The translations under genes and the position numbers were made by a program. The notes beneath the pieces were generated by a model. The model had not been told where the DNA came from. It saw nothing but the letters and a program-made list of their open reading frames with translations, and made no database searches. This document shows positions 1-63,232 of a DNA stretch of 63,232 nt, piece after piece. The first letter of the stretch is position 1, and each line of letters opens with the position of its first letter. This stretch comes from Lysobacter sp. (GTDB lineage: Bacteria > Pseudomonadota > Gammaproteobacteria > Xanthomonadales > Xanthomonadaceae): contig JABFWF010000157.1 in NCBI GenBank assembly GCA_013362405.1, positions 1 to 63,232 on the forward strand. Direction: 5' to 3'.

Positions 1-143
1 TCTTCTTGCCAGGGGTCCATGTCTCGCTCCGTGACATCGGATGGTGGGAAAAAATCCGACGGGGCAGGTATGGACTTGGAAGCGCGTTTCAAGGGGGGCG
101 CCGGGCGCGCCGCTGGCGAGCGGCCCGCTGCGGCGGGCGCCGC

Positions 144-278
144 TCACTCCGGCGTGGGCGGGGAAGGGGTCCGGGCGGCTTCGCGCGCCTGCTTCTTGCG
201 TGCCTCCTTCTCTTCCTTCTGCTTCTTCTTCGCCAGTTCGCGCTGGCGTTTCTCGAACGAATAATTGGGCTTGGCCAA
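144..278 (-). CDS. small Lys/Glu-rich protein (44 aa), below ORF-track cutoff
   Basis: Hand translation of the minus strand gives TTG (276-278), then MAKPNYSFEKRQRELAKKKQKEEKEARKKQAREAARTPSPPTPE, then TGA (144-146). It lies just downstream of 300..497 in the same orientation. The start codon is uncertain. Confidence 0.35.
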   Translation of the reverse strand: MAKPNYSFEKRQRELAKKKQKEEKEARKKQAREAARTPSPPTPE

Positions 279-299
279 GCGGGGATCCTCGCGGGAAAG

Positions 300-497
300 T
301 CAGCGCCGGGAGCGCGGCGGGGTGGGGGAAACGACGACCTCGTCCACGCGCTTGAGCACGCGCGTCACGCCCAGCACCTCGACCTTGCCGCCGGCCGCGG
401 CGAAGGCGTCCAGGTGCGCGGCGATGTCCTCGCTGGTGACGGACCGTGCGTCGACCGGCTTGCGCGGCCCGGGCATGGGCTGTTTTTTCGTGGGCAT
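300..497 (-). CDS. small hypothetical protein (65 aa)
   Basis: The ATG is preceded by an AAGGAA-like SD (ctgaaggaaccgccATG on the minus strand). It starts 10 nt after the stop of the YkgJ-like gene. Its composition is not Arg/Ala/Pro-dominated, unlike the spurious frames. Confidence 0.5.
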   Translation of the reverse strand: MPTKKQPMPGPRKPVDARSVTSEDIAAHLDAFAAAGGKVEVLGVTRVLKRVDEVVVSPTPPRSRR

Positions 498-507
498 GGC
501 GGTTCCT

Positions 508-987
508 TCAGCAGAGGACGAGCGGAATGGCGTGCGGGGCGTCGGGCGTGCGTTCGGCCGCGTATTCGGCGCGCACGGCGCGGCAGTACGGGCCGCCCAT
601 GGCGAACTTGCGGCAGATGGCGGGGCGGCTTTCGTAGATCGAGCAGCACTGGCGCGCGCCGTCGACGGCCACGCACCAGCCGTCCTCGTCGCGGGCCATG
701 ACGTGCAGGCCTTCGTCCGTCCAGGCGGTGAGGCGCTCGGGCACGTCGTCGCCCGGCAGCAGCACCACGGTCAACCGGCAGCAGACGGCGTCGCAGGCGT
801 CGCAGCGGATGCCCGGATCGATGTCGGGGTCGACGGGCGGGCCGCCACGGGCGGATGCCGGGCGGGCCTGGGAGGAGGGGATGGCGATGGACAGCTCCCG
901 GGAAGGGCGTCCGCCCGGCGGCGACGACGCGTGGAGGAGCGGAGCGTGCGACCGGGCGGTCGAGGCAGCGCGGAAAAAGCAGGACAT
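508..987 (-). CDS. YkgJ-family cysteine-cluster (UPF0153-like) protein
   Basis: The motif IRCDACDAVCC...ARQCCSIYESRPAICRKF is typical of CxxCxxCC zinc/iron-chelating YkgJ proteins. The true start may be internal to the ORF. Confidence 0.65.
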   Translation of the reverse strand: MSCFFRAASTARSHAPLLHASSPPGGRPSRELSIAIPSSQARPASARGGPPVDPDIDPGIRCDACDAVCCRLTVVLLPGDDVPERLTAWTDEGLHVMARDEDGWCVAVDGARQCCSIYESRPAICRKFAMGGPYCRAVRAEYAAERTPDAPHAIPLVLC

Positions 988-1154
988 CGTAACGCACCCA
1001 CCCGGCCGGAGCCGAAACGCGGCGCACGCGGAGGGCGTCGCCGGCAGGCGGCGGGCCCGGTCCCGCGCCGGGGCGCACGCACCGGGGCGAGCAGGCGAAT
1101 CACGCCGACTCCCAGATGATCGGTTGACGCCGTCGCTTGTCCCCCATATGTTGT

Positions 1155-1342
1155 GCCCGTCGAAGGTGCCCGCCCTGCCAGGGGCGGCTTAATAGGGAAC
1201 CCGGTGCGAATCCGGGACTGCCCCGCAGCGGTAAGTGGAAACGACCCGCGTCATTGGCACTGGCCCTCGGGCTGGGAAGCGACGCGCAGTAGGTGGCGAC
1301 TCCGGTCGCCGTGTCCACGAGTCCGAAGACCTGCCTCGACCG
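1155..1342 (+). promoter_or_regulatory. cobalamin (B12) riboswitch
   Basis: The conserved core is readable: AATAGGGAACCCGGTGCGAATCCGGGACTGCCCCGCAGCGGTAAG, then GGCACTGG...GGGAAGCG, then the B12 box AGTCCGAAGACCTGCC. It lies in the 5' leader of nrdA. Confidence 0.85.
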
Positions 1343-1523
1343 GCGGCCGCATGCCGTCGCTTGGCCAGGCGTCCTCGTGGGAGGGACGGGTCGGTCCGCG
1401 GGGGTCCGCCCGCTGCCTTCCGTCCGATCCATGTCGATGCCGGCTCGCCCGAGGGGGCGGGGGCCGGCGCAGGACGACGCGTGCGCCGCTTTCGCTTCCT
1501 CTCCATCCCGCCGGAGAGGCACC

Positions 1524-3926
1524 GTGACCATCGAGACGCTGACCGACATCCCGCCACCCCAGGCCGCCGCCGACATCGGCCAGGCCGGTTTCGCCCTGAC
1601 CCCGCCGCACGCGCCGGCGACGATGACCGTGACCAAGCGCGACGGCCGCCGCGAGCCGGTCGACGTCGGCAAGATCGTGCGCGCCGTGCAGCGTTGCGCG
1701 GGCGCGCTCGACGACATCGACCCGATGCGCGTCGCGCTCAAGACCATCGGCGGCATCTACGACGGCGCGACCACCCGCGAGCTCGACGAACTGTCGATCC
1801 ACACCGCCGCGGCGTTCACCGCCGAGGAGCCGCAGTACTCGCGCCTCGCCGCGCGGCTGCTGTCGGGCTTCATCGACAAGGAGGTCGCCGGCCTGGGCGT
1901 GCATTCGTTCTCGCAGTCGATCCTGCTCGGCCACGACCTCGGGTTGATCAACGACCGCGTGCGCGAGCTGGTCGAAGCCAACGCGCGCAAGTTCAACGAT
2001 GCGGTCGACCCGGCGCAGACGCAGCGCTTCGAATACTTCGGCCTGCGCACGCTGTACGACCGCTACCTGCTGCGCCATCCGCACCGGCGCCACGCCATCG
2101 AGACGCCGCAGCACTTCTTCATGCGCATCGCGGTGGCGCTCACCGACAGCCCGGCCGGTGCGCTGCAGCTGTACCGGCTGATGTCCTCGCTCGACTACAT
2201 CCCGAGCTCGCCGACGCTGTTCAACGCGGGCACGCGCCACGAGCAGCTCTCATCGTGCTTCCTGCTCGACTCGCCGCAGGACTCGCTCACCGACATCTAC
2301 GCCCGCTACGGCGACGTCGCGCAGCTGTCGAAGTTCTCCGGCGGCATCGGGCAGGCCTACCACCGCATCCGCGCGCGCGGCTCGCTCATCCGCTCCACCA
2401 ACGGACGCAGCAACGGCATCGTGCCGTGGCTGAAGACGCTCGATGCGTCCGTCGCCGCGGTGAACCAGGGCGGCAAGCGCAAGGGCGCCGCCTGCATCTA
2501 CCTCGAGACCTGGCATGCGGACATCGAGGAATTCCTCGAGCTGCGCGACAACACCGGCGACGAGATGCGCCGCACGCACAACCTCAACCTCGCCAACTGG
2601 ATCCCGGACCTGTTCATGCGCCGCGTGGAGGAGGGTGGCGACTGGTCGCTGTTCGATCCCAAGGCCGTGCCGGAGCTGCCGGACCTCTGGGGCGAAGCCT
2701 TCGAGCGCGCCTACGCGCAGGCCGAGCAGCAGGGCCTGGTGGCGCGCACGGTCAAGGCGCGCGAGCTGTACGCGCGGATGATGAAGACGCTCGGCGAGAC
2801 CGGGAACGGCTGGATGACGTTCAAGGACGCGTCCAACCGTACCTGCAACCAGGCCGGCCCGGGCCGCACCGTGCACCTGTCCAACCTGTGCACGGAGATC
2901 CTCGAAGTCACGGATGCGGAGGAGACCGCGGTCTGCAACCTCGGCTCGATCAATCTCGCGCAGCACGTGGGCGAGGACGGCTTCGACTTCGACAAGCTTG
3001 CCGAAACGGTGCACGTCGCGGTGCGCCAGCTCGACCGCGTCATCGACCTCAACTTCTACCCGATCGAATCGGCGCGCCGTTCGAACCTGCGCTGGCGGCC
3101 GGTCGGGCTCGGGGTGATGGGCCTGCAGGACGTGTTCTTCCGGCTGCGCCTGCCGTTCGATTCCGCCGAGGCGCTGTCGCTGTCGACGCGCATCGCCGAG
3201 CGCATCTACCTGCACGCGCTGGAGGCCTCGTGCGAACTCGCCGAGCAGCACGGCGCGCATCCGTCCTTCGCGGAAACGCGCGCCGCGCAGGCTGAGCTGC
3301 AGTTCGACCTGTGGGGCGTGGCGCCGACGCAGGCCGATGCCTGGGAGGCATTGAAGGCGCGCATCGCGCAGCACGGCCTGCGCAACTCGCTGCTGGTCGC
3401 GATCGCGCCGACGGCGACGATCGCCTCCATCGCCGGGTGCTACGAATGCATCGAGCCGCAGGTGTCCAACCTGTTCAAGCGCGAGACGCTGTCGGGCGAC
3501 TTCGTGCAGGTCAACCGCCATCTCGTCGAGGAACTCAAGAAGCTCGGCCTGTGGACGCAGGCGGTCCGCGATGCGATCAAGCTCGGCGAAGGCTCGGTCC
3601 AGGCCGTCGAGGCGATTCCCGAAACGCTGCGCGGGATCTACCGCACCGCATGGGAGCTGCCGCAGAAGGCGCTCATCGACCTCGCCGCCGCGCGCGGCGC
3701 CTACATCGACCAGTCGCAGTCGCTGAACCTCTTCATCGAAAGCCCGAACATCGGCCGCCTGTCGTCGATGTACATGTACGCCTGGAAATCGGGCCTGAAG
3801 ACGACCTACTACCTGCGCTCGCGTCCCGCCACCCGCATCGCCAAGGCCACGGTGAGTACTCCCTCACCGCAGGCAGCTGTCGCGTGCTCGCTGGAGAATC
3901 CGGAGGCGTGCGAGGCGTGCCAGTAA
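1524..3926 (+). CDS. nrdA: ribonucleoside-diphosphate reductase alpha subunit (class I)
   Basis: It has an ATP-cone (MTVTKRDGRREPVDVGKIVRAV), the catalytic core (NLCTEI, GLGVMGLQD, AIAPTATIASI) and a C-terminal Cys pair (CSLENPEACEACQ). The GTG at 1524 follows GGAGAGG; an alternative ATG is at 1623. Confidence 0.9.
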   Translation: MTIETLTDIPPPQAAADIGQAGFALTPPHAPATMTVTKRDGRREPVDVGKIVRAVQRCAGALDDIDPMRVALKTIGGIYDGATTRELDELSIHTAAAFTAEEPQYSRLAARLLSGFIDKEVAGLGVHSFSQSILLGHDLGLINDRVRELVEANARKFNDAVDPAQTQRFEYFGLRTLYDRYLLRHPHRRHAIETPQHFFMRIAVALTDSPAGALQLYRLMSSLDYIPSSPTLFNAGTRHEQLSSCFLLDSPQDSLTDIYARYGDVAQLSKFSGGIGQAYHRIRARGSLIRSTNGRSNGIVPWLKTLDASVAAVNQGGKRKGAACIYLETWHADIEEFLELRDNTGDEMRRTHNLNLANWIPDLFMRRVEEGGDWSLFDPKAVPELPDLWGEAFERAYAQAEQQGLVARTVKARELYARMMKTLGETGNGWMTFKDASNRTCNQAGPGRTVHLSNLCTEILEVTDAEETAVCNLGSINLAQHVGEDGFDFDKLAETVHVAVRQLDRVIDLNFYPIESARRSNLRWRPVGLGVMGLQDVFFRLRLPFDSAEALSLSTRIAERIYLHALEASCELAEQHGAHPSFAETRAAQAELQFDLWGVAPTQADAWEALKARIAQHGLRNSLLVAIAPTATIASIAGCYECIEPQVSNLFKRETLSGDFVQVNRHLVEELKKLGLWTQAVRDAIKLGEGSVQAVEAIPETLRGIYRTAWELPQKALIDLAAARGAYIDQSQSLNLFIESPNIGRLSSMYMYAWKSGLKTTYYLRSRPATRIAKATVSTPSPQAAVACSLENPEACEACQ

Positions 3927-3930
3927 CGGC

Positions 3931-3966
3931 GAGTGGAGAGTGGAGAGGAGTGAGAAACGAGTGGGG
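3931..3966. repeat. left arm of 36-bp perfect inverted repeat
   Basis: Exact reverse complement of 4367-4402. Confidence 0.95.
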
Positions 3967-3969
3967 GGC

Positions 3970-4317
3970 TCAGCGCTGGCGGCGGCGTAGGGTGGTCAGC
4001 ATCCGGCTGGTTTCGTCGATCACGGCTCGCGGGTCGCGAGTCTGGGCGATCGGAAACCAGCCGATCTCCTCGCAGAGCGTCACCAGCGTTTCCAGCTCCG
4101 AGAGCGAACCGTGGGCGATGGCGAGGAAGTGCGCCTTCTCACGCATCGACTCGCGCGTCCAGCCTTCGGCAATGTTGCAAGGCACCGAAACCGCAGCGCG
4201 AGTGAGCTGGGAACGAATGCCATAGACCTCCTCGCGAGGCAGCAGCGGCGCCAGCCTGTAGATCTCGCTGGCCACCGTCATTGCCTTCTTCCAGACCACC
4301 GCGTCCTTGTAATGCAT
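3970..4317 (-). CDS. four-helix-bundle protein (23S rRNA intervening-sequence protein family)
   Basis: 115 aa: MHYKDAVVWKKAMTVASEIYRL...SQLTRAAVSVPCNIAEGW...FLAIAHGSLSELETL. This is the signature of the IVS/S23-like four-helix-bundle family. It is only the C-terminal part of track ORF 3970..5658. Confidence 0.85.
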   Translation of the reverse strand: MHYKDAVVWKKAMTVASEIYRLAPLLPREEVYGIRSQLTRAAVSVPCNIAEGWTRESMREKAHFLAIAHGSLSELETLVTLCEEIGWFPIAQTRDPRAVIDETSRMLTTLRRRQR

Positions 4318-4330
4318 CCAGGATCCTCCA

Positions 4331-5397
4331 TGACCCCGTCGAAAACGCCCCAAGTCTCTCACGTCGCCCCACTCGTTTCTCACTCCTCTCCACTCTCCAC
4401 TCTGCTCTCCCCGGGCTTCGCCCTCACCCTGCGCCCCATGCGCTATCCGGCCTTCTACGACATGTACCGCGACGCGGTGCGCAACACGTGGACGGTGGAG
4501 GAGGTCGACTTCGGCATCGACGTCAACGACCTGCGCGACAAGCTCACGCCGGCGGATCGCCACCTGGTCGAGCGCCTGGTCGCGTTCTTCGCGACCGGGG
4601 ATTCGATCGTCGCCAACAACCTCGTGCTCAATCTCTACCAGCACGTCAACGCGCCCGAGGCGCGCATGTACCTGTCGCGCCAGCTGTACGAGGAGGCGCT
4701 GCACGTGCAGTTCTATCTCACGCTGCTCGACGCCTACGTGCCGGACGTCGAGCGCCGCGCGGCGGCGTTCGCCGCCATCGAGAACATCCCGTCGATCCGC
4801 GCCAAGGCCGACTTCTGCTTCCGCTGGATCGACGCGATCCAGCAGCTGCAGCGGCTGGACACGCGCGAGCAGCGCCGCGCCTTCCTGCTGAACCTCGCGT
4901 GCTTCGCCTGCTGCATCGAGGGCCTGTTCTTCTTCGCGGCCTTCGCCTATGTCTGGTTCCTGCGTTCGCGCGGGCTGCTGCCGGGCCTCGCGGCCGGCAC
5001 CAACTGGGTGTTCCGCGACGAGTCCGGGCACATGGCCTTCGCGCTGGAAGTCATCCGCACGGTGCGCGAGGAGGAGCCGGAGCTGTTCGACTCCGCGATG
5101 GAAGGCGAGGTCCGCGCGATGCTGCGCGAGGCGGTGCAGGTGGAGGCGGCCTTCGCCGACGACGTGCTGTCCGGCGGCGTCAACGGACTCTCGCCGCGCG
5201 AGATGCGCCAGTACCTCGAATACGTCGCCGACCTGCGGCTCGCCGCGCTCGGGCTGGCGCCCGAGTTCGGCGCGCGCAATCCGTTCGCCTTCATGGACCT
5301 GCAGGACGTGCAGGAGCTGACCAACTTCTTCGAGCGTCGCGTCTCGGCCTACCAGGTCGGGGTCAGCGGGCAGGTGGCGTTCGACGCGGCGTTCTGA
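4331..5397 (+). CDS. nrdB: ribonucleotide-diphosphate reductase beta subunit (class I)
   Basis: Sequence LTLRPMRYPAFYDMYRDAVRNTWTVEEVDF, with di-metal ligand motifs EEALHVQFY and FRDESGHMAF. The start is uncertain: ATG 4331 reads through the right repeat arm, and ATG 4438 is the conservative alternative. Confidence 0.88.
4367..4402. repeat. right arm of 36-bp perfect inverted repeat
   Basis: Exact reverse complement of 3931-3966. It overlaps the possible 5' end of nrdB. Confidence 0.95.
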
Positions 5398-5470
5398 GGC
5401 GGGCTTCGGAACCCCGGTTGGACTGAGGGGGAGGTGCGGGGCACGTCGGCGTGCGGCGGGGCTTGCATCA

Positions 5471-5496
5471 ATTCCATATTTCCGGAAATATGGAAT
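5471..5496. promoter_or_regulatory. perfect 26-bp palindrome, candidate ArsR operator
   Basis: ATTCCATATTTCC|GGAAATATGGAAT ends 1 nt before the arsR ATG (5498). Confidence 0.7.
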
Positions 5497-5497
5497 C

Positions 5498-5836
5498 ATG
5501 GATACCGCCCAGACCCTCGTCGCCCTCCGCGCCCTGGCCCACGAGAGCCGCCTGGCCGCGTTCCGCGCGCTGGTCGAGGCCGGCCCGGACGGGCTGGCGG
5601 TCGGCATGCTGCGCGAGCGGCTCGACCTGCCGCCGGCCACGCTGACCGCCCATCTCAACGTGCTGCGCGCGGCCGGGCTGGTGTCGGACCTGCGCGAGGG
5701 TCGCTCGATCCGCGTGCGCGCCGACTACACGCGCATGGACGCGCTGGTCGGCTACCTCACCGAGAACTGCTGTGCCGGCGCCGCGTCGTGCGGGCCGGTT
5801 CCCTCCTGCACGCCCCGACCCAAGGACACGCCATGA
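5498..5836 (+). CDS. arsR: ArsR/SmtB-family metalloregulator
   Basis: wHTH motif (LRALAHESRLAAFRAL...ATLTAHLNVLRAAGLV) and a C-terminal Cys cluster (ENCCAGAASCGPVPSC). It is the first gene of the ars cluster. Confidence 0.85.
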   Translation: MDTAQTLVALRALAHESRLAAFRALVEAGPDGLAVGMLRERLDLPPATLTAHLNVLRAAGLVSDLREGRSIRVRADYTRMDALVGYLTENCCAGAASCGPVPSCTPRPKDTP

Positions 5837-6318
5837 ACCGCTTCCACGTGCATCTCAACGTTTCCGACCTGGATGCCAGCGTCCGCTTCTACACCGAGCT
5901 GTTCGCGGTCGCGCCGGCGGTGCGCAAGGACGATTACGCCAAGTGGATGCTGGACGATCCGCGCATCAACTTCGCGATCTCCGACACCGGACGCGCGCCG
6001 GGCATCGACCACCTCGGCATCCAGGTGGACAGCGGCGATGCGCTCGCCGCGCTCGGCCAGCGCCTCGATGCGGCCGGTGGCAGTGTCGTGCCGGAAGACG
6101 CCGCGGTGTGCTGCTACGCGCAATCGGACAAGCTGTGGACCGAAGACCCGCAGGGCACGCGCTGGGAAACCTTCCACACGTTCGGCGATGCGACCCGCTA
6201 CTACGCCGGCGAACGCGCCTGTGCGACCGACGCCGCCTGCACGCCGGCACCGCGCGCGGCGAAGCCGAAGGTCGAAAAGGGAACGGCTCGCTGCGCGCCG
6301 GCGTCGGGGTGCTGCTGA
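5833..6318 (+). CDS. arsI: ArsI/CadI-family glyoxalase-fold protein (candidate C-As lyase)
   Basis: VOC-fold N-terminus (MNRFHVHLNVSDLDASVRFY), IDHLGIQV, and a vicinal Cys pair (AAVCCYAQSDKLW). ATGA overlap with arsR. Confidence 0.75.
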   Translation: MNRFHVHLNVSDLDASVRFYTELFAVAPAVRKDDYAKWMLDDPRINFAISDTGRAPGIDHLGIQVDSGDALAALGQRLDAAGGSVVPEDAAVCCYAQSDKLWTEDPQGTRWETFHTFGDATRYYAGERACATDAACTPAPRAAKPKVEKGTARCAPASGCC

Positions 6319-6758
6319 TGGATATCCGGCCCGCGACGACCGACGAACACCCCGCCATCCGTGGCCTGCTGGGTTCCGCGGCGTTGCCGGTCGCCGACCT
6401 CGCGGACGTCGACGTCGCCTTCCTGGTCGCGCACGACGGCGCGCGCCTGGTGGGTGCGATCGGGCTGCAGCCGTTCGACGGCGTCGGCCTGCTGCGCTCG
6501 CTGGTGGTGGACGCCGACGCGCGCGGCAGCGGCATCGGCGACCGGCTGGTCCGCGCGCTCGAGGAGGACGCGGGCGATCGTGGCCTCCGGCAGCTGGTGC
6601 TGCTGACGCAGACGGCGGCGCCGTTCTTCACCCGCCGCGGCTACGGTGTGATCGAGCGCGCGGCCGCGCCGGCCACGGTGCAGGCCAGCGCAGAGTTCCG
6701 CGCGTTGTGTCCTGACTCCGCCACCTGCATGGCCAAGCATCTGGAGATGGCGGAATGA
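6318..6758 (+). CDS. arsN2: GNAT acetyltransferase, ArsN2-type
   Basis: GNAT core (LRSLVVDADARGSGIGDRLVRALE...FFTRRGY). Its start overlaps the arsI stop. Confidence 0.7.
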   Translation: MDIRPATTDEHPAIRGLLGSAALPVADLADVDVAFLVAHDGARLVGAIGLQPFDGVGLLRSLVVDADARGSGIGDRLVRALEEDAGDRGLRQLVLLTQTAAPFFTRRGYGVIERAAAPATVQASAEFRALCPDSATCMAKHLEMAE

Positions 6759-7147
6759 CGCGCAGGCGGGTGTTGTTCGTGTGCGTGGAGAACGCCAACC
6801 GCAGCCAGATGGCCGAGGCGTTCGCGCGCATGATCGGCGGGGACGCCGTCGAGGCGGCGAGCGCGGGCTCGAAGCCGTCCGGCGTGCTCAATCCGAGAGC
6901 CGTGCGCTTCATGGACGAAGTCGGGTACGACCTCACGGCGCATCGCTCCAAGTCGCTGGACGAGGTGGACGGCGCGTTCGATGCGGTGATCACGATGGGG
7001 TGCGGCGACCGTTGCCCGTGGGTGCCGGCACGCGTGCGCGAGGACTGGGCGCTGCCCGATCCGAAGCACCTGGACGATGATGGCTACCGCGCGGTGCGCG
7101 ACGAGATCGCGCGGCGCGTGCACGCGCTGCTGGAGGCCTTGCGATGA
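6755..7147 (+). CDS. arsC: arsenate reductase, LMW-PTPase type
   Basis: P-loop VLFVCVENANRSQMAEA plus ITMGCGD. 4-nt overlaps with both neighbouring genes. Confidence 0.85.
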   Translation: MTRRRVLFVCVENANRSQMAEAFARMIGGDAVEAASAGSKPSGVLNPRAVRFMDEVGYDLTAHRSKSLDEVDGAFDAVITMGCGDRCPWVPARVREDWALPDPKHLDDDGYRAVRDEIARRVHALLEALR

Positions 7148-7830
7148 GTCGGCTGTCGCGGCGCCTGCTCGCCGAGTTCGTCGGGACGCTGTTGTTGCTG
7201 GCGACGGTGGTCGGTTCCGGCGTGATGGGCGTGAAGCTGTCGCAGGGCAATGATGCGCTCGCGCTGCTCGCGAATGCCGGTGCCACCGCCGGCGCGCTGT
7301 ACGTCCTGATCGTGGTGTTCGGGCCGATTTCCGGTGCGCATTTCAACCCGGCGGTATCGCTCGCCATGCGCCTGCGCGGCGCGATGACGACGCGCGACAT
7401 GCTGGCCTATATCGCCGTGCAGGTCGTGGCGGCCGTCGCCGGCGTGCTGCTCGCGCACGCGATGTTCGGCCTGGTGCTGGTGCAGCCGGGCGTGCACGCG
7501 CGCACCGGCGCATCGCAATGGCTGAGCGAGGCGGTCGCCACCTTCGGCCTGCTGCTGACGATCCTGCTCGGCCTGCGCCATCGCCCGCGGGCGATCCCCG
7601 CGCTGGTGGCGAGCTGGATCTTCGCCGCCTACTGGTTCACCGCCAGCACGTCCTTCGCAAATCCGGCGGTGACGCTGGCGCGTGCATTGACGCAGACCTT
7701 CGCCGGCATCCGCCCGGTGGACGTACCGGCGTTCGTGCTCGCGCAGGTGGCGGGAGCGCTCGCGGCGCTTGGCGTCGCAAGCGTGCTCGACGCGCCGGTG
7801 CGTGCCGGAGGGATGCGATCGGATCGTTGA
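7144..7830 (+). CDS. aqpS: aquaglyceroporin (MIP family), AqpS-like arsenite channel
   Basis: Two NPA boxes (GAHFNPAVS and SFANPAVT) and six hydrophobic segments. It is the last gene of the ars operon. Confidence 0.85.
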   Translation: MSRLSRRLLAEFVGTLLLLATVVGSGVMGVKLSQGNDALALLANAGATAGALYVLIVVFGPISGAHFNPAVSLAMRLRGAMTTRDMLAYIAVQVVAAVAGVLLAHAMFGLVLVQPGVHARTGASQWLSEAVATFGLLLTILLGLRHRPRAIPALVASWIFAAYWFTASTSFANPAVTLARALTQTFAGIRPVDVPAFVLAQVAGALAALGVASVLDAPVRAGGMRSDR

Positions 7831-7882
7831 TTCCAAGCCGGCGACGCTCCGTGGCCCGCACGCCCAAGGGCGATGGCCAATG

Positions 7883-7942
7883 TGTAGGAGCGACGTGAGT
7901 CGCGACATGCGGGCTCCGGTCGCGACTTGCGTCGCTCCTGCA
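7883..7942. repeat. REP-type palindromic element
   Basis: TGTAGGAGCGACGTGAGTCGCGAC ... GTCGCGACTTGCGTCGCTCCTGCA, an imperfect hairpin in the intergenic region. Confidence 0.7.
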
Positions 7943-8009
7943 TTGCCAAGGCGACGGCCCGCGGCTGAATGCTTCTACATGCCGCGGCGCTGCAGACGTC
8001 GTGACGCCA

Positions 8010-8040
8010 CCAAAGAAAACGCCCGCATCGCGCGGGCGTC
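8010..8040 (-). terminator. rho-independent terminator of the csbD-like gene
   Basis: Stem ACGCCCGC/GCGGGCGT (8019-8039), followed on the minus strand by TTTTCTTT. Confidence 0.65.
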
Positions 8041-8063
8041 TTCCGTTGCGTGGATGGGCGCGC

Positions 8064-8246
8064 TCAGCGCCGTGCGTCCTTTCTCTTCGCGCGGTCGGCC
8101 ATCAGCGCGATCATCTGCTCGGCCTTGCCGGCGTGCCGCTCCACGCTGCCGGAGAGCTGCTGCGAGCGGTCGTCGGTGGCCTTGCCGATGGCTTCCTTGA
8201 GCGTGCCCTTGGCTTCATGGGCGGTGCCGTCGAGGCGAGGGTTCAT
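8064..8246 (-). CDS. CsbD-family stress protein
   Basis: 60 aa (MNPRLDGTAHEAKGTLKEAIGKATDD...). GGAGGA SD upstream of the ATG at 8246. Confidence 0.8.
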   Translation of the reverse strand: MNPRLDGTAHEAKGTLKEAIGKATDDRSQQLSGSVERHAGKAEQMIALMADRAKRKDARR

Positions 8247-8405
8247 CGGATCCTCCGTTGGGTGGAAATGTTGCGTGGATCCACCTTCGCGGAAACCGTG
8301 TTGCGGCGAGGTGAGTGGCCGCTGGCACGGTTCAGTTTTTCCACCGGGACCGAGGGCAGGCGCTGGCTGGCGCACCGGGCGACGCCGGCGTCGTGAATCG
8401 TTCAG

Positions 8406-9473
8406 TCAGAGCTCGGACGTGGCGGCGGCCTGTTCCCAAGCCTCCGCATGGCCATGCGCGGCGCCGTGGACGACGGGCACGGGCGCGTAGTCCGGTCCGA
8501 ACGACACTTCGCCCAGCCGCCAGCCGGACCTGCGCCTGACGACGCGCCAGAAGCGGTACATCGCGACCCAGTGCAGGCCGATCAGGCCGTGGTGGTTGTC
8601 GGCGTCCACGGTGGGATCGCCGACGCCGGTCGGGCGCGGCGCCATGCCGTACAGGGCGGTGCCGAACAGCTGGTCCCAGATCGACAGCACCTGTCCGTAA
8701 TTGCAGTTGTGCAGCCCGGGATGCCGGTCGTCGGCGCGCATGTGGTGGAGGCGATGGAAGGTCGGGTCGACGAAGATGCGCTCGAACAACGGCCCGAAGC
8801 CGACGCGCGTGTTGGTATGCGAGAAATTCTGGCCCAGCTCGCCGAGCAGCATGAGCCAGGCGAACTGGTCAGGCCCGACGCCCATCACCACGCCGACGGT
8901 CGACAGCACCATCGATTGCAGGAAGCCGTCGATGAGCGTGCCGCGGTCGTTCGTCCAGCAGCTCATCTGGCGCTGGCTGTGATGCATGCTGTGCAGCGCC
9001 CACCACCAGGGCAGCGCGTGCTGCAGCCGGTGCATCGCGTAATAGACGAGGTCGTAGGCGAGGTAGTAGACGGCGAACAGCAGGAACGGATGCGCCCTGA
9101 GCGCGGGCAACCAGGCCGCCAGCCCGAACGTCGGCGCAGCACCACCATCGGCGTCGCCACCACCACCGAACAGGTGGCTGATGGGCGTGAGCACCAGGTA
9201 GGTGAACAGCGGGAAGATGCCCAGCAGCATCCACATCGTGTACTGGCGGTCGACGCGGGTCAGCCGGCGGTCCGTCCAGCGCTCGGCGGGCTTCCAGGTT
9301 TCCAGCGGGCGGAACAGCAGGCCGATGATGGCGATCTGCAACGCGGCCACCAGCAGGGCAGCGGCGATCTCGCGCGGATCGCCGGACAGGCCATCCAGGT
9401 GCAGCAGCCGCAGGAAGGGCAGCACGGTGTTGTCACCGAGCCAGGCCACGAGGCGGGTCCAGGCGTCAATCAT
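8406..9473 (-). CDS. sterol desaturase / fatty acid hydroxylase family membrane protein
   Basis: Histidine boxes HRLQH, HSMHH and FHRLHH, with multiple TM segments. Start taken at MIDAWTRL. Confidence 0.8.
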   Translation of the reverse strand: MIDAWTRLVAWLGDNTVLPFLRLLHLDGLSGDPREIAAALLVAALQIAIIGLLFRPLETWKPAERWTDRRLTRVDRQYTMWMLLGIFPLFTYLVLTPISHLFGGGGDADGGAAPTFGLAAWLPALRAHPFLLFAVYYLAYDLVYYAMHRLQHALPWWWALHSMHHSQRQMSCWTNDRGTLIDGFLQSMVLSTVGVVMGVGPDQFAWLMLLGELGQNFSHTNTRVGFGPLFERIFVDPTFHRLHHMRADDRHPGLHNCNYGQVLSIWDQLFGTALYGMAPRPTGVGDPTVDADNHHGLIGLHWVAMYRFWRVVRRRSGWRLGEVSFGPDYAPVPVVHGAAHGHAEAWEQAAATSEL

Positions 9474-9634
9474 GGAGGCAGCGAGCGTTCCGGGTCGATC
9501 TCTGCAAAGGATACGACCGTCGTCGGGAAAAAGCGGCAAGCGGCATTGCGACGGCTGCTGCAATCCGGCGCGCGCTGCGTGCCCGGCGCAGCGCAGCCCT
9601 TGCTAGAGTGGCCCGCCCATCCGCTGGAAGCACC

Positions 9635-10561
9635 ATGACGATGAACGCGCAGGCACCGTATCCCGTCGGCACGCCGGGCCAGCCCTGGGGCGAGGCGGAA
9701 AAGGCCGCGTGGCGTTCGCGCCAGGTGGTCAGGCGGCGGTATGCGGATGAGGTGGTCGCGGCGATCGATGCCCTGCGGGGGCGCTTCGACGTCGTCGACT
9801 ACGGCCGGATCGACTACGGCGATGGCGCGCATCCGCTGCTCGCGATCCGCAGCCGCGACTGGCGCGACGACCTCCCCATCGTGCTCGTCACCGGCGGCGT
9901 GCACGGCTACGAGACCAGCGGCGTGCACGGCGCGCTGCGCTTCGTCGCCGGGCATGCGGCGGACTACACCGGGCAGGTCAACCTGCTGGTCGCGCCCTGC
10001 CTGAGTCCATGGGCGTACGAGCGCATCCATCGCTGGAACGCGCACGCCATCGATCCCAACCGGTCCTTCCGCGCGGACAGCCCGGCGCAGGAATCGGCGG
10101 CGCTGATGCGCCTGGTCGAGCCACTGCGGGGCAAGATCCTCGTGCACATCGACCTGCACGAGACCACCGACAGCGACGAGTCGGAGTTCCGTCCCGCGCT
10201 TGCCTCGCGCGACGGCAAGCCGTTCGAGCCGGAAGGCATTCCCGACGGCTTCTACCTGTGCGCCGACGCGGCCAACCCGCAGCCGGAATTCCAGCAGGCG
10301 ATCATCGCGGCGGTGGCCAAGGTCACCCACATCGCGCCTGCCGACGAGAAGGGCGAGATCATCGGCTCGCCGGTGGTGGCGCCCGGCGTGATCGAGTACG
10401 ACTACCGCAGGTTCGGACTGTGCGCAGGCGTCACCGACGCGCGCTACACCACGACCACCGAGGTCTACCCCGACAGCCCGCGCGCGACGCCGGAACAGTG
10501 CAACGAAGCGCAGTCGATGGCGGTGCGCGCGGCGATCGATTTCGCGCTGGCGCACCGGTAG
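9635..10561 (+). CDS. M14-family metallocarboxypeptidase-like protein
   Basis: Zn-ligand context (GGVHGYETSG, then IDLHETTD), succinylglutamate desuccinylase/carboxypeptidase-like. The ATG is preceded by GGAAG. Confidence 0.7.
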   Translation: MTMNAQAPYPVGTPGQPWGEAEKAAWRSRQVVRRRYADEVVAAIDALRGRFDVVDYGRIDYGDGAHPLLAIRSRDWRDDLPIVLVTGGVHGYETSGVHGALRFVAGHAADYTGQVNLLVAPCLSPWAYERIHRWNAHAIDPNRSFRADSPAQESAALMRLVEPLRGKILVHIDLHETTDSDESEFRPALASRDGKPFEPEGIPDGFYLCADAANPQPEFQQAIIAAVAKVTHIAPADEKGEIIGSPVVAPGVIEYDYRRFGLCAGVTDARYTTTTEVYPDSPRATPEQCNEAQSMAVRAAIDFALAHR

Positions 10562-10767
10562 GGCCCCGCCCGCAGCAGCCAAGGCGGGTGAGGCTCGCCT
10601 CGGCGAGGTTGTCGTCCCGCGCACCTTCCCCCGCGCTGCAGCGGCGAGGACATCACGCCAGCAGTGCTTCGCGGGTACCGCATGACCCACCTCATGGGTC
10701 ACCCTGCCTTCCGGCCCGGTGCCTGGTTTCCATTCCGTGGGAAGCTGGTGGGAACCGGAGCGTGCGC

Positions 10768-11505
10768 ATGACCGAAACCTCGCCGCAGTCCTATGCCCGC
10801 TTCGGCGGGCTCCTGTACCTCCTGATCAACGCCGCCGGCCTGTTCGGCGAGCATGCGGTGCGCGGCGCGCTGCTGGTGCCGGGCGACGCCGCCGCGACCG
10901 CCGCGCGCATCGCCGCGGCCCCGGGCCTGTGGCGTGCGGGCATCGCGCTCGACCTGCTGATGCACGTCTGCGACGTGTTCGTGATGTGGTCGATCTACGT
11001 GCTGCTGCGCGTCGTGCATCGCAATCTCGCGCTGCTGGTGCTGCTGTTCAACCTCGTGCAGACGGCGGTGCTGGTCGCGAACAAGCTCACCCTGCTGGTG
11101 CCGGTGTTCCTGCTCGGGAATGCGCCTTACCTGCATGCCTTCGCGCCGGAACAGTTGCAGGCCTGGTCCTACCTGGCCATCCGTATGCACGAGCATGGTT
11201 TCGGCATCGGGCTGATCTTCTTCGGCTTCGTCTGCCTGCTCGAAGGCCACCTGATCCGCCGCTCGCGTTTCCTGCCATGGCTGATCGGCGCGCTGATGCA
11301 GCTCGCGGGTGTCTGCTACCTCGCCAACAGCATCGCGTTGCTCGTCGCACCGGAAATACAGGCACGGCTGTTCCCGTGGGTGATGCTGCCGTGCTTCGTC
11401 GCCGAGCTGTCGTTCGCGTCGTGGCTGCTCATCAAGGGCGTGGACGTGCCGGAGTGGCGCCGCCGGGCGCAGGCCGCCAGCCAGGTGGTGGCGGAGCCGG
11501 CGTAG
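10768..11505 (+). CDS. DUF4386-like integral membrane protein
   Basis: About 245 aa with six hydrophobic helices (YARFGGLLYLLINAAGLFGE...). It is the C-terminal part of track ORF 10009..11505. Confidence 0.65.
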   Translation: MTETSPQSYARFGGLLYLLINAAGLFGEHAVRGALLVPGDAAATAARIAAAPGLWRAGIALDLLMHVCDVFVMWSIYVLLRVVHRNLALLVLLFNLVQTAVLVANKLTLLVPVFLLGNAPYLHAFAPEQLQAWSYLAIRMHEHGFGIGLIFFGFVCLLEGHLIRRSRFLPWLIGALMQLAGVCYLANSIALLVAPEIQARLFPWVMLPCFVAELSFASWLLIKGVDVPEWRRRAQAASQVVAEPA

Positions 11506-11517
11506 CGCGCGGCCGCT

Positions 11518-12903
11518 TCAGGCGCTCGCGCAGGAAACCCGGTCGCCGCCCGCGCGCTTGGCGGCATACATGGCGCGGTCGCCATGGCGCAGCAGCGCGG
11601 CTGCGCTGTCGCCGTCGCGCGGGTACAGCGCGATGCCGATGCTCGCGCTGAGGTCGAGCCGCTGTTCGCCGATGGCATACGGGAAGCCCAGTGTCTCGCG
11701 CAGCTTTTCGGCGATCGCGCGCGCGGCGGCGGGGTCGTGGCAGCCGCGCAGCAGCACGACGAACTCGTCGCCGCCGAGGCGCGCGACGGCGTCGCCCTGG
11801 CGCAGCGCCGCGCGCAGGCGTTGCGCGACCTCGAGCAGCAGGCGGTCGCCGCCTTCATGCCCGCGGGTGTCGTTGGCTTCCTTGAAGCCGTCGAGGTCCA
11901 GGTAGAGCAGGGCGAAGGGCTCGTCGCCGCCGCGCCCGGCCGCGAGCGCCGCGTCGAGCTCGGTGTGGAAGCGGTAGCGGTTGGGCAGGCCGGTGAGCGG
12001 ATCGTGCGCGGCCAGGTACTCGAGCCGGCGCCGGTACCGGCTGCGTTCGCAGGCGGCGGCGATCTGCGCGGCGACGAACTCCAGCCGCTGGCGCTCCGCC
12101 TCGTCCCAGGCGAGCGCGAGGCCGATGCTGCGCACCACCAGGGCGCCGATCACGCCTTCGGCCGTCGCCAGCGGCACCGCGAAGGTCTGGACCGGCTCGC
12201 CATCCGCGGTCGCGGTGGGCGGCGCGAGCAGCGAGTTGCCGCTGCGCACCACCGGCGCCACCAGCGGATCCGCATCCAGCGGGCGCGATCCCGGCCTGGC
12301 GAGGGTGGCGTCGTGCCAGTAGGGATAGTCGAGCGTGCGTCCGTCCGGCTCCAGCAGCGCGACGTGCACGTGGTCGGCCGGCAGGAGGCGGCCGATCGCC
12401 TGGTGCACGCGCGCGAGCAGCGCGGACAGGTCGGACTCGGCGTGCGCCGCCTCGGCGATCGCCAGCAGCGCGGCCTGCACCGCCTCGGCGCGTCGCAGTT
12501 CGGTGACCTCGTGCCCGACCGCGATGCGCACGCGGTTGGCCGGCGACCAGCGCGCCGACCACTGGATGTCCACCACGCGGCCGTCCTTGCGCACGTAGCG
12601 GTTGCAGAAATGGCGCTGGAGCACGCCGGCCATCACCCGCTCGGCCGCCTGCTGGGTGAGCGCGCGGTCCTCCGGGTGCACGAGCTCGATCATGCGCCGC
12701 CCGATCACTTCCTCCGGGCGGTAGCCGAAGATGCGCTCGAAGCCGGCGTTGACGAACAGGTAGCGTCCCTCGACGTCGACCACGCAGACCGCGTCGGGGA
12801 CCTGTTCGAGGATCTCGTCGAGGGACGGCAGCGTCGCGGCGGAATCGCGGTCCCGCCCGGCTTCAGGCGGATCGGCATGCATGGCGCGATCGTCTGCGTG
12901 CAC
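11518..12903 (-). CDS. PAS-GAF-GGDEF diguanylate cyclase
   Basis: N-terminal PAS domain (VCVVDVEGRYLFVNAGFERIFGY), a central GAF-like region, and a GGDEF domain with RLGGDEFVVLL. Confidence 0.85.
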   Translation of the reverse strand: MHADDRAMHADPPEAGRDRDSAATLPSLDEILEQVPDAVCVVDVEGRYLFVNAGFERIFGYRPEEVIGRRMIELVHPEDRALTQQAAERVMAGVLQRHFCNRYVRKDGRVVDIQWSARWSPANRVRIAVGHEVTELRRAEAVQAALLAIAEAAHAESDLSALLARVHQAIGRLLPADHVHVALLEPDGRTLDYPYWHDATLARPGSRPLDADPLVAPVVRSGNSLLAPPTATADGEPVQTFAVPLATAEGVIGALVVRSIGLALAWDEAERQRLEFVAAQIAAACERSRYRRRLEYLAAHDPLTGLPNRYRFHTELDAALAAGRGGDEPFALLYLDLDGFKEANDTRGHEGGDRLLLEVAQRLRAALRQGDAVARLGGDEFVVLLRGCHDPAAARAIAEKLRETLGFPYAIGEQRLDLSASIGIALYPRDGDSAAALLRHGDRAMYAAKRAGGDRVSCASA

Positions 12904-12916
12904 GACCGGTTCCCAC

Positions 12917-13264
12917 CTAGAGCGCGCGCCCGTCGAATTCGCGCACCGGCACCGACGACAGGTCGATGCCCTCGATGCAGCGCAGGTTGATCGCGGCCAT
13001 CGGCTTGCCGTCCGCCGCCGTCGCCTCCGCGTAGGGATGGATGCCGCAGGCCGGGCAGAACCGATGCCGGATGGCGTGGCGGCGGAAGGTGTAGCTCGAC
13101 GCCGCGTCCTCCGGCGTGCGCAGCTGCAGGCGCTCGCGCGGCACGAACCACAGTAGCGATCCCTTGCGCTGGCAGATCGAGCAGTTGCAGGCGAGGCCGG
13201 TGTCGATCTCGCCCTCGACCTCGAAGGCGACGTTGCCGCAATGGCAGCTGCCCTGGTGCTTCAT
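12917..13264 (-). CDS. GFA-family (CENP-V/glutathione-dependent formaldehyde-activating-like) protein
   Basis: 115 aa (MKHQGSCHCGNVAFEV...CNCSICQRKG...FCPACG). It is only the tail of the 936-aa track ORF. Confidence 0.8.
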   Translation of the reverse strand: MKHQGSCHCGNVAFEVEGEIDTGLACNCSICQRKGSLLWFVPRERLQLRTPEDAASSYTFRRHAIRHRFCPACGIHPYAEATAADGKPMAAINLRCIEGIDLSSVPVREFDGRAL

Positions 13265-13387
13265 GCCGGGTCTCCTGGGGGAAGGCGGTTGACGACGGCA
13301 GCATAGCGCCGCGCGCGGCATGCGGGACATGGTTGCCAGCGGCCGTTGTGCCATCATCATTGCGATTCCACTTTCGGAGACACCGGC

Positions 13388-14827
13388 ATGGCGGCACGTT
13401 CGATCGGACCCTTGGGCGCAGGGCTGGCGTTCGCCCTGCTGGCGCAGGCATGCAGCGCGCAGGCCGCGCCGCCGTCGGACCCCAGCGAGCCGGCGTTCCG
13501 CTCGCTCTACCGCGAGCTGGTGGAGATCAACACCACGCGCTCCTCCGGCAGCTGCACGCAGGCCGCCGAGGCGATGCGCAAGCGCCTGGTCGCCGCCGGC
13601 ATCCCGGAAGGCGACACGAAGATCTGGGCGCCGGCCGATCGCCCGAACGACGGTGCGCTGGTCGCCCTGCTGCGCGGCCGCGACGCCTCGCTCAAACCAT
13701 TGCTTCTCCTCGCGCACATCGACGTGGTCGAAGCCAAGCGCGAGGACTGGAAGCGCGATCCGTTCAAGCTGGTCGAGGAGAACGGCTTCTTCTACGCGCG
13801 CGGATCCAGCGACGACAAGGCGATGGCGTCGGTGTTCGCAGACAGTCTCGTGCGCTACAAGCACGAAGGCTTCGTGCCGCGCCGTTCGATCAAGCTGGCG
13901 CTGACCTGCGGCGAGGAGACGCCTGAGATCTTCAACAGCGTGCACTGGCTGACGAAGGAGCATCCGGAGGTGCTGGACGCAGCCTTCGCGATCAACGAAG
14001 GCGCCGGCGGCGAGCTCGACAAGCAGGGCAAGCCGGTCGCTCTGCAGCTGCAGTCGGGCGAAAAGGTCTACCAGGACTTCGCGTTGTCGATCAGCGACGA
14101 CGGCGGCCACAGCTCGCGGCCGAAGAAGTACAACCCGATCGCGCAGATGGGCGCGGCGCTGGCGCGCGAGGCGGCGTACAACTTCCCGATCGCGGTGAAC
14201 CCGGTGGTGCGCGGCTACTTCGAGGCGCAGTCGAAGCTGGTGCAGGACCCGAAGGTCGCCGCCGACATGCGCGCGGTGCTGCAGCCCAAGCCCGACGAGG
14301 CGGCGGTCGCGCGCCTGTGGGACACCAACCCGTCGTGGAACAGCATGCTGCGCACCACCTGCGTGCCGACCGAGGTCAACGGCGGCCATGCGCCGAACGC
14401 GCTGCCGCAGCACGTCACCGCCAACATCAACTGCCGCATCCTGCCGGGCGTGCCGGTGGCCGACGTGCAGCGCGCGCTGGCGCAGGTGCTGGACGAGAAG
14501 GCGATCAAGCTGGCGCCGGTCGGCGAGATCGGCCAGTCGACCACGCCGCCGCCGCTGACGCCGGCGATCCTCGGCCCCGTGCGCAGCGTCGCCGACACGC
14601 TGTGGCCGGGCGTGGCGATCGTGCCGACGATGTCCACCGGCGCCACCGATGGCCGTTACCTCAATGCCGCCGGCGTGCCGACCTACGGCATGTCGGGCAT
14701 GTTCACCGACGCCGAGGGTTCGCACGCGCATGGCCTCGACGAGCGCATCCGGGTGAAGTCGCTGCTCGACGGACGGCGCTTCCTCTATGAGCTGGTCAAG
14801 CGCTACGCCGACGCGACCGGTGGCTGA
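13388..14827 (+). CDS. secreted M20-family metallopeptidase
   Basis: Signal peptide (MAARSIGPLGAGLAFALLAQACSA), plus HIDVVEA, GSSDDK and CGEE motifs. Confidence 0.8.
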   Translation: MAARSIGPLGAGLAFALLAQACSAQAAPPSDPSEPAFRSLYRELVEINTTRSSGSCTQAAEAMRKRLVAAGIPEGDTKIWAPADRPNDGALVALLRGRDASLKPLLLLAHIDVVEAKREDWKRDPFKLVEENGFFYARGSSDDKAMASVFADSLVRYKHEGFVPRRSIKLALTCGEETPEIFNSVHWLTKEHPEVLDAAFAINEGAGGELDKQGKPVALQLQSGEKVYQDFALSISDDGGHSSRPKKYNPIAQMGAALAREAAYNFPIAVNPVVRGYFEAQSKLVQDPKVAADMRAVLQPKPDEAAVARLWDTNPSWNSMLRTTCVPTEVNGGHAPNALPQHVTANINCRILPGVPVADVQRALAQVLDEKAIKLAPVGEIGQSTTPPPLTPAILGPVRSVADTLWPGVAIVPTMSTGATDGRYLNAAGVPTYGMSGMFTDAEGSHAHGLDERIRVKSLLDGRRFLYELVKRYADATGG

Positions 14828-14834
14828 GGGGACG

Positions 14835-16262
14835 ATGGCGCAGGACGTCGGCGCGACGCTGGACCTGCCGCCGGCCGAATTCCGGCGGCTCGGCGAAACC
14901 TTCCTCGCGCTGGCGACGGATTGGCTCGCCGGCGAGCGCGATGCGCCGGTGCTGCAACCGATCGGCGGCGACGTGCTCGCCGCGCTGCTCGACCAGCCGC
15001 TGCCGGAGCACGGCATCGGCGAGGCGGCGCTGCTGGCGCAGCTGCGCGAGCGGGTGCTCGGGCATTCGCGCCACAACGGCCATCCGCGCCAGTTCGCGCA
15101 CGTGTGCGCATCGCCCGACCCGGTCGGCGCGCTGGCCGACCTGCTCGCCTCGATGCTCAACCAGAACGTCACCGCGTGGCGTTCCGCGCCCGCGGCGGTG
15201 GTGGTCGAGCGGCAGGTGCTGCGCTGGCTGGACGCGCTGGTCGGCTTCGACGGCGGCGGCCACGGGCTGCTGCTCGGCGGCGGTTCCTCGGCCAACCTGC
15301 ATGCGCTCGGCGCGGCGGTCGAGCGCGCCAGGCAGCGGCATCCGGATGCGACGCGTTCGCGCATGGCGCTGTACACCTCGCGCGAGACCCACCTGTCGCT
15401 GGCCAAAGCGGCGCATTTCCTCGATCTCGGCCACGTGCGCGCACTGCCGGTGGACGCTGCGCGCAGCATGGTGCCCGAGGCATTGCGCACCGCCATCGAA
15501 GCCGACAGGCGCGACGGCCTCGTGCCGGTGATGGTCGCCGGCTCGGCGGGCACGGCGAATGCCGGCAGCATCGATCCGCTGCGCGCGCTGGCCGACATCG
15601 CCGTCGCGGCGGGCGCCTGGTTCCACATCGACGGCGCGTATGGTGCGCCGGCGGCGATGACGGCATCGCACACCTTCCTGCGCGAAGGCTTCGCGCGCGC
15701 GGATTCGATGTCGCTGGATCCGCACAAGTGGCTGTTCGCGCCGTTCGATGTCGGCGCGCTGCTGGTGCGCGACCCGCAGTGGCTGCGCGAGGCCTACGCG
15801 GAATCGTCGGAATACATCACGGTCACGGAAACCGCGCCGGTGGAAGCGCACGCTTTCTTCGATTACGGCATGGAACTGTCGCGGCGCTTCCGCGCGCTGA
15901 AGTTGTGGATCATGTTCCAGCTACGTGGCGTCGACACCTACCGGCGGGCCATCGCCGGCAACATCGCCCTGCGCGAACACCTCGATGCGCGCGTGACTGC
16001 CGAGCCCGAACTGGAACTGCTCGCCTCGGGGCTCAGCATCAGCTGCTTCCGTTACCGGCGCGCGGGCTCCGATGGCGCGGCGCTGGATGCGCTCAATGCC
16101 GGGATCCAGCGTCGCCTGGCCAGCACCGGTGAAATCGCACTGTCGCCCACCACGCTCGACGGCCGCTACAGCCTGCGCGTGTGCATCGTCAATTTCCGCA
16201 CGCGCCGCGAGGACATCGACTGGCTGGTGGAGCGGGTGCTGGAGTTCGGTCGCGCGACGTAG
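14835..16262 (+). CDS. PLP-dependent (group II) decarboxylase
   Basis: SLDPHKWLFAPFDVG carries the PLP lysine; GGSSANLHAL also present. Confidence 0.8.
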   Translation: MAQDVGATLDLPPAEFRRLGETFLALATDWLAGERDAPVLQPIGGDVLAALLDQPLPEHGIGEAALLAQLRERVLGHSRHNGHPRQFAHVCASPDPVGALADLLASMLNQNVTAWRSAPAAVVVERQVLRWLDALVGFDGGGHGLLLGGGSSANLHALGAAVERARQRHPDATRSRMALYTSRETHLSLAKAAHFLDLGHVRALPVDAARSMVPEALRTAIEADRRDGLVPVMVAGSAGTANAGSIDPLRALADIAVAAGAWFHIDGAYGAPAAMTASHTFLREGFARADSMSLDPHKWLFAPFDVGALLVRDPQWLREAYAESSEYITVTETAPVEAHAFFDYGMELSRRFRALKLWIMFQLRGVDTYRRAIAGNIALREHLDARVTAEPELELLASGLSISCFRYRRAGSDGAALDALNAGIQRRLASTGEIALSPTTLDGRYSLRVCIVNFRTRREDIDWLVERVLEFGRAT

Positions 16263-16343
16263 GCCGGATGGACGGTCCGGCGCTCACGCATGGACGGTGG
16301 GTCGGTGGACGCGCAGCCGGTTGCCGGTTGCGCGCGGCGCGCG

Positions 16344-16901
16344 TCAGTGCTTCGCGGCGCCCGTATCGAGTGCCTTCACCGCATCCAGCATCTCCTGCAC
16401 GTGCTTGTTCGGATTGAGGTCCGAATAGGCGGCGGCGATCGTGCCGTCGGGCTTGATGGCGTAGGACGTGCGGTTCGACCATTCCGGCTTCTGCGCGAGA
16501 ACCGCGTCGTATTGCCCGGCGATCTTCGCGCCCGGATCGGCGGCGACCGGGAACCTGCCGCTGCAGTGCTCGGTTTCCTTCGAGAAGTCGGCGAGCTGGT
16601 CGGTGTTGCCCGCGGTCACGCCGATCACGCTGGCGTGCTGCGCCTTGAACTTGTCGATCGCCTGCGAGAACAGGTGCGCCTCGAGGTTGCATCCGGAGGT
16701 GTGGGCAGCCGGGAAGAAGTAGACGACGACGGGACCCTTCTTCAATGCATCGGCGAGGTTGAAGGTGAAGGGCTTGCCCGCAAGGTAGGCGGGCGCGCTG
16801 AATGCGGGCGCGGTGGCGCCGGGCTTGAGCGCGGCGGACGCGGGTGCCGCGAACGCGCAGGAGGCGGCGGTCAGGACAGCGAGCGTGGACAGGCGGCGCA
16901 T
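16344..16901 (-). CDS. secreted peroxiredoxin (AhpC/TSA-Bcp type)
   Basis: Signal peptide, then VVYFFPAAHTSGCNLEA with the peroxidatic Cys. Confidence 0.8.
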   Translation of the reverse strand: MRRLSTLAVLTAASCAFAAPASAALKPGATAPAFSAPAYLAGKPFTFNLADALKKGPVVVYFFPAAHTSGCNLEAHLFSQAIDKFKAQHASVIGVTAGNTDQLADFSKETEHCSGRFPVAADPGAKIAGQYDAVLAQKPEWSNRTSYAIKPDGTIAAAYSDLNPNKHVQEMLDAVKALDTGAAKH

Positions 16902-17048
16902 GCAGGCGTCTCCGGGGCTGGGGCCTTCCTTATACGCCTTCACGCAGCCCGCGCAAAAAACGCGCCGTCCGCCTTGCCGCGCGGGTCGCGTGCACACCAA
17001 TGCCGGCGGGCGCCGCGTAGGCTCGGCGGCGCAACCGGGCTCGAACGC

Positions 17049-18662
17049 ATGGCCGATGTCTTCGTTTCCTACTGTCGCCGCGACCGCCCGCGCGTCGCGC
17101 CGCTGGTGCGCGCGGTCGAGGAGCGCGGCTGGTCGGTCTGGTGGGATCCGGCGATCGTGCCGGGACAGGAATTCGACCGCCTGATCGCGCACCAGCTCGA
17201 CGCCGCCGCCGCGGTGCTGGTGGTGTGGACGCCGGAGTCGGTGGAATCGCGCTGGGTGCGCGGCGAGGCGCGCGTGGCCGCCGATCGCGACGTGCTGGTG
17301 CCGGTGCGCTTCGACAACGCGGACCTGCCGATCGACGCGCGCAGCTTCCACACCATCGACCTCGACGAAGCCTCGCTGGCCGCAGGCGACGTGGCGATGG
17401 ACGACGTGCTGGACGCGCTCGCGGCGCTGGTCGCGCGCCGCGGCGAGGCGGCGTCGCCCAGCGTGTCCTTGCCTCCGCAGGCGGCGCGCGAGCGCGTGCC
17501 GATCTGCGTGCTGCCGTTCGTCAACATGAGCGGCGACCCCGGCCAGGATTTCCTCAGCGACGGCATCACCGAGGACATCATCACCGAGCTGTCGCGCTGG
17601 CGGATCCTGCAGGTGCGCTCGCGCGCCGCATCGTTCCGCCATCGCGGCGCCGCCGCCAACATCGGCCAGGTCGCGCGCGAGCTGGATGTCGACTTCGTCG
17701 TCGAGGGCAGCGTGCGCCGGATGGGCGAGCGCGTGCGGATCACGGCGCAGCTGATCGACGCGGCGACCGGCAGCCACATCTGGGCCGAGAAGTTCGACCG
17801 TGCCGCCGACGACCTTTTCGCGGTGCAGGACCAGGTGGTGCGCACCATCGTCGGCACGCTCGTGGGCCGCGTGCAGGTACTCGACGCGGAACGCGCGCGG
17901 CGCAAGCCGCCGGCGGCGCTCGCGGTCTACGAATGCGTGCTCAAGGGCAACGCGCTGCCATGGGACGAGCCGGAAGGCGCGGCGCAGGCGACGCGGCTGT
18001 TCGAGCAGGCCATCGCGATCGATCCCGGCTACGCCGTCGCGCATGCGCTGCTGGCGGCGCGCCGCTACGGCGAGTGGGTCGGCGACTACGGCGGTTCGGA
18101 CGCGGCGCTGGACGACGCCTACCGGCTGGCACTGCGCGGCGTGGAGCTCGACAACAACGACAGCACCTGCTTCTCGATCCTCGCCCAGGTCTGCCTGCTG
18201 CGCCATGCCTGGGCGCTGTGCGTGCAGCATGCGCAGCGCGCGGTCGAGATCAATCCCGGGAACCAGTGGAACCTCGCCGACATGGGGCTGATGCTCGCCT
18301 ACCTCGGGCGCGCGGAGGAAGCGCTGTCCTGGTTCCGCGGCGCGCGCGAGATCGACCCGTATTTCGACCCGCCCTGGTATTTTCGCGCGAAGGGGCAGGC
18401 GCTGATGGTGCTGGGCCGCGAAGAAGAGGCGCTCGCCATGTTCGACCAGCTCACCGCCGGGAACTTCCGCTTTTCCGCACTGCGCGCCGCCTGCCATGCC
18501 CGCCTCGGCCGGCTGGAGGAAGCCCGCCTGCACGCGGCGGCGTGCATGGCGCTCAAGCCCGACTTCACGGTCGCGCGCTTCATGCGCAAGGAACCGTTCC
18601 GCGACGCCGGCGACGCCGCGCGGCTGGCGGAGTCGCTGCGCATGGCCGGCCTGCCCGCATGA
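17049..18662 (+). CDS. TIR domain protein with TolB-N-like module and C-terminal TPR repeats
   Basis: N-terminal TIR domain (DVFVSYCRRDR..WSVWWD..VLVVWTPESVESRWVRGE). Middle module VLPFVNMSGDP..DGITEDIITELSR..DFVVEGSVRR..RITAQLID..HIWAEKFD. TPR-like C-terminus. Confidence 0.8.
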   Translation: MADVFVSYCRRDRPRVAPLVRAVEERGWSVWWDPAIVPGQEFDRLIAHQLDAAAAVLVVWTPESVESRWVRGEARVAADRDVLVPVRFDNADLPIDARSFHTIDLDEASLAAGDVAMDDVLDALAALVARRGEAASPSVSLPPQAARERVPICVLPFVNMSGDPGQDFLSDGITEDIITELSRWRILQVRSRAASFRHRGAAANIGQVARELDVDFVVEGSVRRMGERVRITAQLIDAATGSHIWAEKFDRAADDLFAVQDQVVRTIVGTLVGRVQVLDAERARRKPPAALAVYECVLKGNALPWDEPEGAAQATRLFEQAIAIDPGYAVAHALLAARRYGEWVGDYGGSDAALDDAYRLALRGVELDNNDSTCFSILAQVCLLRHAWALCVQHAQRAVEINPGNQWNLADMGLMLAYLGRAEEALSWFRGAREIDPYFDPPWYFRAKGQALMVLGREEEALAMFDQLTAGNFRFSALRAACHARLGRLEEARLHAAACMALKPDFTVARFMRKEPFRDAGDAARLAESLRMAGLPA

Positions 18663-19234
18663 GCCGCGCGGATGCGGATCCGGCGGCGCATGGGGAACCG
18701 GCCTGGGTCGGGGACGTGCTCGGCTTCTGGTTCGGCCTTCCGCGCGCGCGGTGGTGGCGCAAGGACGCGGAGTTCGACGCCCTGGTCCGCGCGCGCTTCC
18801 TCGGCCTGCACGGGGCGCTGCGCGCCGCGCCGTCGGCGGCCATGACGTCGCCGCGCGAAGCGCTCGCCGCGGTCATCGCGCTCGACCAGTTCGCCCGCAA
18901 CATCTTCCGGGACGATCCGCGCGCGTACGCCGGCGATGCGCTGGCGCGGCGGATCGCGCTCGCCGCGATCGACGCCGGCTGGGATGTCGGCCTGGCGGAC
19001 GAGGAGCGCCTGTTCCTGTACATGCCGCTGGAACACAGCGAGGATCTCGCCGACCAGCGGCGCGCGGTCGCGCTGATGCGCGCGCTCGGCGACGAGGAAT
19101 GGACCCACTTCGCCGAGGCGCATTGCCGGATCATCGAGCGCTTCGGTCGCTTTCCCCATCGCAACGCGATCCTTGGCCGCGCATCGACCGCGGAGGAAGA
19201 AGCGTCGCTGCACGAGCCGATGGGCCGGTTCTGA
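18659..19234 (+). CDS. DUF924-family protein
   Basis: WFG..RWWRKD..FD..LDQFARNIFR..MPLEHSE..RFGRFPHRN. Its ATG overlaps the TGA of the TIR gene (ATGA). Confidence 0.8.
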   Translation: MSRADADPAAHGEPAWVGDVLGFWFGLPRARWWRKDAEFDALVRARFLGLHGALRAAPSAAMTSPREALAAVIALDQFARNIFRDDPRAYAGDALARRIALAAIDAGWDVGLADEERLFLYMPLEHSEDLADQRRAVALMRALGDEEWTHFAEAHCRIIERFGRFPHRNAILGRASTAEEEASLHEPMGRF

Positions 19235-19245
19235 GCCCCCTTTTA

Positions 19246-19698
19246 CTACTGCACCACCAGTTGCCCCGTCATCTGCGCGAGGTGGCCCGGCGAGGTGCAG
19301 AAGAAGCGGTAGGCGCCGCCGCTCTTGAGGGCGCTGCCGGGGAAGCTCGTGCCCGTGGACTGGCCGCCACCGACCAGCTTCGTCGCCGCGATGACGCGGG
19401 GATCGCCCGGCTTGACATAGTTCGCCGCCGGACCGGCCTGGGCGCCGTCCTGGGCGATGCCCTGCACCGCGTCGGCGGCGCCGATCACCACGTTGTGGCC
19501 CATCGTCTGCACCGGCAGGTGGCCGGTGTGGGCGAGCCGGACGGTGACTTCCGTGCAGGCCGAGCCCACGGTGACGCTGTGCTGGTCGTAGCCCATGGTG
19601 TCGCCGACCTTGAGGTCGATGCTGCAGGAGGCGGCGTGGGCGGAGCCGAAGGCGGACGCTGCGATGGCAAGCGTGATGGCAAGGAAGAGAGCGCGCAT
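19246..19698 (-). CDS. azu: azurin
   Basis: Signal peptide, MGHNVV, and the Cu ligands in FFCTSPGHLAQMTG. Confidence 0.85.
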   Translation of the reverse strand: MRALFLAITLAIAASAFGSAHAASCSIDLKVGDTMGYDQHSVTVGSACTEVTVRLAHTGHLPVQTMGHNVVIGAADAVQGIAQDGAQAGPAANYVKPGDPRVIAATKLVGGGQSTGTSFPGSALKSGGAYRFFCTSPGHLAQMTGQLVVQ

Positions 19699-19725
19699 GG
19701 GTTGCTCCTTTTCTGGAAGAGGTGG

Positions 19726-21111
19726 CTACAGGGCGAGCCACACGTAGAGGAAGGTGGTGTTGTTGTCGTGGGCACTGCGGCCGGCGCCGTCGATGTTCCG
19801 CGTCGCGCCGCTGAAGCGCGTGTAATACGTGTACTGCAGACCGACGCGAAGGTTCACCCACGGTCGTGCCCATGAGTCGGCCTTGCCGAAGGGATTCCAG
19901 TCGAGTTCGACGATGCCGCCGCGCGTGTCGGGCTTCCCTGTATCGGCGTACAACAGCGCATCGCGGCTGCCGTCATAGGCGAAGACGCCCGTGGTGGCGC
20001 CCCAGGTGTTGCGGTACCAGTAGCTGCCGGTGAGGTTGTAGGCGCGCAGCGTGTCGTCGCGATGCTCGGCGTCGCCTGCGGGGAAGCTCGCGTCGAGCCG
20101 CTGGCGCTCGTGCACCACGAGGGCGTTGACCGTGAACGCGTGCGTGCCGTCGCCGAGGTTCTGGTAGCTCGCGTCGACGCCGAGATCGCGGAAGCGGTCC
20201 GACGGACCAGGCAGGGGCTCGACCCGCCCGGCGGCGTCCTGCGTGGTCAGGCCACGCCGCGCCGAGAGCACGAACGCACCGAGCGTGACGTTGCCGCCCC
20301 AGGCATTCCAGCTGCGCGTGAGCCGCGCGTAGGGCGCGAGGCCCGACAGGCGTCCGCCATAGTCGGCGTTGACGTGGCGCAGGAATGCCGGCGACAGCGT
20401 GCGGTAGCCGCCGACCTCGACATACCAGCGCCCGTCGATCTGCGCATAGGCCGTCGCGCCGACGACCTGGCCGGCGAGGCCGCCGAACAGCAGCGGTGCC
20501 GCCGGCGCACCGGGCGCGAGGTCCGGCGCCATGTACGGGTATTGCCACGCCGGCGCGGTGTTGAGCACGTCGGTGACGGTCGGATTGTTGTTGAGCGTCA
20601 CGCCCCACAGGCCGTTGTGGTGCGCGCCGCCGAAGCTGCGCGCGTAGCGCAGGTCCACGTTGTCCCAGCCCAGCACGGAACCGTTCTCGCTGTAGGTCGC
20701 CTGGGCGAAGACGCCGAGGTGCTCCGCCATGCGGCCGGCGAGGAACACCGACGCCTGCTGCAACTCGCTGTTGTCGTTGCGGGCGAAGTGCCGGGCCGGC
20801 GGATCCGTCTGGTCGCGCGCGGTGTGCGTCCACGATTCGACCACCATCGCCGACAGCGGCAAGTGGCTGGTGTCGCCGACCTTGAGCGTGTAGCCGGACA
20901 GCTTGAACTGGCGCCCGAATGGCGTGAGCTGAGGGCCGAAACCGCCGACGTGGCAACCGGTGCACGGTTGCTGCGTCTGCCGTGCGAAGGCGGGGACTGC
21001 ACCGCTGTCGGGCGCGTGCAGCGCGCCCAGCGCCAGCAGGACCGCGCCCAGCAGGCGAAACGATCGCTGCGCCCGCGACGATGCTGGAATGCCACCGGTG
21101 CTTCTGCCCAT
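19726..21111 (-). CDS. putative outer-membrane beta-barrel-like protein with an N-terminal CxxCH haem motif
   Basis: Signal peptide, QQPCTGCHVGGFGPQLTPFGR, then a long Gly/Tyr/Asn/Thr-rich region with alternating hydrophobicity ending in YVWLAL. It sits 27 nt upstream of azurin. Confidence 0.65.
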   Translation of the reverse strand: MGRSTGGIPASSRAQRSFRLLGAVLLALGALHAPDSGAVPAFARQTQQPCTGCHVGGFGPQLTPFGRQFKLSGYTLKVGDTSHLPLSAMVVESWTHTARDQTDPPARHFARNDNSELQQASVFLAGRMAEHLGVFAQATYSENGSVLGWDNVDLRYARSFGGAHHNGLWGVTLNNNPTVTDVLNTAPAWQYPYMAPDLAPGAPAAPLLFGGLAGQVVGATAYAQIDGRWYVEVGGYRTLSPAFLRHVNADYGGRLSGLAPYARLTRSWNAWGGNVTLGAFVLSARRGLTTQDAAGRVEPLPGPSDRFRDLGVDASYQNLGDGTHAFTVNALVVHERQRLDASFPAGDAEHRDDTLRAYNLTGSYWYRNTWGATTGVFAYDGSRDALLYADTGKPDTRGGIVELDWNPFGKADSWARPWVNLRVGLQYTYYTRFSGATRNIDGAGRSAHDNNTTFLYVWLAL

Positions 21112-21364
21112 CGAACGCCTCCCATGAACCACGCGCGACGCGGCACCTGTGCGGCATGCACACCGCCTGCGTGTCGTGGCCATGGGTTTATTCCGGTCAG
21201 TCGCCCAACGGGCGTGACCGTCCGTCGGAGCCTGCCGGCGGCATGCGTCCCCGAACCTTCCACCATTTCCGGCGCGGGCGTGGGATTTCCCTGATTTTTA
21301 CGTAGTGGGCGCCTCGGTACCGCATTCCGTTGCTAGGGTCTGCTTCCACACGGAGGAGGACGCC

Positions 21365-21820
21365 ATGAAGGCTCGGGAAATCGCACTGTTGTTGGCTTGC
21401 GGCATCGCATCGACGGGCGCCGCGGCGCAGACCATCTATACCTGCAACGCCGCCGGCGGCGGCCGCGGCTATCAGGACGCGCCGTGCGCTTCGACCGGCA
21501 TGCGCCCGCAGGCCGAGCGCACCTTCGCCACCCCGCGCGACGCCCCCGATGCGGCGCGCCGGCTGGAGGCGATCGACCGCCAGGTGCACGCAGGATGGGA
21601 GCGCGACCGCGATCGCTGGGCCGGTGCAGGCGCATCCGTGCGCCGGCGCGGGGTGGCATTGCGGCGCGCGTCGGATGCCGCGCCCGACGCGCGCGACCTC
21701 GCGCGGCAGCGATGCCAGGTTGCCCGTGACAGCGTCGATCGCATGTCCCGTGGGCGCCACGCGCATCCGCGGCGCGGGGAGATGGAACAGGCGGCGGTCG
21801 ACGCCTGTTTCGCGCTGTAG
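21365..21820 (+). CDS. DUF4124-like secreted protein
   Basis: Signal peptide followed by IYTCNAAGGGRGYQDAPC. GGAGGAGGA SD upstream. Confidence 0.6.
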   Translation: MKAREIALLLACGIASTGAAAQTIYTCNAAGGGRGYQDAPCASTGMRPQAERTFATPRDAPDAARRLEAIDRQVHAGWERDRDRWAGAGASVRRRGVALRRASDAAPDARDLARQRCQVARDSVDRMSRGRHAHPRRGEMEQAAVDACFAL

Positions 21821-21823
21821 CCT

Positions 21824-22480
21824 TCAGTCGCGATCCGGCGCGCCGAGCGGAAAGTACGGGCGGAACGGGCGCGCCTCGTCCACCGCGCGCGCGAACGACG
21901 GCCGCGCGAGCAGGCGCGCGCGGTAGGCGCGCAGGTTCGCGAAGGATCCCGGGATCGGGTGCGTCCAGTCCGCGTAGAACAGGAACGGCGCGGCCGCGCA
22001 GTCGGCGAGGCTGAAGGCGCCCGCCGCCCATTCGCGGCCGGCCATGTGCCGGTCCAGCCACGCGTAGGCGGTTTCCAGCATCGCGCGCGCCTCGGAGACG
22101 CCATGCGCATCGCGCACCGCCTCCGGCCGCAGGCGGTCGAACACGACCTTCTGCTGCGGCGTCGAGACGTAGTTGTCGAAGATGCGGTCGAGCATGCGCA
22201 CCTGCAGCGCGGCGTCCGGATCCGCCGGAACCAGCCGCGACGTGCCGCGATGGTGCAGGTCGAGGTATTCGACGATGCAGGTCGCCTCGAGGACGGTGCG
22301 GTCGCCGTCCACCAGCACCGGGAAACGCTGCATCGGCCATAGCGCCGCGAGTTCGGCTTGCGCCGCAGGATCCTCCAGGCTGCGGTACTCGAAGGGCGTG
22401 CCGTGCTCGTACAGCGCGATCAGCGCCTTCTGCGAGTAGGACGAGAACGGATGCGCGTACAGGCGGGGCAGGGTGGGCAT
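21824..22480 (-). CDS. glutathione S-transferase
   Basis: 218 aa (LYAHPFSSYSQKALIAL...FPVLVD...). GST N- and C-domain pattern. Confidence 0.8.
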   Translation of the reverse strand: MPTLPRLYAHPFSSYSQKALIALYEHGTPFEYRSLEDPAAQAELAALWPMQRFPVLVDGDRTVLEATCIVEYLDLHHRGTSRLVPADPDAALQVRMLDRIFDNYVSTPQQKVVFDRLRPEAVRDAHGVSEARAMLETAYAWLDRHMAGREWAAGAFSLADCAAAPFLFYADWTHPIPGSFANLRAYRARLLARPSFARAVDEARPFRPYFPLGAPDRD

Positions 22481-22569
22481 CGTGGTGGCTCCGGCGGGTG
22501 ATGCAGGGGCGACGAATGGAAGGATCGCAAATCGACGAGCCTTCGCCACCGGCGCGCAGCGCCTGCCCG

Positions 22570-22637
22570 GTGGGAGCGGCTTGCAGCCGCGAGCTCTTTC
22601 CCTGGTAGCCAAGCTCGCGGCTGCAAGCCGCTCCGAC
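22570..22637. repeat. REP-type palindromic element
   Basis: GTGGGAGCGGCTTGCAGCCGCGAGC ... GCTCGCGGCTGCAAGCCGCTCCGAC hairpin in the intergenic region. Confidence 0.7.
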
Positions 22638-22706
22638 GGGAATGGTTTGGGGCGACGGCGTCTGGCGATCGCCATTCGTCTTCTGTCGCGAGGGAGCGTG
22701 CCTCCA

Positions 22707-23849
22707 CTACCTGGCCCGCGCCAGGCACCGCCGGTAGCGCTGGTCGACGCGCTGGGCGAACCACGCGGTCGTGAGGTGGCGGGTGATCTTGGGGCTTTCC
22801 AGCGTGATGCGCGGCAGGATCGCGCGCGGCAGGCGGCGGTGCGCATGCTGCTCGGCGAGCGCGAACACGCGCTGGTACAGCGGGCTTTGCTCGAAGCCGG
22901 GACGTTCGCCGTCCTGCAGCGCACGCGCGATCTGCGCGGGTTCGAGCTGCAGCTGCCAGGCGATGCCGCGCAGCGCCGCTTCGGTTTCCGCCGGGCCGCC
23001 GTCATAGCGGACGAGGTCGCCGTCGAGCGGGATGCGGATGCCGGACGCGACCTGCAGCGCCTGCTGGAAAGCCGCGTTGCGGCTGGCGTAGAAGCCGGCG
23101 TTGTAGTCGGCGAAGCGATACAGCATCTGCGGGTAGGCCACCGGATAGTCGAGCAGGTGCGCGATGCCGAAGTACAGCCCGCCGCGGCGGGCGAACACCT
23201 CATGCCGGATGCTGCCCCCGACCGGATACGGATAACCCTGCCGGCGCGCGAACTGCTCGGCGAAGGCGACGTCGACCTGCATTGGCCCGCCCGTGTGCAC
23301 CGGGTTGCCGCCCGCCAGCAGGCGTCGGCCGAGTGGCACCGAGCCGATGAAGTCCTCGTAGATCAGGCTCAGGTCCTGCTCGGTGCGCGCGCCGGCGAGG
23401 CGGTCGGCGTAGGAGCGCCCGTCGGGCGACGTGAATCGCAGCGCGGCGTGCACCAGGAAGGCGGGGATGCCGTGCTCGCCGGCGCGGCGATCGAGCTCGG
23501 CGAGCGCGATGTCGCCGAGCCGCGGCACCGGCGGATCGACCACGTAACCGGATTCCTGCTCGGCGATCGCCAGCGTGGCGCACAGGTTCTGCGTGCTGGG
23601 TTCGATCTTCAACGTGGCGAAGGCGACCTGGATATCGCTGGCCCAGCCGGCACGGTCGGACACGCGCGCCGGCAACAGGCGGACGATGCGGGCGCGCACT
23701 TCCTCCGGCTTCGGCGGCGCGGGCGAGCGTGAGCAGGCGGCCGCCAGCGCGACGAAGCTGGCAAGCACGAGAGTGCGCAGGTGGCGCGAGGCGCCGCGAC
23801 GGGAGGTGGAGCGCCTGGGCGGCAATCCCGGGCGAGGGCGATGGGCCAT
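22707..23849 (-). CDS. DUF1615-like lipoprotein
   Basis: Lipobox (LAAAC). Conserved AIAEQESGY..GPMQV..FADYNAG. Alternative start at 23879. Confidence 0.65.
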   Translation of the reverse strand: MAHRPRPGLPPRRSTSRRGASRHLRTLVLASFVALAAACSRSPAPPKPEEVRARIVRLLPARVSDRAGWASDIQVAFATLKIEPSTQNLCATLAIAEQESGYVVDPPVPRLGDIALAELDRRAGEHGIPAFLVHAALRFTSPDGRSYADRLAGARTEQDLSLIYEDFIGSVPLGRRLLAGGNPVHTGGPMQVDVAFAEQFARRQGYPYPVGGSIRHEVFARRGGLYFGIAHLLDYPVAYPQMLYRFADYNAGFYASRNAAFQQALQVASGIRIPLDGDLVRYDGGPAETEAALRGIAWQLQLEPAQIARALQDGERPGFEQSPLYQRVFALAEQHAHRRLPRAILPRITLESPKITRHLTTAWFAQRVDQRYRRCLARAR

Positions 23850-23944
23850 CGATCGAACGCTGTGTCTTGGAAACGCCACATGATGGCAGCAGCGGATGCG
23901 GCTAGGCTGCCGCGCTCGCGCATCCCGCGCGGAAGGAGACGGCG

Positions 23945-24544
23945 ATGCGCATCCTGCTGGTCGGCGGCCGCGGCACGATCGGCCGCGCGGTGGCGGCGGA
24001 ACTCGCGCCCCGGCATGAAGTGATCGAGGCCGGCCGCAACAGCGGCACCGTCGCGCTCGACCTGGCCGACGGCAAGAGCGTGCGGCGCGCGCTGGATTCG
24101 CTCGGGCCGCTCGATGCCATCGTCTCCGCCGCGGGCCATGTCGGCTGGGGGCCGTTGCTCGAGCTCACCCCCGCGCAGTGGGACTTCAGCGTCAGCAACA
24201 AGCTGATGGGGCAGGTGGTGCTCGCACTGGTCGGCGCGGAATTCCTGCGCGACGGCGGCTCGATCACGCTCACCTCGGGCGTGCTGGTGGACGAGCCGGT
24301 GGTCGGCGGTGCCGCCGCGAGCCTGGCCAACGGCGGCATCGAGGCCTTCGTGCGTGCCGCCGCGATCGAGCTGCCGCGTGGCTTGCGCATCAACGCGGTC
24401 AGTCCCGGCGTCGTGCGCGAGTCGGGCGATGACTATGCATCGGTCTTCCGGGGCTTCGAACCCGTGCCGGCAGCGCGCGTCGCGCTCGCCTACAGCCGTT
24501 CCGTCGAGGGCGCCGATACCGGCAAGGTATACGCGGTGCGCTAG
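23945..24544 (+). CDS. short-chain dehydrogenase/reductase
   Basis: MRILLVGGRGTIGRAV Rossmann motif; 199 aa. Confidence 0.75.
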   Translation: MRILLVGGRGTIGRAVAAELAPRHEVIEAGRNSGTVALDLADGKSVRRALDSLGPLDAIVSAAGHVGWGPLLELTPAQWDFSVSNKLMGQVVLALVGAEFLRDGGSITLTSGVLVDEPVVGGAAASLANGGIEAFVRAAAIELPRGLRINAVSPGVVRESGDDYASVFRGFEPVPAARVALAYSRSVEGADTGKVYAVR

Positions 24545-24553
24545 CGCGGGCCG

Positions 24554-25039
24554 TCAGTGCAGGTCGACGCGCGCCGCCTTGTCGCCGGCCTCGCGTCGGG
24601 GATCCGCGCCGAACAGCACCTTGAGGCCGGTCAGCAGGCTCGACGTGTTTTCCCAGATCTCGGCGTGGTCGGCGTCGAAACGCAGCAGGGCCAGGCTCGG
24701 ATCGTCCTTGCCGCCGTCGTACCAAGTGGCGACGAAGGGATTCCACAGGCGGTCGACCATCGTGCGGTCGGTGTCCAGGCGCAACTCGCCACCGATGCTG
24801 GCGAAGAGATCATGGTCCTTGGCGACGAAGCTCGCGTGCGCGGCGACGCCCTGGTCGAGCTGGCCGACGAGCGCGTTGTCGCGCGTGGTGAAAAACCAGA
24901 TCGGCCCGCGCGCTTCCTCGAATTGCGCCGTCATCGGCCGCGCGTGTCCGCCTTCGCCGACATCGAGGCCGAGCATCACCGTGCGGTCCGACTTCAGTGC
25001 ATCCCAGAACTTGTCCTCGAGTTCGCGTGGCGTGGGCAT
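24554..25039 (-). CDS. pyridoxamine 5'-phosphate oxidase-fold general stress protein
   Basis: FWDALKSDRTVMLGL...RPMTAQ...IWFFT pattern. Start taken at MPTPRE. Confidence 0.7.
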   Translation of the reverse strand: MPTPRELEDKFWDALKSDRTVMLGLDVGEGGHARPMTAQFEEARGPIWFFTTRDNALVGQLDQGVAAHASFVAKDHDLFASIGGELRLDTDRTMVDRLWNPFVATWYDGGKDDPSLALLRFDADHAEIWENTSSLLTGLKVLFGADPRREAGDKAARVDLH

Positions 25040-25306
25040 GGCGGTTCCTGCGTGGATGGATGCGCCCGTTTGTAGCGCGCGCCGGATCAGCGCGATGGCA
25101 AGGCGCCGCGCATTCATCGCGAGCGCGCGCATTCATTGAGGGAAACAGCGCAGCGCGTCCGATTTCCCTGCGCTGAAACGCGCTAGCGTCCTTCCTGCAA
25201 GGGGGATCCGGTAGTGCAAGGTTCGGTCGGGGACGCGGCCGCTGGGGAGCAGCGGGCGGCGGCGCAGCAAGACATCTTCCAGCAACGTTCCGCGCGGTTG
25301 CGCCGG

Positions 25307-27760
25307 ATGCTGTCCGCGTGCGCGTGGAACGTGACGTGCGCGCTCGCGCTGCTGGTCGCGGCGCCGGCATTCGCGGGCACGCGCGACGTCGAGCCGGGCA
25401 CCCTGCCGCACCTGCAGCCAGGCGAAGGCCTGCTGCTGGTCGAGGCGGATACGGACGTCGCGCTCGCCTCGCTGCAGCTGGCGCCGCTGGATGGCGACAG
25501 CGTCGAGGCCCTGCACGTGGCCGATGCCGGCGTGACGGCGCGCCTGCTCGTGCTGCCCGCGGGGCGCTACATGTGGCGCAACGCCACCCTGCAGTCCGGT
25601 CGCCGCTTCAGCTTGGGCAACACGCGCGACGAGGCTTTCGACGTCGCGCCCGGCCGGGTCACCTACGCCGGCGACCTGGTGCTGCGGGTCAAGGGCCGCG
25701 ACGGGATGAGCTTCGAGGTCGCCAACCGCGGCCTGCGCGCGATCGACTGGCTGCACGCGCGCTACCCGCAGCTCGCGCAGGCGCTGCCGGTGGTGTATTC
25801 GGGCCACTATCCGGATCCGTTCCCCGCGTTCTACGCGCGCGAGCGCGCCGCCTCCGCGCTCGCCGACGACGCGCTGTCCACGGTGCTGGCGCCGCCCGCG
25901 CCGGGCCCCCTGCCGCTGTCGCCGCTCGACCTCTGGCACTACCGCCGCGTCGACGGCGCCAGCCTCAACCCGGCCGGCGACCTGGTGGTCGAGAACGTGC
26001 ACGAGAGCGACGCGCTGTGGGCGCTCGACCTCGTCGATCTGTCCTCGCGCGCGCGCGTGCGGCTGGCGACGAGCGCGCAGCGCTTCGGTTCGATCGATTG
26101 GGCGGGCGACCGCGTGCTGCTCGCCGGCACCGGCGACGACAGCACGCGCGAGCGCGTCTCGCTGTTCGACATCCGTACCGCGGCCGGCGTGGCGCCGACC
26201 TTCGCGCAGACGCGGCTCCCCGACGACGGCCACGTGCTGGCCACGCGCACGGACGTGCCGGGCCGGATCCTGTTCGAGCGCCGCGGCGCGTTCGGCCGGC
26301 TCGAGGTGGTGGCGCTCGACATCGGCCTGCGCGACGGTGCGCGGCGTTTCCAGGCCGAGCTGCGCGGGCGCCTCGCCGCCGCCGCGGACCCCGACATCGG
26401 CTGGTTCGCCGACGCCCACGGGCGCGTGCGCGCGGCGACGCTGCACCGCGACGACGGCACGCTCGCGCTGATGTACGGCGAGGGCACGCGCTTCGACGAG
26501 GTACTGCCGCTGCGCGACGACGGCGGCTTCCGCCCGCTCGGGCTGTCCGACGACGGCCAATACGTGTTCGGCCTCAGCGACGAAGGCAGCGCGCAGCGCG
26601 ACCTGGTCGCCTTCGACCCGAAGCAGGGGCGGGTGGTGCGCACGCTGTTCCGCAAGCCCGGCACCGACGTGCAGGATGCCGTGCTCGACGCGCAGGGCCA
26701 GCCGATCGGCGCGACCTACTTCGACCAGGGCCACCGTGTCACCGCCTTCCTCGACCCCGCGCTGCAGCCGCTGCAGGCGGTGCTGGCGCGCGCGTTCCCG
26801 GACCGCTCGCTGCAGGTGGCCGGTCGCAGCGACGACGGCCGCACGCTGCTGCTGTGGGTGGAGGCGAGCGACCAGCCGGCGACGCTGTACCGCTACGACG
26901 TCGCCAGCGCGCAGGCGAGCCTCGTCGACGTCGCCGCGCCGTGGCTGCAGGGCCGCGAATTCGTGCCGAGCGTGCCGTTGCAGGCACGCAGTCGCGATGG
27001 CCTGCCGGTCGAGGCCTTCCTCACCCTGCCGCGCGGCGCGGGACGGCATGCGCTCGTGGTGTTGCCGCACGGCGGCCCGATCGGCGTCAGCGACCATCGG
27101 CTGTTCAACCCGGAGGTGCAGTTCCTCGCCTCGCTCGGTTACGCCGTGCTGCAGGTCAACTTCCGCGGTTCGGACGGCTACGGCACCGCTTTCCGCGAAG
27201 CCGGCTACCACGCCGGGGGCACCGCGATCGAGGACGACATCGACGCCGCGCTGCAGGTCGCGCTCGCGCGCTACCCGCTCGACGCATCGCGCATGTGCGT
27301 CATGGGCAGCAGCTACGGCGGCTACTCCGCGCTGCAGTCGGCGGCGCGCTGGCCGGGGCGCTTCCGCTGCGCGGTGTCGATCGCGGGGATCACCGACCGC
27401 ATGCTGTTCTTCACCGCCAGCGATTCAGGCAACAGCGCGCGGACGCGCGCCGAACTGGAGCGCCTGGTCGGCGACCCGCGCCGCGAATATGCCGAGATGC
27501 TCGCGACCTCGCCGCTGTACCGCTACCGTGCGCTGACCCTGCCGGTGATGCTGGTGCACGGCCGCGAGGACACCCGCGTCGACTACGAGCACGCGCGGCG
27601 GCTGGTGCGCATGCTCAACCTCGCCGGGCATCCGCCGGTGATGCTCAGCTTCGACAACGAAGGCCACAACTGGCGCGAGCTCGCCGACATCGCGACGGCG
27701 TACCGCGGCGTCGCGGGGTTCCTGCGCGCATACCTCGGGGAACCGGAACGACTTCAGTGA
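25307..27760 (+). CDS. S9-family serine peptidase (prolyl oligopeptidase/DPP type)
   Basis: Signal peptide, a beta-propeller region, then HGGP..VNFRGS.GYG and the nucleophile elbow GSSYGGY. Alternative start at 25214. Confidence 0.85.
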   Translation: MLSACAWNVTCALALLVAAPAFAGTRDVEPGTLPHLQPGEGLLLVEADTDVALASLQLAPLDGDSVEALHVADAGVTARLLVLPAGRYMWRNATLQSGRRFSLGNTRDEAFDVAPGRVTYAGDLVLRVKGRDGMSFEVANRGLRAIDWLHARYPQLAQALPVVYSGHYPDPFPAFYARERAASALADDALSTVLAPPAPGPLPLSPLDLWHYRRVDGASLNPAGDLVVENVHESDALWALDLVDLSSRARVRLATSAQRFGSIDWAGDRVLLAGTGDDSTRERVSLFDIRTAAGVAPTFAQTRLPDDGHVLATRTDVPGRILFERRGAFGRLEVVALDIGLRDGARRFQAELRGRLAAAADPDIGWFADAHGRVRAATLHRDDGTLALMYGEGTRFDEVLPLRDDGGFRPLGLSDDGQYVFGLSDEGSAQRDLVAFDPKQGRVVRTLFRKPGTDVQDAVLDAQGQPIGATYFDQGHRVTAFLDPALQPLQAVLARAFPDRSLQVAGRSDDGRTLLLWVEASDQPATLYRYDVASAQASLVDVAAPWLQGREFVPSVPLQARSRDGLPVEAFLTLPRGAGRHALVVLPHGGPIGVSDHRLFNPEVQFLASLGYAVLQVNFRGSDGYGTAFREAGYHAGGTAIEDDIDAALQVALARYPLDASRMCVMGSSYGGYSALQSAARWPGRFRCAVSIAGITDRMLFFTASDSGNSARTRAELERLVGDPRREYAEMLATSPLYRYRALTLPVMLVHGREDTRVDYEHARRLVRMLNLAGHPPVMLSFDNEGHNWRELADIATAYRGVAGFLRAYLGEPERLQ

Positions 27761-27773
27761 TGCCGGGCATGCG

Positions 27774-28187
27774 TCATGGACCAGCCGTCGCTCCGGCAGG
27801 TCCCGCCGCGATGGCCTCCATTTCCACGCTTGCCCCCAGCGGCAGGCCGGCAACGGCGATGGTGGTCCCGGCGGGGTAAGGGGCGCGGAAGTGGCACGCG
27901 TAGATCGCATTGAATCGCGCGAAGTCGTCCATGCGGGCGAGGTAGACATTGACCTTGATCACGTCATCGAAGCCGAGTCCCGCTGCGTCGAGGACCGCCG
28001 CCATGTTCCGCAGTGCCTGCTCGACTTCGCGCTCGAAGCCGCCATCGACGAGCTTGCCCGTCCCGGGATCCAGGCCCACCTGGCCCGAGAGGTAAACCAG
28101 GCGCGATCCCTGGCACGGTGCGCGAACGGCTGGGGAAAACGGCGCCAGTGGTGGGAGGCCGGGCACGACAATGGCGTCTCGATGCAT
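27774..28187 (-). CDS. RidA/YjgF-family protein
   Basis: LVYLSGQVGLDP...NVYL..MDDF..FNAIY...PAGTTIAV..LP.GASVEMEAIA. Confidence 0.85.
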   Translation of the reverse strand: MHRDAIVVPGLPPLAPFSPAVRAPCQGSRLVYLSGQVGLDPGTGKLVDGGFEREVEQALRNMAAVLDAAGLGFDDVIKVNVYLARMDDFARFNAIYACHFRAPYPAGTTIAVAGLPLGASVEMEAIAAGPAGATAGP

Positions 28188-28545
28188 CGCAATGCTCCTG
28201 CTTCTCCGGCGGGACTTCGACGAGCCCGATGAAGACGTCCTCGCGCCGGACGCCCGGCGAGCGGTGCAGCAGGTCGGCGATGCGCGCGAACAGCGCCCGC
28301 TTGGTCGCCAGGTCGCGACCGGTGTTGAAGGTGATCTGGATCACGACGATGTCGTCGCTGCGCCGGATGCCGAGATACGCCGGGTCGTAGAGCAGTCCTT
28401 GCGCATCGTGCTCTTCGATGACCTGGAACATGTCGAGCGGTGGAACATTGGCGACCTCCACCAGTGCCTGGTGGACTGCATCGCCGATCGCACGGCGGAA
28501 GGTCGGCGGTTTGCCCTGGCGCAGGGCGATGCGGACGAGCGGCAT
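27964..28545 (-). CDS. tautomerase-family protein with an anomalous 3' end
   Basis: MPLVRIALRQGKPPTFRRAIGDAVH...DDIVVIQITFN..DVFIGLVEVPPE. The frame has no stop until 27964, so it runs about 220 nt out of frame into ridA. Confidence 0.6.
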   Translation of the reverse strand: MPLVRIALRQGKPPTFRRAIGDAVHQALVEVANVPPLDMFQVIEEHDAQGLLYDPAYLGIRRSDDIVVIQITFNTGRDLATKRALFARIADLLHRSPGVRREDVFIGLVEVPPEKQEHCDASRRHCRARPPTTGAVFPSRSRTVPGIAPGLPLGPGGPGSRDGQARRWRLRARSRAGTAEHGGGPRRSGTRLR

Positions 28546-28565
28546 TGGTGGCTCCCGGTGCGCGA

Positions 28566-29021
28566 TCAGGTCGGGTTCTTGCCCCACAGGACGTTGACGA
28601 TCACCCAGCGTCCGTTCCATTTGGCGAGCTGGAGATAGTCGACGCCATACCAGGCGACGATCTTCGCCGTGGCGGCATTGCTGAAGGTGTCGAGCACCGT
28701 CACGTCGTGGCGCTGGCGCCCGGCCGGGACTCTGCCCTTTCCCTGGCGCGTGAGCGAGATCAATTCCGGTGCGTCGATGTCCTGGGTCAGGATGCTGACG
28801 TGGCGTTGTTCGTCGGTACCGACGTGGCGCATCACGAAGACGGGGTGCAGCGCGCGCGCCATGCGGTCCGCATCCGCGGTGTACCAGCCCTCTTCGAAAT
28901 CCAGGGCGGTGCGGATGATCGCCTTCCTGTCGGCCATCGATGGCGCGCCGGCGTGGCAAGCGACGCTGAACGCCGACAGCAGGAGGGCGGATCCTGCCAG
29001 GAAAACCGGGCGAGACGACAT
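28566..29021 (-). CDS. secreted NTF2/SnoaL-like protein
   Basis: Signal peptide, then IIRTALDFEEGWYTADADRM...LAKWNGRWVIVNVLW. Confidence 0.65.
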   Translation of the reverse strand: MSSRPVFLAGSALLLSAFSVACHAGAPSMADRKAIIRTALDFEEGWYTADADRMARALHPVFVMRHVGTDEQRHVSILTQDIDAPELISLTRQGKGRVPAGRQRHDVTVLDTFSNAATAKIVAWYGVDYLQLAKWNGRWVIVNVLWGKNPT

Positions 29022-29084
29022 CGTTTCCTTCTCCATGCAAGCGGCCATCGTCGGCCGGCCTGCATACGCTAGCCAGCAACAAAG

Positions 29085-29097
29085 GATTGGTCCAATC
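29085..29097. promoter_or_regulatory. palindrome GATTGGTCCAATC, candidate LysR-type regulator site
   Basis: Perfect 13-bp dyad in the AT-richer divergent region between the LysR gene and the NTF2-tautomerase-RidA operon. Confidence 0.4.
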
Positions 29098-29141
29098 GAA
29101 TGTTCATTGGAATATGATTCGATCAACTTATCCATTCGGGA

Positions 29142-30056
29142 ATGGGCCGGGGCATGGACCTCAAGCATCTGCGCCTGATCGAAGCGATCGCCGAACATGG
29201 CGGACTCACGGCCGCCGGACGCGACCTCCACCTGTCGCAGCCGGCGCTCAGCCAGCAGCTCGCGAACCTCGAAGCCGAACTCGGGCTTGCGCTTTTCCAC
29301 CGGATCGGCAGGAAGATGACGCCGACCGCGGCGGCGCGGATGGTGCTGGAGTCGGGAAGCGGACTGCTCGCCGGCATGCGCGACCTCGAAGAGCGCGTGC
29401 GCCGGAACGCACGGGGTTTGCGTTGCGAGGTACGACTCGGCATCCAGTGCTACACCGCGCTGCACTGGTTGCCGCAGGCGATGGTCCAGTTCCATCGCAC
29501 CCATCCGTCGGTCGAACTGAAGATCGTCAACGACGCAACGCATGAACCGGTGCTGGCGCTGCTCGACGGGCGCATCGACGTCGGCGTCCTCAATGCAACG
29601 TCGCAGGACCCGCGCCTGCGGACGGTGCCGATGTTCAAGGACGAACTGGTGGTCATCAGCGCGCCGGGCCATGCGTTCGGCGCACGGCCCCATGTCGCGC
29701 CGGAAGACCTAGTGGGCGAACAGGTCTTCGTCTACAGCGCCCCCCACGGTGGCGGCGCGCTCAACGCACTGGTGCAGCCCGTGCGCCGGAAGCTTGCGCG
29801 CTGGACGGAGATGCAATGGACCGATCCCATCATCACCTTCGTCGCTGCGGGCATGGGCGTCGGCATCGTGCCGGACTGGGTGCTCGACGCGCCGGCAGCC
29901 CGACGGAAGCTCCAGCGCTCGCGGCTCACGGCAGGTGGGTTGCGTCGGACGTGGAGCGTGGCGACGCTCGACTCGCGGGCCGTCCCGGAGTCGGCGATCG
30001 CGTTCTCGGCAGCGCTTCGGGACGCTACGCGCGCGCTGGCTTCGCGGAGAAGGTGA
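29142..30056 (+). CDS. LysR-family transcriptional regulator
   Basis: MDLKHLRLIEAIAEHGGLTAAGRDLHLSQPALSQQL. The start is either 29142 or 29154. Confidence 0.85.
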   Translation: MGRGMDLKHLRLIEAIAEHGGLTAAGRDLHLSQPALSQQLANLEAELGLALFHRIGRKMTPTAAARMVLESGSGLLAGMRDLEERVRRNARGLRCEVRLGIQCYTALHWLPQAMVQFHRTHPSVELKIVNDATHEPVLALLDGRIDVGVLNATSQDPRLRTVPMFKDELVVISAPGHAFGARPHVAPEDLVGEQVFVYSAPHGGGALNALVQPVRRKLARWTEMQWTDPIITFVAAGMGVGIVPDWVLDAPAARRKLQRSRLTAGGLRRTWSVATLDSRAVPESAIAFSAALRDATRALASRRR

Positions 30057-30136
30057 TCGCGCGGATCGGACGCCGGCAGCGAGTGTCGCGCGGGAGGGAC
30101 GCGACCCCGCCGACGCAACGCGCGCGCTTGCGCGGC

Positions 30137-30163
30137 GGTGAATGCGCGGCGCGCGCATTCACC
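30137..30163. terminator. perfect 12-bp stem hairpin between convergent genes
   Basis: GGTGAATGCGCG-gcg-CGCGCATTCACC. There is no U-tract, so it may be a REP or regulatory hairpin rather than a terminator. Confidence 0.4.
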
Positions 30164-30181
30164 CGGATTGGCGTCGCACCG

Positions 30182-31371
30182 TTACAGCGTCTTCAGGTAC
30201 TCCACGAGGTCGTGGTGCTGCGTCGGTGTCAGGTGCAGGTGCAGCACGCGGTCGTAGTGCGCGACCACGTCGTCGAGCGTCGCGGCGCTGCCGTCGTGGA
30301 AGTACGGCGGGTGCTGCCACAGTCCGCGCAGCGGCGTGGTGCGGTGGCCTTGTTCGCGGTGCGGGCGGCATAGGCGCCATCCATGCCGGTTTCCGACGGC
30401 AGGTGCAGCTTGCCGCCGTTGTTGTCGGTGCCGTCGGCGCCGACGTGGCAGCCCATGCACGCCTGGCCGAACACCGCGCGCCCGCGCGTCGCCGCGGTGG
30501 CGTCGAAGCTTCCTGCGGGCGGTGGCGGTGCGCGCAGGCTGAGCTGGTACGCGCGCAGCGCAGGCAGCTTCGGCGTGACGAGGTCGGGCGTCTGCACGAT
30601 GTGGATGCCCAGGCGCGGATCGGAGAAGTCGCCGTGGCCGCCCATCTGGGTCACCGCCACGTAGGCGTTCCAGTACGACACCGGGCCTTCCGCCGTGTAG
30701 GTCTCGTTCTTCACCTTCAGCAGCCCGTAGGCGGGCGGCAGCACGAGCGGCGTGCTGAGGCCATCGATGTTGAAGCGCGGGTCGTACTTGCCCGGGCCCC
30801 AGCTGTTGTACACGGCCTTCGCGGAGGCGGGCACGGCCGGCGACAGCGCGATGATCGCGCCCGGGTCGAGGTCGCGGTTTGGCCAGCCGTCGCGCCGATG
30901 GCCGATGCCCGGTGCGACCGAATCGTCGACGGTGGAGTGGCATAACGCGCAGGTGATGCCGAGCCGCGTGATGCGCCCGTTCGCGTCGACGCGCGCCTTG
31001 AGGCCGACCACCGCATCGAGCTTCAGCAACGCCACGGTCGTCGCCGGGTCGTTGAGGTTGGCGTGGGCGAGGGTGCCCGGCGGCAGCGCATCGGTATCGA
31101 CCTTCAGTCCGACCGCCAGCGCGGTGATCGGATCCACCGTCTGCACGACTTCGTGCATGCGCAGGCGGTCCGTCCACAGCTGTTCGTCGCCGAAGGTGTC
31201 GTAGCGGAAGATCTGCCGGCCCTGCGCGATCATTTCCGGCGAAAGCAGCCGGGCGCGGTCGTTGCCGGCGGCGCGCGCGTCGCCTTCGGATGCCGTACCG
31301 CAGCCTGCGAGCATGCCGGCGATGCAAACGGAAAGGAGGGTGGGCAGGACGGCTGACGGCAGGCAGGGCAT
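30182..31371 (-). pseudogene. frameshifted di-haem cytochrome c-type lipoprotein
   Basis: Lipobox (LAGC) and two CxxCH motifs (CALCH, CMGCH). The reading frame switches near 30340: frame A ends ...YAARTANKATAPRRC and frame B continues GHRTTPLRGLWQHPPYFHDGSAATLDDVVAHYD..EYLKTL. One missing G in AACAAGG(G)CCAC would restore the frame. Confidence 0.7.
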
Positions 31372-31671
31372 GGCGCGGCTCCTGTGCAGGCGGCAGGAGC
31401 GCGGGCGTCCTGCCGCAGGTGGGGAACCCGGACGCTACGCCGCTCTCCGCAGCCCGGCGCGAGGGGGTGTGTAAAGCGTCGGAACGCCAGCCGGGTCGCA
31501 CGGACACGGTTCCAGTGGCGGGTCAACGCTGCGCACGCCTCATGCCGTCGAAGCGGATTTCTTGCGACGCTCAGCGCTTCGAGCCGCATGAGTGCTGAGC
31601 TTCAACCGCGACGCCTGCGCCGATGGGAGTCAGGGGCCTCGATCGGACATCCGAAGCACCAACCACGATGC

Positions 31672-31701
31672 AAAAACGCCCGGCGTGGGCCGGGCGCTTT
31701 T
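31672..31701 (-). terminator. rho-independent terminator
   Basis: Stem CGCCCGGC/GCCGGGCG, followed on the minus strand by TTTTTG. It is immediately downstream of 31715..33121. Confidence 0.7.
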
Positions 31702-31714
31702 GCGGTCGGGCGGA

Positions 31715-33121
31715 TCAGCCCAACGGTTGCAGGTTGAGGATGGCCTGCAGGATCGAGGCCAGGATGTTGTAGCTGCCGTTGTCATAGCGGCCGTAGCGAT
31801 AGTCGCTGCCGTAGCCGTCCTCGTAGCCGCGCGAGAAGCCCTGGCGGAAGTAGTACGAATACTCGTCGGGCGCGACGTAGTAGCCGTTGTAGCCGTAGGT
31901 CGCGTCCTGCCAGGCGAAGTTGTCCCGGTAGCTGTCGCGCCAGCCGTCCATGCGGTCGGCTTCGCCGGCGCGAACGCCCTGGTCGTAGCCGTAGCGCACC
32001 GCGCGCTGCAGCAGGTCGGCGGCGTAGCTGTTCACTTCGTAATCCTGGCCGCCGCGCCAGTAGCGGTAGGACACGGGCGCTCCGTAGTACGGGTCGTTCG
32101 CGTAGCTGTAGTTGCGCGCGGCCCAGGCTTCCTGCATCTCGCGCTGGCCGGCCCAGTACGCCTGCTGGTAGCGCCAGGCCTGCATGCGCCGTTGCTGCTG
32201 CAGTTCGGCCGCCTCGCGGCGTTCGTCGTCGCCCATGCGGGCGATCTGGCGACGGTAGTCGGCCAGGCGCGCCTGCTGTTCCTGGATGCGACGCTGGCGC
32301 TCCGCGTCGGAAACGCGGTCGCGATCGCGCGCCTGGCGTTCGCGCAGTTCATCCTGATGCCGCGCGGCGTCCTGCTGCTGGTCGCGCGCGCGCTGCTGCG
32401 CATCGCGACGTGCGTCCGCCGCCTGCCCCTGGGCGTCGCGCATCGCGTCCTGACGCCGCAGTTGGGCATCGTGTCGCGCGTCGGCGGCCTGCTGCTGTGC
32501 GTCGCTGCGCTGATCCATGGCTCGCCGCTGCGCGTCACTGCGCGGGTCCATCGCCCGCCGCTGCGCGACGCTGCGCTGGTCCATCGCTCGCCGCTGTGCA
32601 TCGCTGCGCTGGTCCTCGGCCTGCTGCCGAGCGTCGCGGCGTTGCTCGGCGGCGCGCTGTTCGGCGACACGCTGCTGCGCGTCGGCCTGCTGGCGCGCAC
32701 GCGCGGCGTCGGCGTCGCGGCGCATCGCGTCGGCGCGCTCGCGCTGCTGGTCCTGCGCGCGTTCCTGCGCCGCATGCGCCTGCGCAGCGCGCTCCTGCGC
32801 GGCGTGCTGCTGGCCCTCGCGCGCGGCCTGCTGGGCCTCGCGCTGCTGGGCCTGCTGGGCCTCGTGCTGGGCCTCGCGATTCTGTGCCTCGTGCTGTTGG
32901 GCCTGTTGCTGCTGGCCTTGCTGGCGCTGTTGGCGCGCGGCGGCTTCGCGGTCCGCGCGCGTGTCCTTGCGATGCGGGGCCTGTTCCTGGTCCTGGTTCT
33001 GGTCCTGCTGCGCCGGATGCGCGAAAGCCGGTGCGGCGATCGCCAGCGCCAGCGCGAGTACGCCGAAACGGAGCGGGTCTTGCTTGTTCTTGTGCTTGGT
33101 GTGACTGGCGTTCATGGCCAA
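31715..33121 (-). CDS. secreted low-complexity Q/R/A/D repeat protein with a Tyr-rich C-terminal domain
   Basis: Signal peptide (LRFGVLALALAIAAPAFA), about 270 aa of Gln/Arg/Ala/Asp/Glu repeats including DQRSDAQRRAM x4, then the ordered domain ...YWRGGQDYEVNSYAADLLQRAVRYGYDQG... Confidence 0.7.
   Translation of the reverse strand: MAMNASHTKHKNKQDPLRFGVLALALAIAAPAFAHPAQQDQNQDQEQAPHRKDTRADREAAARQQRQQGQQQQAQQHEAQNREAQHEAQQAQQREAQQAAREGQQHAAQERAAQAHAAQERAQDQQRERADAMRRDADAARARQQADAQQRVAEQRAAEQRRDARQQAEDQRSDAQRRAMDQRSVAQRRAMDPRSDAQRRAMDQRSDAQQQAADARHDAQLRRQDAMRDAQGQAADARRDAQQRARDQQQDAARHQDELRERQARDRDRVSDAERQRRIQEQQARLADYRRQIARMGDDERREAAELQQQRRMQAWRYQQAYWAGQREMQEAWAARNYSYANDPYYGAPVSYRYWRGGQDYEVNSYAADLLQRAVRYGYDQGVRAGEADRMDGWRDSYRDNFAWQDATYGYNGYYVAPDEYSYYFRQGFSRGYEDGYGSDYRYGRYDNGSYNILASILQAILNLQPLG
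32490..32630. repeat. in-frame 33-bp tandem repeats (about 4 units) inside 31715..33121
   Basis: Consecutive units (plus strand) of the type CTGCGCGTCACTGCGCGGGTCCATCGCCCGCCG encode the 11-aa unit DQRSDAQRRAM. Confidence 0.75.
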
Positions 33122-33477
33122 CCTCGGTGTGCGGGATCGCTGCGAACGCAGTTGGCGACCGCATCCATTAACGCGCGATGAGATCCGAAGACCGGCATCG
33201 CGCGCATTCAGCGCGCGGCGTGGAAATTCGTCAGACGCATCGCGTTCGTAAAAGATTCGTCAACTGAATGCGCAGCGCGCGCATCTTCACAAAATCACGA
33301 CTAAACAAAGCGCTCGCCAAACCGCCAACGCGGTTGCGATTTGGGACATCCTTGCTCGCGCCGGCTTCACGCGGCTTCTACCTTCACTCCGGCGGCGCAA
33401 GGGAGCGCGCCGTTTTTTCCGGATGTTTTTTCGCCGAGGCGAGGACGCCGAAGGCACTTTTCTGAAATGGGGTATCG

Positions 33478-34605
33478 ATGATCAAGAGCGAGAACGTTCT
33501 CGAGCGGAACGTCGCACGCCGCGACTTCCTGAAGACCACTTCCGGCCTTGCGGCCGCCGCCGCCTTCGGCGGTTTCACGCTTCCCGCCCTCGCCTACGTT
33601 CCGCCGACACGCAGTCGCGGATCCACCGTCATCAGCGTCAAGGACACCGGCGCGGTCGGCAACGGCGTCCACGACGACACATCCGCCATCCAGGCGGCGG
33701 TCAACAAGCTGCCGTCCACCGGCGGCACGGTGTACATCCCCGACGGCACCTACCTGATCGACACCATCAGGAAGATCAACCTGCGCAGCCTGATGATGCT
33801 CAAGCTCTCCGCGGGCGCGGTGCTGAAGGCGAAGACCTCCTCGGTCAGCCGCGCCTACGTCGTCTACGCGCGTAACGTGTCCGACGTCGAGATCGCCGGC
33901 GGCCAGGTGGTCGGCGAGCGCGACACGCACCGCTTCGTCAGCGGTACCACCGACGAGTGGAACCACGGCATCCAGATCCTCGGTTGCAAGCGCGTCACCG
34001 TGCGCGACATCCGCGTGAGCAAGTGCACCGGCGACGGCATCTGCGTCGGCGGCGCCGCCTACGACGTCGTGGTGGACAACGTGGTCTGCACCGCCAACCG
34101 CCGCCAGGGCCTGTCGCTCACCCACTGCAGCAACATCAAGGTGTACGACTCGGAGTTCAGCTACACCCAGGGCACCAGCCCCGAGTGCGGCATCGACATC
34201 GAGCCAGACCCCGGCTACACCTGCTCGAACATCCGCGTCCAGAACTGCCGGCTGTACAAGAACGCCAAGTACGGCATCAACATCTGGAAGAACGCCAGCA
34301 GCATCGTGCTGACGGGCAACACCTTCGAGTACAACGGCAGCCTGGGCCTGTCGACGTACTACTGCTCGGGCGTCACGGTGACCTCGAATACCTTCCGCTA
34401 CAACTCGGCGACGGGCGTGGTCTACAACGCCGGCACCCGCAACCTGAGCCACGGCAGCAACATGTCCTACGGCAACTACACCCGGTTGGGCATAAAGACC
34501 CGCACGCCGTTCACCCAGACCGGCTGGTCGAGCAAGATCGAGCGCGACGTCCTGATCCGCAGTTCCACGGGCACCGTTTCGATCAGGACCAACAACTACA
34601 AGTAG
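33478..34605 (+). CDS. Tat-exported right-handed beta-helix (pectate-lyase-fold) protein
   Basis: Tat motif (RRDFLKTTSGLAAAAAFGG). ISVKDTGAVGNGVHDDTSAIQAAV..GGTVYIPDGTYLI. Repeated beta-helix turns (CTGDGICVGG, NRRQGLSL, GIDIEPD). Confidence 0.75.
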   Translation: MIKSENVLERNVARRDFLKTTSGLAAAAAFGGFTLPALAYVPPTRSRGSTVISVKDTGAVGNGVHDDTSAIQAAVNKLPSTGGTVYIPDGTYLIDTIRKINLRSLMMLKLSAGAVLKAKTSSVSRAYVVYARNVSDVEIAGGQVVGERDTHRFVSGTTDEWNHGIQILGCKRVTVRDIRVSKCTGDGICVGGAAYDVVVDNVVCTANRRQGLSLTHCSNIKVYDSEFSYTQGTSPECGIDIEPDPGYTCSNIRVQNCRLYKNAKYGINIWKNASSIVLTGNTFEYNGSLGLSTYYCSGVTVTSNTFRYNSATGVVYNAGTRNLSHGSNMSYGNYTRLGIKTRTPFTQTGWSSKIERDVLIRSSTGTVSIRTNNYK

Positions 34606-34675
34606 GACTGCGCGCCCTTGCGCACGAAGCCCCGGCTGGTCCGGGGCTTCGCTTTTCGCAGCCGGAATTTCGCAT

Positions 34676-35182
34676 TCAGACGATCGCCGACGGCAGCGGC
34701 GCGCCGCGGAAATGCGCGTCGAGGTTGGCGAGTACGCACAACGCCATGCGCGCGTCGGCGTCATGGGTCTCCGGATCGACCGGCGCCACGGCCACCCGCA
34801 CGCGATGCGCGGTGGCCGCATGCAGGTCGACGCCCGGGCAGGTCGGTCCATGGATGGCGATCAGCCTCAGCCCGCGCAGATGGGCGATGAATTCCCGGTC
34901 GATGCTGCTCCCGCTGTCGCCCACGATCGCGGCGATGCATCGCGCGTCGCCGCATTCGACCGGTGTGTGCAACAACGTATAGCGGGCGGCGAGCGCGCCG
35001 AGCAGGGCGGGCGGCAGCGGCGCCAGGACCAGCACTTCGGCGTCCGCCGCGACGCCGTCCGCCGGCCGGTTCAGGTCGTCGGCGACGAGGGCGATGTTGC
35101 GGTTGCGGACGGGGGCATGGCCATGCAGGCGGGCGCCCCCGGCGCCCGGTGCGAGGAGCGTGGTGAGCAGCGGAATGCGCAT
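34676..35182 (-). pseudogene. remnant of a D-2-hydroxyacid dehydrogenase lacking the NAD-binding domain
   Basis: The N-terminal substrate-domain pattern (..IAAIVGDSGSSIDREFIAHLRGLRLIAIHG..GVDLHAATAHRVRVAVAP) joins directly to the C-terminal tail (..ETHDADARMALCVLANLDAHFRGAPLPSAIV). No GxGxxG segment is present. Confidence 0.55.
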
Positions 35183-35483
35183 CGATGCTGGCCCCTGTTT
35201 CCCTTCTGGCAACGCGACGTCCGGAGGCGGCAGGACAGCGCCGCGCCGCATCCCTGGCGTCGCCATTCGTCGTACAGACAACGCCGTGACGACCGCGAGA
35301 ACGCATGCATGGCCTGTCCGGCGCCCTGCACGCGCGGCGTTGTGCCTTGCAAGCGCGCCGCCGTACGCCGCGCGCACGCCATCGCATCGCCGCGCGTGCG
35401 GCGGAACGCGTGGGCGAACCGGGGGCGTCCGACGCGTGGCGAAGCGGCACCGCCCGATCTGCCGCGCTGCTCCAGGAGGTCCC

Positions 35484-36644
35484 ATGTCCACTCCACGTTC
35501 ATTGCTTGCCGGCGCACTGGCGCTCGGCACGGCGCTGGCATGTTCGGCCAGTTTCGCCGGCGCTTCCGCGCCCCCCGCCTCGCTGACGCCGGAGGCGATC
35601 GCCAGCCTGGTGCAGCCGCAGGCCGCGCAGGCGGTGACGGTGTCGGTGTTCGCCACGGGCCTGTACAACCCGCGCGGGCTGAAGTTCGGACCCGACGGCT
35701 ACCTGTACGTCGCCGAAGGCGGCAAGGGCGGCACGCATTCCACCGTGGGCCAGTGCACGCAGGTGGTCGCGCCGGTCGGCCCGTACACCGGCAGTTACAC
35801 CGGCGGCCGGATTTCGCGCATCAGCGCGCACGGCGTGCGCACGACGGTGACCAGCCAGCTGCCATCCAGCCAGACCAGCCCGGCGCTCGGTTCGCTCATC
35901 AGCGGCGTGGCGGACGTGGCCTTCGTCGACGGGAAGCTGTACGCGCTGATGTCGGGCGCCGGCTGCTCGCATGGCGTGCGCGGGCGCGACAACGCGGTCG
36001 TGCGCATCCATTCGGATGGCTCGCTGTCGCTCGTCGCCGACCTCAGCACCTTCATCAAGTCGCATCCCGTGATGAATCCGGAGCCGGACGACTTCGAGCC
36101 CGACGGCACCTGGTGGGGCCTGGTCGCCGCGGGCGGCTACCTGTTCGCCACCGAGCCCAACCACGGCGAACTCGACCGCATCGACCCGCGCACCGGCGCC
36201 GTGCACCGCGTGGCCGACATTTCGGCGACGCAGGGCCATATCGTGCCGACCGCGCTGACCGCGTTCTACGGGCACCTGTTCGTCGGCAACCTCGGCACGT
36301 TCCCGGTCGCCGCGGGCGCGTCGAAGATCATGCGGATCTCGCCGATCACCGGCCAGCTGAGCACCGTCGTCACCGGCCTCACCACCGTGCTTGGCGTGCA
36401 GTTCGACAGCCGCGGGCGGATGTACGCGCTGCAGACCACCGACGGTTCGAACCCGAACCCGGTGCCCGGCACCGGCAGCATCGTGCGCATCGTCAACGGC
36501 GCGCCGGAAACGATCGTTTCCGGGCTGACCACGCCGACGGGGATGGCGTTCGGGCCCGACGGCGACCTCTACGTGTCGAACGTGGGTTTCGGCGCGCCCC
36601 CGATGGGCCTCGGGCAGGTGCTGCGCATCCATCTCGGGCAATGA
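35484..36644 (+). CDS. ScyD/ScyE-family (NHL-like beta-propeller) secreted protein
   Basis: Signal peptide, then LYNPRGLKFGPDGYLYVAEGGKGG...TPTGMAFGPDGDLYVSN. Confidence 0.7.
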   Translation: MSTPRSLLAGALALGTALACSASFAGASAPPASLTPEAIASLVQPQAAQAVTVSVFATGLYNPRGLKFGPDGYLYVAEGGKGGTHSTVGQCTQVVAPVGPYTGSYTGGRISRISAHGVRTTVTSQLPSSQTSPALGSLISGVADVAFVDGKLYALMSGAGCSHGVRGRDNAVVRIHSDGSLSLVADLSTFIKSHPVMNPEPDDFEPDGTWWGLVAAGGYLFATEPNHGELDRIDPRTGAVHRVADISATQGHIVPTALTAFYGHLFVGNLGTFPVAAGASKIMRISPITGQLSTVVTGLTTVLGVQFDSRGRMYALQTTDGSNPNPVPGTGSIVRIVNGAPETIVSGLTTPTGMAFGPDGDLYVSNVGFGAPPMGLGQVLRIHLGQ

Positions 36645-36698
36645 CGGATGGCGAAGGCCCGGCGCTGGCCGGGCCTTCGTCGTGTTTCCCGCGGGTCG

Positions 36699-37790
36699 CT
36701 AGTGCTGGAACCAGGCGCCGCTGCCGGCGTAGCCGGCGGGCAGGGCGACCAGTGTGGCGTCGTCGACGCCGATGCGGCGGAGCGCATAGCGCGCGATGGT
36801 CAGCGACGGATCGGCGTAGGCGCGCAGGTTGGCGAGCACGTGGCTGTCGTCGCGCGACCAGGCCGCCGCGGCATAGGCGAGGTTGGAGACGCGCGCGCGC
36901 GTCACCCGCCGTGCGTTGTTGCCGTCGGCGTCCATCACGTAGAGCGGGTTGTAGTAGTGCAGGTCGGGACTGAATTCGTACACCTCGCCGGTGTAGGCGA
37001 TGCGGCGGCCGTCGTGCGACCACGCAGGCGCGTAGCCGGTGCCCACCGGCGTCTGCGTGCCGGTGGCGAAGTCGACCAGCAGCATCTGGTTGGGCACGAC
37101 GTCGGCGAACACGCCGTGCTGTCCGTCGGGCGAGATCGCGAGCGTGCGTTCCTCGTCCATGGTGGTATCGACGAGCGTGCGCGCCGCGCCGGTCGTCGCA
37201 TCGACGCTCCAGGCGAGGGCACGCCAGACCGGATCCAGGCGGCCGACATACACGCCGCCGCCGACCAGCACGCTGCGGCCGTCGGGCGACCATTGCGGTG
37301 ACGCCAGCTGCGTCGGACCGGCGGCGCAGAACAGGTCGCGCCGGTCGCGGCCGTCGGCCCGCATGACGCCGACGCACGCGCGGTCGTCGTAGGCGGCGAC
37401 GAAGGCGATGCGGCCATCGGTGTTCCACGCGGGCGCGGTGAAGTCGCCGGGCCCGTGGGTCAGGCGACGCAGGCGCTGGCCGTCGCGGGCGATGCTGTAG
37501 AGATCGTGGCGGGTGCGCGCTCGCTCGCGCACGCCGCGCTGGAAGGCGATCAGCGTGCCGTGCGGTGACCATGCCCCCGCCGCGTCGAAAATCCCGTCCA
37601 CCGTCGGCGTGAGCGCGCGCGTGCCTGCGGCCGACGTCAACCACAGGCCGCTCGCGCGCGGCGTGCCGTCGGCGTTCGATGGCGCGCGCGTGAACACGAT
37701 CGCATCGTCGCCGGAAGGCGCGGCCTGAGCGGCCGCGGACAGGAAGAGACACGCCACCAGCAGGTAGCGCAGGCAGGACAGGACACGCAT
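36699..37790 (-). CDS. TolB-like PD40/WD40 beta-propeller periplasmic protein
   Basis: Signal peptide and repeated W[ST]PDG-type blades (AWSPHGTLIAF, QWSPDGRSVLV, AISPDGQHGVF, AWSHDGRRIAY). Confidence 0.7.
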   Translation of the reverse strand: MRVLSCLRYLLVACLFLSAAAQAAPSGDDAIVFTRAPSNADGTPRASGLWLTSAAGTRALTPTVDGIFDAAGAWSPHGTLIAFQRGVRERARTRHDLYSIARDGQRLRRLTHGPGDFTAPAWNTDGRIAFVAAYDDRACVGVMRADGRDRRDLFCAAGPTQLASPQWSPDGRSVLVGGGVYVGRLDPVWRALAWSVDATTGAARTLVDTTMDEERTLAISPDGQHGVFADVVPNQMLLVDFATGTQTPVGTGYAPAWSHDGRRIAYTGEVYEFSPDLHYYNPLYVMDADGNNARRVTRARVSNLAYAAAAWSRDDSHVLANLRAYADPSLTIARYALRRIGVDDATLVALPAGYAGSGAWFQH

Positions 37791-38023
37791 GGAAACCCCC
37801 GATTTCGACTGCTTGGTTCGACGTGGGCCATGACGTGGCCGCACGCTGCCTATGAAGCGCGGCGGCGCCTCATGGCCAGGTGAAAAATCACGGGTGCCGT
37901 GCGCGCGCGTGATGCATGCGCTGAAGCGTTCACCCGCGCGGGGCCTGTCGCGACGGTGCCGCGCGTTCATCGCCGTGCCGTTATCCTGCGCATCACATGC
38001 AGGCGGATTCATCGGAGGCGGCC

Positions 38024-38290
38024 ATGGCCACCGGCTGGGCAGGCGACGGGGCGGTGCAGGAGCAGATCGATGCCACCATCAAGGACGGCATCCTGCGTGC
38101 GCGCAGCCAGTTGCCGCAGGGACCGGGCCTCGAGCACTGCGAGGAATGCGACGCGCCGATCCCCGAGGCACGGCGCAGGGCCGTGCCCGGCGTGCGCCTG
38201 TGCATCGCCTGCCAGGAAGCGCGCGATCGCGAGCAGTCCGTGTACAGCGGCTATAACCGTCGCGGCAGCAAGGACAGCCAGTTGCGCTGA
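38024..38290 (+). CDS. TraR/DksA-family C4 zinc-finger protein
   Basis: CEECDAPIPEARRRAVPGVRLCIACQ. GGAGG SD before the ATG at 38024. Confidence 0.75.
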   Translation: MATGWAGDGAVQEQIDATIKDGILRARSQLPQGPGLEHCEECDAPIPEARRRAVPGVRLCIACQEARDREQSVYSGYNRRGSKDSQLR

Positions 38291-38304
38291 GCTGCGCATC
38301 GCCT

Positions 38305-38763
38305 TCAGGCGAGCAGCGCCGCGAGCCGGTCGAGCAGCGGGGCTTGGCCGGCGAGGATGCGCACGCGCGCCGCATCGAGCGTGAACCACGCGTCGTGGTC
38401 GAGTTCCGGGAAGCTGGCTATGCGGCCGCTGCGTGCTGGCCATTCCATCTCGAAGGCGATGCTGCGCAGTGCCCGCGGGTCGAAGTCGCCGGCAAGCGCA
38501 TAGGCCTCCACCCACTTGCCGCCGCGCTGCCGGATGCCGCCGAGCGGTTGCAGTGGTCCATGCGCCGCGCAGCCGGTTTCCTCCTCGAACTCGCGCCGCG
38601 CCGCATCCTCCGCCTCCTCGCCGGGCGCGATGCCGCCCTTGGGGATCGTCCACGCGCCGAGGTCGCGGTGCCGCCAGTACGGGCCGCCCGGATGTCCGAG
38701 CAGTACTTCGATGCCCGCGTTGCCGCGGCGGTGGAGCAGGACGCCGGCGCTGCGCTCGGGCAA
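38305..38763 (-). CDS. NUDIX hydrolase
   Basis: Nudix box GGIAPGEEAEDAARREFEEETG. Confidence 0.8.
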   Translation of the reverse strand: MPERSAGVLLHRRGNAGIEVLLGHPGGPYWRHRDLGAWTIPKGGIAPGEEAEDAARREFEEETGCAAHGPLQPLGGIRQRGGKWVEAYALAGDFDPRALRSIAFEMEWPARSGRIASFPELDHDAWFTLDAARVRILAGQAPLLDRLAALLA

Positions 38764-38769
38764 GCGGCG

Positions 38770-39198
38770 CTAGACGCGTGCGGCGGCGAGCGCGCGCTCC
38801 TTGTACAGCAGGCGCACTTCGACCTGGTTGTGCACGCGCAGCAGCAGCTCGTCGAGGTCGACCGGCTTGCGCAGGAAATCGCGCGCGCCTCGCCGCAGCG
38901 CCTGCATCCGGTGGCCCGGTTCGCCGGTGAGCGCCACGACCGGCAGGTAGCCGTCGCGCTCGAATTCCTTCAGGCCTTCCATGACCTCGAACCCATCCAT
39001 GCTCGGCATCTGCACGTCGAGCAGGATCAGGTCGTAGTCGTGGCGCCGGTGCAGTTCAGGCACCGCGCGCGGGTCGCAGGTCGCGGTGACCGCGCCGTAG
39101 CCGTTGATGGCGAGCGTCTCGGCGATCAGCTGCACGGACTGCGGGTCGTCGTCGACCACCAGGATGCGCGCGGCGAGGATGTCGGTGGCGTCGATCAT
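38770..39198 (-). CDS. stand-alone response-regulator receiver protein
   Basis: ILVVDDD...DLILLDVQMPSMDGFEV...PVVALTG...FLRKP. No output domain. Confidence 0.8.
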   Translation of the reverse strand: MIDATDILAARILVVDDDPQSVQLIAETLAINGYGAVTATCDPRAVPELHRRHDYDLILLDVQMPSMDGFEVMEGLKEFERDGYLPVVALTGEPGHRMQALRRGARDFLRKPVDLDELLLRVHNQVEVRLLYKERALAAARV

Positions 39199-39313
39199 GG
39201 GCAGTCCACGAAAGATTCGTGCGCACCTTCTTCCCGCGGCGGTGAAACGCGAATGAAATCCCTCGCGTGATCGCATTCAGGCGATGCGCAGCCATGTTGC
39301 GGACAGGCGCGGA

Positions 39314-40075
39314 CTAGTCGTGCACCCGCCGGCGCACCAGCTCCTCGCGGTCGAGCTGCATGAGGTAACGGAACAGCTTGCGCTGCGTGGCGGCATCGAG
39401 ATCGACGAACTCGCAGCCCGCCTGCGCAAGCTCGCGGCCGCGGTGCTCGCGTTCGACCACGTGGCGCACGCGCAGGTCCACCACCACCTCGCCGAGTTCC
39501 GGCAGGGAGATCCGGCAGCCCGAGACCACGTCGCCGGAGGCGAAGTCGACCTGCTCGCGCGTGCCGAGCACGGCGAGGCCGCCGCCGCCGATGTCGCGGA
39601 TCGTGGCGTCGATCCACTGGCCGCTGCGTCCCGGCGCCGGGAAGCGGCAGGTCAGGGCGCCGGCCGGTGGTTCGCGCCGCATGAATTCGCGCCGCTGGAG
39701 GTGCAGCACGCGCGACGGTAACGGCAGCAGCAGCGCCGATCGCCCGGAATGGCTGGCCAGCTGCGCCGGCCCGCAGGCGAAGCGCAGCGCGACCCGCTCG
39801 AGGCTGCCTTCGAAGCGCAGCTGCGGCGCGTTGAGCCAGCGCAGCAGCGTCTCGTGGCCGGGCGGCACGTCGACCCAGAGCGACGCGTCCTCGACCTGCA
39901 GCAGCGCCGTCACCACGCTCTCGTGCGCGCCTTCCGCGTGCGCGACCAGCATGCAGCGGCTGTCGACCAGGCGCTGCAGGTGGCGACGGACGTCGGCCGC
40001 GTTGTAGACGAAGAACTTGTCGTAGCAGACGTCCCCGTCGGGTGGTACAGGCACGTGGCTGTCGGTCGCGTTCAT
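39314..40075 (-). CDS. YcgR-like PilZ-domain c-di-GMP receptor
   Basis: RREFMRREP ... DIGGGGLAV (the RxxxR and D/NxSxxG-type PilZ signatures), with an N-terminal YcgR-like domain. Confidence 0.75.
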   Translation of the reverse strand: MNATDSHVPVPPDGDVCYDKFFVYNAADVRRHLQRLVDSRCMLVAHAEGAHESVVTALLQVEDASLWVDVPPGHETLLRWLNAPQLRFEGSLERVALRFACGPAQLASHSGRSALLLPLPSRVLHLQRREFMRREPPAGALTCRFPAPGRSGQWIDATIRDIGGGGLAVLGTREQVDFASGDVVSGCRISLPELGEVVVDLRVRHVVEREHRGRELAQAGCEFVDLDAATQRKLFRYLMQLDREELVRRRVHD

Positions 40076-40411
40076 TGCTCCAGGTCTTGCGGCGGGCGGA
40101 TCGACCGGTGCGCATTCTCGCCGGGCAACCCGACGTGCGGGAGGCGGGACGATGCCACGTTTTTCGGCGCTGGTGCGGCATGTGGCACGCGGCACTGGCA
40201 ACGAGCGCGTGATCCCGACGTCCGGGTTATCGGCCGTCGTCCGCCGGGCTTGAACCGTCGTGCCGGCGTTGCGCTTTCATCAGCAGGGCGTCCGTCGATG
40301 CAGCCCCGGCCGTCGTGCCGGAGGGCCATCGGAACGCGGGCAAGCGGACGCGACGTCCCGCAGACATCCGGGGGCGTAGAGTCGCACGCTTGTCACGACG
40401 GCGGATCGACG

Positions 40412-41011
40412 ATGCGCACGGCGGGCTTGCTGGTGGTGAATGCGCTGCTGCTGCTCGCGCCTGGCGTGTCGTGCGGCCGCGAACCGGGAGGCGCCATGCC
40501 GCATGCATCCTCGTCTGCTTCCGCGCACGCGAAGGGAGCCCTGCAACTGCATTCGCCCGACTTCCGCGCCGACGGCACGCTGCCCGCGGCCCTGACCTGC
40601 GACGGAGCAGGGCGTTCGCCCGCACTGGAATGGTCGGGCGTGCCGACCGGGGCGCGCAGCCTTGCCCTGGTCGTCGATGATCCGGACGCGCCGGACCCGG
40701 CCGCACCGCAGCGCACCTGGGTGCACTGGGTGCTGTACGACTTGCCGCCCGACGGCAAGGGCCTGCCTGCGGGCGCAACCGCGGCGCAGCTACCCGCCGG
40801 CGCGCGCGAGGGACGCAACGACTGGCAGCGCAGCGGATTCGGCGCGCCGTGCCCGCCGAAAGGACGGCACCGCTACGTGCACACGCTGTACGCACTGGAC
40901 ACGGTGTTGCCGGACCTGCATGGGCCGGACAAGGCGACGCTGGTGCAGGCGATGGAAGGCCACGTGCTGGCGCAGGCGCGCCTGGTCGGTACCTACCAGC
41001 GGGTGCATTGA
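40412..41011 (+). CDS. YbhB/YbcL (PEBP/RKIP) family protein
   Basis: SPALEWSGVP..SLALVVDDPDAP..WVHWVLYDLP...PCPP.GRHRYVHTLYAL. Confidence 0.85.
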   Translation: MRTAGLLVVNALLLLAPGVSCGREPGGAMPHASSSASAHAKGALQLHSPDFRADGTLPAALTCDGAGRSPALEWSGVPTGARSLALVVDDPDAPDPAAPQRTWVHWVLYDLPPDGKGLPAGATAAQLPAGAREGRNDWQRSGFGAPCPPKGRHRYVHTLYALDTVLPDLHGPDKATLVQAMEGHVLAQARLVGTYQRVH

Positions 41012-41032
41012 GCCGCACCGGGGTTTCACAAA

Positions 41033-41063
41033 ACGAAAGCGCCCGCGATGCGGGCGCTTTCGT
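41033..41063. terminator. 14-bp stem hairpin between convergent genes
   Basis: ACGAAAGCGCCCGC-gat-GCGGGCGCTTTCGT. Confidence 0.55.
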
Positions 41064-41092
41064 TGCCTTGGAGCGATGAGATGAAATGAGCG

Positions 41093-41320
41093 TCAGCGAT
41101 TGCCGCCGCCACGGTTGCCGCTACTACCCTGGTTTCCACCCTGGCTGCCGCGGTGGCCGCCACCCGACGACTCGCCGCCCTTGCGGCCGATCTCGGACAT
41201 GTGCTCGCGATCGCGGCTGACCGCTTCGCCGCCCTTCTGCGCGATCTTGCGCTGCTTGTCGTCATCCATGCCGGCGAAGCCGCGTCCCGCGTTGTTGTCG
41301 GAACGATTGTTGGTGGCCAT
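41093..41320 (-). CDS. KGG-repeat general stress protein
   Basis: GFAGMDDDKQRKIAQKGGEA....MSEIGRKGGESSGG. Confidence 0.8.
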   Translation of the reverse strand: MATNNRSDNNAGRGFAGMDDDKQRKIAQKGGEAVSRDREHMSEIGRKGGESSGGGHRGSQGGNQGSSGNRGGGNR

Positions 41321-41458
41321 GCTGTCTCTCCTGAAGGTTCTTGCACGGCGCGCGGTGCGCCGCGTCCAGTCCAGACACCGGTTGCTCGTTGCCGTGGACG
41401 CCTCCGACTCTAGGGATGCACGCGTTAGCCGAGCGGCAGTATCGGGTTAAAGCACGGA

Positions 41459-42505
41459 TCACCTGCTTGAACCATTCAGACCAGCCGCAGCGTGCCATGC
41501 GCTTGGCGCGTGCCGCCTGCAGGGCAGGCAGGCGACCCGGCTGCTCCGCAATCGATCGCATCCGGGCACGGCACTTTTCAGCCCGCATGCGTGGTGCATC
41601 GTCCCGCCTGACGCGGCGGGCGCCGCTCGCTTCTTCGCGGCGTGCTTCCCAGGCGCCGTATTCTTCGCGGGCCTGCGCAACGGCGCTTTCGTCGCAGCCT
41701 TGCGTGCCGGCGGCGCAGCGGCCGCGTCGAGCACGACCCAGGTCGGCGCATGGTCGCTGGCGCCGTCGACCCCGCGCACCCAGCGGTCCACGCCTGCGTC
41801 GCGCAGGCGCGGCGCGAGCGCCGCGTTGAGCAGCAGGTGATCGATGCGCAGGCCGCCGTTGCGCTCCCAGTGCTGGCGGAAGTAGTCCCAGAAGGTGAAC
41901 ACCTTTTCGTCCGGATGCAGCGCGCGCAACGCGTCGACCCAGCCCTGGGCGAGCAGGCGCCGCCAGCATTCGCGCGTCTGCGGCTGCAGCAATGCGTCCT
42001 TCCTCCACGAGCGTGGGTTGTAGATGTCGAGCTCGTCGGTCGGCACCACGTTGTAGTCGCCGCACAACACCACCGGGTGGCCGCTGTCGCAGAGCGTCCG
42101 CGCATGGGCGATCAGGCGCTCGAACCACGCCAGCTTGTAGTCGAACTTAGGCCCGGGCTGCGGGTTGCCGTTGGGCAGGTACAGGCAACCGACGATGACG
42201 CCGTGCACGGCGGCTTCGATGTAGCGGCTGTGGGTGTCGTCGGGGTCGGCCGGCAGGCCGCGCCGGCTTTCCACCGGTTCGGCGCCGCGCGCGAGGATGG
42301 CCACGCCGTTCCACGAGCGCTGGCCGTGCCAGATCGCCCCGTAGCCCGCCGCGTGGATCGCGTCGACAGGAAACGCCTCGTCCGGCGCCTTCAGTTCCTG
42401 CAGGCAGGCGACGTCGGGGCGTTCGCGCGCCAGCCACGCCAGCAGCGGTTGCAGCCGCGAGCGGATGCCGTTGACGTTGAAGGTCGCGATCTTCAGCTGC
42501 GCCAT
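41459..42505 (-). CDS. xth: exodeoxyribonuclease III with a C-terminal basic extension
   Basis: MAQLKIATFNVNGIRSR...CLQELK...GDYNVVP...RIDHLL...SDHAP, followed by about 90 extra residues beginning with an Ala/Pro/Lys-rich stretch. Confidence 0.8.
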   Translation of the reverse strand: MAQLKIATFNVNGIRSRLQPLLAWLARERPDVACLQELKAPDEAFPVDAIHAAGYGAIWHGQRSWNGVAILARGAEPVESRRGLPADPDDTHSRYIEAAVHGVIVGCLYLPNGNPQPGPKFDYKLAWFERLIAHARTLCDSGHPVVLCGDYNVVPTDELDIYNPRSWRKDALLQPQTRECWRRLLAQGWVDALRALHPDEKVFTFWDYFRQHWERNGGLRIDHLLLNAALAPRLRDAGVDRWVRGVDGASDHAPTWVVLDAAAAPPARKAATKAPLRRPAKNTAPGKHAAKKRAAPAASGGTMHHACGLKSAVPGCDRLRSSRVACLPCRRHAPSAWHAAAGLNGSSR

Positions 42506-42543
42506 TCGCGTGCTGCCTGCGGGGCAAGCGCCGATCGTGGTGA

Positions 42544-46056
<3,513 letters not shown>

Positions 46057-46078
46057 TCGCCAGTCCCAGGTTTCAGCT

Positions 46079-46175
46079 CGTCATTCCCGCGAAGGCGGGA
46101 ATCCAGTGTCTCCCGACGTTGGCCATCGAGCGGAACACCCAAGTCGCTGGATTCCCGCTTTCGCGGGAATGACGG
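46079..46175. repeat. pair of inverted REP hairpins (BIME/MITE-like)
   Basis: GTCATTCCCGCGAAGGCGGGAATCCAG and, about 40 bp later, TGGATTCCCGCTTTCGCGGGAATGAC. Each forms a hairpin, and they are mutual reverse complements except for one loop base. Confidence 0.8.
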
Positions 46176-46204
46176 CATCAGAGAGCCCACGATCCGCCGT
46201 CCCC

Positions 46205-47788
46205 ATGACCGACCTCCACAGCGACAAGATCCTCATCCTCGACTTCGGCGCGCAGTACACGCAGCTGATCGCGCGCCGCATCCGCGAGATCGGCGTCTAC
46301 TGCGAGATCTGGGCGTGGGACCACGATCCGGCCGAGATCGCGAGATTCGCGCCGAAGGGCATCATCCTGTCCGGCGGTCCCGAATCGACGACGGCCGAAG
46401 GCGCGCCGCGCGCGCCACAGGACGTGTTCGAATCCGGGCTGCCGGTCCTCGGCATCTGCTACGGCATGCAGACGCTCGCGGCGCAGCTCGGGGGCGCGAC
46501 CGAAGCGGCCGACCAGCGCGAATTCGGCCACGCCACCGTCGAACTGGTGGCGCAGGACGCGCTGCTCGACGGCCTCAAGGACCACCCGGGTTCGCCGCCG
46601 CGCCTCGACGTGTGGATGAGCCACGGCGACCACGTCGCCGTCGCGCCGCCGGGCTTCATCGTCACCGCGCGCACCGCCCGCATCCCGGGCGCGGCGATGG
46701 CCAACGAAGACAGGCGCTGGTACGGCGTGCAGTTCCATCCGGAAGTCACGCACACCAAGTCCGGCCAGGCGCTGCTGCGCCGCTTCGTGGTCGACATCTG
46801 CGGCTGCCGCACGCTGTGGACCGCCGAGCACATCATCGAGGACCAGATCGCGCGCGTGCGCCAGCAGGTCGGCAGCGATGACGTCGTCCTCGGCCTGTCG
46901 GGCGGCGTCGATTCGTCCGTCGTCGCCGCGCTGCTGCACGAGGCGATCGGCGACCAGCTGACCTGCGTGTTCGTCGACACCGGCCTGCTGCGCTGGCAGG
47001 AGGGCGACCAGGTGATGGCGATGTTCGCCAGTGCGGCCGACAAGGGCGGCATGGGCGTCAAGGTCGTCCGCGTCAACGCGCGCGAACGCTACTTCAAGGC
47101 GCTGGAAGGCGTCGCCGATCCGGAAGCCAAGCGCAAGATCATCGGCAACCTCTTCGTCGAGATCTTCGACGAGGAGTCGGCAAAGCTGCGCAACGCGAGG
47201 TGGCTGGCGCAGGGCACGATCTATCCGGACGTGATCGAGTCGGCGGGCAGCAAGACCGGCAAGGCGCACGTCATCAAGAGCCACCACAACGTCGGCGGAC
47301 TGCCCGAGGACATGAAGCTCGGGCTCGTCGAGCCGCTGCGAGAGCTGTTCAAGGACGAAGTGCGGCGCCTGGGCGTCGAGCTCGGCCTGCCGCCGCACAT
47401 GGTCTACCGCCATCCGTTCCCGGGACCGGGCCTGGGCGTGCGCATCCTCGGCGAGGTGAAGCCCGAATATGCAGACCTGCTGGCGCGCGCCGACCAGATC
47501 TTCATCGACGAGCTGCGCAAGGCGGGCCTGTACGACAAGGTCAGCCAGGCGTTCGCGGTATTCCTGCCGGTGAAGTCGGTGGGCGTCGTCGGTGACGCGC
47601 GCGCCTACGAATGGGTGATCGCGCTGCGCGCGGTCGAGACCATCGACTTCATGACCGCGCACTGGGCGCACCTGCCGTACGACTTCCTCGACCTGGTCTC
47701 GCGCCGCATCATCAACGAGCTGCGCGGCGTGTCCCGTGTCGTCTACGACATCAGCGGCAAGCCGCCGGCGACGATCGAGTGGGAATAG
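46205..47788 (+). CDS. guaA: glutamine-hydrolysing GMP synthase
   Basis: [17 protein letters not shown]...GICYGMQ...LSGGVDSSV...ends PPATIEWE. Confidence 0.95.
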
Positions 47789-47821
47789 GGTCCGCGGCCA
47801 TGCACTTCGGTTGCCTGGTTC

Positions 47822-47900
47822 CCGTTCGTGCTGAGCTTGTCGAAGCACATGCACGACCGCGCGCGACGCCAAAGCCGTTCATGCTGAGCTTGTCGAAGCA
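47822..47900. repeat. two direct copies of a REP-like unit upstream of the GIY-YIG ORF
   Basis: CCGTTCGTGCTGAGCTTGTCGAAGCAC (47822-47848) and CCGTTCATGCTGAGCTTGTCGAAGCAT (47874-47900). Confidence 0.8.
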
Positions 47901-47925
47901 TGGGCGGCCCGCGGAAGCCTGAGTC

Positions 47926-48819
47926 ATGGCGTTCTGGACCTACATCCTGCGCTGCGCAGACGGCTCGTATTACACGGGGCACACCGACAACCTGGAGCAG
48001 CGGATCGCCCAGCACCATGCCGGCGAAATTCCCGCCTGCTATACGGCGCCCCGGCGTCCGCTCGAGCTGGTGCGAGCCGAGGAATTCCCCACCCGCGAAG
48101 AGGCGCTGGCCGCCGAACAGCAGATCAAGGGCTGGAGCCGGGCGAAGAAGGAGGCGCTGATCGCCGGAGACTGGGAGCGACTGATCCTCGCGCGTTCGTC
48201 GCGTACCGATTCCGTTCATGGTTCGACAGGCTCACCACGAACGGAACCGGGTCGCTCGGCGCGAGCGGGTTCGGCAGGCTCACCACGAACGACTCCGGAC
48301 AGGCTGGCGAGCTCCGATGCGGGCGCTGTGTCGGACGCAGCCGCCGATCCAACCCATGACGAACACTGGATGCGCCATGCCCTCGCGCTCGCCGACCGCG
48401 CGCAGCACGAGGACGACGAGATTCCCGTCGGTGCAGTGCTGGTGTCGGCTGGCGGCGAGGTGCTTGGCGAAGGCTGGAACCGCAACATCACCGACCGCGA
48501 TCCCACCGCGCACGCCGAGATCGTCGCCATGCGCCAGGCAGGCGCGAGGCTCGGCAACCACCGCCTGCTCGGCAGCACCTTGTATGTGACGCTCGAACCC
48601 TGCGCGATGTGCGCGATGGCGATGGTGCATGCACGCATCGCGCGCGTCGTCTATGCCGCGGCCGATCCGAAGACCGGCGCCGCCGGCAGCGTCTTCGACC
48701 TGCTGGCGGATGCGCGACACAACCACCGTGTTGCGGTGCAGGGCGGCGTGCTGGCGGAGGGGGCGGGGCGCCGCCTGAGCAACTACTTCCGCACCAAGCG
48801 CGGCAAGCCGCCGCTCTGA
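47926..48819 (+). CDS. single ORF: GIY-YIG nuclease domain fused in frame to tRNA adenosine(34) deaminase
   Basis: N-terminal GIY-YIG domain (WTYILRCADGSYYTGHTDNLEQRIAQH...KGWSRAKK). A repeat-encoded linker follows. The C-terminus is TadA. There is no stop codon between the two parts. Confidence 0.6.
   Translation: MAFWTYILRCADGSYYTGHTDNLEQRIAQHHAGEIPACYTAPRRPLELVRAEEFPTREEALAAEQQIKGWSRAKKEALIAGDWERLILARSSRTDSVHGSTGSPRTEPGRSARAGSAGSPRTTPDRLASSDAGAVSDAAADPTHDEHWMRHALALADRAQHEDDEIPVGAVLVSAGGEVLGEGWNRNITDRDPTAHAEIVAMRQAGARLGNHRLLGSTLYVTLEPCAMCAMAMVHARIARVVYAAADPKTGAAGSVFDLLADARHNHRVAVQGGVLAEGAGRRLSNYFRTKRGKPPL
48212..48293. repeat. two inverted copies of the same REP-like unit downstream of the GIY-YIG domain
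   Basis: The reverse complements read CCGTTCGTGGTGAGCCTGTCGAACCATGAACGG and GTCGTTCGTGGTGAGCCTGCCGAACCC. They are related to the upstream units. Confidence 0.75.
48370..48819 (+). CDS. tadA: tRNA adenosine(34) deaminase (TadA portion; alternative independent start)
   Basis: WMRHALALADRA...EIPVGAVLV...HAEIVAMR...TLEPCAMCAMA (HAE and PCxxC zinc motifs). In-frame GTG at 48328 or ATG at 48370. Confidence 0.8.
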   Translation: MRHALALADRAQHEDDEIPVGAVLVSAGGEVLGEGWNRNITDRDPTAHAEIVAMRQAGARLGNHRLLGSTLYVTLEPCAMCAMAMVHARIARVVYAAADPKTGAAGSVFDLLADARHNHRVAVQGGVLAEGAGRRLSNYFRTKRGKPPL

Positions 48820-48903
48820 GTTCGCACGAAAGCACGGATCTTCTGCGGGATCGAAGCCGCAGGTCGCGGCTCATGCCATTCCTGCAGAGGAGCGCAGCCG
48901 GCG

Positions 48904-49395
48904 CTACGCCTCGCCGCGCCGCCGCGCGAGCTCCTGGTCCAGTTCCTCGTCGAAGCTGCGCACCGCCAGCGCGACTTCGCTGCCCAGCGCCACGCTCGCG
49001 CTGAGGAGGAACAGCACGCCCACCACGGCCAGCGCGGTCGGCACCGCGCCCAGGCGGAAGCTGAGAAAGGCGTCGAAGGCGAGGCCGAGGCTGGTGCCGA
49101 CGAAGCTGGCCAGGGCGCCGTAGAGCAGTTGGCACGCACGCAGGACGAGGTGCGCGCGTCGGCGGTGCCGGTTGATCTGCTGGTCGCGCACGGCGCGGTC
49201 CGGCGCGTCGTGCTCCCATGCGATGACGAGCTGGCGCAGGCGGTCGACCACGCGGGCGAGGCGGTTGTTCGCCGACACCAGCAGCGATGCGGTGGCCGCC
49301 ATCAGCAGGGCGGGGGCGAGCATCGCGGTGAGGATCGCGTAGTGGGAAGCCGACAGCGGCATGCGGGCAGGACGCAGCAGGGACTGGGCTATCAT
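48904..49395 (-). CDS. DUF2721-like membrane protein
   Basis: 163 aa with three hydrophobic helices and [13 protein letters not shown]. It is only the tail of the track ORF. Confidence 0.6.
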
Positions 49396-49423
49396 GCCGC
49401 CTCCCCCGTTGCCCCGCGAGCCC

Positions 49424-49987
49424 ATGTCGACTCCCGCCGAAGGCCGCCTGATCTGGCTCGACCTGGAAATGACCGGCCTCGACACGGGGCGAGACTCGAT
49501 CCTCGAGATCGCCACGGTGGTGACCGACGCCGAGCTCAACGTCCTCGCGGAAGGACCCGAACTCGCGATCGCGCATCCGCTCGCCGCGCTGGAGGCGATG
49601 GACGACTGGAACCGCACCCAGCACGCGAAATCCGGCCTGTGGCAGCGCGTGCTCGACAGCCGCGTGTCGATCGCCGAGGCCGAGGCCGACACGCTGGCCT
49701 TCCTCGCCGAATGGGTGCCGGCGAATGCCTCGCCGATGTGCGGCAACTCGATCTGCCAGGACCGCCGCTTCCTGCACAGGCTGATGCCGATGCTGGAAAA
49801 CCACTTCCATTACCGCAACCTGGACGTCAGCACGATTAAGGAACTCGCGCGACGCTGGGCACCGCAGTTGATGGGCGGCCTCAAGAAGGACGCCGCGCAC
49901 ACCGCGCTCAGCGACGTGCGCGACTCCATCGCCGAGCTGCGCTACTACCGCCAGCTGATGGGTCCCCTGGGCGGCAACGTCGCCTGA
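49424..49987 (+). CDS. orn: oligoribonuclease
   Basis: [12 protein letters not shown]...ILEIA...[11 protein letters not shown]...[14 protein letters not shown]. Confidence 0.92.
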
Positions 49988-50033
49988 CGGCCAGGGCTTG
50001 CGTCCGCCGCCGCATGCGGCACCATGCACGCAG

Positions 50034-50117
50034 GCCCGGATGGCGAAACCGGTAGACGCAAGGGACTTAAAATCCCTCGGCCGCAAGGCCATGTGGGTTC
50101 GACCCCCACTCCGGGCA
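50034..50117 (+). tRNA. tRNA-Leu (anticodon UAA)
   Basis: Folds by hand: acceptor GCCCGGA/TCCGGGC, anticodon stem AGGGA/TCCCT with loop CTTAAAA, a long variable arm, and T-arm GTGGG-TTCGACC-CCCAC. CCA is not encoded. Confidence 0.9.
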
Positions 50118-50169
50118 CGATGACAGGCGGCAGCGCAAGCCCGTTGCGCGTGCGTCAAGGGAGCAGGGG

Positions 50170-51447
<1,278 letters not shown>

Positions 51448-51481
51448 GGCGCTATTCCGAACGAGACGCGAAGGGCCATCG

Positions 51482-53104
51482 ATGCTGCGCTACCTCGCCT
51501 ATGCCCTGAGCCTGCTGCTGACGCTCGCCTGCCTTGCGCTGGCGAGGCGCAACCCCGTGTGGGGCTGGGGCGTCGCCGGCTTCGGCGCGCTCGCGCTGCT
51601 CGGCACCCGCGACCTGCTGCAGACGCGCAGCACGCTGCGCCGCAACTATCCGCTGCTGGCGCATTTCCGCTACGGGCTGGAGTCGATCGGCCCGGAGATC
51701 CGCCAGTACTTCATCGAGCGCGATACGGAGGAATCGCCGTTCTCGCGCCAGCAGCGCGCGCTGGTCTACCAGCGGGCCAAGCAGGTGATGGACGTGGTGC
51801 CGTTCGGCACCGAGCATGACGTCTATCGCGGCGACTACGAGTGGATCAACCATTCGCTGCGCCCGAGCGAAATTTCCTCGCATGACTTCCGCGTGCGCGT
51901 CGGCACGCTCGCGGCGCAGCCGTACGACGCCAGCGTGTTCAACATCTCGGCGATGAGCTTCGGCGCGCTGTCGGCGGCGGCGATCCGGGCGCTCAACGCC
52001 GGCGCGCGCCTGGGCGGCTTCTACCACGACACGGGCGAAGGCTCGATCTCGCCGTACCACCGCGAGCATGGCGGCGATCTCGTCTGGGAAATCGGCTCGG
52101 GCTACTTCGGCTGCCGCGACGACGAGGGCCGCTTCAGCGAGGAGCGCTTCGCCGGGAACGCGCGCTCGCCGCAGGTGAAGATGGTCGAGGTCAAGCTGTC
52201 GCAGGGCGCCAAGCCCGGCCACGGCGGCGTGCTGCCGGCCGCGAAGGTGAGCGCGGAGATCGCGGCGACGCGCGGCGTGCTGCAGGGACGCGACTGCATT
52301 TCGCCCGCGCGGCACAGCGCGTTTTCCACGCCGGTGGGACTGCTCGAATTCGTCGCCAGGCTGCGCGAACTGTCGGGCGGCAAGCCGGCGGGTTTCAAGC
52401 TCGCGATCGGGCATCCGTGGGAGTGGTTCGCGATCGCGAAGGCGATGCAGGAGACCGGCCTGCTGCCGGACTTCATCGTCGTCGACGGCGCGGAAGGCGG
52501 CACGGGCGCTGCGCCGGCGGAATTCGTCGACCACGTCGGCGTGCCGATGCACGAAGGCCTGATGCTGGTGCACAACACGCTGGTGGGCCTCGGGCTGCGC
52601 GACAAGGTACGGATCGGCGCGGCCGGCAAGGTCACCAGCGCGTTCGACATCGCGCGCACGCTGGCGATCGGCGCGGACTGGTGCAACGCGGCCCGCGGCT
52701 TCATGTTCGCGCTCGGCTGCATCCAGTCGCAGAGCTGCCACACGGACCGCTGCCCGACCGGCGTGGCGACGCAGGACCCGAAGCGCTGGCGCAGCCTCGA
52801 CGTGCCCGACAAGGCGACGCGCGTGTTCCGCTTCCAGCAGAACACGCTGCACGCGCTGCGCGACCTGCTGTGCGCGGCGGGCCTCGACGGCCCGGAGCAG
52901 CTCGGCCCCGAGCACATCCTGCGCCGCGTCTCGCCAACCGAGGTGAAGTCGCTGGCCGCGCTCTACCGTTTCCTGCGCCCGGGCGAACTGCTCGAGCGCG
53001 TGCCGGAGCATGCGGTGTTCCGCAGCTTCTGGGCGGCGTCCCGCAGCGACAGCTTCGATGCACCGGAATCCGTGCGCTCGCTGCGGCTGGCCAAATCGAT
53101 CTAG
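51482..53104 (+). CDS. FMN-binding glutamate synthase-family protein
   Basis: N-terminal TM segments, then KLSQGAKPGHGGVLP...DFIVVDGAEGGTGAAP...C.TD.CPTGVATQD. Confidence 0.85.
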   Translation: MLRYLAYALSLLLTLACLALARRNPVWGWGVAGFGALALLGTRDLLQTRSTLRRNYPLLAHFRYGLESIGPEIRQYFIERDTEESPFSRQQRALVYQRAKQVMDVVPFGTEHDVYRGDYEWINHSLRPSEISSHDFRVRVGTLAAQPYDASVFNISAMSFGALSAAAIRALNAGARLGGFYHDTGEGSISPYHREHGGDLVWEIGSGYFGCRDDEGRFSEERFAGNARSPQVKMVEVKLSQGAKPGHGGVLPAAKVSAEIAATRGVLQGRDCISPARHSAFSTPVGLLEFVARLRELSGGKPAGFKLAIGHPWEWFAIAKAMQETGLLPDFIVVDGAEGGTGAAPAEFVDHVGVPMHEGLMLVHNTLVGLGLRDKVRIGAAGKVTSAFDIARTLAIGADWCNAARGFMFALGCIQSQSCHTDRCPTGVATQDPKRWRSLDVPDKATRVFRFQQNTLHALRDLLCAAGLDGPEQLGPEHILRRVSPTEVKSLAALYRFLRPGELLERVPEHAVFRSFWAASRSDSFDAPESVRSLRLAKSI

Positions 53105-53117
53105 GCGCCGGCGCGGC

Positions 53118-53468
53118 TCACAGCAGGTCGAGCACCCGTTCCGGCGGTCGCCCGATGACCGCCCGCCCGCCGTGCACGAGGATCGGCCGCTCGATCAGGC
53201 GCGGATGCGCGTGCATGGCGGCGAGCAGCGCTTCGTCGTCCAGCGCTGGATCGTCCAGCCCGAGCGCCGCGTAGTCCTCCTCGCCGGTGCGCAGCAGCGC
53301 GCGCGGCGGCAGGCCGAGCAGGCGCAGCAGCGCGCGCAGCTCGTCGACCCTGGGCGGCTGCTCGAGGTAGGGCACGACGACCGGTTCGATGCCGCGCTCG
53401 CGCAGCAGTTCAAGCGCCCCGCGCGACTTCGAGCAGCGCGGGTTGTGATAGAGGCGGGTGGCGTCCAT
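53118..53468 (-). CDS. ArsC/Spx-family (glutaredoxin-type arsenate reductase-like) protein
   Basis: LYHNPRCSKSR...ERPILV. Alternative start at 53477. Confidence 0.75.
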   Translation of the reverse strand: MDATRLYHNPRCSKSRGALELLRERGIEPVVVPYLEQPPRVDELRALLRLLGLPPRALLRTGEEDYAALGLDDPALDDEALLAAMHAHPRLIERPILVHGGRAVIGRPPERVLDLL

Positions 53469-53632
53469 GACGGTCATCCGGTGTGCAAGTGCGGGGCATG
53501 ATCGCCGAAGGCAGGCTGCCGGGGGAGCGGCGCCCGTTGCCGTACCCGGTCCGTTGGCCTCGATGCGTGCGGACGCCCGAACGGTAAGCAGCATCGCATT
53601 CGTGCACGGCGAGCCTGCAGTCGGGAGCGGAG

Positions 53633-54778
53633 CTATCTCACCGCCGGCGGAACGACGCGCAGCAGCCTGCCGTCGTCCTCGTCGGTGAGTACGTAGAGGT
53701 TGCCGTCGGCGCCGGCGCGGACGTCGCGGATGCGCGCGCCGGGCCTGCCGAGCAGGCGCTCCTCGCCGGTGATGCGGTTGCCCTGGAGGGTGAGGCGGAT
53801 CAGGTCCTGGTCGGCGAGCGCGCCGAGGAAGAGGCTGTCGTTCCACGGCGAGCCCGGGTGGCCGGTGTAGAAGGCCATGCCCGACAGGCCGGGCGACTTC
53901 TTCCAGTACTTCAGCGGCTGCTCGGTGCCCGGCACGTGGGTGCCGCGCGTTTCCGGGTAAGGGCGCCCGGTGTCGTAGTCCATCCCGTAGCTGGCGATCG
54001 GCCAACCGTAGTTGCGGCCGGCCTGCGGGAGGTTGAGTTCGTCGCCGCCGAGCGGACCGTGCTCGCTTTCCCACAGCGTGCCGGTGCGCGGGTCGACGGC
54101 CAGGCCCTGCACGTTGCGGTGGCCGTAAGTCCAGATTTCCGGGCGCGCGCCGCGCTCGTGCACGAAGGGATTGTCGACCGGCACCGAGCCGTCGAGGTTC
54201 AGGCGCACCAGCTTGCCCTGCAGCTTCGACAAATCCTGCGCGTACATGCGGTAGCTGAAGCGCTCGCCCTGGCTGATGAAGACGTGGCCATGCCCGTCGA
54301 AGGCGATGCGCGAGCCAAAATGGTTGGGACCGACGAGCTTGGGTTGCTGGCGATAGATGACGCGCACGTCGGTCAGCGCATCGGCGCCGAGCGTGGCGCT
54401 CGCCGCGGCGGTGCCCGCGGTACCGCCGGGACCGGGCTCGGCGTAGCTGAAGAAGATGCGGTGGCTGCGCGCGAAGTCCGGCGCGAGTTCGACATCGAGC
54501 AGGCCGCCCTGGCCCTGCGCCCACACCGGCGGGAGCCCCTTCAGTGGTGGTGAGAGCTTGCCGTCGGCGGCGACGCGCCGCATGCGGCCGGGACGCTCGG
54601 TGACGAGGAAGCTGCCGTCCGGAAGCAGGGCGACGGCCCACGGATGTTCGAGGCCATGGAAGATTTCGATGACCTGCGGCTGCGCAGCCGCCGCAGGTGG
54701 CGACGTTGCGGCGCCTTGCGCGCGGATGGCCGCCGGCGCGGCGAGGAGCAGGACGAGCGACCGGAACAGGCGCTGCAT
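53633..54778 (-). CDS. PQQ-dependent soluble sugar dehydrogenase (YliI/Asd-like)
   Basis: Signal peptide, then LEHPWAVALLPDGSFLVTERPGRMR...GHRNVQGLAVDP..G.LW..EHGP.GGDE.N. Confidence 0.85.
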   Translation of the reverse strand: MQRLFRSLVLLLAAPAAIRAQGAATSPPAAAAQPQVIEIFHGLEHPWAVALLPDGSFLVTERPGRMRRVAADGKLSPPLKGLPPVWAQGQGGLLDVELAPDFARSHRIFFSYAEPGPGGTAGTAAASATLGADALTDVRVIYRQQPKLVGPNHFGSRIAFDGHGHVFISQGERFSYRMYAQDLSKLQGKLVRLNLDGSVPVDNPFVHERGARPEIWTYGHRNVQGLAVDPRTGTLWESEHGPLGGDELNLPQAGRNYGWPIASYGMDYDTGRPYPETRGTHVPGTEQPLKYWKKSPGLSGMAFYTGHPGSPWNDSLFLGALADQDLIRLTLQGNRITGEERLLGRPGARIRDVRAGADGNLYVLTDEDDGRLLRVVPPAVR

Positions 54779-54811
54779 GGAGCGACGTCCCGCACCGTCC
54801 TGCGCTGCTGC

Positions 54812-55522
54812 TCAGTACCCAGGCCAGTTCGAATCCCCGGTCGGGTTGTCCCACACGGGATCGGACCGTTCCGAGCTGGAGAAGCCGCTGCCGAGCTGGT
54901 CCCTCCCGGAGCGGATCGCTTCGCCCGGGCGGCCGAACGACGCCAGTCCGGGATCCACCCGGATCTCGTTGCGGACGTCGCGCACGCCGCGCGCGGCCGC
55001 GGCGAGGTCTTCCGCGCGATGCTTCATCGCGCGCTCCGGCACGTTGCCGGTGAGCGTGGCGACGCCGTCTTCGACCATCACCAGCACCTCGCTGGCGTCG
55101 ATGGCCATGTCGTCGGTCAGGCGGTCGACGATGTCGTCGGTGATGCGCGTGTCGGGCCGCACGTAGCCGCGCGGGCCGCACCCGCGATGGTCGGGCTCGA
55201 CACCGCGCGAGCGCAGGCTTTCGCGTTCGGCGCCATGGAACAGCGAACCGCCGCGGCCGTGGCCGCTCTGCGCGTGCATGCCCTGGCTTTCGGCGTAGCC
55301 GTGCTCGTGGGTGAAGTCGCCGTAGCCGCCCTGGCCGCGGTAGCCGTAGGTCATCGCGTCGTCGGCGCGGTCCTCGCCCCACGCGCGGTTGGTGACCGAG
55401 GGCAGGCCGTCGTACAGGCTGTCGTCGCGCCCGATGCGGTCGGCGTAGTGGGGCAGGCGCGAGGACCGGGTGCCGGGATGCAGCTGGCGGTCGCCGCTGG
55501 TGCTGTCGTGGCGGTGCTTCAT
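54812..55522 (-). CDS. BON-domain protein
   Basis: BON core (DDIVDRLTDDMAIDASEVLVMVEDGVATLTGNVP....AEDLAAAARGVRDVRNEIRV). Confidence 0.7.
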   Translation of the reverse strand: MKHRHDSTSGDRQLHPGTRSSRLPHYADRIGRDDSLYDGLPSVTNRAWGEDRADDAMTYGYRGQGGYGDFTHEHGYAESQGMHAQSGHGRGGSLFHGAERESLRSRGVEPDHRGCGPRGYVRPDTRITDDIVDRLTDDMAIDASEVLVMVEDGVATLTGNVPERAMKHRAEDLAAAARGVRDVRNEIRVDPGLASFGRPGEAIRSGRDQLGSGFSSSERSDPVWDNPTGDSNWPGY

Positions 55523-55687
55523 GGCGCTCTCCTGGACGCGACGATGCGGGCAGGGTAGGCGGCGTGTCGTTGACGGGACGGCAAGGCCGGATGAATTGGG
55601 TGCCTGCCGAGCGGAGTGGGGCCTGGCGCCCGGCCGCGCGGCAGGCGCGCGGTAAAATGCGCGCTTTCCACCAGCCTCGCTCCCGCC

Positions 55688-57241
55688 GTGACCCAGTTCC
55701 AGCCGATTTCCGACCCCGCTACGCCCGCCTCCATCCGCCAGGACGACCTGATCCAGTCGGTCGCCGACGCGCTGCAGTACATCAGCTACTACCACCCGGT
55801 CGACTACATCCGCGCGCTGTCCGCGGCGTACGAGCGCGAGCAGTCGCCGGCGGCCAGGGACGCGATGGCCCAGATCCTGATCAACTCGCGCCTATGCGCC
55901 GAGGGCCACCGGCCGATCTGCCAGGACACCGGCATCGTCACCGTGTTCCTGAAGGTCGGCATGAACGTTCGCTGGGACGACGCGACGATGGGCGTCGAGG
56001 ACATGGTCAACGAAGGCGTGCGCCGCGCCTACAGCCATCCGGACAACAAGCTGCGCGCGAGCGTGCTCGCCGACCCGGCCGGCCGCCGCCTCAACACGCG
56101 CGACAACACGCCGGCGGTGGTCAACGTCTCGATCGTGCCGGGCAACACCGTCGAGGTGATCGTCGCCGCGAAGGGCGGCGGCTCGGAGGCCAAGTCGAAG
56201 TTCGTGATGCTCAATCCGTCGGACTCGATCGTCGACTGGGTGCTGAAGACCGTGCCGACGATGGGCGCCGGCTGGTGCCCGCCGGGCATGCTCGGCATCG
56301 GCATCGGCGGCACCGCGGAAAAGGCGATGCTGCTGGCCAAGGAAGCGCTGATGGAGCCGGTCGACATCCCGGAACTCGTCGCGCGCGGCCCGTCCAGCCG
56401 CATCGAAGAGCTGCGGCTGGAGCTGTACGACAAGGTCAACGCGCTCGGCATCGGTGCGCAGGGACTCGGCGGCCTCACCACCGTCCTCGACATCAAGATC
56501 AAGGATTACCCGACCCACGCCGCCAACCTGCCGGTGGCGATGATCCCGAACTGCGCCGCCACGCGACACGCGCATTTCTCCCTGGATGGCAGCGGCCCGG
56601 TGACGCTCGATCCGCCGTCGCTGGAGGATTGGCCCAAGCTCACCTATTCGCCGCACAACGCGCGTCGCGTCGATCTCGACACGGTCACGCGCGAGGAGGT
56701 GGCGGGCTGGAAGCCGGGCGAGGTACTGCTGCTCAACGGCAGGCTGCTCACCGGCCGCGACGCCGCGCACAAGCGCATGGTCGACATGCTCGACAAGGGC
56801 CAAGCGCTGCCGGTCGACCTTGCCGGCCGCTTCATCTACTACGTCGGCCCGGTCGATCCGGTGCGCGACGAGGTCGTCGGTCCCGCTGGCCCGACCACCG
56901 CCACGCGCATGGACAAGTTCACCGAGCAGGTGCTCGCGCAGACCGGCCTGATGGGCATGGTCGGCAAGGCGGAGCGTGGACCGACGGCGATCGAGGCAAT
57001 CCGCAGGCACAAATCCGCATACCTGATGGCGGTCGGCGGCGCGGCCTACCTGGTATCGAAGGCGATCAAGGCCGCGCGCGTGGTCGCGTTCGAGGATCTC
57101 GGCATGGAAGCAATCTACGAGTTCACCGTGCAGGACATGCCGGTGACGGTCGCGGTCGATTCCAGCGGCGAATCGGTGCACCAGACGGGGCCGCGCGAAT
57201 GGCAGGCGCGGATCGGGAAGATTCCGGTGGTCGTCGCGTAA
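55688..57241 (+). CDS. fumA: class I (Fe-S) fumarate hydratase
   Basis: IRQDDLIQSVADALQYISYYHP...ICQDTGIV...GGGSE.KSK. The start is uncertain: GTG 55688, while the track start is 55616. Confidence 0.88.
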   Translation: MTQFQPISDPATPASIRQDDLIQSVADALQYISYYHPVDYIRALSAAYEREQSPAARDAMAQILINSRLCAEGHRPICQDTGIVTVFLKVGMNVRWDDATMGVEDMVNEGVRRAYSHPDNKLRASVLADPAGRRLNTRDNTPAVVNVSIVPGNTVEVIVAAKGGGSEAKSKFVMLNPSDSIVDWVLKTVPTMGAGWCPPGMLGIGIGGTAEKAMLLAKEALMEPVDIPELVARGPSSRIEELRLELYDKVNALGIGAQGLGGLTTVLDIKIKDYPTHAANLPVAMIPNCAATRHAHFSLDGSGPVTLDPPSLEDWPKLTYSPHNARRVDLDTVTREEVAGWKPGEVLLLNGRLLTGRDAAHKRMVDMLDKGQALPVDLAGRFIYYVGPVDPVRDEVVGPAGPTTATRMDKFTEQVLAQTGLMGMVGKAERGPTAIEAIRRHKSAYLMAVGGAAYLVSKAIKAARVVAFEDLGMEAIYEFTVQDMPVTVAVDSSGESVHQTGPREWQARIGKIPVVVA

Positions 57242-57349
57242 GACGGCCGTTCGGTCGTCGCCGCTTCGCGCGGCAAAACACGATCAAGCGGGGAGTGCGC
57301 GCAGCGGCGCGATGCGCGGCGCCGCTCCACCGCTTCCCGCGGCGCGTCG

Positions 57350-58714
57350 CTAAGAAGGCGTCTTCTGCCGCGGCGCCAGCAGGTTGTCGCCCACCTGCGC
57401 CTGCTGCGCCTCGGCGAGCTGCGGGTCGATCGCGTGGTCCACGGAGGTGTCCGCGCTGGCGTCCGGGGACAGCTCCGCCTGCTCCATCGACGCGGGCGTC
57501 GGCGCCGGCACGCCGGCGCGGCGGATGCCGGCGCGGTCGAGCGCGGTGGCGGCGCCGCGCATGGCTTCACTGCGCACGCGCTTGAGGTCGTTGCGGCGCT
57601 GGTCGACCCAACCGAGCACCTTCAGCGTCACCCGGTCGGGCAGCATGTCCTGCACGAGCACATAGGCGCCCGGTTCCGGCAGCACGCCTTCCACCGTGCG
57701 CGCGGCGTCCAGCGCGATGCGCTGCGCGTCCGCGATGCACGCGCCCGGATCGAGCGGTAGGTCGAAGTCGAAGCGGCTGCGCGGGTTCTGGCTGTAGTTG
57801 GTCACCACCGACTTGAACACCAGCGCGTTCGGCAGCGACACCTGGTTGCCGTCCAGCGTGAGCAGCAGCGTCGCGCGCGAGGTCAGCGCGACGACCTTGC
57901 CGTCGTATTTGTCGATGATCAGGTGGTCGCCCGGCGCGAACGGCCGGCGCAGGCTGAGCAGGATGCCGGCGACATAGTTCTCGGCGATGTCCTTGAACGC
58001 GAAGCCGGCGACCAGGCCGACCACGCCGGCCGAGCCGAGCAGTGCGCTCACCAGCGTGGTGGCGTCGAGCAGGTCGAGCGCGAGCACGATGCCGACCAGC
58101 ACGACCACCGTCTGCACGGTGCGGCGCACCAGCCCGTCCATGTACGGGTTGTGGCTGCGCGCGCGCAGCCAGTCGGCCGGGCGGCGTGCGAGCGCGCGCC
58201 CGAGCCATGCCGACAGCAGCACGATGAGCAGGCCGATCGCGAGCAGCGGCAGCGCCGCCACGCCCCGCACCAGCTTGCCGCGCGTTTCGTTCAGCGCGGC
58301 GTCGAAGCGCGTGCGCAGGTCGGCATCGAGCTGGATGTCGTTGACGACGTCGCTGACGCCCTGCACCTGCTTGGCGAGCGACGTCGCACGGTCGCGGTCC
58401 TCGTCGGCCAGCGCCTGCCCGGCGAGCGTGACCACGCCGGCGTTCACTTCGACGGTGACCTTCTGCAGGTTCGGCTGCCGCAGCAGCCGGGCCGTCACCG
58501 CGGCGGCGATGCGACGGTCGTCCTTCTCGCCGGCGCGTACCTCGGCCGCGACCTGGCTGGCCGCGGCAGTGCCGGGCGCGTTGTAGGCGGCCGAGCCGGA
58601 CAGCGGCGCGGGAGCGACGGACGCGGACGACGCGGGGACCGCCGCGGAGGCGGGCAGGGCGGCGGCCAGCAGCGAGCAGAGGCAGGCGCCTGCCAGCAGG
58701 CGGTGCAGGCGCAT
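57350..58714 (-). CDS. MscS-family mechanosensitive channel with an N-terminal BON domain
   Basis: Signal peptide, BON domain (VTVEVNAGVVTLAGQA..VQGVSDVVNDI), TM helices, and the MscS beta domain (PFAPGDHLIIDKYDGKVVALTSRAT). Its ATG overlaps the cls stop. Confidence 0.8.
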   Translation of the reverse strand: MRLHRLLAGACLCSLLAAALPASAAVPASSASVAPAPLSGSAAYNAPGTAAASQVAAEVRAGEKDDRRIAAAVTARLLRQPNLQKVTVEVNAGVVTLAGQALADEDRDRATSLAKQVQGVSDVVNDIQLDADLRTRFDAALNETRGKLVRGVAALPLLAIGLLIVLLSAWLGRALARRPADWLRARSHNPYMDGLVRRTVQTVVVLVGIVLALDLLDATTLVSALLGSAGVVGLVAGFAFKDIAENYVAGILLSLRRPFAPGDHLIIDKYDGKVVALTSRATLLLTLDGNQVSLPNALVFKSVVTNYSQNPRSRFDFDLPLDPGACIADAQRIALDAARTVEGVLPEPGAYVLVQDMLPDRVTLKVLGWVDQRRNDLKRVRSEAMRGAATALDRAGIRRAGVPAPTPASMEQAELSPDASADTSVDHAIDPQLAEAQQAQVGDNLLAPRQKTPS

Positions 58715-59979
58715 CACAGCTGCGACTTGAACGGCTGCACGAACTTTTCCGAGAGCTTTTCCTTCCATGGCCGCCGCGCCCATTGCGCGTAGGTATAGGG
58801 CACGGAATGCCGCAGGTCGTCATCGAACACGCGCGTCATCTTCGCGGCGAAGGTCGGGTCGTACACGTTCAGGCTGGCCTCGTCGTTGAGCTGGAAGGAG
58901 CGCAGGTCGAAGTTGGTCGAGCCGACCGAGACCAGCAGATGATCCACGATCAGCACCTTGTTGTGGAACATCGTGGGGTCGTACTCGGCGATTTCCACCC
59001 CGGCCTGCAACAGCGGCCCCCACGCGGCCTTCGACGCCATGCGCGCCGCGTCCGAATCGGTGTTCCTGCCCGGCACCAGCACGCGGATCTTCACCCCGCG
59101 CCTGCGCGCCGCCACCAGCGCCTTGCTGACCAGCGCATCGGGGATGAAGTAGGCGGCCTCGAGGTCGATGCTGCGTTCGGCCGCCGCGATCGCCAGCAGG
59201 TACATCAGGTGCATGCTTTCCGCGCCGCTCGCGGGCGAACTGATGAACACGTGCGCGTCCATGTCGCCCACCGGCTGCAGCGGCGGGAAGTAGTCCGCGC
59301 CGTTGAGCACCTCGCCGGTGGTCTTGATCCAGTTGTCGTTGAACGCGGCCTGCATCTGCGCGACGACCGGGCCTTCGATGCGGAAATGCACGTCGCGCCA
59401 GTGATCCGGATCCTGCGCATGGCCTCGCCACGGATCGCCGATGCCGACGCCGCCGGTGAAGCCGACCTTGCCGTCGATCACCAGCAGCTTGCGGTGGGTG
59501 CGGTTGTTGAGGCGGCCGATGTTGTACCAGTGCAGCGGGCGGTAGCGCTCCACGCGCACGCCCGCATCCTGCATCTCCTGGAGTTGCTTGCCGTCCATCG
59601 TGATGCTGCCGACCCAGTCGATGGTGACGTCGACCGCGACCCCGGCGCGGGCGCGCTCGGCCAGTGCGTCGGCGAACGCCTGGCCGACCTGCCCCGACCA
59701 GTAGATGTAGGTCTCGAAGGTGATCGTCTTCCGCGCGCTGCGGATGCCGGCGAGCATGGCCGGGAAGATCTCGTCGCCGTTCTCCAGGTCCTCGACCTGG
59801 TTGCCGGGGATGATCGCCGGCCCGAGCATCACCCCCATCTCGCGGCGGAACTGCGGGTCGGCGACCGCGTAGCGATGCTCGATCTTGCGTTCGAGCTTCT
59901 TCTCCGGGGTGGCGAAGTTCATGGCGATCGCGACCGCGAACACGGTCAGGATCGCGGTCAGGACGATGGTCCAGGTCAT
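58714..59979 (-). CDS. cardiolipin synthase-like phospholipase D family protein
   Basis: N-terminal TM segment and two HKD motifs (HRKLLVIDGKVGFTGG and HNKVLIVDHLLVSVGSTN). Alternative start at 60033. Confidence 0.85.
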   Translation of the reverse strand: MTWTIVLTAILTVFAVAIAMNFATPEKKLERKIEHRYAVADPQFRREMGVMLGPAIIPGNQVEDLENGDEIFPAMLAGIRSARKTITFETYIYWSGQVGQAFADALAERARAGVAVDVTIDWVGSITMDGKQLQEMQDAGVRVERYRPLHWYNIGRLNNRTHRKLLVIDGKVGFTGGVGIGDPWRGHAQDPDHWRDVHFRIEGPVVAQMQAAFNDNWIKTTGEVLNGADYFPPLQPVGDMDAHVFISSPASGAESMHLMYLLAIAAAERSIDLEAAYFIPDALVSKALVAARRRGVKIRVLVPGRNTDSDAARMASKAAWGPLLQAGVEIAEYDPTMFHNKVLIVDHLLVSVGSTNFDLRSFQLNDEASLNVYDPTFAAKMTRVFDDDLRHSVPYTYAQWARRPWKEKLSEKFVQPFKSQL

Positions 59980-60139
59980 CCGCTTGCGGTTCCAGGGGCC
60001 GGGCACGAAGCAGCGCTCCACGCGAGTGCGCATTCATGCTCTGGGTCGGCGCTTGATCGTCGCGTGAAGCGTCCTCTGGCCGGATGCGCGTTGCGGGGGC
60101 GTTGACCCGGTATCGACCTTCCCCCGGAGGCGATCGGCC

Positions 60140-62299
60140 TTGGACGTTCCCCCGCGCTACTGGGCCTTTCTCAGCTACAGCCATGCCGACCGGCGCATGG
60201 CCGAGCGGCTTCACCGTGCGCTGGAGGGCTACCGCATCCCGCGCCGGCTGGTCGGCCGATCCGGCCCGCAGGGGCCGGTTCCCGCGCGCCTGTATCCGGT
60301 GTTCCGCGATCGCGACGAGCTCGACGCGCGCGGCGAGATCGGCAGCGTGGTCGAGGCTGCGCTCGCCGCCAGCCGCACGCTGGTCGTGTTGTGTTCGCCG
60401 AAGTCGGCGCGCTCGCAATGGGTGGAAGCGGAAATCGAGGCGTTCCGGCGCCTGCATCCCGATGCGCCGGTGCTGTGCGTGCTGCTCGACGGCGAACCCC
60501 TGGCGGCGGTCGAGGCCGCGCGCGAATGCCTCGGCCCGACGCTGCGCGCGCGCTTCGGACAGGGCGTGGGCACCGCCGACCGCGCCCCGGTCGCGGTCGA
60601 TTTGCGTGCGAACGGCGATGGCTGGCGGCTCGGCCTGCAGAAACTCGTCGCCGGCATCGCCGGCGTGCCGCTGGGCGAACTGGTGCAGCGCGATGCGCAG
60701 CGTCGCCACCGGCGCATGGCGTGGCTGGCCGCGGTGCTCGCCGCGATCGCGGTGGGATTCGGCGCGCTTGCGTCGGTCGCGCTGGTGGCGCGCAACGACG
60801 CGCAGCGCAGGCAGGCGCAGGCGGAAGACCTGCTCGGCTTCATGCTTGGCGACCTGCGCGACAAGCTGCAGAAAGTCGGCCGGCTCGACCTGCTGGACAG
60901 CGTCGGCGACAAGGCGATGGCGTATTTCGACAGCCTCGACCCGCGCGACCTCAACGACCGCACGCTCGCCTGGCAGGAACAGGCGCTGACCCAGCTCGGC
61001 CAGGTGCGGCTCAACCAGAACCGTTATCCGGAAGCGCAGGCGAGCTTCGAGCGCGCCTACGCGCGCAGCAGGGCGCTGGTCGACCGCCATCCCGGTGGCG
61101 GGAGCCTGCTGTTCGATCGCGGCCAGGCCGAATACTGGATCGGCTTCGTGTACTGGCAGCGCCGCGACCTCGACCGCGCGCAGCTGTGGCTCACCCGCTA
61201 CCGCGACACCTGTCGCGCGGTGCATGCGATCGACCCGAACAAGGTCGAGTGGCTGCACGAGCTGGCGTACGGGGATGCGAACCTTGCCACCGTCGAGCTC
61301 GAGCGCGGACGGCTGCATGACGCCGGCGGCGGCTTCCGGCGTGCCTACGCGACCCTGCAGGCGGTCCGCGCGAAGACGCCGGACGACCCGCAGGTCGCCT
61401 ACGACATGGCCGACAACCTGTCGTGGCAGGGCAACGTCGAGGAGCAGCTCGGCCATCTCGATCGCGCCGAGGCCTTCCTTGCCCGGACGGTCGGAGGCGT
61501 CCGCCGGATCGCCGCCGGCCAACCCAAGGATCCGAACTGGAAATACCAGCTGGCGAACGTTGAGCTGCTGCTGTCGGCCCTGCAGGGCGCGCGCGGCCTG
61601 CATGTGCAGTCCGAGGCGACGGCGGCCGCAGCGCTCGCGCGCATGCAGGCACTGGCGGCCTTCGATCCCGGCAACAAGGAGTGGCGCCGGGCCTACCTGC
61701 GCGCACTGGTGCTGCATGCGCGCGCCAGGCTGGGGCAGTCACGGTTCGAGGAAGCCCGCGCCGATCTCGCGCGCGCGCAGCCGCTGCTCGATGCGTCGGC
61801 CGACGTCGAGGGTTCGGACCGGCTGGTGCGGCGCGAGATGCTCGACGCGTTCACGCTGCGCGGCCTGCTCGCGCTGCATGACGGCGACCGCGATGCGGCA
61901 AACGCCGCGGCTTCGCAACTCCGGAAGCTCTTCGGCGCGGGTGAGCGGCCGGATTCGGCCGAAGAAACCGGCCGCTACGCCTTGGGCCAACTGATCATTG
62001 CCGCAGCCTCCGCCGGCGACGGGCGCGATGGCGACGCAGCGTCGAATTTCGCTGCCGCGCGCGAGGCGCTGCAGCCGTTCGTGGGCGACTCCCGCTACTG
62101 GCGCGTGCTCGATCCGTGGGTGCGCGTGTCGCTGCTCACCGGCAATCCAGACGCAGCGGCCCAGGCGCAGGCGCGCCTCGCCGGAGAGGGCTACGTCCCC
62201 CTGTTCCCTTGGCCAACCACGGCCATCGCCTCGCGCATCGGACGCGCGTCGTCGTTCACCGGCAAGGCTGCCGCCGCCAACGCTCCGGGCGAACCCTAA
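60140..62299 (+). CDS. membrane-anchored TIR-domain protein with a long TPR-like C-terminal region
   Basis: TTG start 9 nt after GGAGG. TIR domain (YWAFLSYSHADRRMAERL..VFRDRDEL..LVVLCSPKSARSQWVEAEIEAF). TM helix (MAWLAAVLAAIAVGFGALASVALVA). About 500 aa of helical repeats follow. Confidence 0.8.
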   Translation: MDVPPRYWAFLSYSHADRRMAERLHRALEGYRIPRRLVGRSGPQGPVPARLYPVFRDRDELDARGEIGSVVEAALAASRTLVVLCSPKSARSQWVEAEIEAFRRLHPDAPVLCVLLDGEPLAAVEAARECLGPTLRARFGQGVGTADRAPVAVDLRANGDGWRLGLQKLVAGIAGVPLGELVQRDAQRRHRRMAWLAAVLAAIAVGFGALASVALVARNDAQRRQAQAEDLLGFMLGDLRDKLQKVGRLDLLDSVGDKAMAYFDSLDPRDLNDRTLAWQEQALTQLGQVRLNQNRYPEAQASFERAYARSRALVDRHPGGGSLLFDRGQAEYWIGFVYWQRRDLDRAQLWLTRYRDTCRAVHAIDPNKVEWLHELAYGDANLATVELERGRLHDAGGGFRRAYATLQAVRAKTPDDPQVAYDMADNLSWQGNVEEQLGHLDRAEAFLARTVGGVRRIAAGQPKDPNWKYQLANVELLLSALQGARGLHVQSEATAAAALARMQALAAFDPGNKEWRRAYLRALVLHARARLGQSRFEEARADLARAQPLLDASADVEGSDRLVRREMLDAFTLRGLLALHDGDRDAANAAASQLRKLFGAGERPDSAEETGRYALGQLIIAAASAGDGRDGDAASNFAAAREALQPFVGDSRYWRVLDPWVRVSLLTGNPDAAAQAQARLAGEGYVPLFPWPTTAIASRIGRASSFTGKAAAANAPGEP

Positions 62300-62333
62300 C
62301 GCCCGCTATCGCATGTCCCTGGAGGATCCCGCC

Positions 62334-62723
62334 ATGCCCAGCAACGCCAGCGTGACGCTCGATGTCCGCAACTTTCCTTCCACCGGCTCGGACGGCTACA
62401 CCAACACCACCGCGTCGAACAACGCGATCTACAGCTACCGCTACACCGGCGGCAGCGACAACGGCGGCGACGTGGACTTCAACGGACGCGGCCGCGTCAC
62501 CCTGACCGTGCACCTGCAGAGCGACCCGCGCTACCAGATCGGCAACGTCGGCTTCACCGGGGATACCAACAACCAGCTCACGTGGCTGGCGGAGAACGCG
62601 CCGACGACCGCGGTGATCCAGGACGTCAACACCGTCGTGCAGAACGCCAGCTACAAGATCACCGTCAATGACACGACGGCGAACTGCACGGTGCCCTGCG
62701 ATCCGCAGATCAACAACAAGTGA
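62334..62723 (+). CDS. small Thr/Asn/Gly-rich protein of unknown function (129 aa)
   Basis: The ATG is 7 nt after GGAGGA. There is no signal peptide. The composition looks beta-strand-like, and the protein ends CTVPCDPQINNK. It may belong to the family annotated 'DP-EP'; this is from memory and not verified. Confidence 0.6.
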   Translation: MPSNASVTLDVRNFPSTGSDGYTNTTASNNAIYSYRYTGGSDNGGDVDFNGRGRVTLTVHLQSDPRYQIGNVGFTGDTNNQLTWLAENAPTTAVIQDVNTVVQNASYKITVNDTTANCTVPCDPQINNK

Positions 62724-62809
62724 GCGGGCGCGCGGGATCGGACGCGGGACGCCGGCGCGTCCTGCCGGTCGTCGGCGTGCCGCCGTCCCGCGACCGCCAC
62801 TGAACCCGC

Positions 62810-63232
62810 ATGGCCGTGGCGGCGCCAGCGCAGGCAGGCCCGGCGGTGCACGCGCCCGCGCCGGCCATCGCCACGCCCGCCACCGCGCTGGTGCTGGGCG
62901 TCACCAGCCACCGCGATCTCGTGCCGGAGGACGTACCGCAGCTGCGGCACTTCCTCGGCGGGGCGATGGCCGAGTTGCGCCAGGCGTTCCCGGAACTGTC
63001 GCTGGTGATGCTCTCGCCGCTGGCCGAAGGCGGCGACCAGCTCGCCGCGGAGGTCGCGCTCGGCCTCGGCGCGCGGCTGGTGGTGCCGCTGCCCATCCCG
63101 GTCGAGCTCTACCTCGAGGACTTCGCCGACAGCGAAGCGCGGATCCGCTTCCTGTGGCTGCTGGCGCAGGCCGACGTGATCCCGTTGACGTCGGCGACCA
63201 CCGACCTCGACCGGCTGCGCACGCCCGGTCCC
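62810..63232 (+). CDS. SLOG-like (YpsA/DprA/LOG Rossmann) domain protein, 5' fragment cut by the window end
   Basis: Open frame to the window edge, so it is absent from the track. An in-frame TGA lies 9 nt upstream of the ATG. Pattern: LGVTSHRDL..LSPLAEGGDQLAAEVALGLG..RLVVPLPIP..YLEDF..LLAQADVI. Confidence 0.5.
   Translation, partial: MAVAAPAQAGPAVHAPAPAIATPATALVLGVTSHRDLVPEDVPQLRHFLGGAMAELRQAFPELSLVMLSPLAEGGDQLAAEVALGLGARLVVPLPIPVELYLEDFADSEARIRFLWLLAQADVIPLTSATTDLDRLRTPGP

Follow-up and report, generated by a model that had tools for sequence, protein, structure and literature searches.

Signalling from TIR domains to SLOG and SLATT proteins is an active field, with Thoeris types now numbered from I to XI. 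To our knowledge, the described systems use soluble TIR proteins, and little is known of how bacterial TIRs become activated. In type I Thoeris the SLOG domain senses 3'cADPR and in type VII SLATT effectors respond to cADPR; 'TIR + SLOG and 4TM' stands among 29 putative, unvalidated Thoeris configurations, and two 'SLOG and 4TM' representatives, from other phyla, gave no defence in E. coli (bioRxiv 10.64898/2025.12.03.692087). Here we describe a three-gene locus at the end of a 63,232-nt stretch of Lysobacter DNA (the window), the output half of which is known in kind because 'SLOG and 4TM' is already listed as a Thoeris candidate: in that class, as in the relatives of the window, a TIR gene adjoins a gene for an effector that has a SLOG domain and four membrane helices (Tables S1 and S2 of the same preprint). 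The TIRs of that class (Ca. Nitrospira nitrosa, Streptomyces sp. GKU 895) are without the motifs of the window family, as far as Table S1 gives them, and the main text of bioRxiv 10.64898/2025.12.03.692087 contains no match for third gene, accessory, peptidase or periplasm. Thoeris types I, III and IX (SLOG effectors) and VII (ThsB TIR and ThsH SLATT, cADPR) resemble the pathway proposed here in that a SLOG or SLATT protein responds to an ADPR derivative produced by a TIR, and they share the membrane-disrupting outcome that is predicted for SLATT. In contrast to these types, a single protein combines SLOG with a double SLATT in the relatives of the window, a membrane helix and about 500 aa of repeats are attached to the TIR, and a DP-EP gene is always present; moreover, there is no TIR in the effector, unlike in type IX, and no SIR2, unlike in type I. 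A preliminary description of the locus, made from the sequence letters, had stated that it does not fit the canonical ThsA/ThsB layout, and this mismatch is supported.

We know of the DP-EP family only from a structural-genomics study of self-cleavage. Its SO1698 protein from Shewanella oneidensis is said, in work attributed to Osipiuk et al. (J Biol Chem 2012), to cut its own Asp-Pro bond.

The locus and its predicted TIR receptor gene

The three open reading frames are co-directional on the forward strand (60140-62299, 62334-62723 and 62810-63232), separated by 34 and 86 nt with no terminator-like site between the genes, and GC3 values of 0.87, 0.94 and 0.94 make all three frames look coding. 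Gene 1 (719 aa) has a TTG start with GGAGG upstream, gene 2 (129 aa) has GGAGGA 8 nt upstream, and gene 3 is open at the window end after 141 aa. The three frames, their gaps and the strong Shine-Dalgarno sequence of the 129-aa gene exist as they had been claimed.

The TIR domain of gene 1 extends over about aa 7-180 (60158-60679), with Pfam matches in stretches of aa 10-120 to TIR_2 (2.9e-11, 44.4 bits, curated cut-off 28) and ThsB_TIR (5.5e-8, 33.6 bits, curated cut-off 21.2); PADLOC yielded weak TIR matches only, and a PDB sequence search with gene 1 yielded none. At least 95% of a set of 62 homologues keep W94 and E98, which form the WxxxE element within SQWVEAE. E98 (codon 60431-60433) presumably occupies the position of the catalytic Glu, by analogy with plant, SARM1 and bacterial TIR NADases, and the TIR of gene 1 is predicted from its sequence to cleave NAD+. 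One hydrophobic helix follows at about aa 194-217 (60719-60790), preceded by a basic patch (RRHRR) and with a hydropathy peak of 2.45 at about aa 197-216; the peak reaches at least 1.93 in 62/62 homologues. The net charge of the flanks (+4.2 on the N side versus +1.1 on the C side) is likewise higher on the N side in all 62, and because of this N-side-positive charge the TIR is predicted to be cytoplasmic and the repeat region periplasmic. The remainder of the gene (60791-62296) encodes a juxtamembrane motif (LLGFMLGDLRDKLQKVGRLDLLD), conserved according to the conservation profile, and then about 500 aa of variable repeats, the putative periplasmic sensor. The best Pfam match of these repeats is TPR_8 (1.8e-4, below cut-off), so that 'TPR-like' is an acceptable name for gene 1 while TPR is unproven; strong TPR matches occur in relatives with other heads. 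Of the earlier claims for this gene, the N-terminal TIR with its Trp-x3-Glu element and the single membrane helix can be retained, and the TPR-like repeats can be retained as such but not as TPRs proven in the window protein.

The small partner gene and the putative sensor module

The 129-aa protein of gene 2 (62334-62723, forward strand) had been left without a function and regarded as an interposed extra, and both views need revision. Its AF2 model (pLDDT 83) is all-beta, and the AlphaFold and Foldseek check that had been recommended returned SO1698 (PDB 3n55, 3nji and others) as the top match (E 1.3e-6), with a beta-sandwich fold alike at TM 0.6-0.7 overall and 0.69/0.74 for this match; the gene-2 family profile also found the SO1698 sequence (7.6e-5), in an alignment in which the termini line up. 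The C-terminal D/P-x-I-[IK]-N-x of SO1698 aligns residue for residue with the window tail (SPD116/P117QIINR and PCD123/P124QINNK, respectively), and P, I and N of this motif are invariant in the gene-2 family, Asn-Pro replacing Asp-Pro in about half of it. Compared with SO1698, gene 2 is too diverged for the Pfam model: PF08985 is matched by 9/55 gene-2 homologues (best 1.6e-5), Pfam, NCBIfam and PADLOC found nothing in the window protein, and Pfam and NCBIfam gave noise only for six other small proteins. In the alignment, read by eye, Lys98 of SO1698, which reportedly becomes linked to Asp116, has no equivalent in gene 2 and is not conserved in the family, and Asp37 is only partly so. As judged from the modelled fold and the aligned tails, gene 2 is very probably a diverged member of the DP-EP family (DUF1888, PF08985). 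By analogy with SO1698, the predicted site of self-cleavage is the Asp123-Pro124 bond (62700-62705), six residues from the C-terminus, ahead of the C-terminal hexapeptide PQINNK (62703-62720).

Far from being an extra, the small protein is a constant partner of the TIR-TM-TPR gene, since one to three ORFs with the tail motif lie directly downstream of the TIR gene in 62/62 relatives; the strict motif has 64 matches in 1.46 Mb, all inside TIR/DP-EP loci. No tail-motif ORFs were found beside rhizobial plasmid-borne TIR relatives, so the DP-EP link is not valid for all related TIRs. The partner proteins are highly variable in sequence and mostly without a signal peptide; Sec signal peptides were seen on some tail-bearing ORFs (peptides in L031 and L069/L076, a 247-aa DP-EP in L097, and P0197). 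Two other roles were considered and rejected: a phage mimic or decoy, for which a BFVD fold search gave no match at E <=1e-3, and a system like the FxSxx-COOH system of Haft (peptide, TIR-like FxsC and TPR protein FxsT), which came into view because of a weak FxsC_Nterm match (1.7e-4, far below cut-off) and lacks support from a radical-SAM gene or from the motif, which is another one.

Variation in the gene-2 protein follows that of the TPR part (Spearman 0.81; partial correlation given TIR and SLOG 0.72, reached in 0/999 permutations) and not that of the TIR (0.10) or SLOG (0.11) domains, a pattern that neighbouring stretches of DNA could also owe to having recombined together, without any binding. 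The closest relative (L004) matches the window in blastn with 83% identity over 57951-62214 and 78.5% over 62880-63231 and has no match between 62214 and 62880; it has kept a similar TPR part and carries an unrelated small protein, the cassette at 62215-62879 being replaced in an otherwise collinear locus. At some loci the sensor genes occur in tandem duplicates.

The juxtamembrane/TPR part of gene 1 is matched by 4156 representative proteins, the heads of which are TIR, Pkinase or nSTAND1, and in BLASTP (2e-27) it matches the corresponding part of a wHTH-nSTAND1 protein that is Shewanella-like. The gene immediately before SO1698 likewise encodes a protein with this TM/juxtamembrane/TPR module, in the order of genes 1 and 2, although its head is wHTH-nSTAND1 and that of gene 1 is TIR. 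The TM/TPR and DP-EP cassette resembles a portable sensor, since it also follows wHTH-nSTAND1 and Pkinase heads; the kinase-headed relatives are paired with ECF sigma genes. Judged from these sequences, such a receptor module points to general transmembrane signal transduction, not to a dedicated phage sensor.

The SLOG gene and its genomic setting

For gene 3 (62810-63232, forward strand), the preliminary description had made a by-eye call of an N-terminal SLOG domain and had guessed that the unseen part is the effector. No Pfam, NCBIfam or PADLOC model matched the 141-aa fragment, the N-domain had no Pfam or NCBIfam match at E up to 1, full-length homologues included, and the family profile found nothing among PDB sequences. 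However, the AF2 model (pLDDT 81) of a homologue 69% identical to the fragment (P0002) has an N-domain that matched YpsA (4.7e-6), DprA, ShosA, a MoCo carrier protein, LOG and TRPM8 in Foldseek, and the loops GVTSHR, LAEGGD and GGT are invariant in the family. The SLOG call is thus supported at fold level on this homologue, with no profile match, and the domain falls outside the curated SLOG family models (LOG, YpsA, DprA, TPALS, LDcluster4, LSDAT). Since the window holds 141 codons of gene 3 only, the SLATT part is seen in relatives alone; an exact look-up of the 129-aa protein returned a 1.2-kb contig only, and with no extension beyond it the rest of gene 3 is deduced from relatives. The full-length relatives have about 560-590 aa, four membrane helices and two SLATT-like modules; in four of them, matches to SLATT_3/DUF4231, SLATT_1 and SLATT_6 were consistent and mostly below cut-off, DUF4231 exceeding the Pfam cut-off in two (L033, L076), and SIR2 had no match in full-length homologues. 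UniRef names the gene-3 homologues SLATT or DUF4231 proteins. This four-helix, double SLATT-like module agrees with the effector guess, and by analogy gene 3 may bind a messenger and form a pore.

The neighbourhood proved to be conserved, a check that had been recommended: a TIR-TM-TPR gene lies <=10 kb from a gene-3 homologue in 59/80 species-level genomes (co-directional in 53), and the synteny of the three genes is far beyond chance. The TIR plus signal-sensing effector operon of Thoeris is therefore found here, the effector having a SLOG fold and, in relatives, a SLATT-like four-helix part; the SLOG-4TM gene is without an adjacent TIR in 21/80 loci. An independent trio in the alphaproteobacterium Novosphingobium consists of a TIR-TM-TPR gene, a DP-EP-like gene and a TPR-S and SLOG-like protein without TM helices. 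Several TIR/DP-EP pairs surround one SLOG-4TM gene at some loci and other pairs are unlinked, as a messenger that diffuses would allow one to expect. Across Luteimonas and Lysobacter, members of the gene-3 family share 70-87% identity and the SLOG-4TM gene keeps its position beside metH-like genes, and the upstream genes of the window are housekeeping genes (PLD/Cls, BON-MscS, fumarase and similar). There are no known defence genes in the 10 kb upstream of the locus, PADLOC did not recognise genes 2 and 3, no relatives were found among IMG/VR viral contigs, and plasmid relatives were absent for both the SLOG-4TM protein and SO1698. On its upstream side and in the PADLOC, plasmid and viral searches, the locus thus does not look like a defence island or a mobile element, and an origin from a mobile element was rejected on the viral and plasmid results.

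Proposed pathway and alternative explanations

We consider it rather probable that the three genes form a Thoeris-like transmembrane TIR signalling module, composed of a sensor (genes 1 and 2), an NAD-derived messenger and a SLOG-SLATT output. Gene 1 would be a single-pass inner-membrane receptor with its TPR-like part in the periplasm and its TIR in the cytoplasm, and gene 2, with its variable beta-sandwich, would be the cognate DP-EP partner that completes the sensor. Activation would bring TIR domains together, which would convert NAD+ into an ADP-ribose-derived messenger; this would be bound by the SLOG domain of gene 3, the four-helix SLATT module would open or assemble, and the membrane would be permeabilised, with growth arrest or cell death as the result. 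Phage, envelope or pH stress, and kin signals are candidate triggers. Since most DP-EP partners are without a signal peptide, a direct contact with a TPR part whose predicted place is the periplasm is unexplained.

Several known receptors offer analogies of layout, no sequence relationship having been shown between them and the window locus. ToxR/ToxS and CadC likewise have a cytoplasmic output, one helix, an outside sensor and a small downstream partner. Toll-like receptors combine a repeat ectodomain with a cytoplasmic TIR, although their TIRs are scaffolds, not enzymes. In the RRNPP systems, too, a TPR receptor neighbours a small gene whose C-terminus carries meaning; those receptors, however, are found in the cytoplasm and have diversifying peptides, while in the present family the tail is constant and the body varies. 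We also suggest, tentatively, that in a TLR-like layout the periplasmic repeats might read a highly variable, self-cleaving DP-EP or its freed tail and an NAD messenger might gate a SLOG-SLATT channel, DP-EP and TM/TPR being a widespread two-gene sensor for TIR, Ser/Thr-kinase/ECF-sigma and STAND/DNA-binding outputs.

A narrower form of the three-gene pathway, an abortive-infection defence of the Thoeris kind with a phage trigger and cell suicide, is a genuine possibility, though we lean against it and a defence role is unproven. The TIR and SLOG/SLATT logic is that of the validated types I, III, VII and IX, 'SLOG and 4TM' is a Thoeris candidate, a variable partner swapped as a cassette and tandem sensor duplicates are typical of conflict systems, and nSTAND1 heads are described in such systems (eLife 10.7554/eLife.70394). 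However, the SLOG-4TM gene is highly conserved at a fixed position, known defence genes are missing from the upstream 10 kb, SLOG-4TM plasmid relatives and viral-contig relatives were not found, PADLOC models do not recognise the system, the two 'SLOG and 4TM' candidates that were assayed did not protect E. coli, and the same cassette serves ECF-sigma-linked kinases and DNA-binding heads as well, pointing to ordinary signal transduction. The last point would rather favour a physiological sensor of envelope, pH or cell-cell signals, in which the periplasmic TPR part reads the DP-EP state or the freed tail peptide, much as ToxR/ToxS, CadC or peptide-TPR receptors do, and the TIR-SLOG-SLATT arm tunes membrane permeability. 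Its receptor module is common to wHTH, STAND and ECF sigma-paired Ser/Thr-kinase heads, that is, gene-regulation outputs; the locus has been conserved vertically in a housekeeping setting, Sec signal peptides occur on some tail-bearing ORFs, and the S. oneidensis protein is cited in PMC11655445 as cleaving itself at low pH. We nevertheless find this reading doubtful, since an export signal is missing from most DP-EP partners, the tail stays constant across genera whereas signalling peptides usually diversify, and a pore-forming SLATT output is odd for routine regulation.

It is quite improbable that the TIR is an NAD+-depleting effector without a signal and the SLOG-4TM gene an independent neighbour. 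Many bacterial TIRs deplete NAD+, and TIR/DP-EP pairs and SLOG-4TM genes (the latter in the 21 loci above) do occur without each other, but the adjacency extends across many genera, in Novosphingobium the TIR/DP-EP unit is paired with a SLOG-like protein of another build, and unlinked pairs would be expected with a diffusible messenger.

The preliminary description had suspected an undescribed defence or signalling system. This does not hold for the output half, known in kind, nor is defence established, but it stands for the sensor half: we know of no prior description of TIR-TM-TPR with DP-EP, and no paper linking DP-EP to TIR was found in the literature. In the window, a TIR is joined to a predicted transmembrane receptor, the partner of which is obligatory and evolves fast. 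If the pathway is not functional as proposed, the locus is still a clean case of a conserved chromosomal TIR-SLOG pathway outside defence islands, which would question the assumption that such pairs always represent phage defence. If it is functional, it would provide a defined, testable activation route for a TIR enzyme, the first biological role for DP-EP/DUF1888, and a common sensor module for TIR, kinase and STAND receptors in many bacteria.

Gene order, the TIR-TM-TPR protein and the SLOG-4TM protein

The three genes at the 3' end of the window lie on the forward strand at 60140-62299 (gene 1, 719 aa), 62334-62723 (gene 2, 129 aa) and 62810-63232 (gene 3, 141 aa, cut off by the end of the window). 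They are co-directional with gaps of 34 nt and 86 nt, as stated in the preliminary description, and no terminator-like site was found between them. GC at the third codon position is 0.87, 0.94 and 0.94, respectively (window 70% GC). The 10 kb 5' of gene 1 contain ordinary genes, encoding a PLD/cardiolipin-synthase-like protein, a BON-MscS channel, a class I fumarase, a BON protein, a glucose/sorbosone dehydrogenase, a glutamate-synthase-domain protein and a UDP-glucose dehydrogenase.

The TIR domain, the Trp-x3-Glu element and the single membrane helix attributed earlier to gene 1 were all borne out. Pfam returned TIR_2 (2.9e-11) and ThsB_TIR (5.5e-8), each above the curated cut-off, and an alignment of 62 homologues revealed a strongly conserved TIR core, including FRDRDEL and both W94 and E98 of WxxxE, the latter residue being predicted as catalytic, as the Glu of this element is known to be in TIR NADases. 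One strongly hydrophobic helix is present in every homologue (peak at least 1.93, median 2.39, n = 62). Its N-terminal flank is the more positive in 62/62 homologues (mean net charge +4.2 vs +1.1 on the C-terminal side), which predicts a cytoplasmic TIR domain and a periplasmic C-terminal region. A conserved juxtamembrane motif (window form LLGFMLGDLRDKLQKVGRLDLLD) follows immediately C-terminal of the helix; the repeat region beyond it is poorly conserved in the same alignment, and TPR matches by Pfam were single and sub-threshold (aa 281-331).

For gene 3, a search of the 141-aa fragment with curated models (Pfam, NCBIfam, PADLOC) gave no match, and none of the described SLOG family models fits its family. 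The SLOG call, previously made by eye, nevertheless holds at the fold level: the AlphaFold2 model (pLDDT 81) of the N-terminal domain of P0002, a relative's protein 69% identical to the window fragment, had top PDB fold matches that all belong to the SLOG superfamily (YpsA 2nx2, 4.7e-6; DprA; ShosA; the MoCo carrier protein; LOG; and the N-terminal region of TRPM8). The invariant segments of the family (GVTSHR, S-x-LAEGGD and GGT) appear, by our reading, to occupy the positions of the SLOG nucleotide-binding loops. Full-length homologues (~560-590 aa) carry two pairs of membrane helices C-terminal to the SLOG domain, which match SLATT_3/DUF4231 and SLATT_1 consistently, mostly below cut-off (DUF4231 exceeds it in two of four homologues), and several family members are named SLATT or DUF4231 proteins in UniRef. 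The part of gene 3 beyond the window, which had been suggested as a possible effector, is, judging by these relatives, probably a SLATT-like 4-TM module. Homologues split into two ORFs were observed in the relatives' loci L002 (10001-11413) and L003 (9798-10881; many genes on this contig are fragmented, probably by indel errors), and such fragmentation explains why many database entries of the family are only ~200 aa long.

Relatives of gene 3 occur in 256 species (scan of one genome per species), and the best 80 of the 256 are nearly all Lysobacterales (Lysobacter, Luteimonas, Frateuria, Rhodanobacter, Dyella, Luteibacter and Dokdonella). The trio proved to be a conserved neighbourhood in related genomes: in 59 of the 80 genomes, a TIR-TM-TPR gene and the gene-3 homologue are at most 10 kb apart (co-directional in 53, divergent in 6). 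In Lysobacter and Luteimonas, the SLOG-4TM gene has a conserved context beside metH-like genes whether or not the TIR pair is present, and its protein is 70-87% identical across the two genera.

The small protein as a diverged DP-EP member

The 129-aa protein of gene 2 also had no match among curated models. A small ORF is found 3' of the TIR gene almost everywhere among the compared loci, including those of Dyella in which the TIR gene diverges from gene 3; the small gene thus accompanies the TIR gene. These ORFs form many groups, apparently unrelated by BLAST, with a common ending, [D/N]-P-x-I-[K/I]-N-x. An ORF with this tail motif occurs 3' of the TIR gene in 62/62 cases (one match, in locus L070, is doubtful); the small gene is a constant partner of the TIR gene, not the interposed extra of the earlier description. 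A stricter motif yielded 59 TIR genes with 1-3 tail ORFs each, and in a six-frame translation of 1.46 Mb all 64 occurrences of the strict motif at an ORF end fell inside these loci.

Modelled with AlphaFold2 from an alignment of 55 sequences (pLDDT 83), the window protein adopts an all-beta sandwich, whose best PDB matches (E 1.3e-6, TM 0.6-0.7) are the entries of SO1698 from Shewanella oneidensis, a member of the DP-EP family (DUF1888). These entries are titled 'aspartic peptidase' and include D116A and P117A mutants, consistent with cleavage of SO1698 at the Asp116-Pro117 bond. The profile of the small-protein family matched the SO1698 sequence (7.6e-5) and aligned the two C-termini without offset (SO1698 ...LVLSPDPQIINR, family consensus ...tvpcDPqIkNk, window ...TVPCDPQINNK). 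PF08985 (DP-EP) in Pfam is matched by 9 of the 55 homologues (best 1.6e-5) and not by the window protein. The modelled fold, the profile and the tail alignment with SO1698 indicate that gene 2, formerly left without an assignable function, belongs to the DP-EP family as a diverged member, and its self-cleavage site is predicted by homology at D123/P124. In roughly half of the family the bond is Asn-Pro rather than Asp-Pro, and Asn-Pro is also a known self-cleaving bond type. One source describes SO1698 as an endopeptidase that cleaves itself, and cites low pH as the condition for this cleavage (PMC11655445).

The window protein contains C118...C122 (62685-62699), a Cys-x3-Cys conserved just before the predicted scissile Asp in its DP-EP subgroup, and in several other subgroups a conserved Cys immediately precedes D-P and another Cys lies upstream; the pair may form a disulfide, which would hint at an oxidising compartment.

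Three classes of tail-bearing ORF can be distinguished: proteins with a beta-sandwich fold (100-206 aa), ~50-aa ORFs that are acidic and rich in proline, and, in L031 and L069/L076, a few peptides that have two cysteines and an evident Sec signal peptide. Codon-position GC favours translation of both size classes; for the ~50-aa ORFs, GC3 and Shine-Dalgarno-like sites suggest that they are translated. The latter (L019, L020, L021, L027, L030, L043, L058, L060, L067 and others) were observed ~0.1-1 kb 3' of TIR genes; they are acidic, rich in Pro/Asn/Thr and apparently disordered, with no fold for self-cleavage and with the same tail. The exported peptides (~65 aa, forward strand, ~9311 in L031 and ~9665 in L069 and L076; Sec signal peptide MKKRIALSVAFGIALAATSALASA...) are sited 3' of the DP-EP gene and share a conserved NWFAC...C cysteine pair and a TTxDP/NPxIKN tail. 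Most DP-EP partners have no export signal, whereas the protein that they are presumed to bind is predicted to be periplasmic; this is the main unexplained point. A minority of tail-bearing proteins have a signal peptide.

Some genomes hold several TIR/DP-EP pairs, arranged in tandem in L024, L048 and L050; up to three TIR genes surround one SLOG-4TM gene (L089-L091), and pairs also occur without a SLOG-4TM gene nearby (L084, L092-L094). L084 (Lysobacter sp. CFH 32150, JALDWJ010000004.1, 7827-10426) is a second pair in the genome of L007, located between gltBD and folE/recBCD and with no SLOG-4TM gene in its vicinity. In L092-L094, a divergent 286-aa SIR2-family gene (2628-3488, reverse strand) lies upstream of the pair and could be either a coincidence or an alternative NAD-linked partner. 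A 1.8-Mb replicon of Novosphingobium displays the same gene order with a different third gene: a 548-aa TIR-TM-TPR protein and a 158-aa ORF (C-terminus IDPDIKNPPPQV) are followed by a protein of 491 aa that combines a TPR-S domain with a SLOG-like core and has no membrane helices.

Co-variation and reuse of the putative sensor

In 44 TIR/small-protein pairs, similarity among small proteins was correlated with similarity among parts of the cognate proteins. The post-helix (TPR-like) part of the TIR protein gave a Spearman coefficient of 0.81, whereas the TIR domain (0.48) and the SLOG-4TM protein (0.49) gave far lower values. With TIR and SLOG controlled for, the partial correlation for the TPR part was 0.72, a value reached by 0/999 label permutations (maximum 0.40), and those with TIR and SLOG were 0.10 and 0.11. 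The TPR-coding DNA adjoins the small gene, so a common history of recombination could account for the correlation instead of physical interaction. L004, from a Lysobacteraceae MAG, is the closest relative and aligns collinearly with the window, with 83% nucleotide identity over 57951-62214 and 78.5% over 62880-63231; 62215-62879 has no nucleotide similarity to L004, which between collinear flanks indicates that the small gene was replaced in place.

In metagenomic loci with SO1698 orthologues (PF08985, 1.2e-38), the DP-EP gene lies ~20 nt 3' of the gene for a ~1080-aa protein with an OmpR/CadC-type winged helix (Trans_reg_C), an nSTAND1 NTPase, one hydrophobic helix and TPR repeats; neither a TIR domain in this protein nor a SLOG gene near these loci was found. 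The protein bears the same juxtamembrane motif as gene 1 (LLGFMVGDFADKMRGIGRMDLLD), and its residues 587-952 align with residues 188-561 of gene 1 (E 2e-27), an alignment that begins at the basic patch preceding the helix. Residues 188-719 of the window protein, used as a query against 1.84 billion representative proteins, retrieved 4156 relatives (607 at E <= 1e-30), in which the aligned region begins near residue 175-215, 320-440, 540-680 or 890. Long-headed relatives that were sampled carry Ser/Thr kinase or nSTAND1 heads. Four gene loci were looked up, three kinase-headed, each with an ECF sigma gene 5', and one nSTAND1-headed; all four genes are followed within 12-310 nt by an ORF in which the tail motif recurs close to the end (...FVCDPKIKNE..., ...GVIDPGFRHQPI, ...YVCDPKVRNG and ...GIVDPGISHDS...). 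DP-EP and the helix/juxtamembrane/TPR module are thus a two-gene unit recurring behind different cytoplasmic heads. Kinase, nSTAND1 and TIR heads must be cytoplasmic, in agreement with the topology predicted for gene 1.

L108, L111 and L113 encode Ser/Thr kinase-TM-TPR relatives, each with an ECF sigma factor gene before and a DP-EP-like ORF after it; L108 and L113 are also flanked by PIN/antitoxin pairs. On the Shewanella-like metagenome contigs (L095-L098, L104 and L105), a PAS-GGDEF diguanylate cyclase gene was seen 3' of the SO1698 orthologue in 6/6, with two other ORFs intervening in L095 and several in L105, and L097 has an additional 247-aa DP-EP paralogue with a signal peptide.

A proposed transmembrane TIR signalling module and its relation to Thoeris

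With the domain identities, linkage, co-variation and modularity observed here, the best-supported reading of the trio is a transmembrane TIR signalling module, for which we infer the topology, self-cleavage, chemistry, gating and trigger. Gene 1 as receptor and gene 2 as DP-EP co-sensor would together form the sensor, the TIR domain of gene 1 would generate an NAD-derived messenger, and this messenger would act on the SLOG domain that gates the SLATT membrane effector of gene 3.

A preprint of December 2025 defined Thoeris types V-XI and 29 putative types; SLOG senses 3'cADPR in type I, several TIRs accompany a SLOG effector in type III, and type VII combines a TIR with a SLATT effector and a cADPR signal (10.64898/2025.12.03.692087). 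Among the effectors in its Table S2 are 'SLOG and 4TM' proteins of Streptomyces and Ca. Nitrospira, which gave no defence in E. coli, and no TIR with the motifs of the gene-1 family was found in the portion of its tables covered here; its main text yielded no mention of a third gene, accessory, peptidase or periplasm (10.64898/2025.12.03.692087). For DUF1888, PF08985, DP-EP or SO1698, the open literature yielded one paper, on an unrelated application, and no description that connects DP-EP with TIR, kinase or STAND receptors.

The trio may serve in anti-phage defence. A highly variable, swappable sensor and a Thoeris-like output would suit such a role, but the housekeeping surroundings, the strong vertical conservation, its absence from both mobile elements and viral contigs, and a sensor common to ordinary regulatory heads speak against it. 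The features noted in the preliminary description were confirmed, and its proposal of an undescribed Thoeris-like defence or signalling system is supported in part. The output half of the signalling module is Thoeris-like, a new variant. The part for which no description was found, and which is directly testable, is the sensor half, a membrane-anchored TIR receptor with an obligatory DP-EP partner, common to kinase and STAND receptors.
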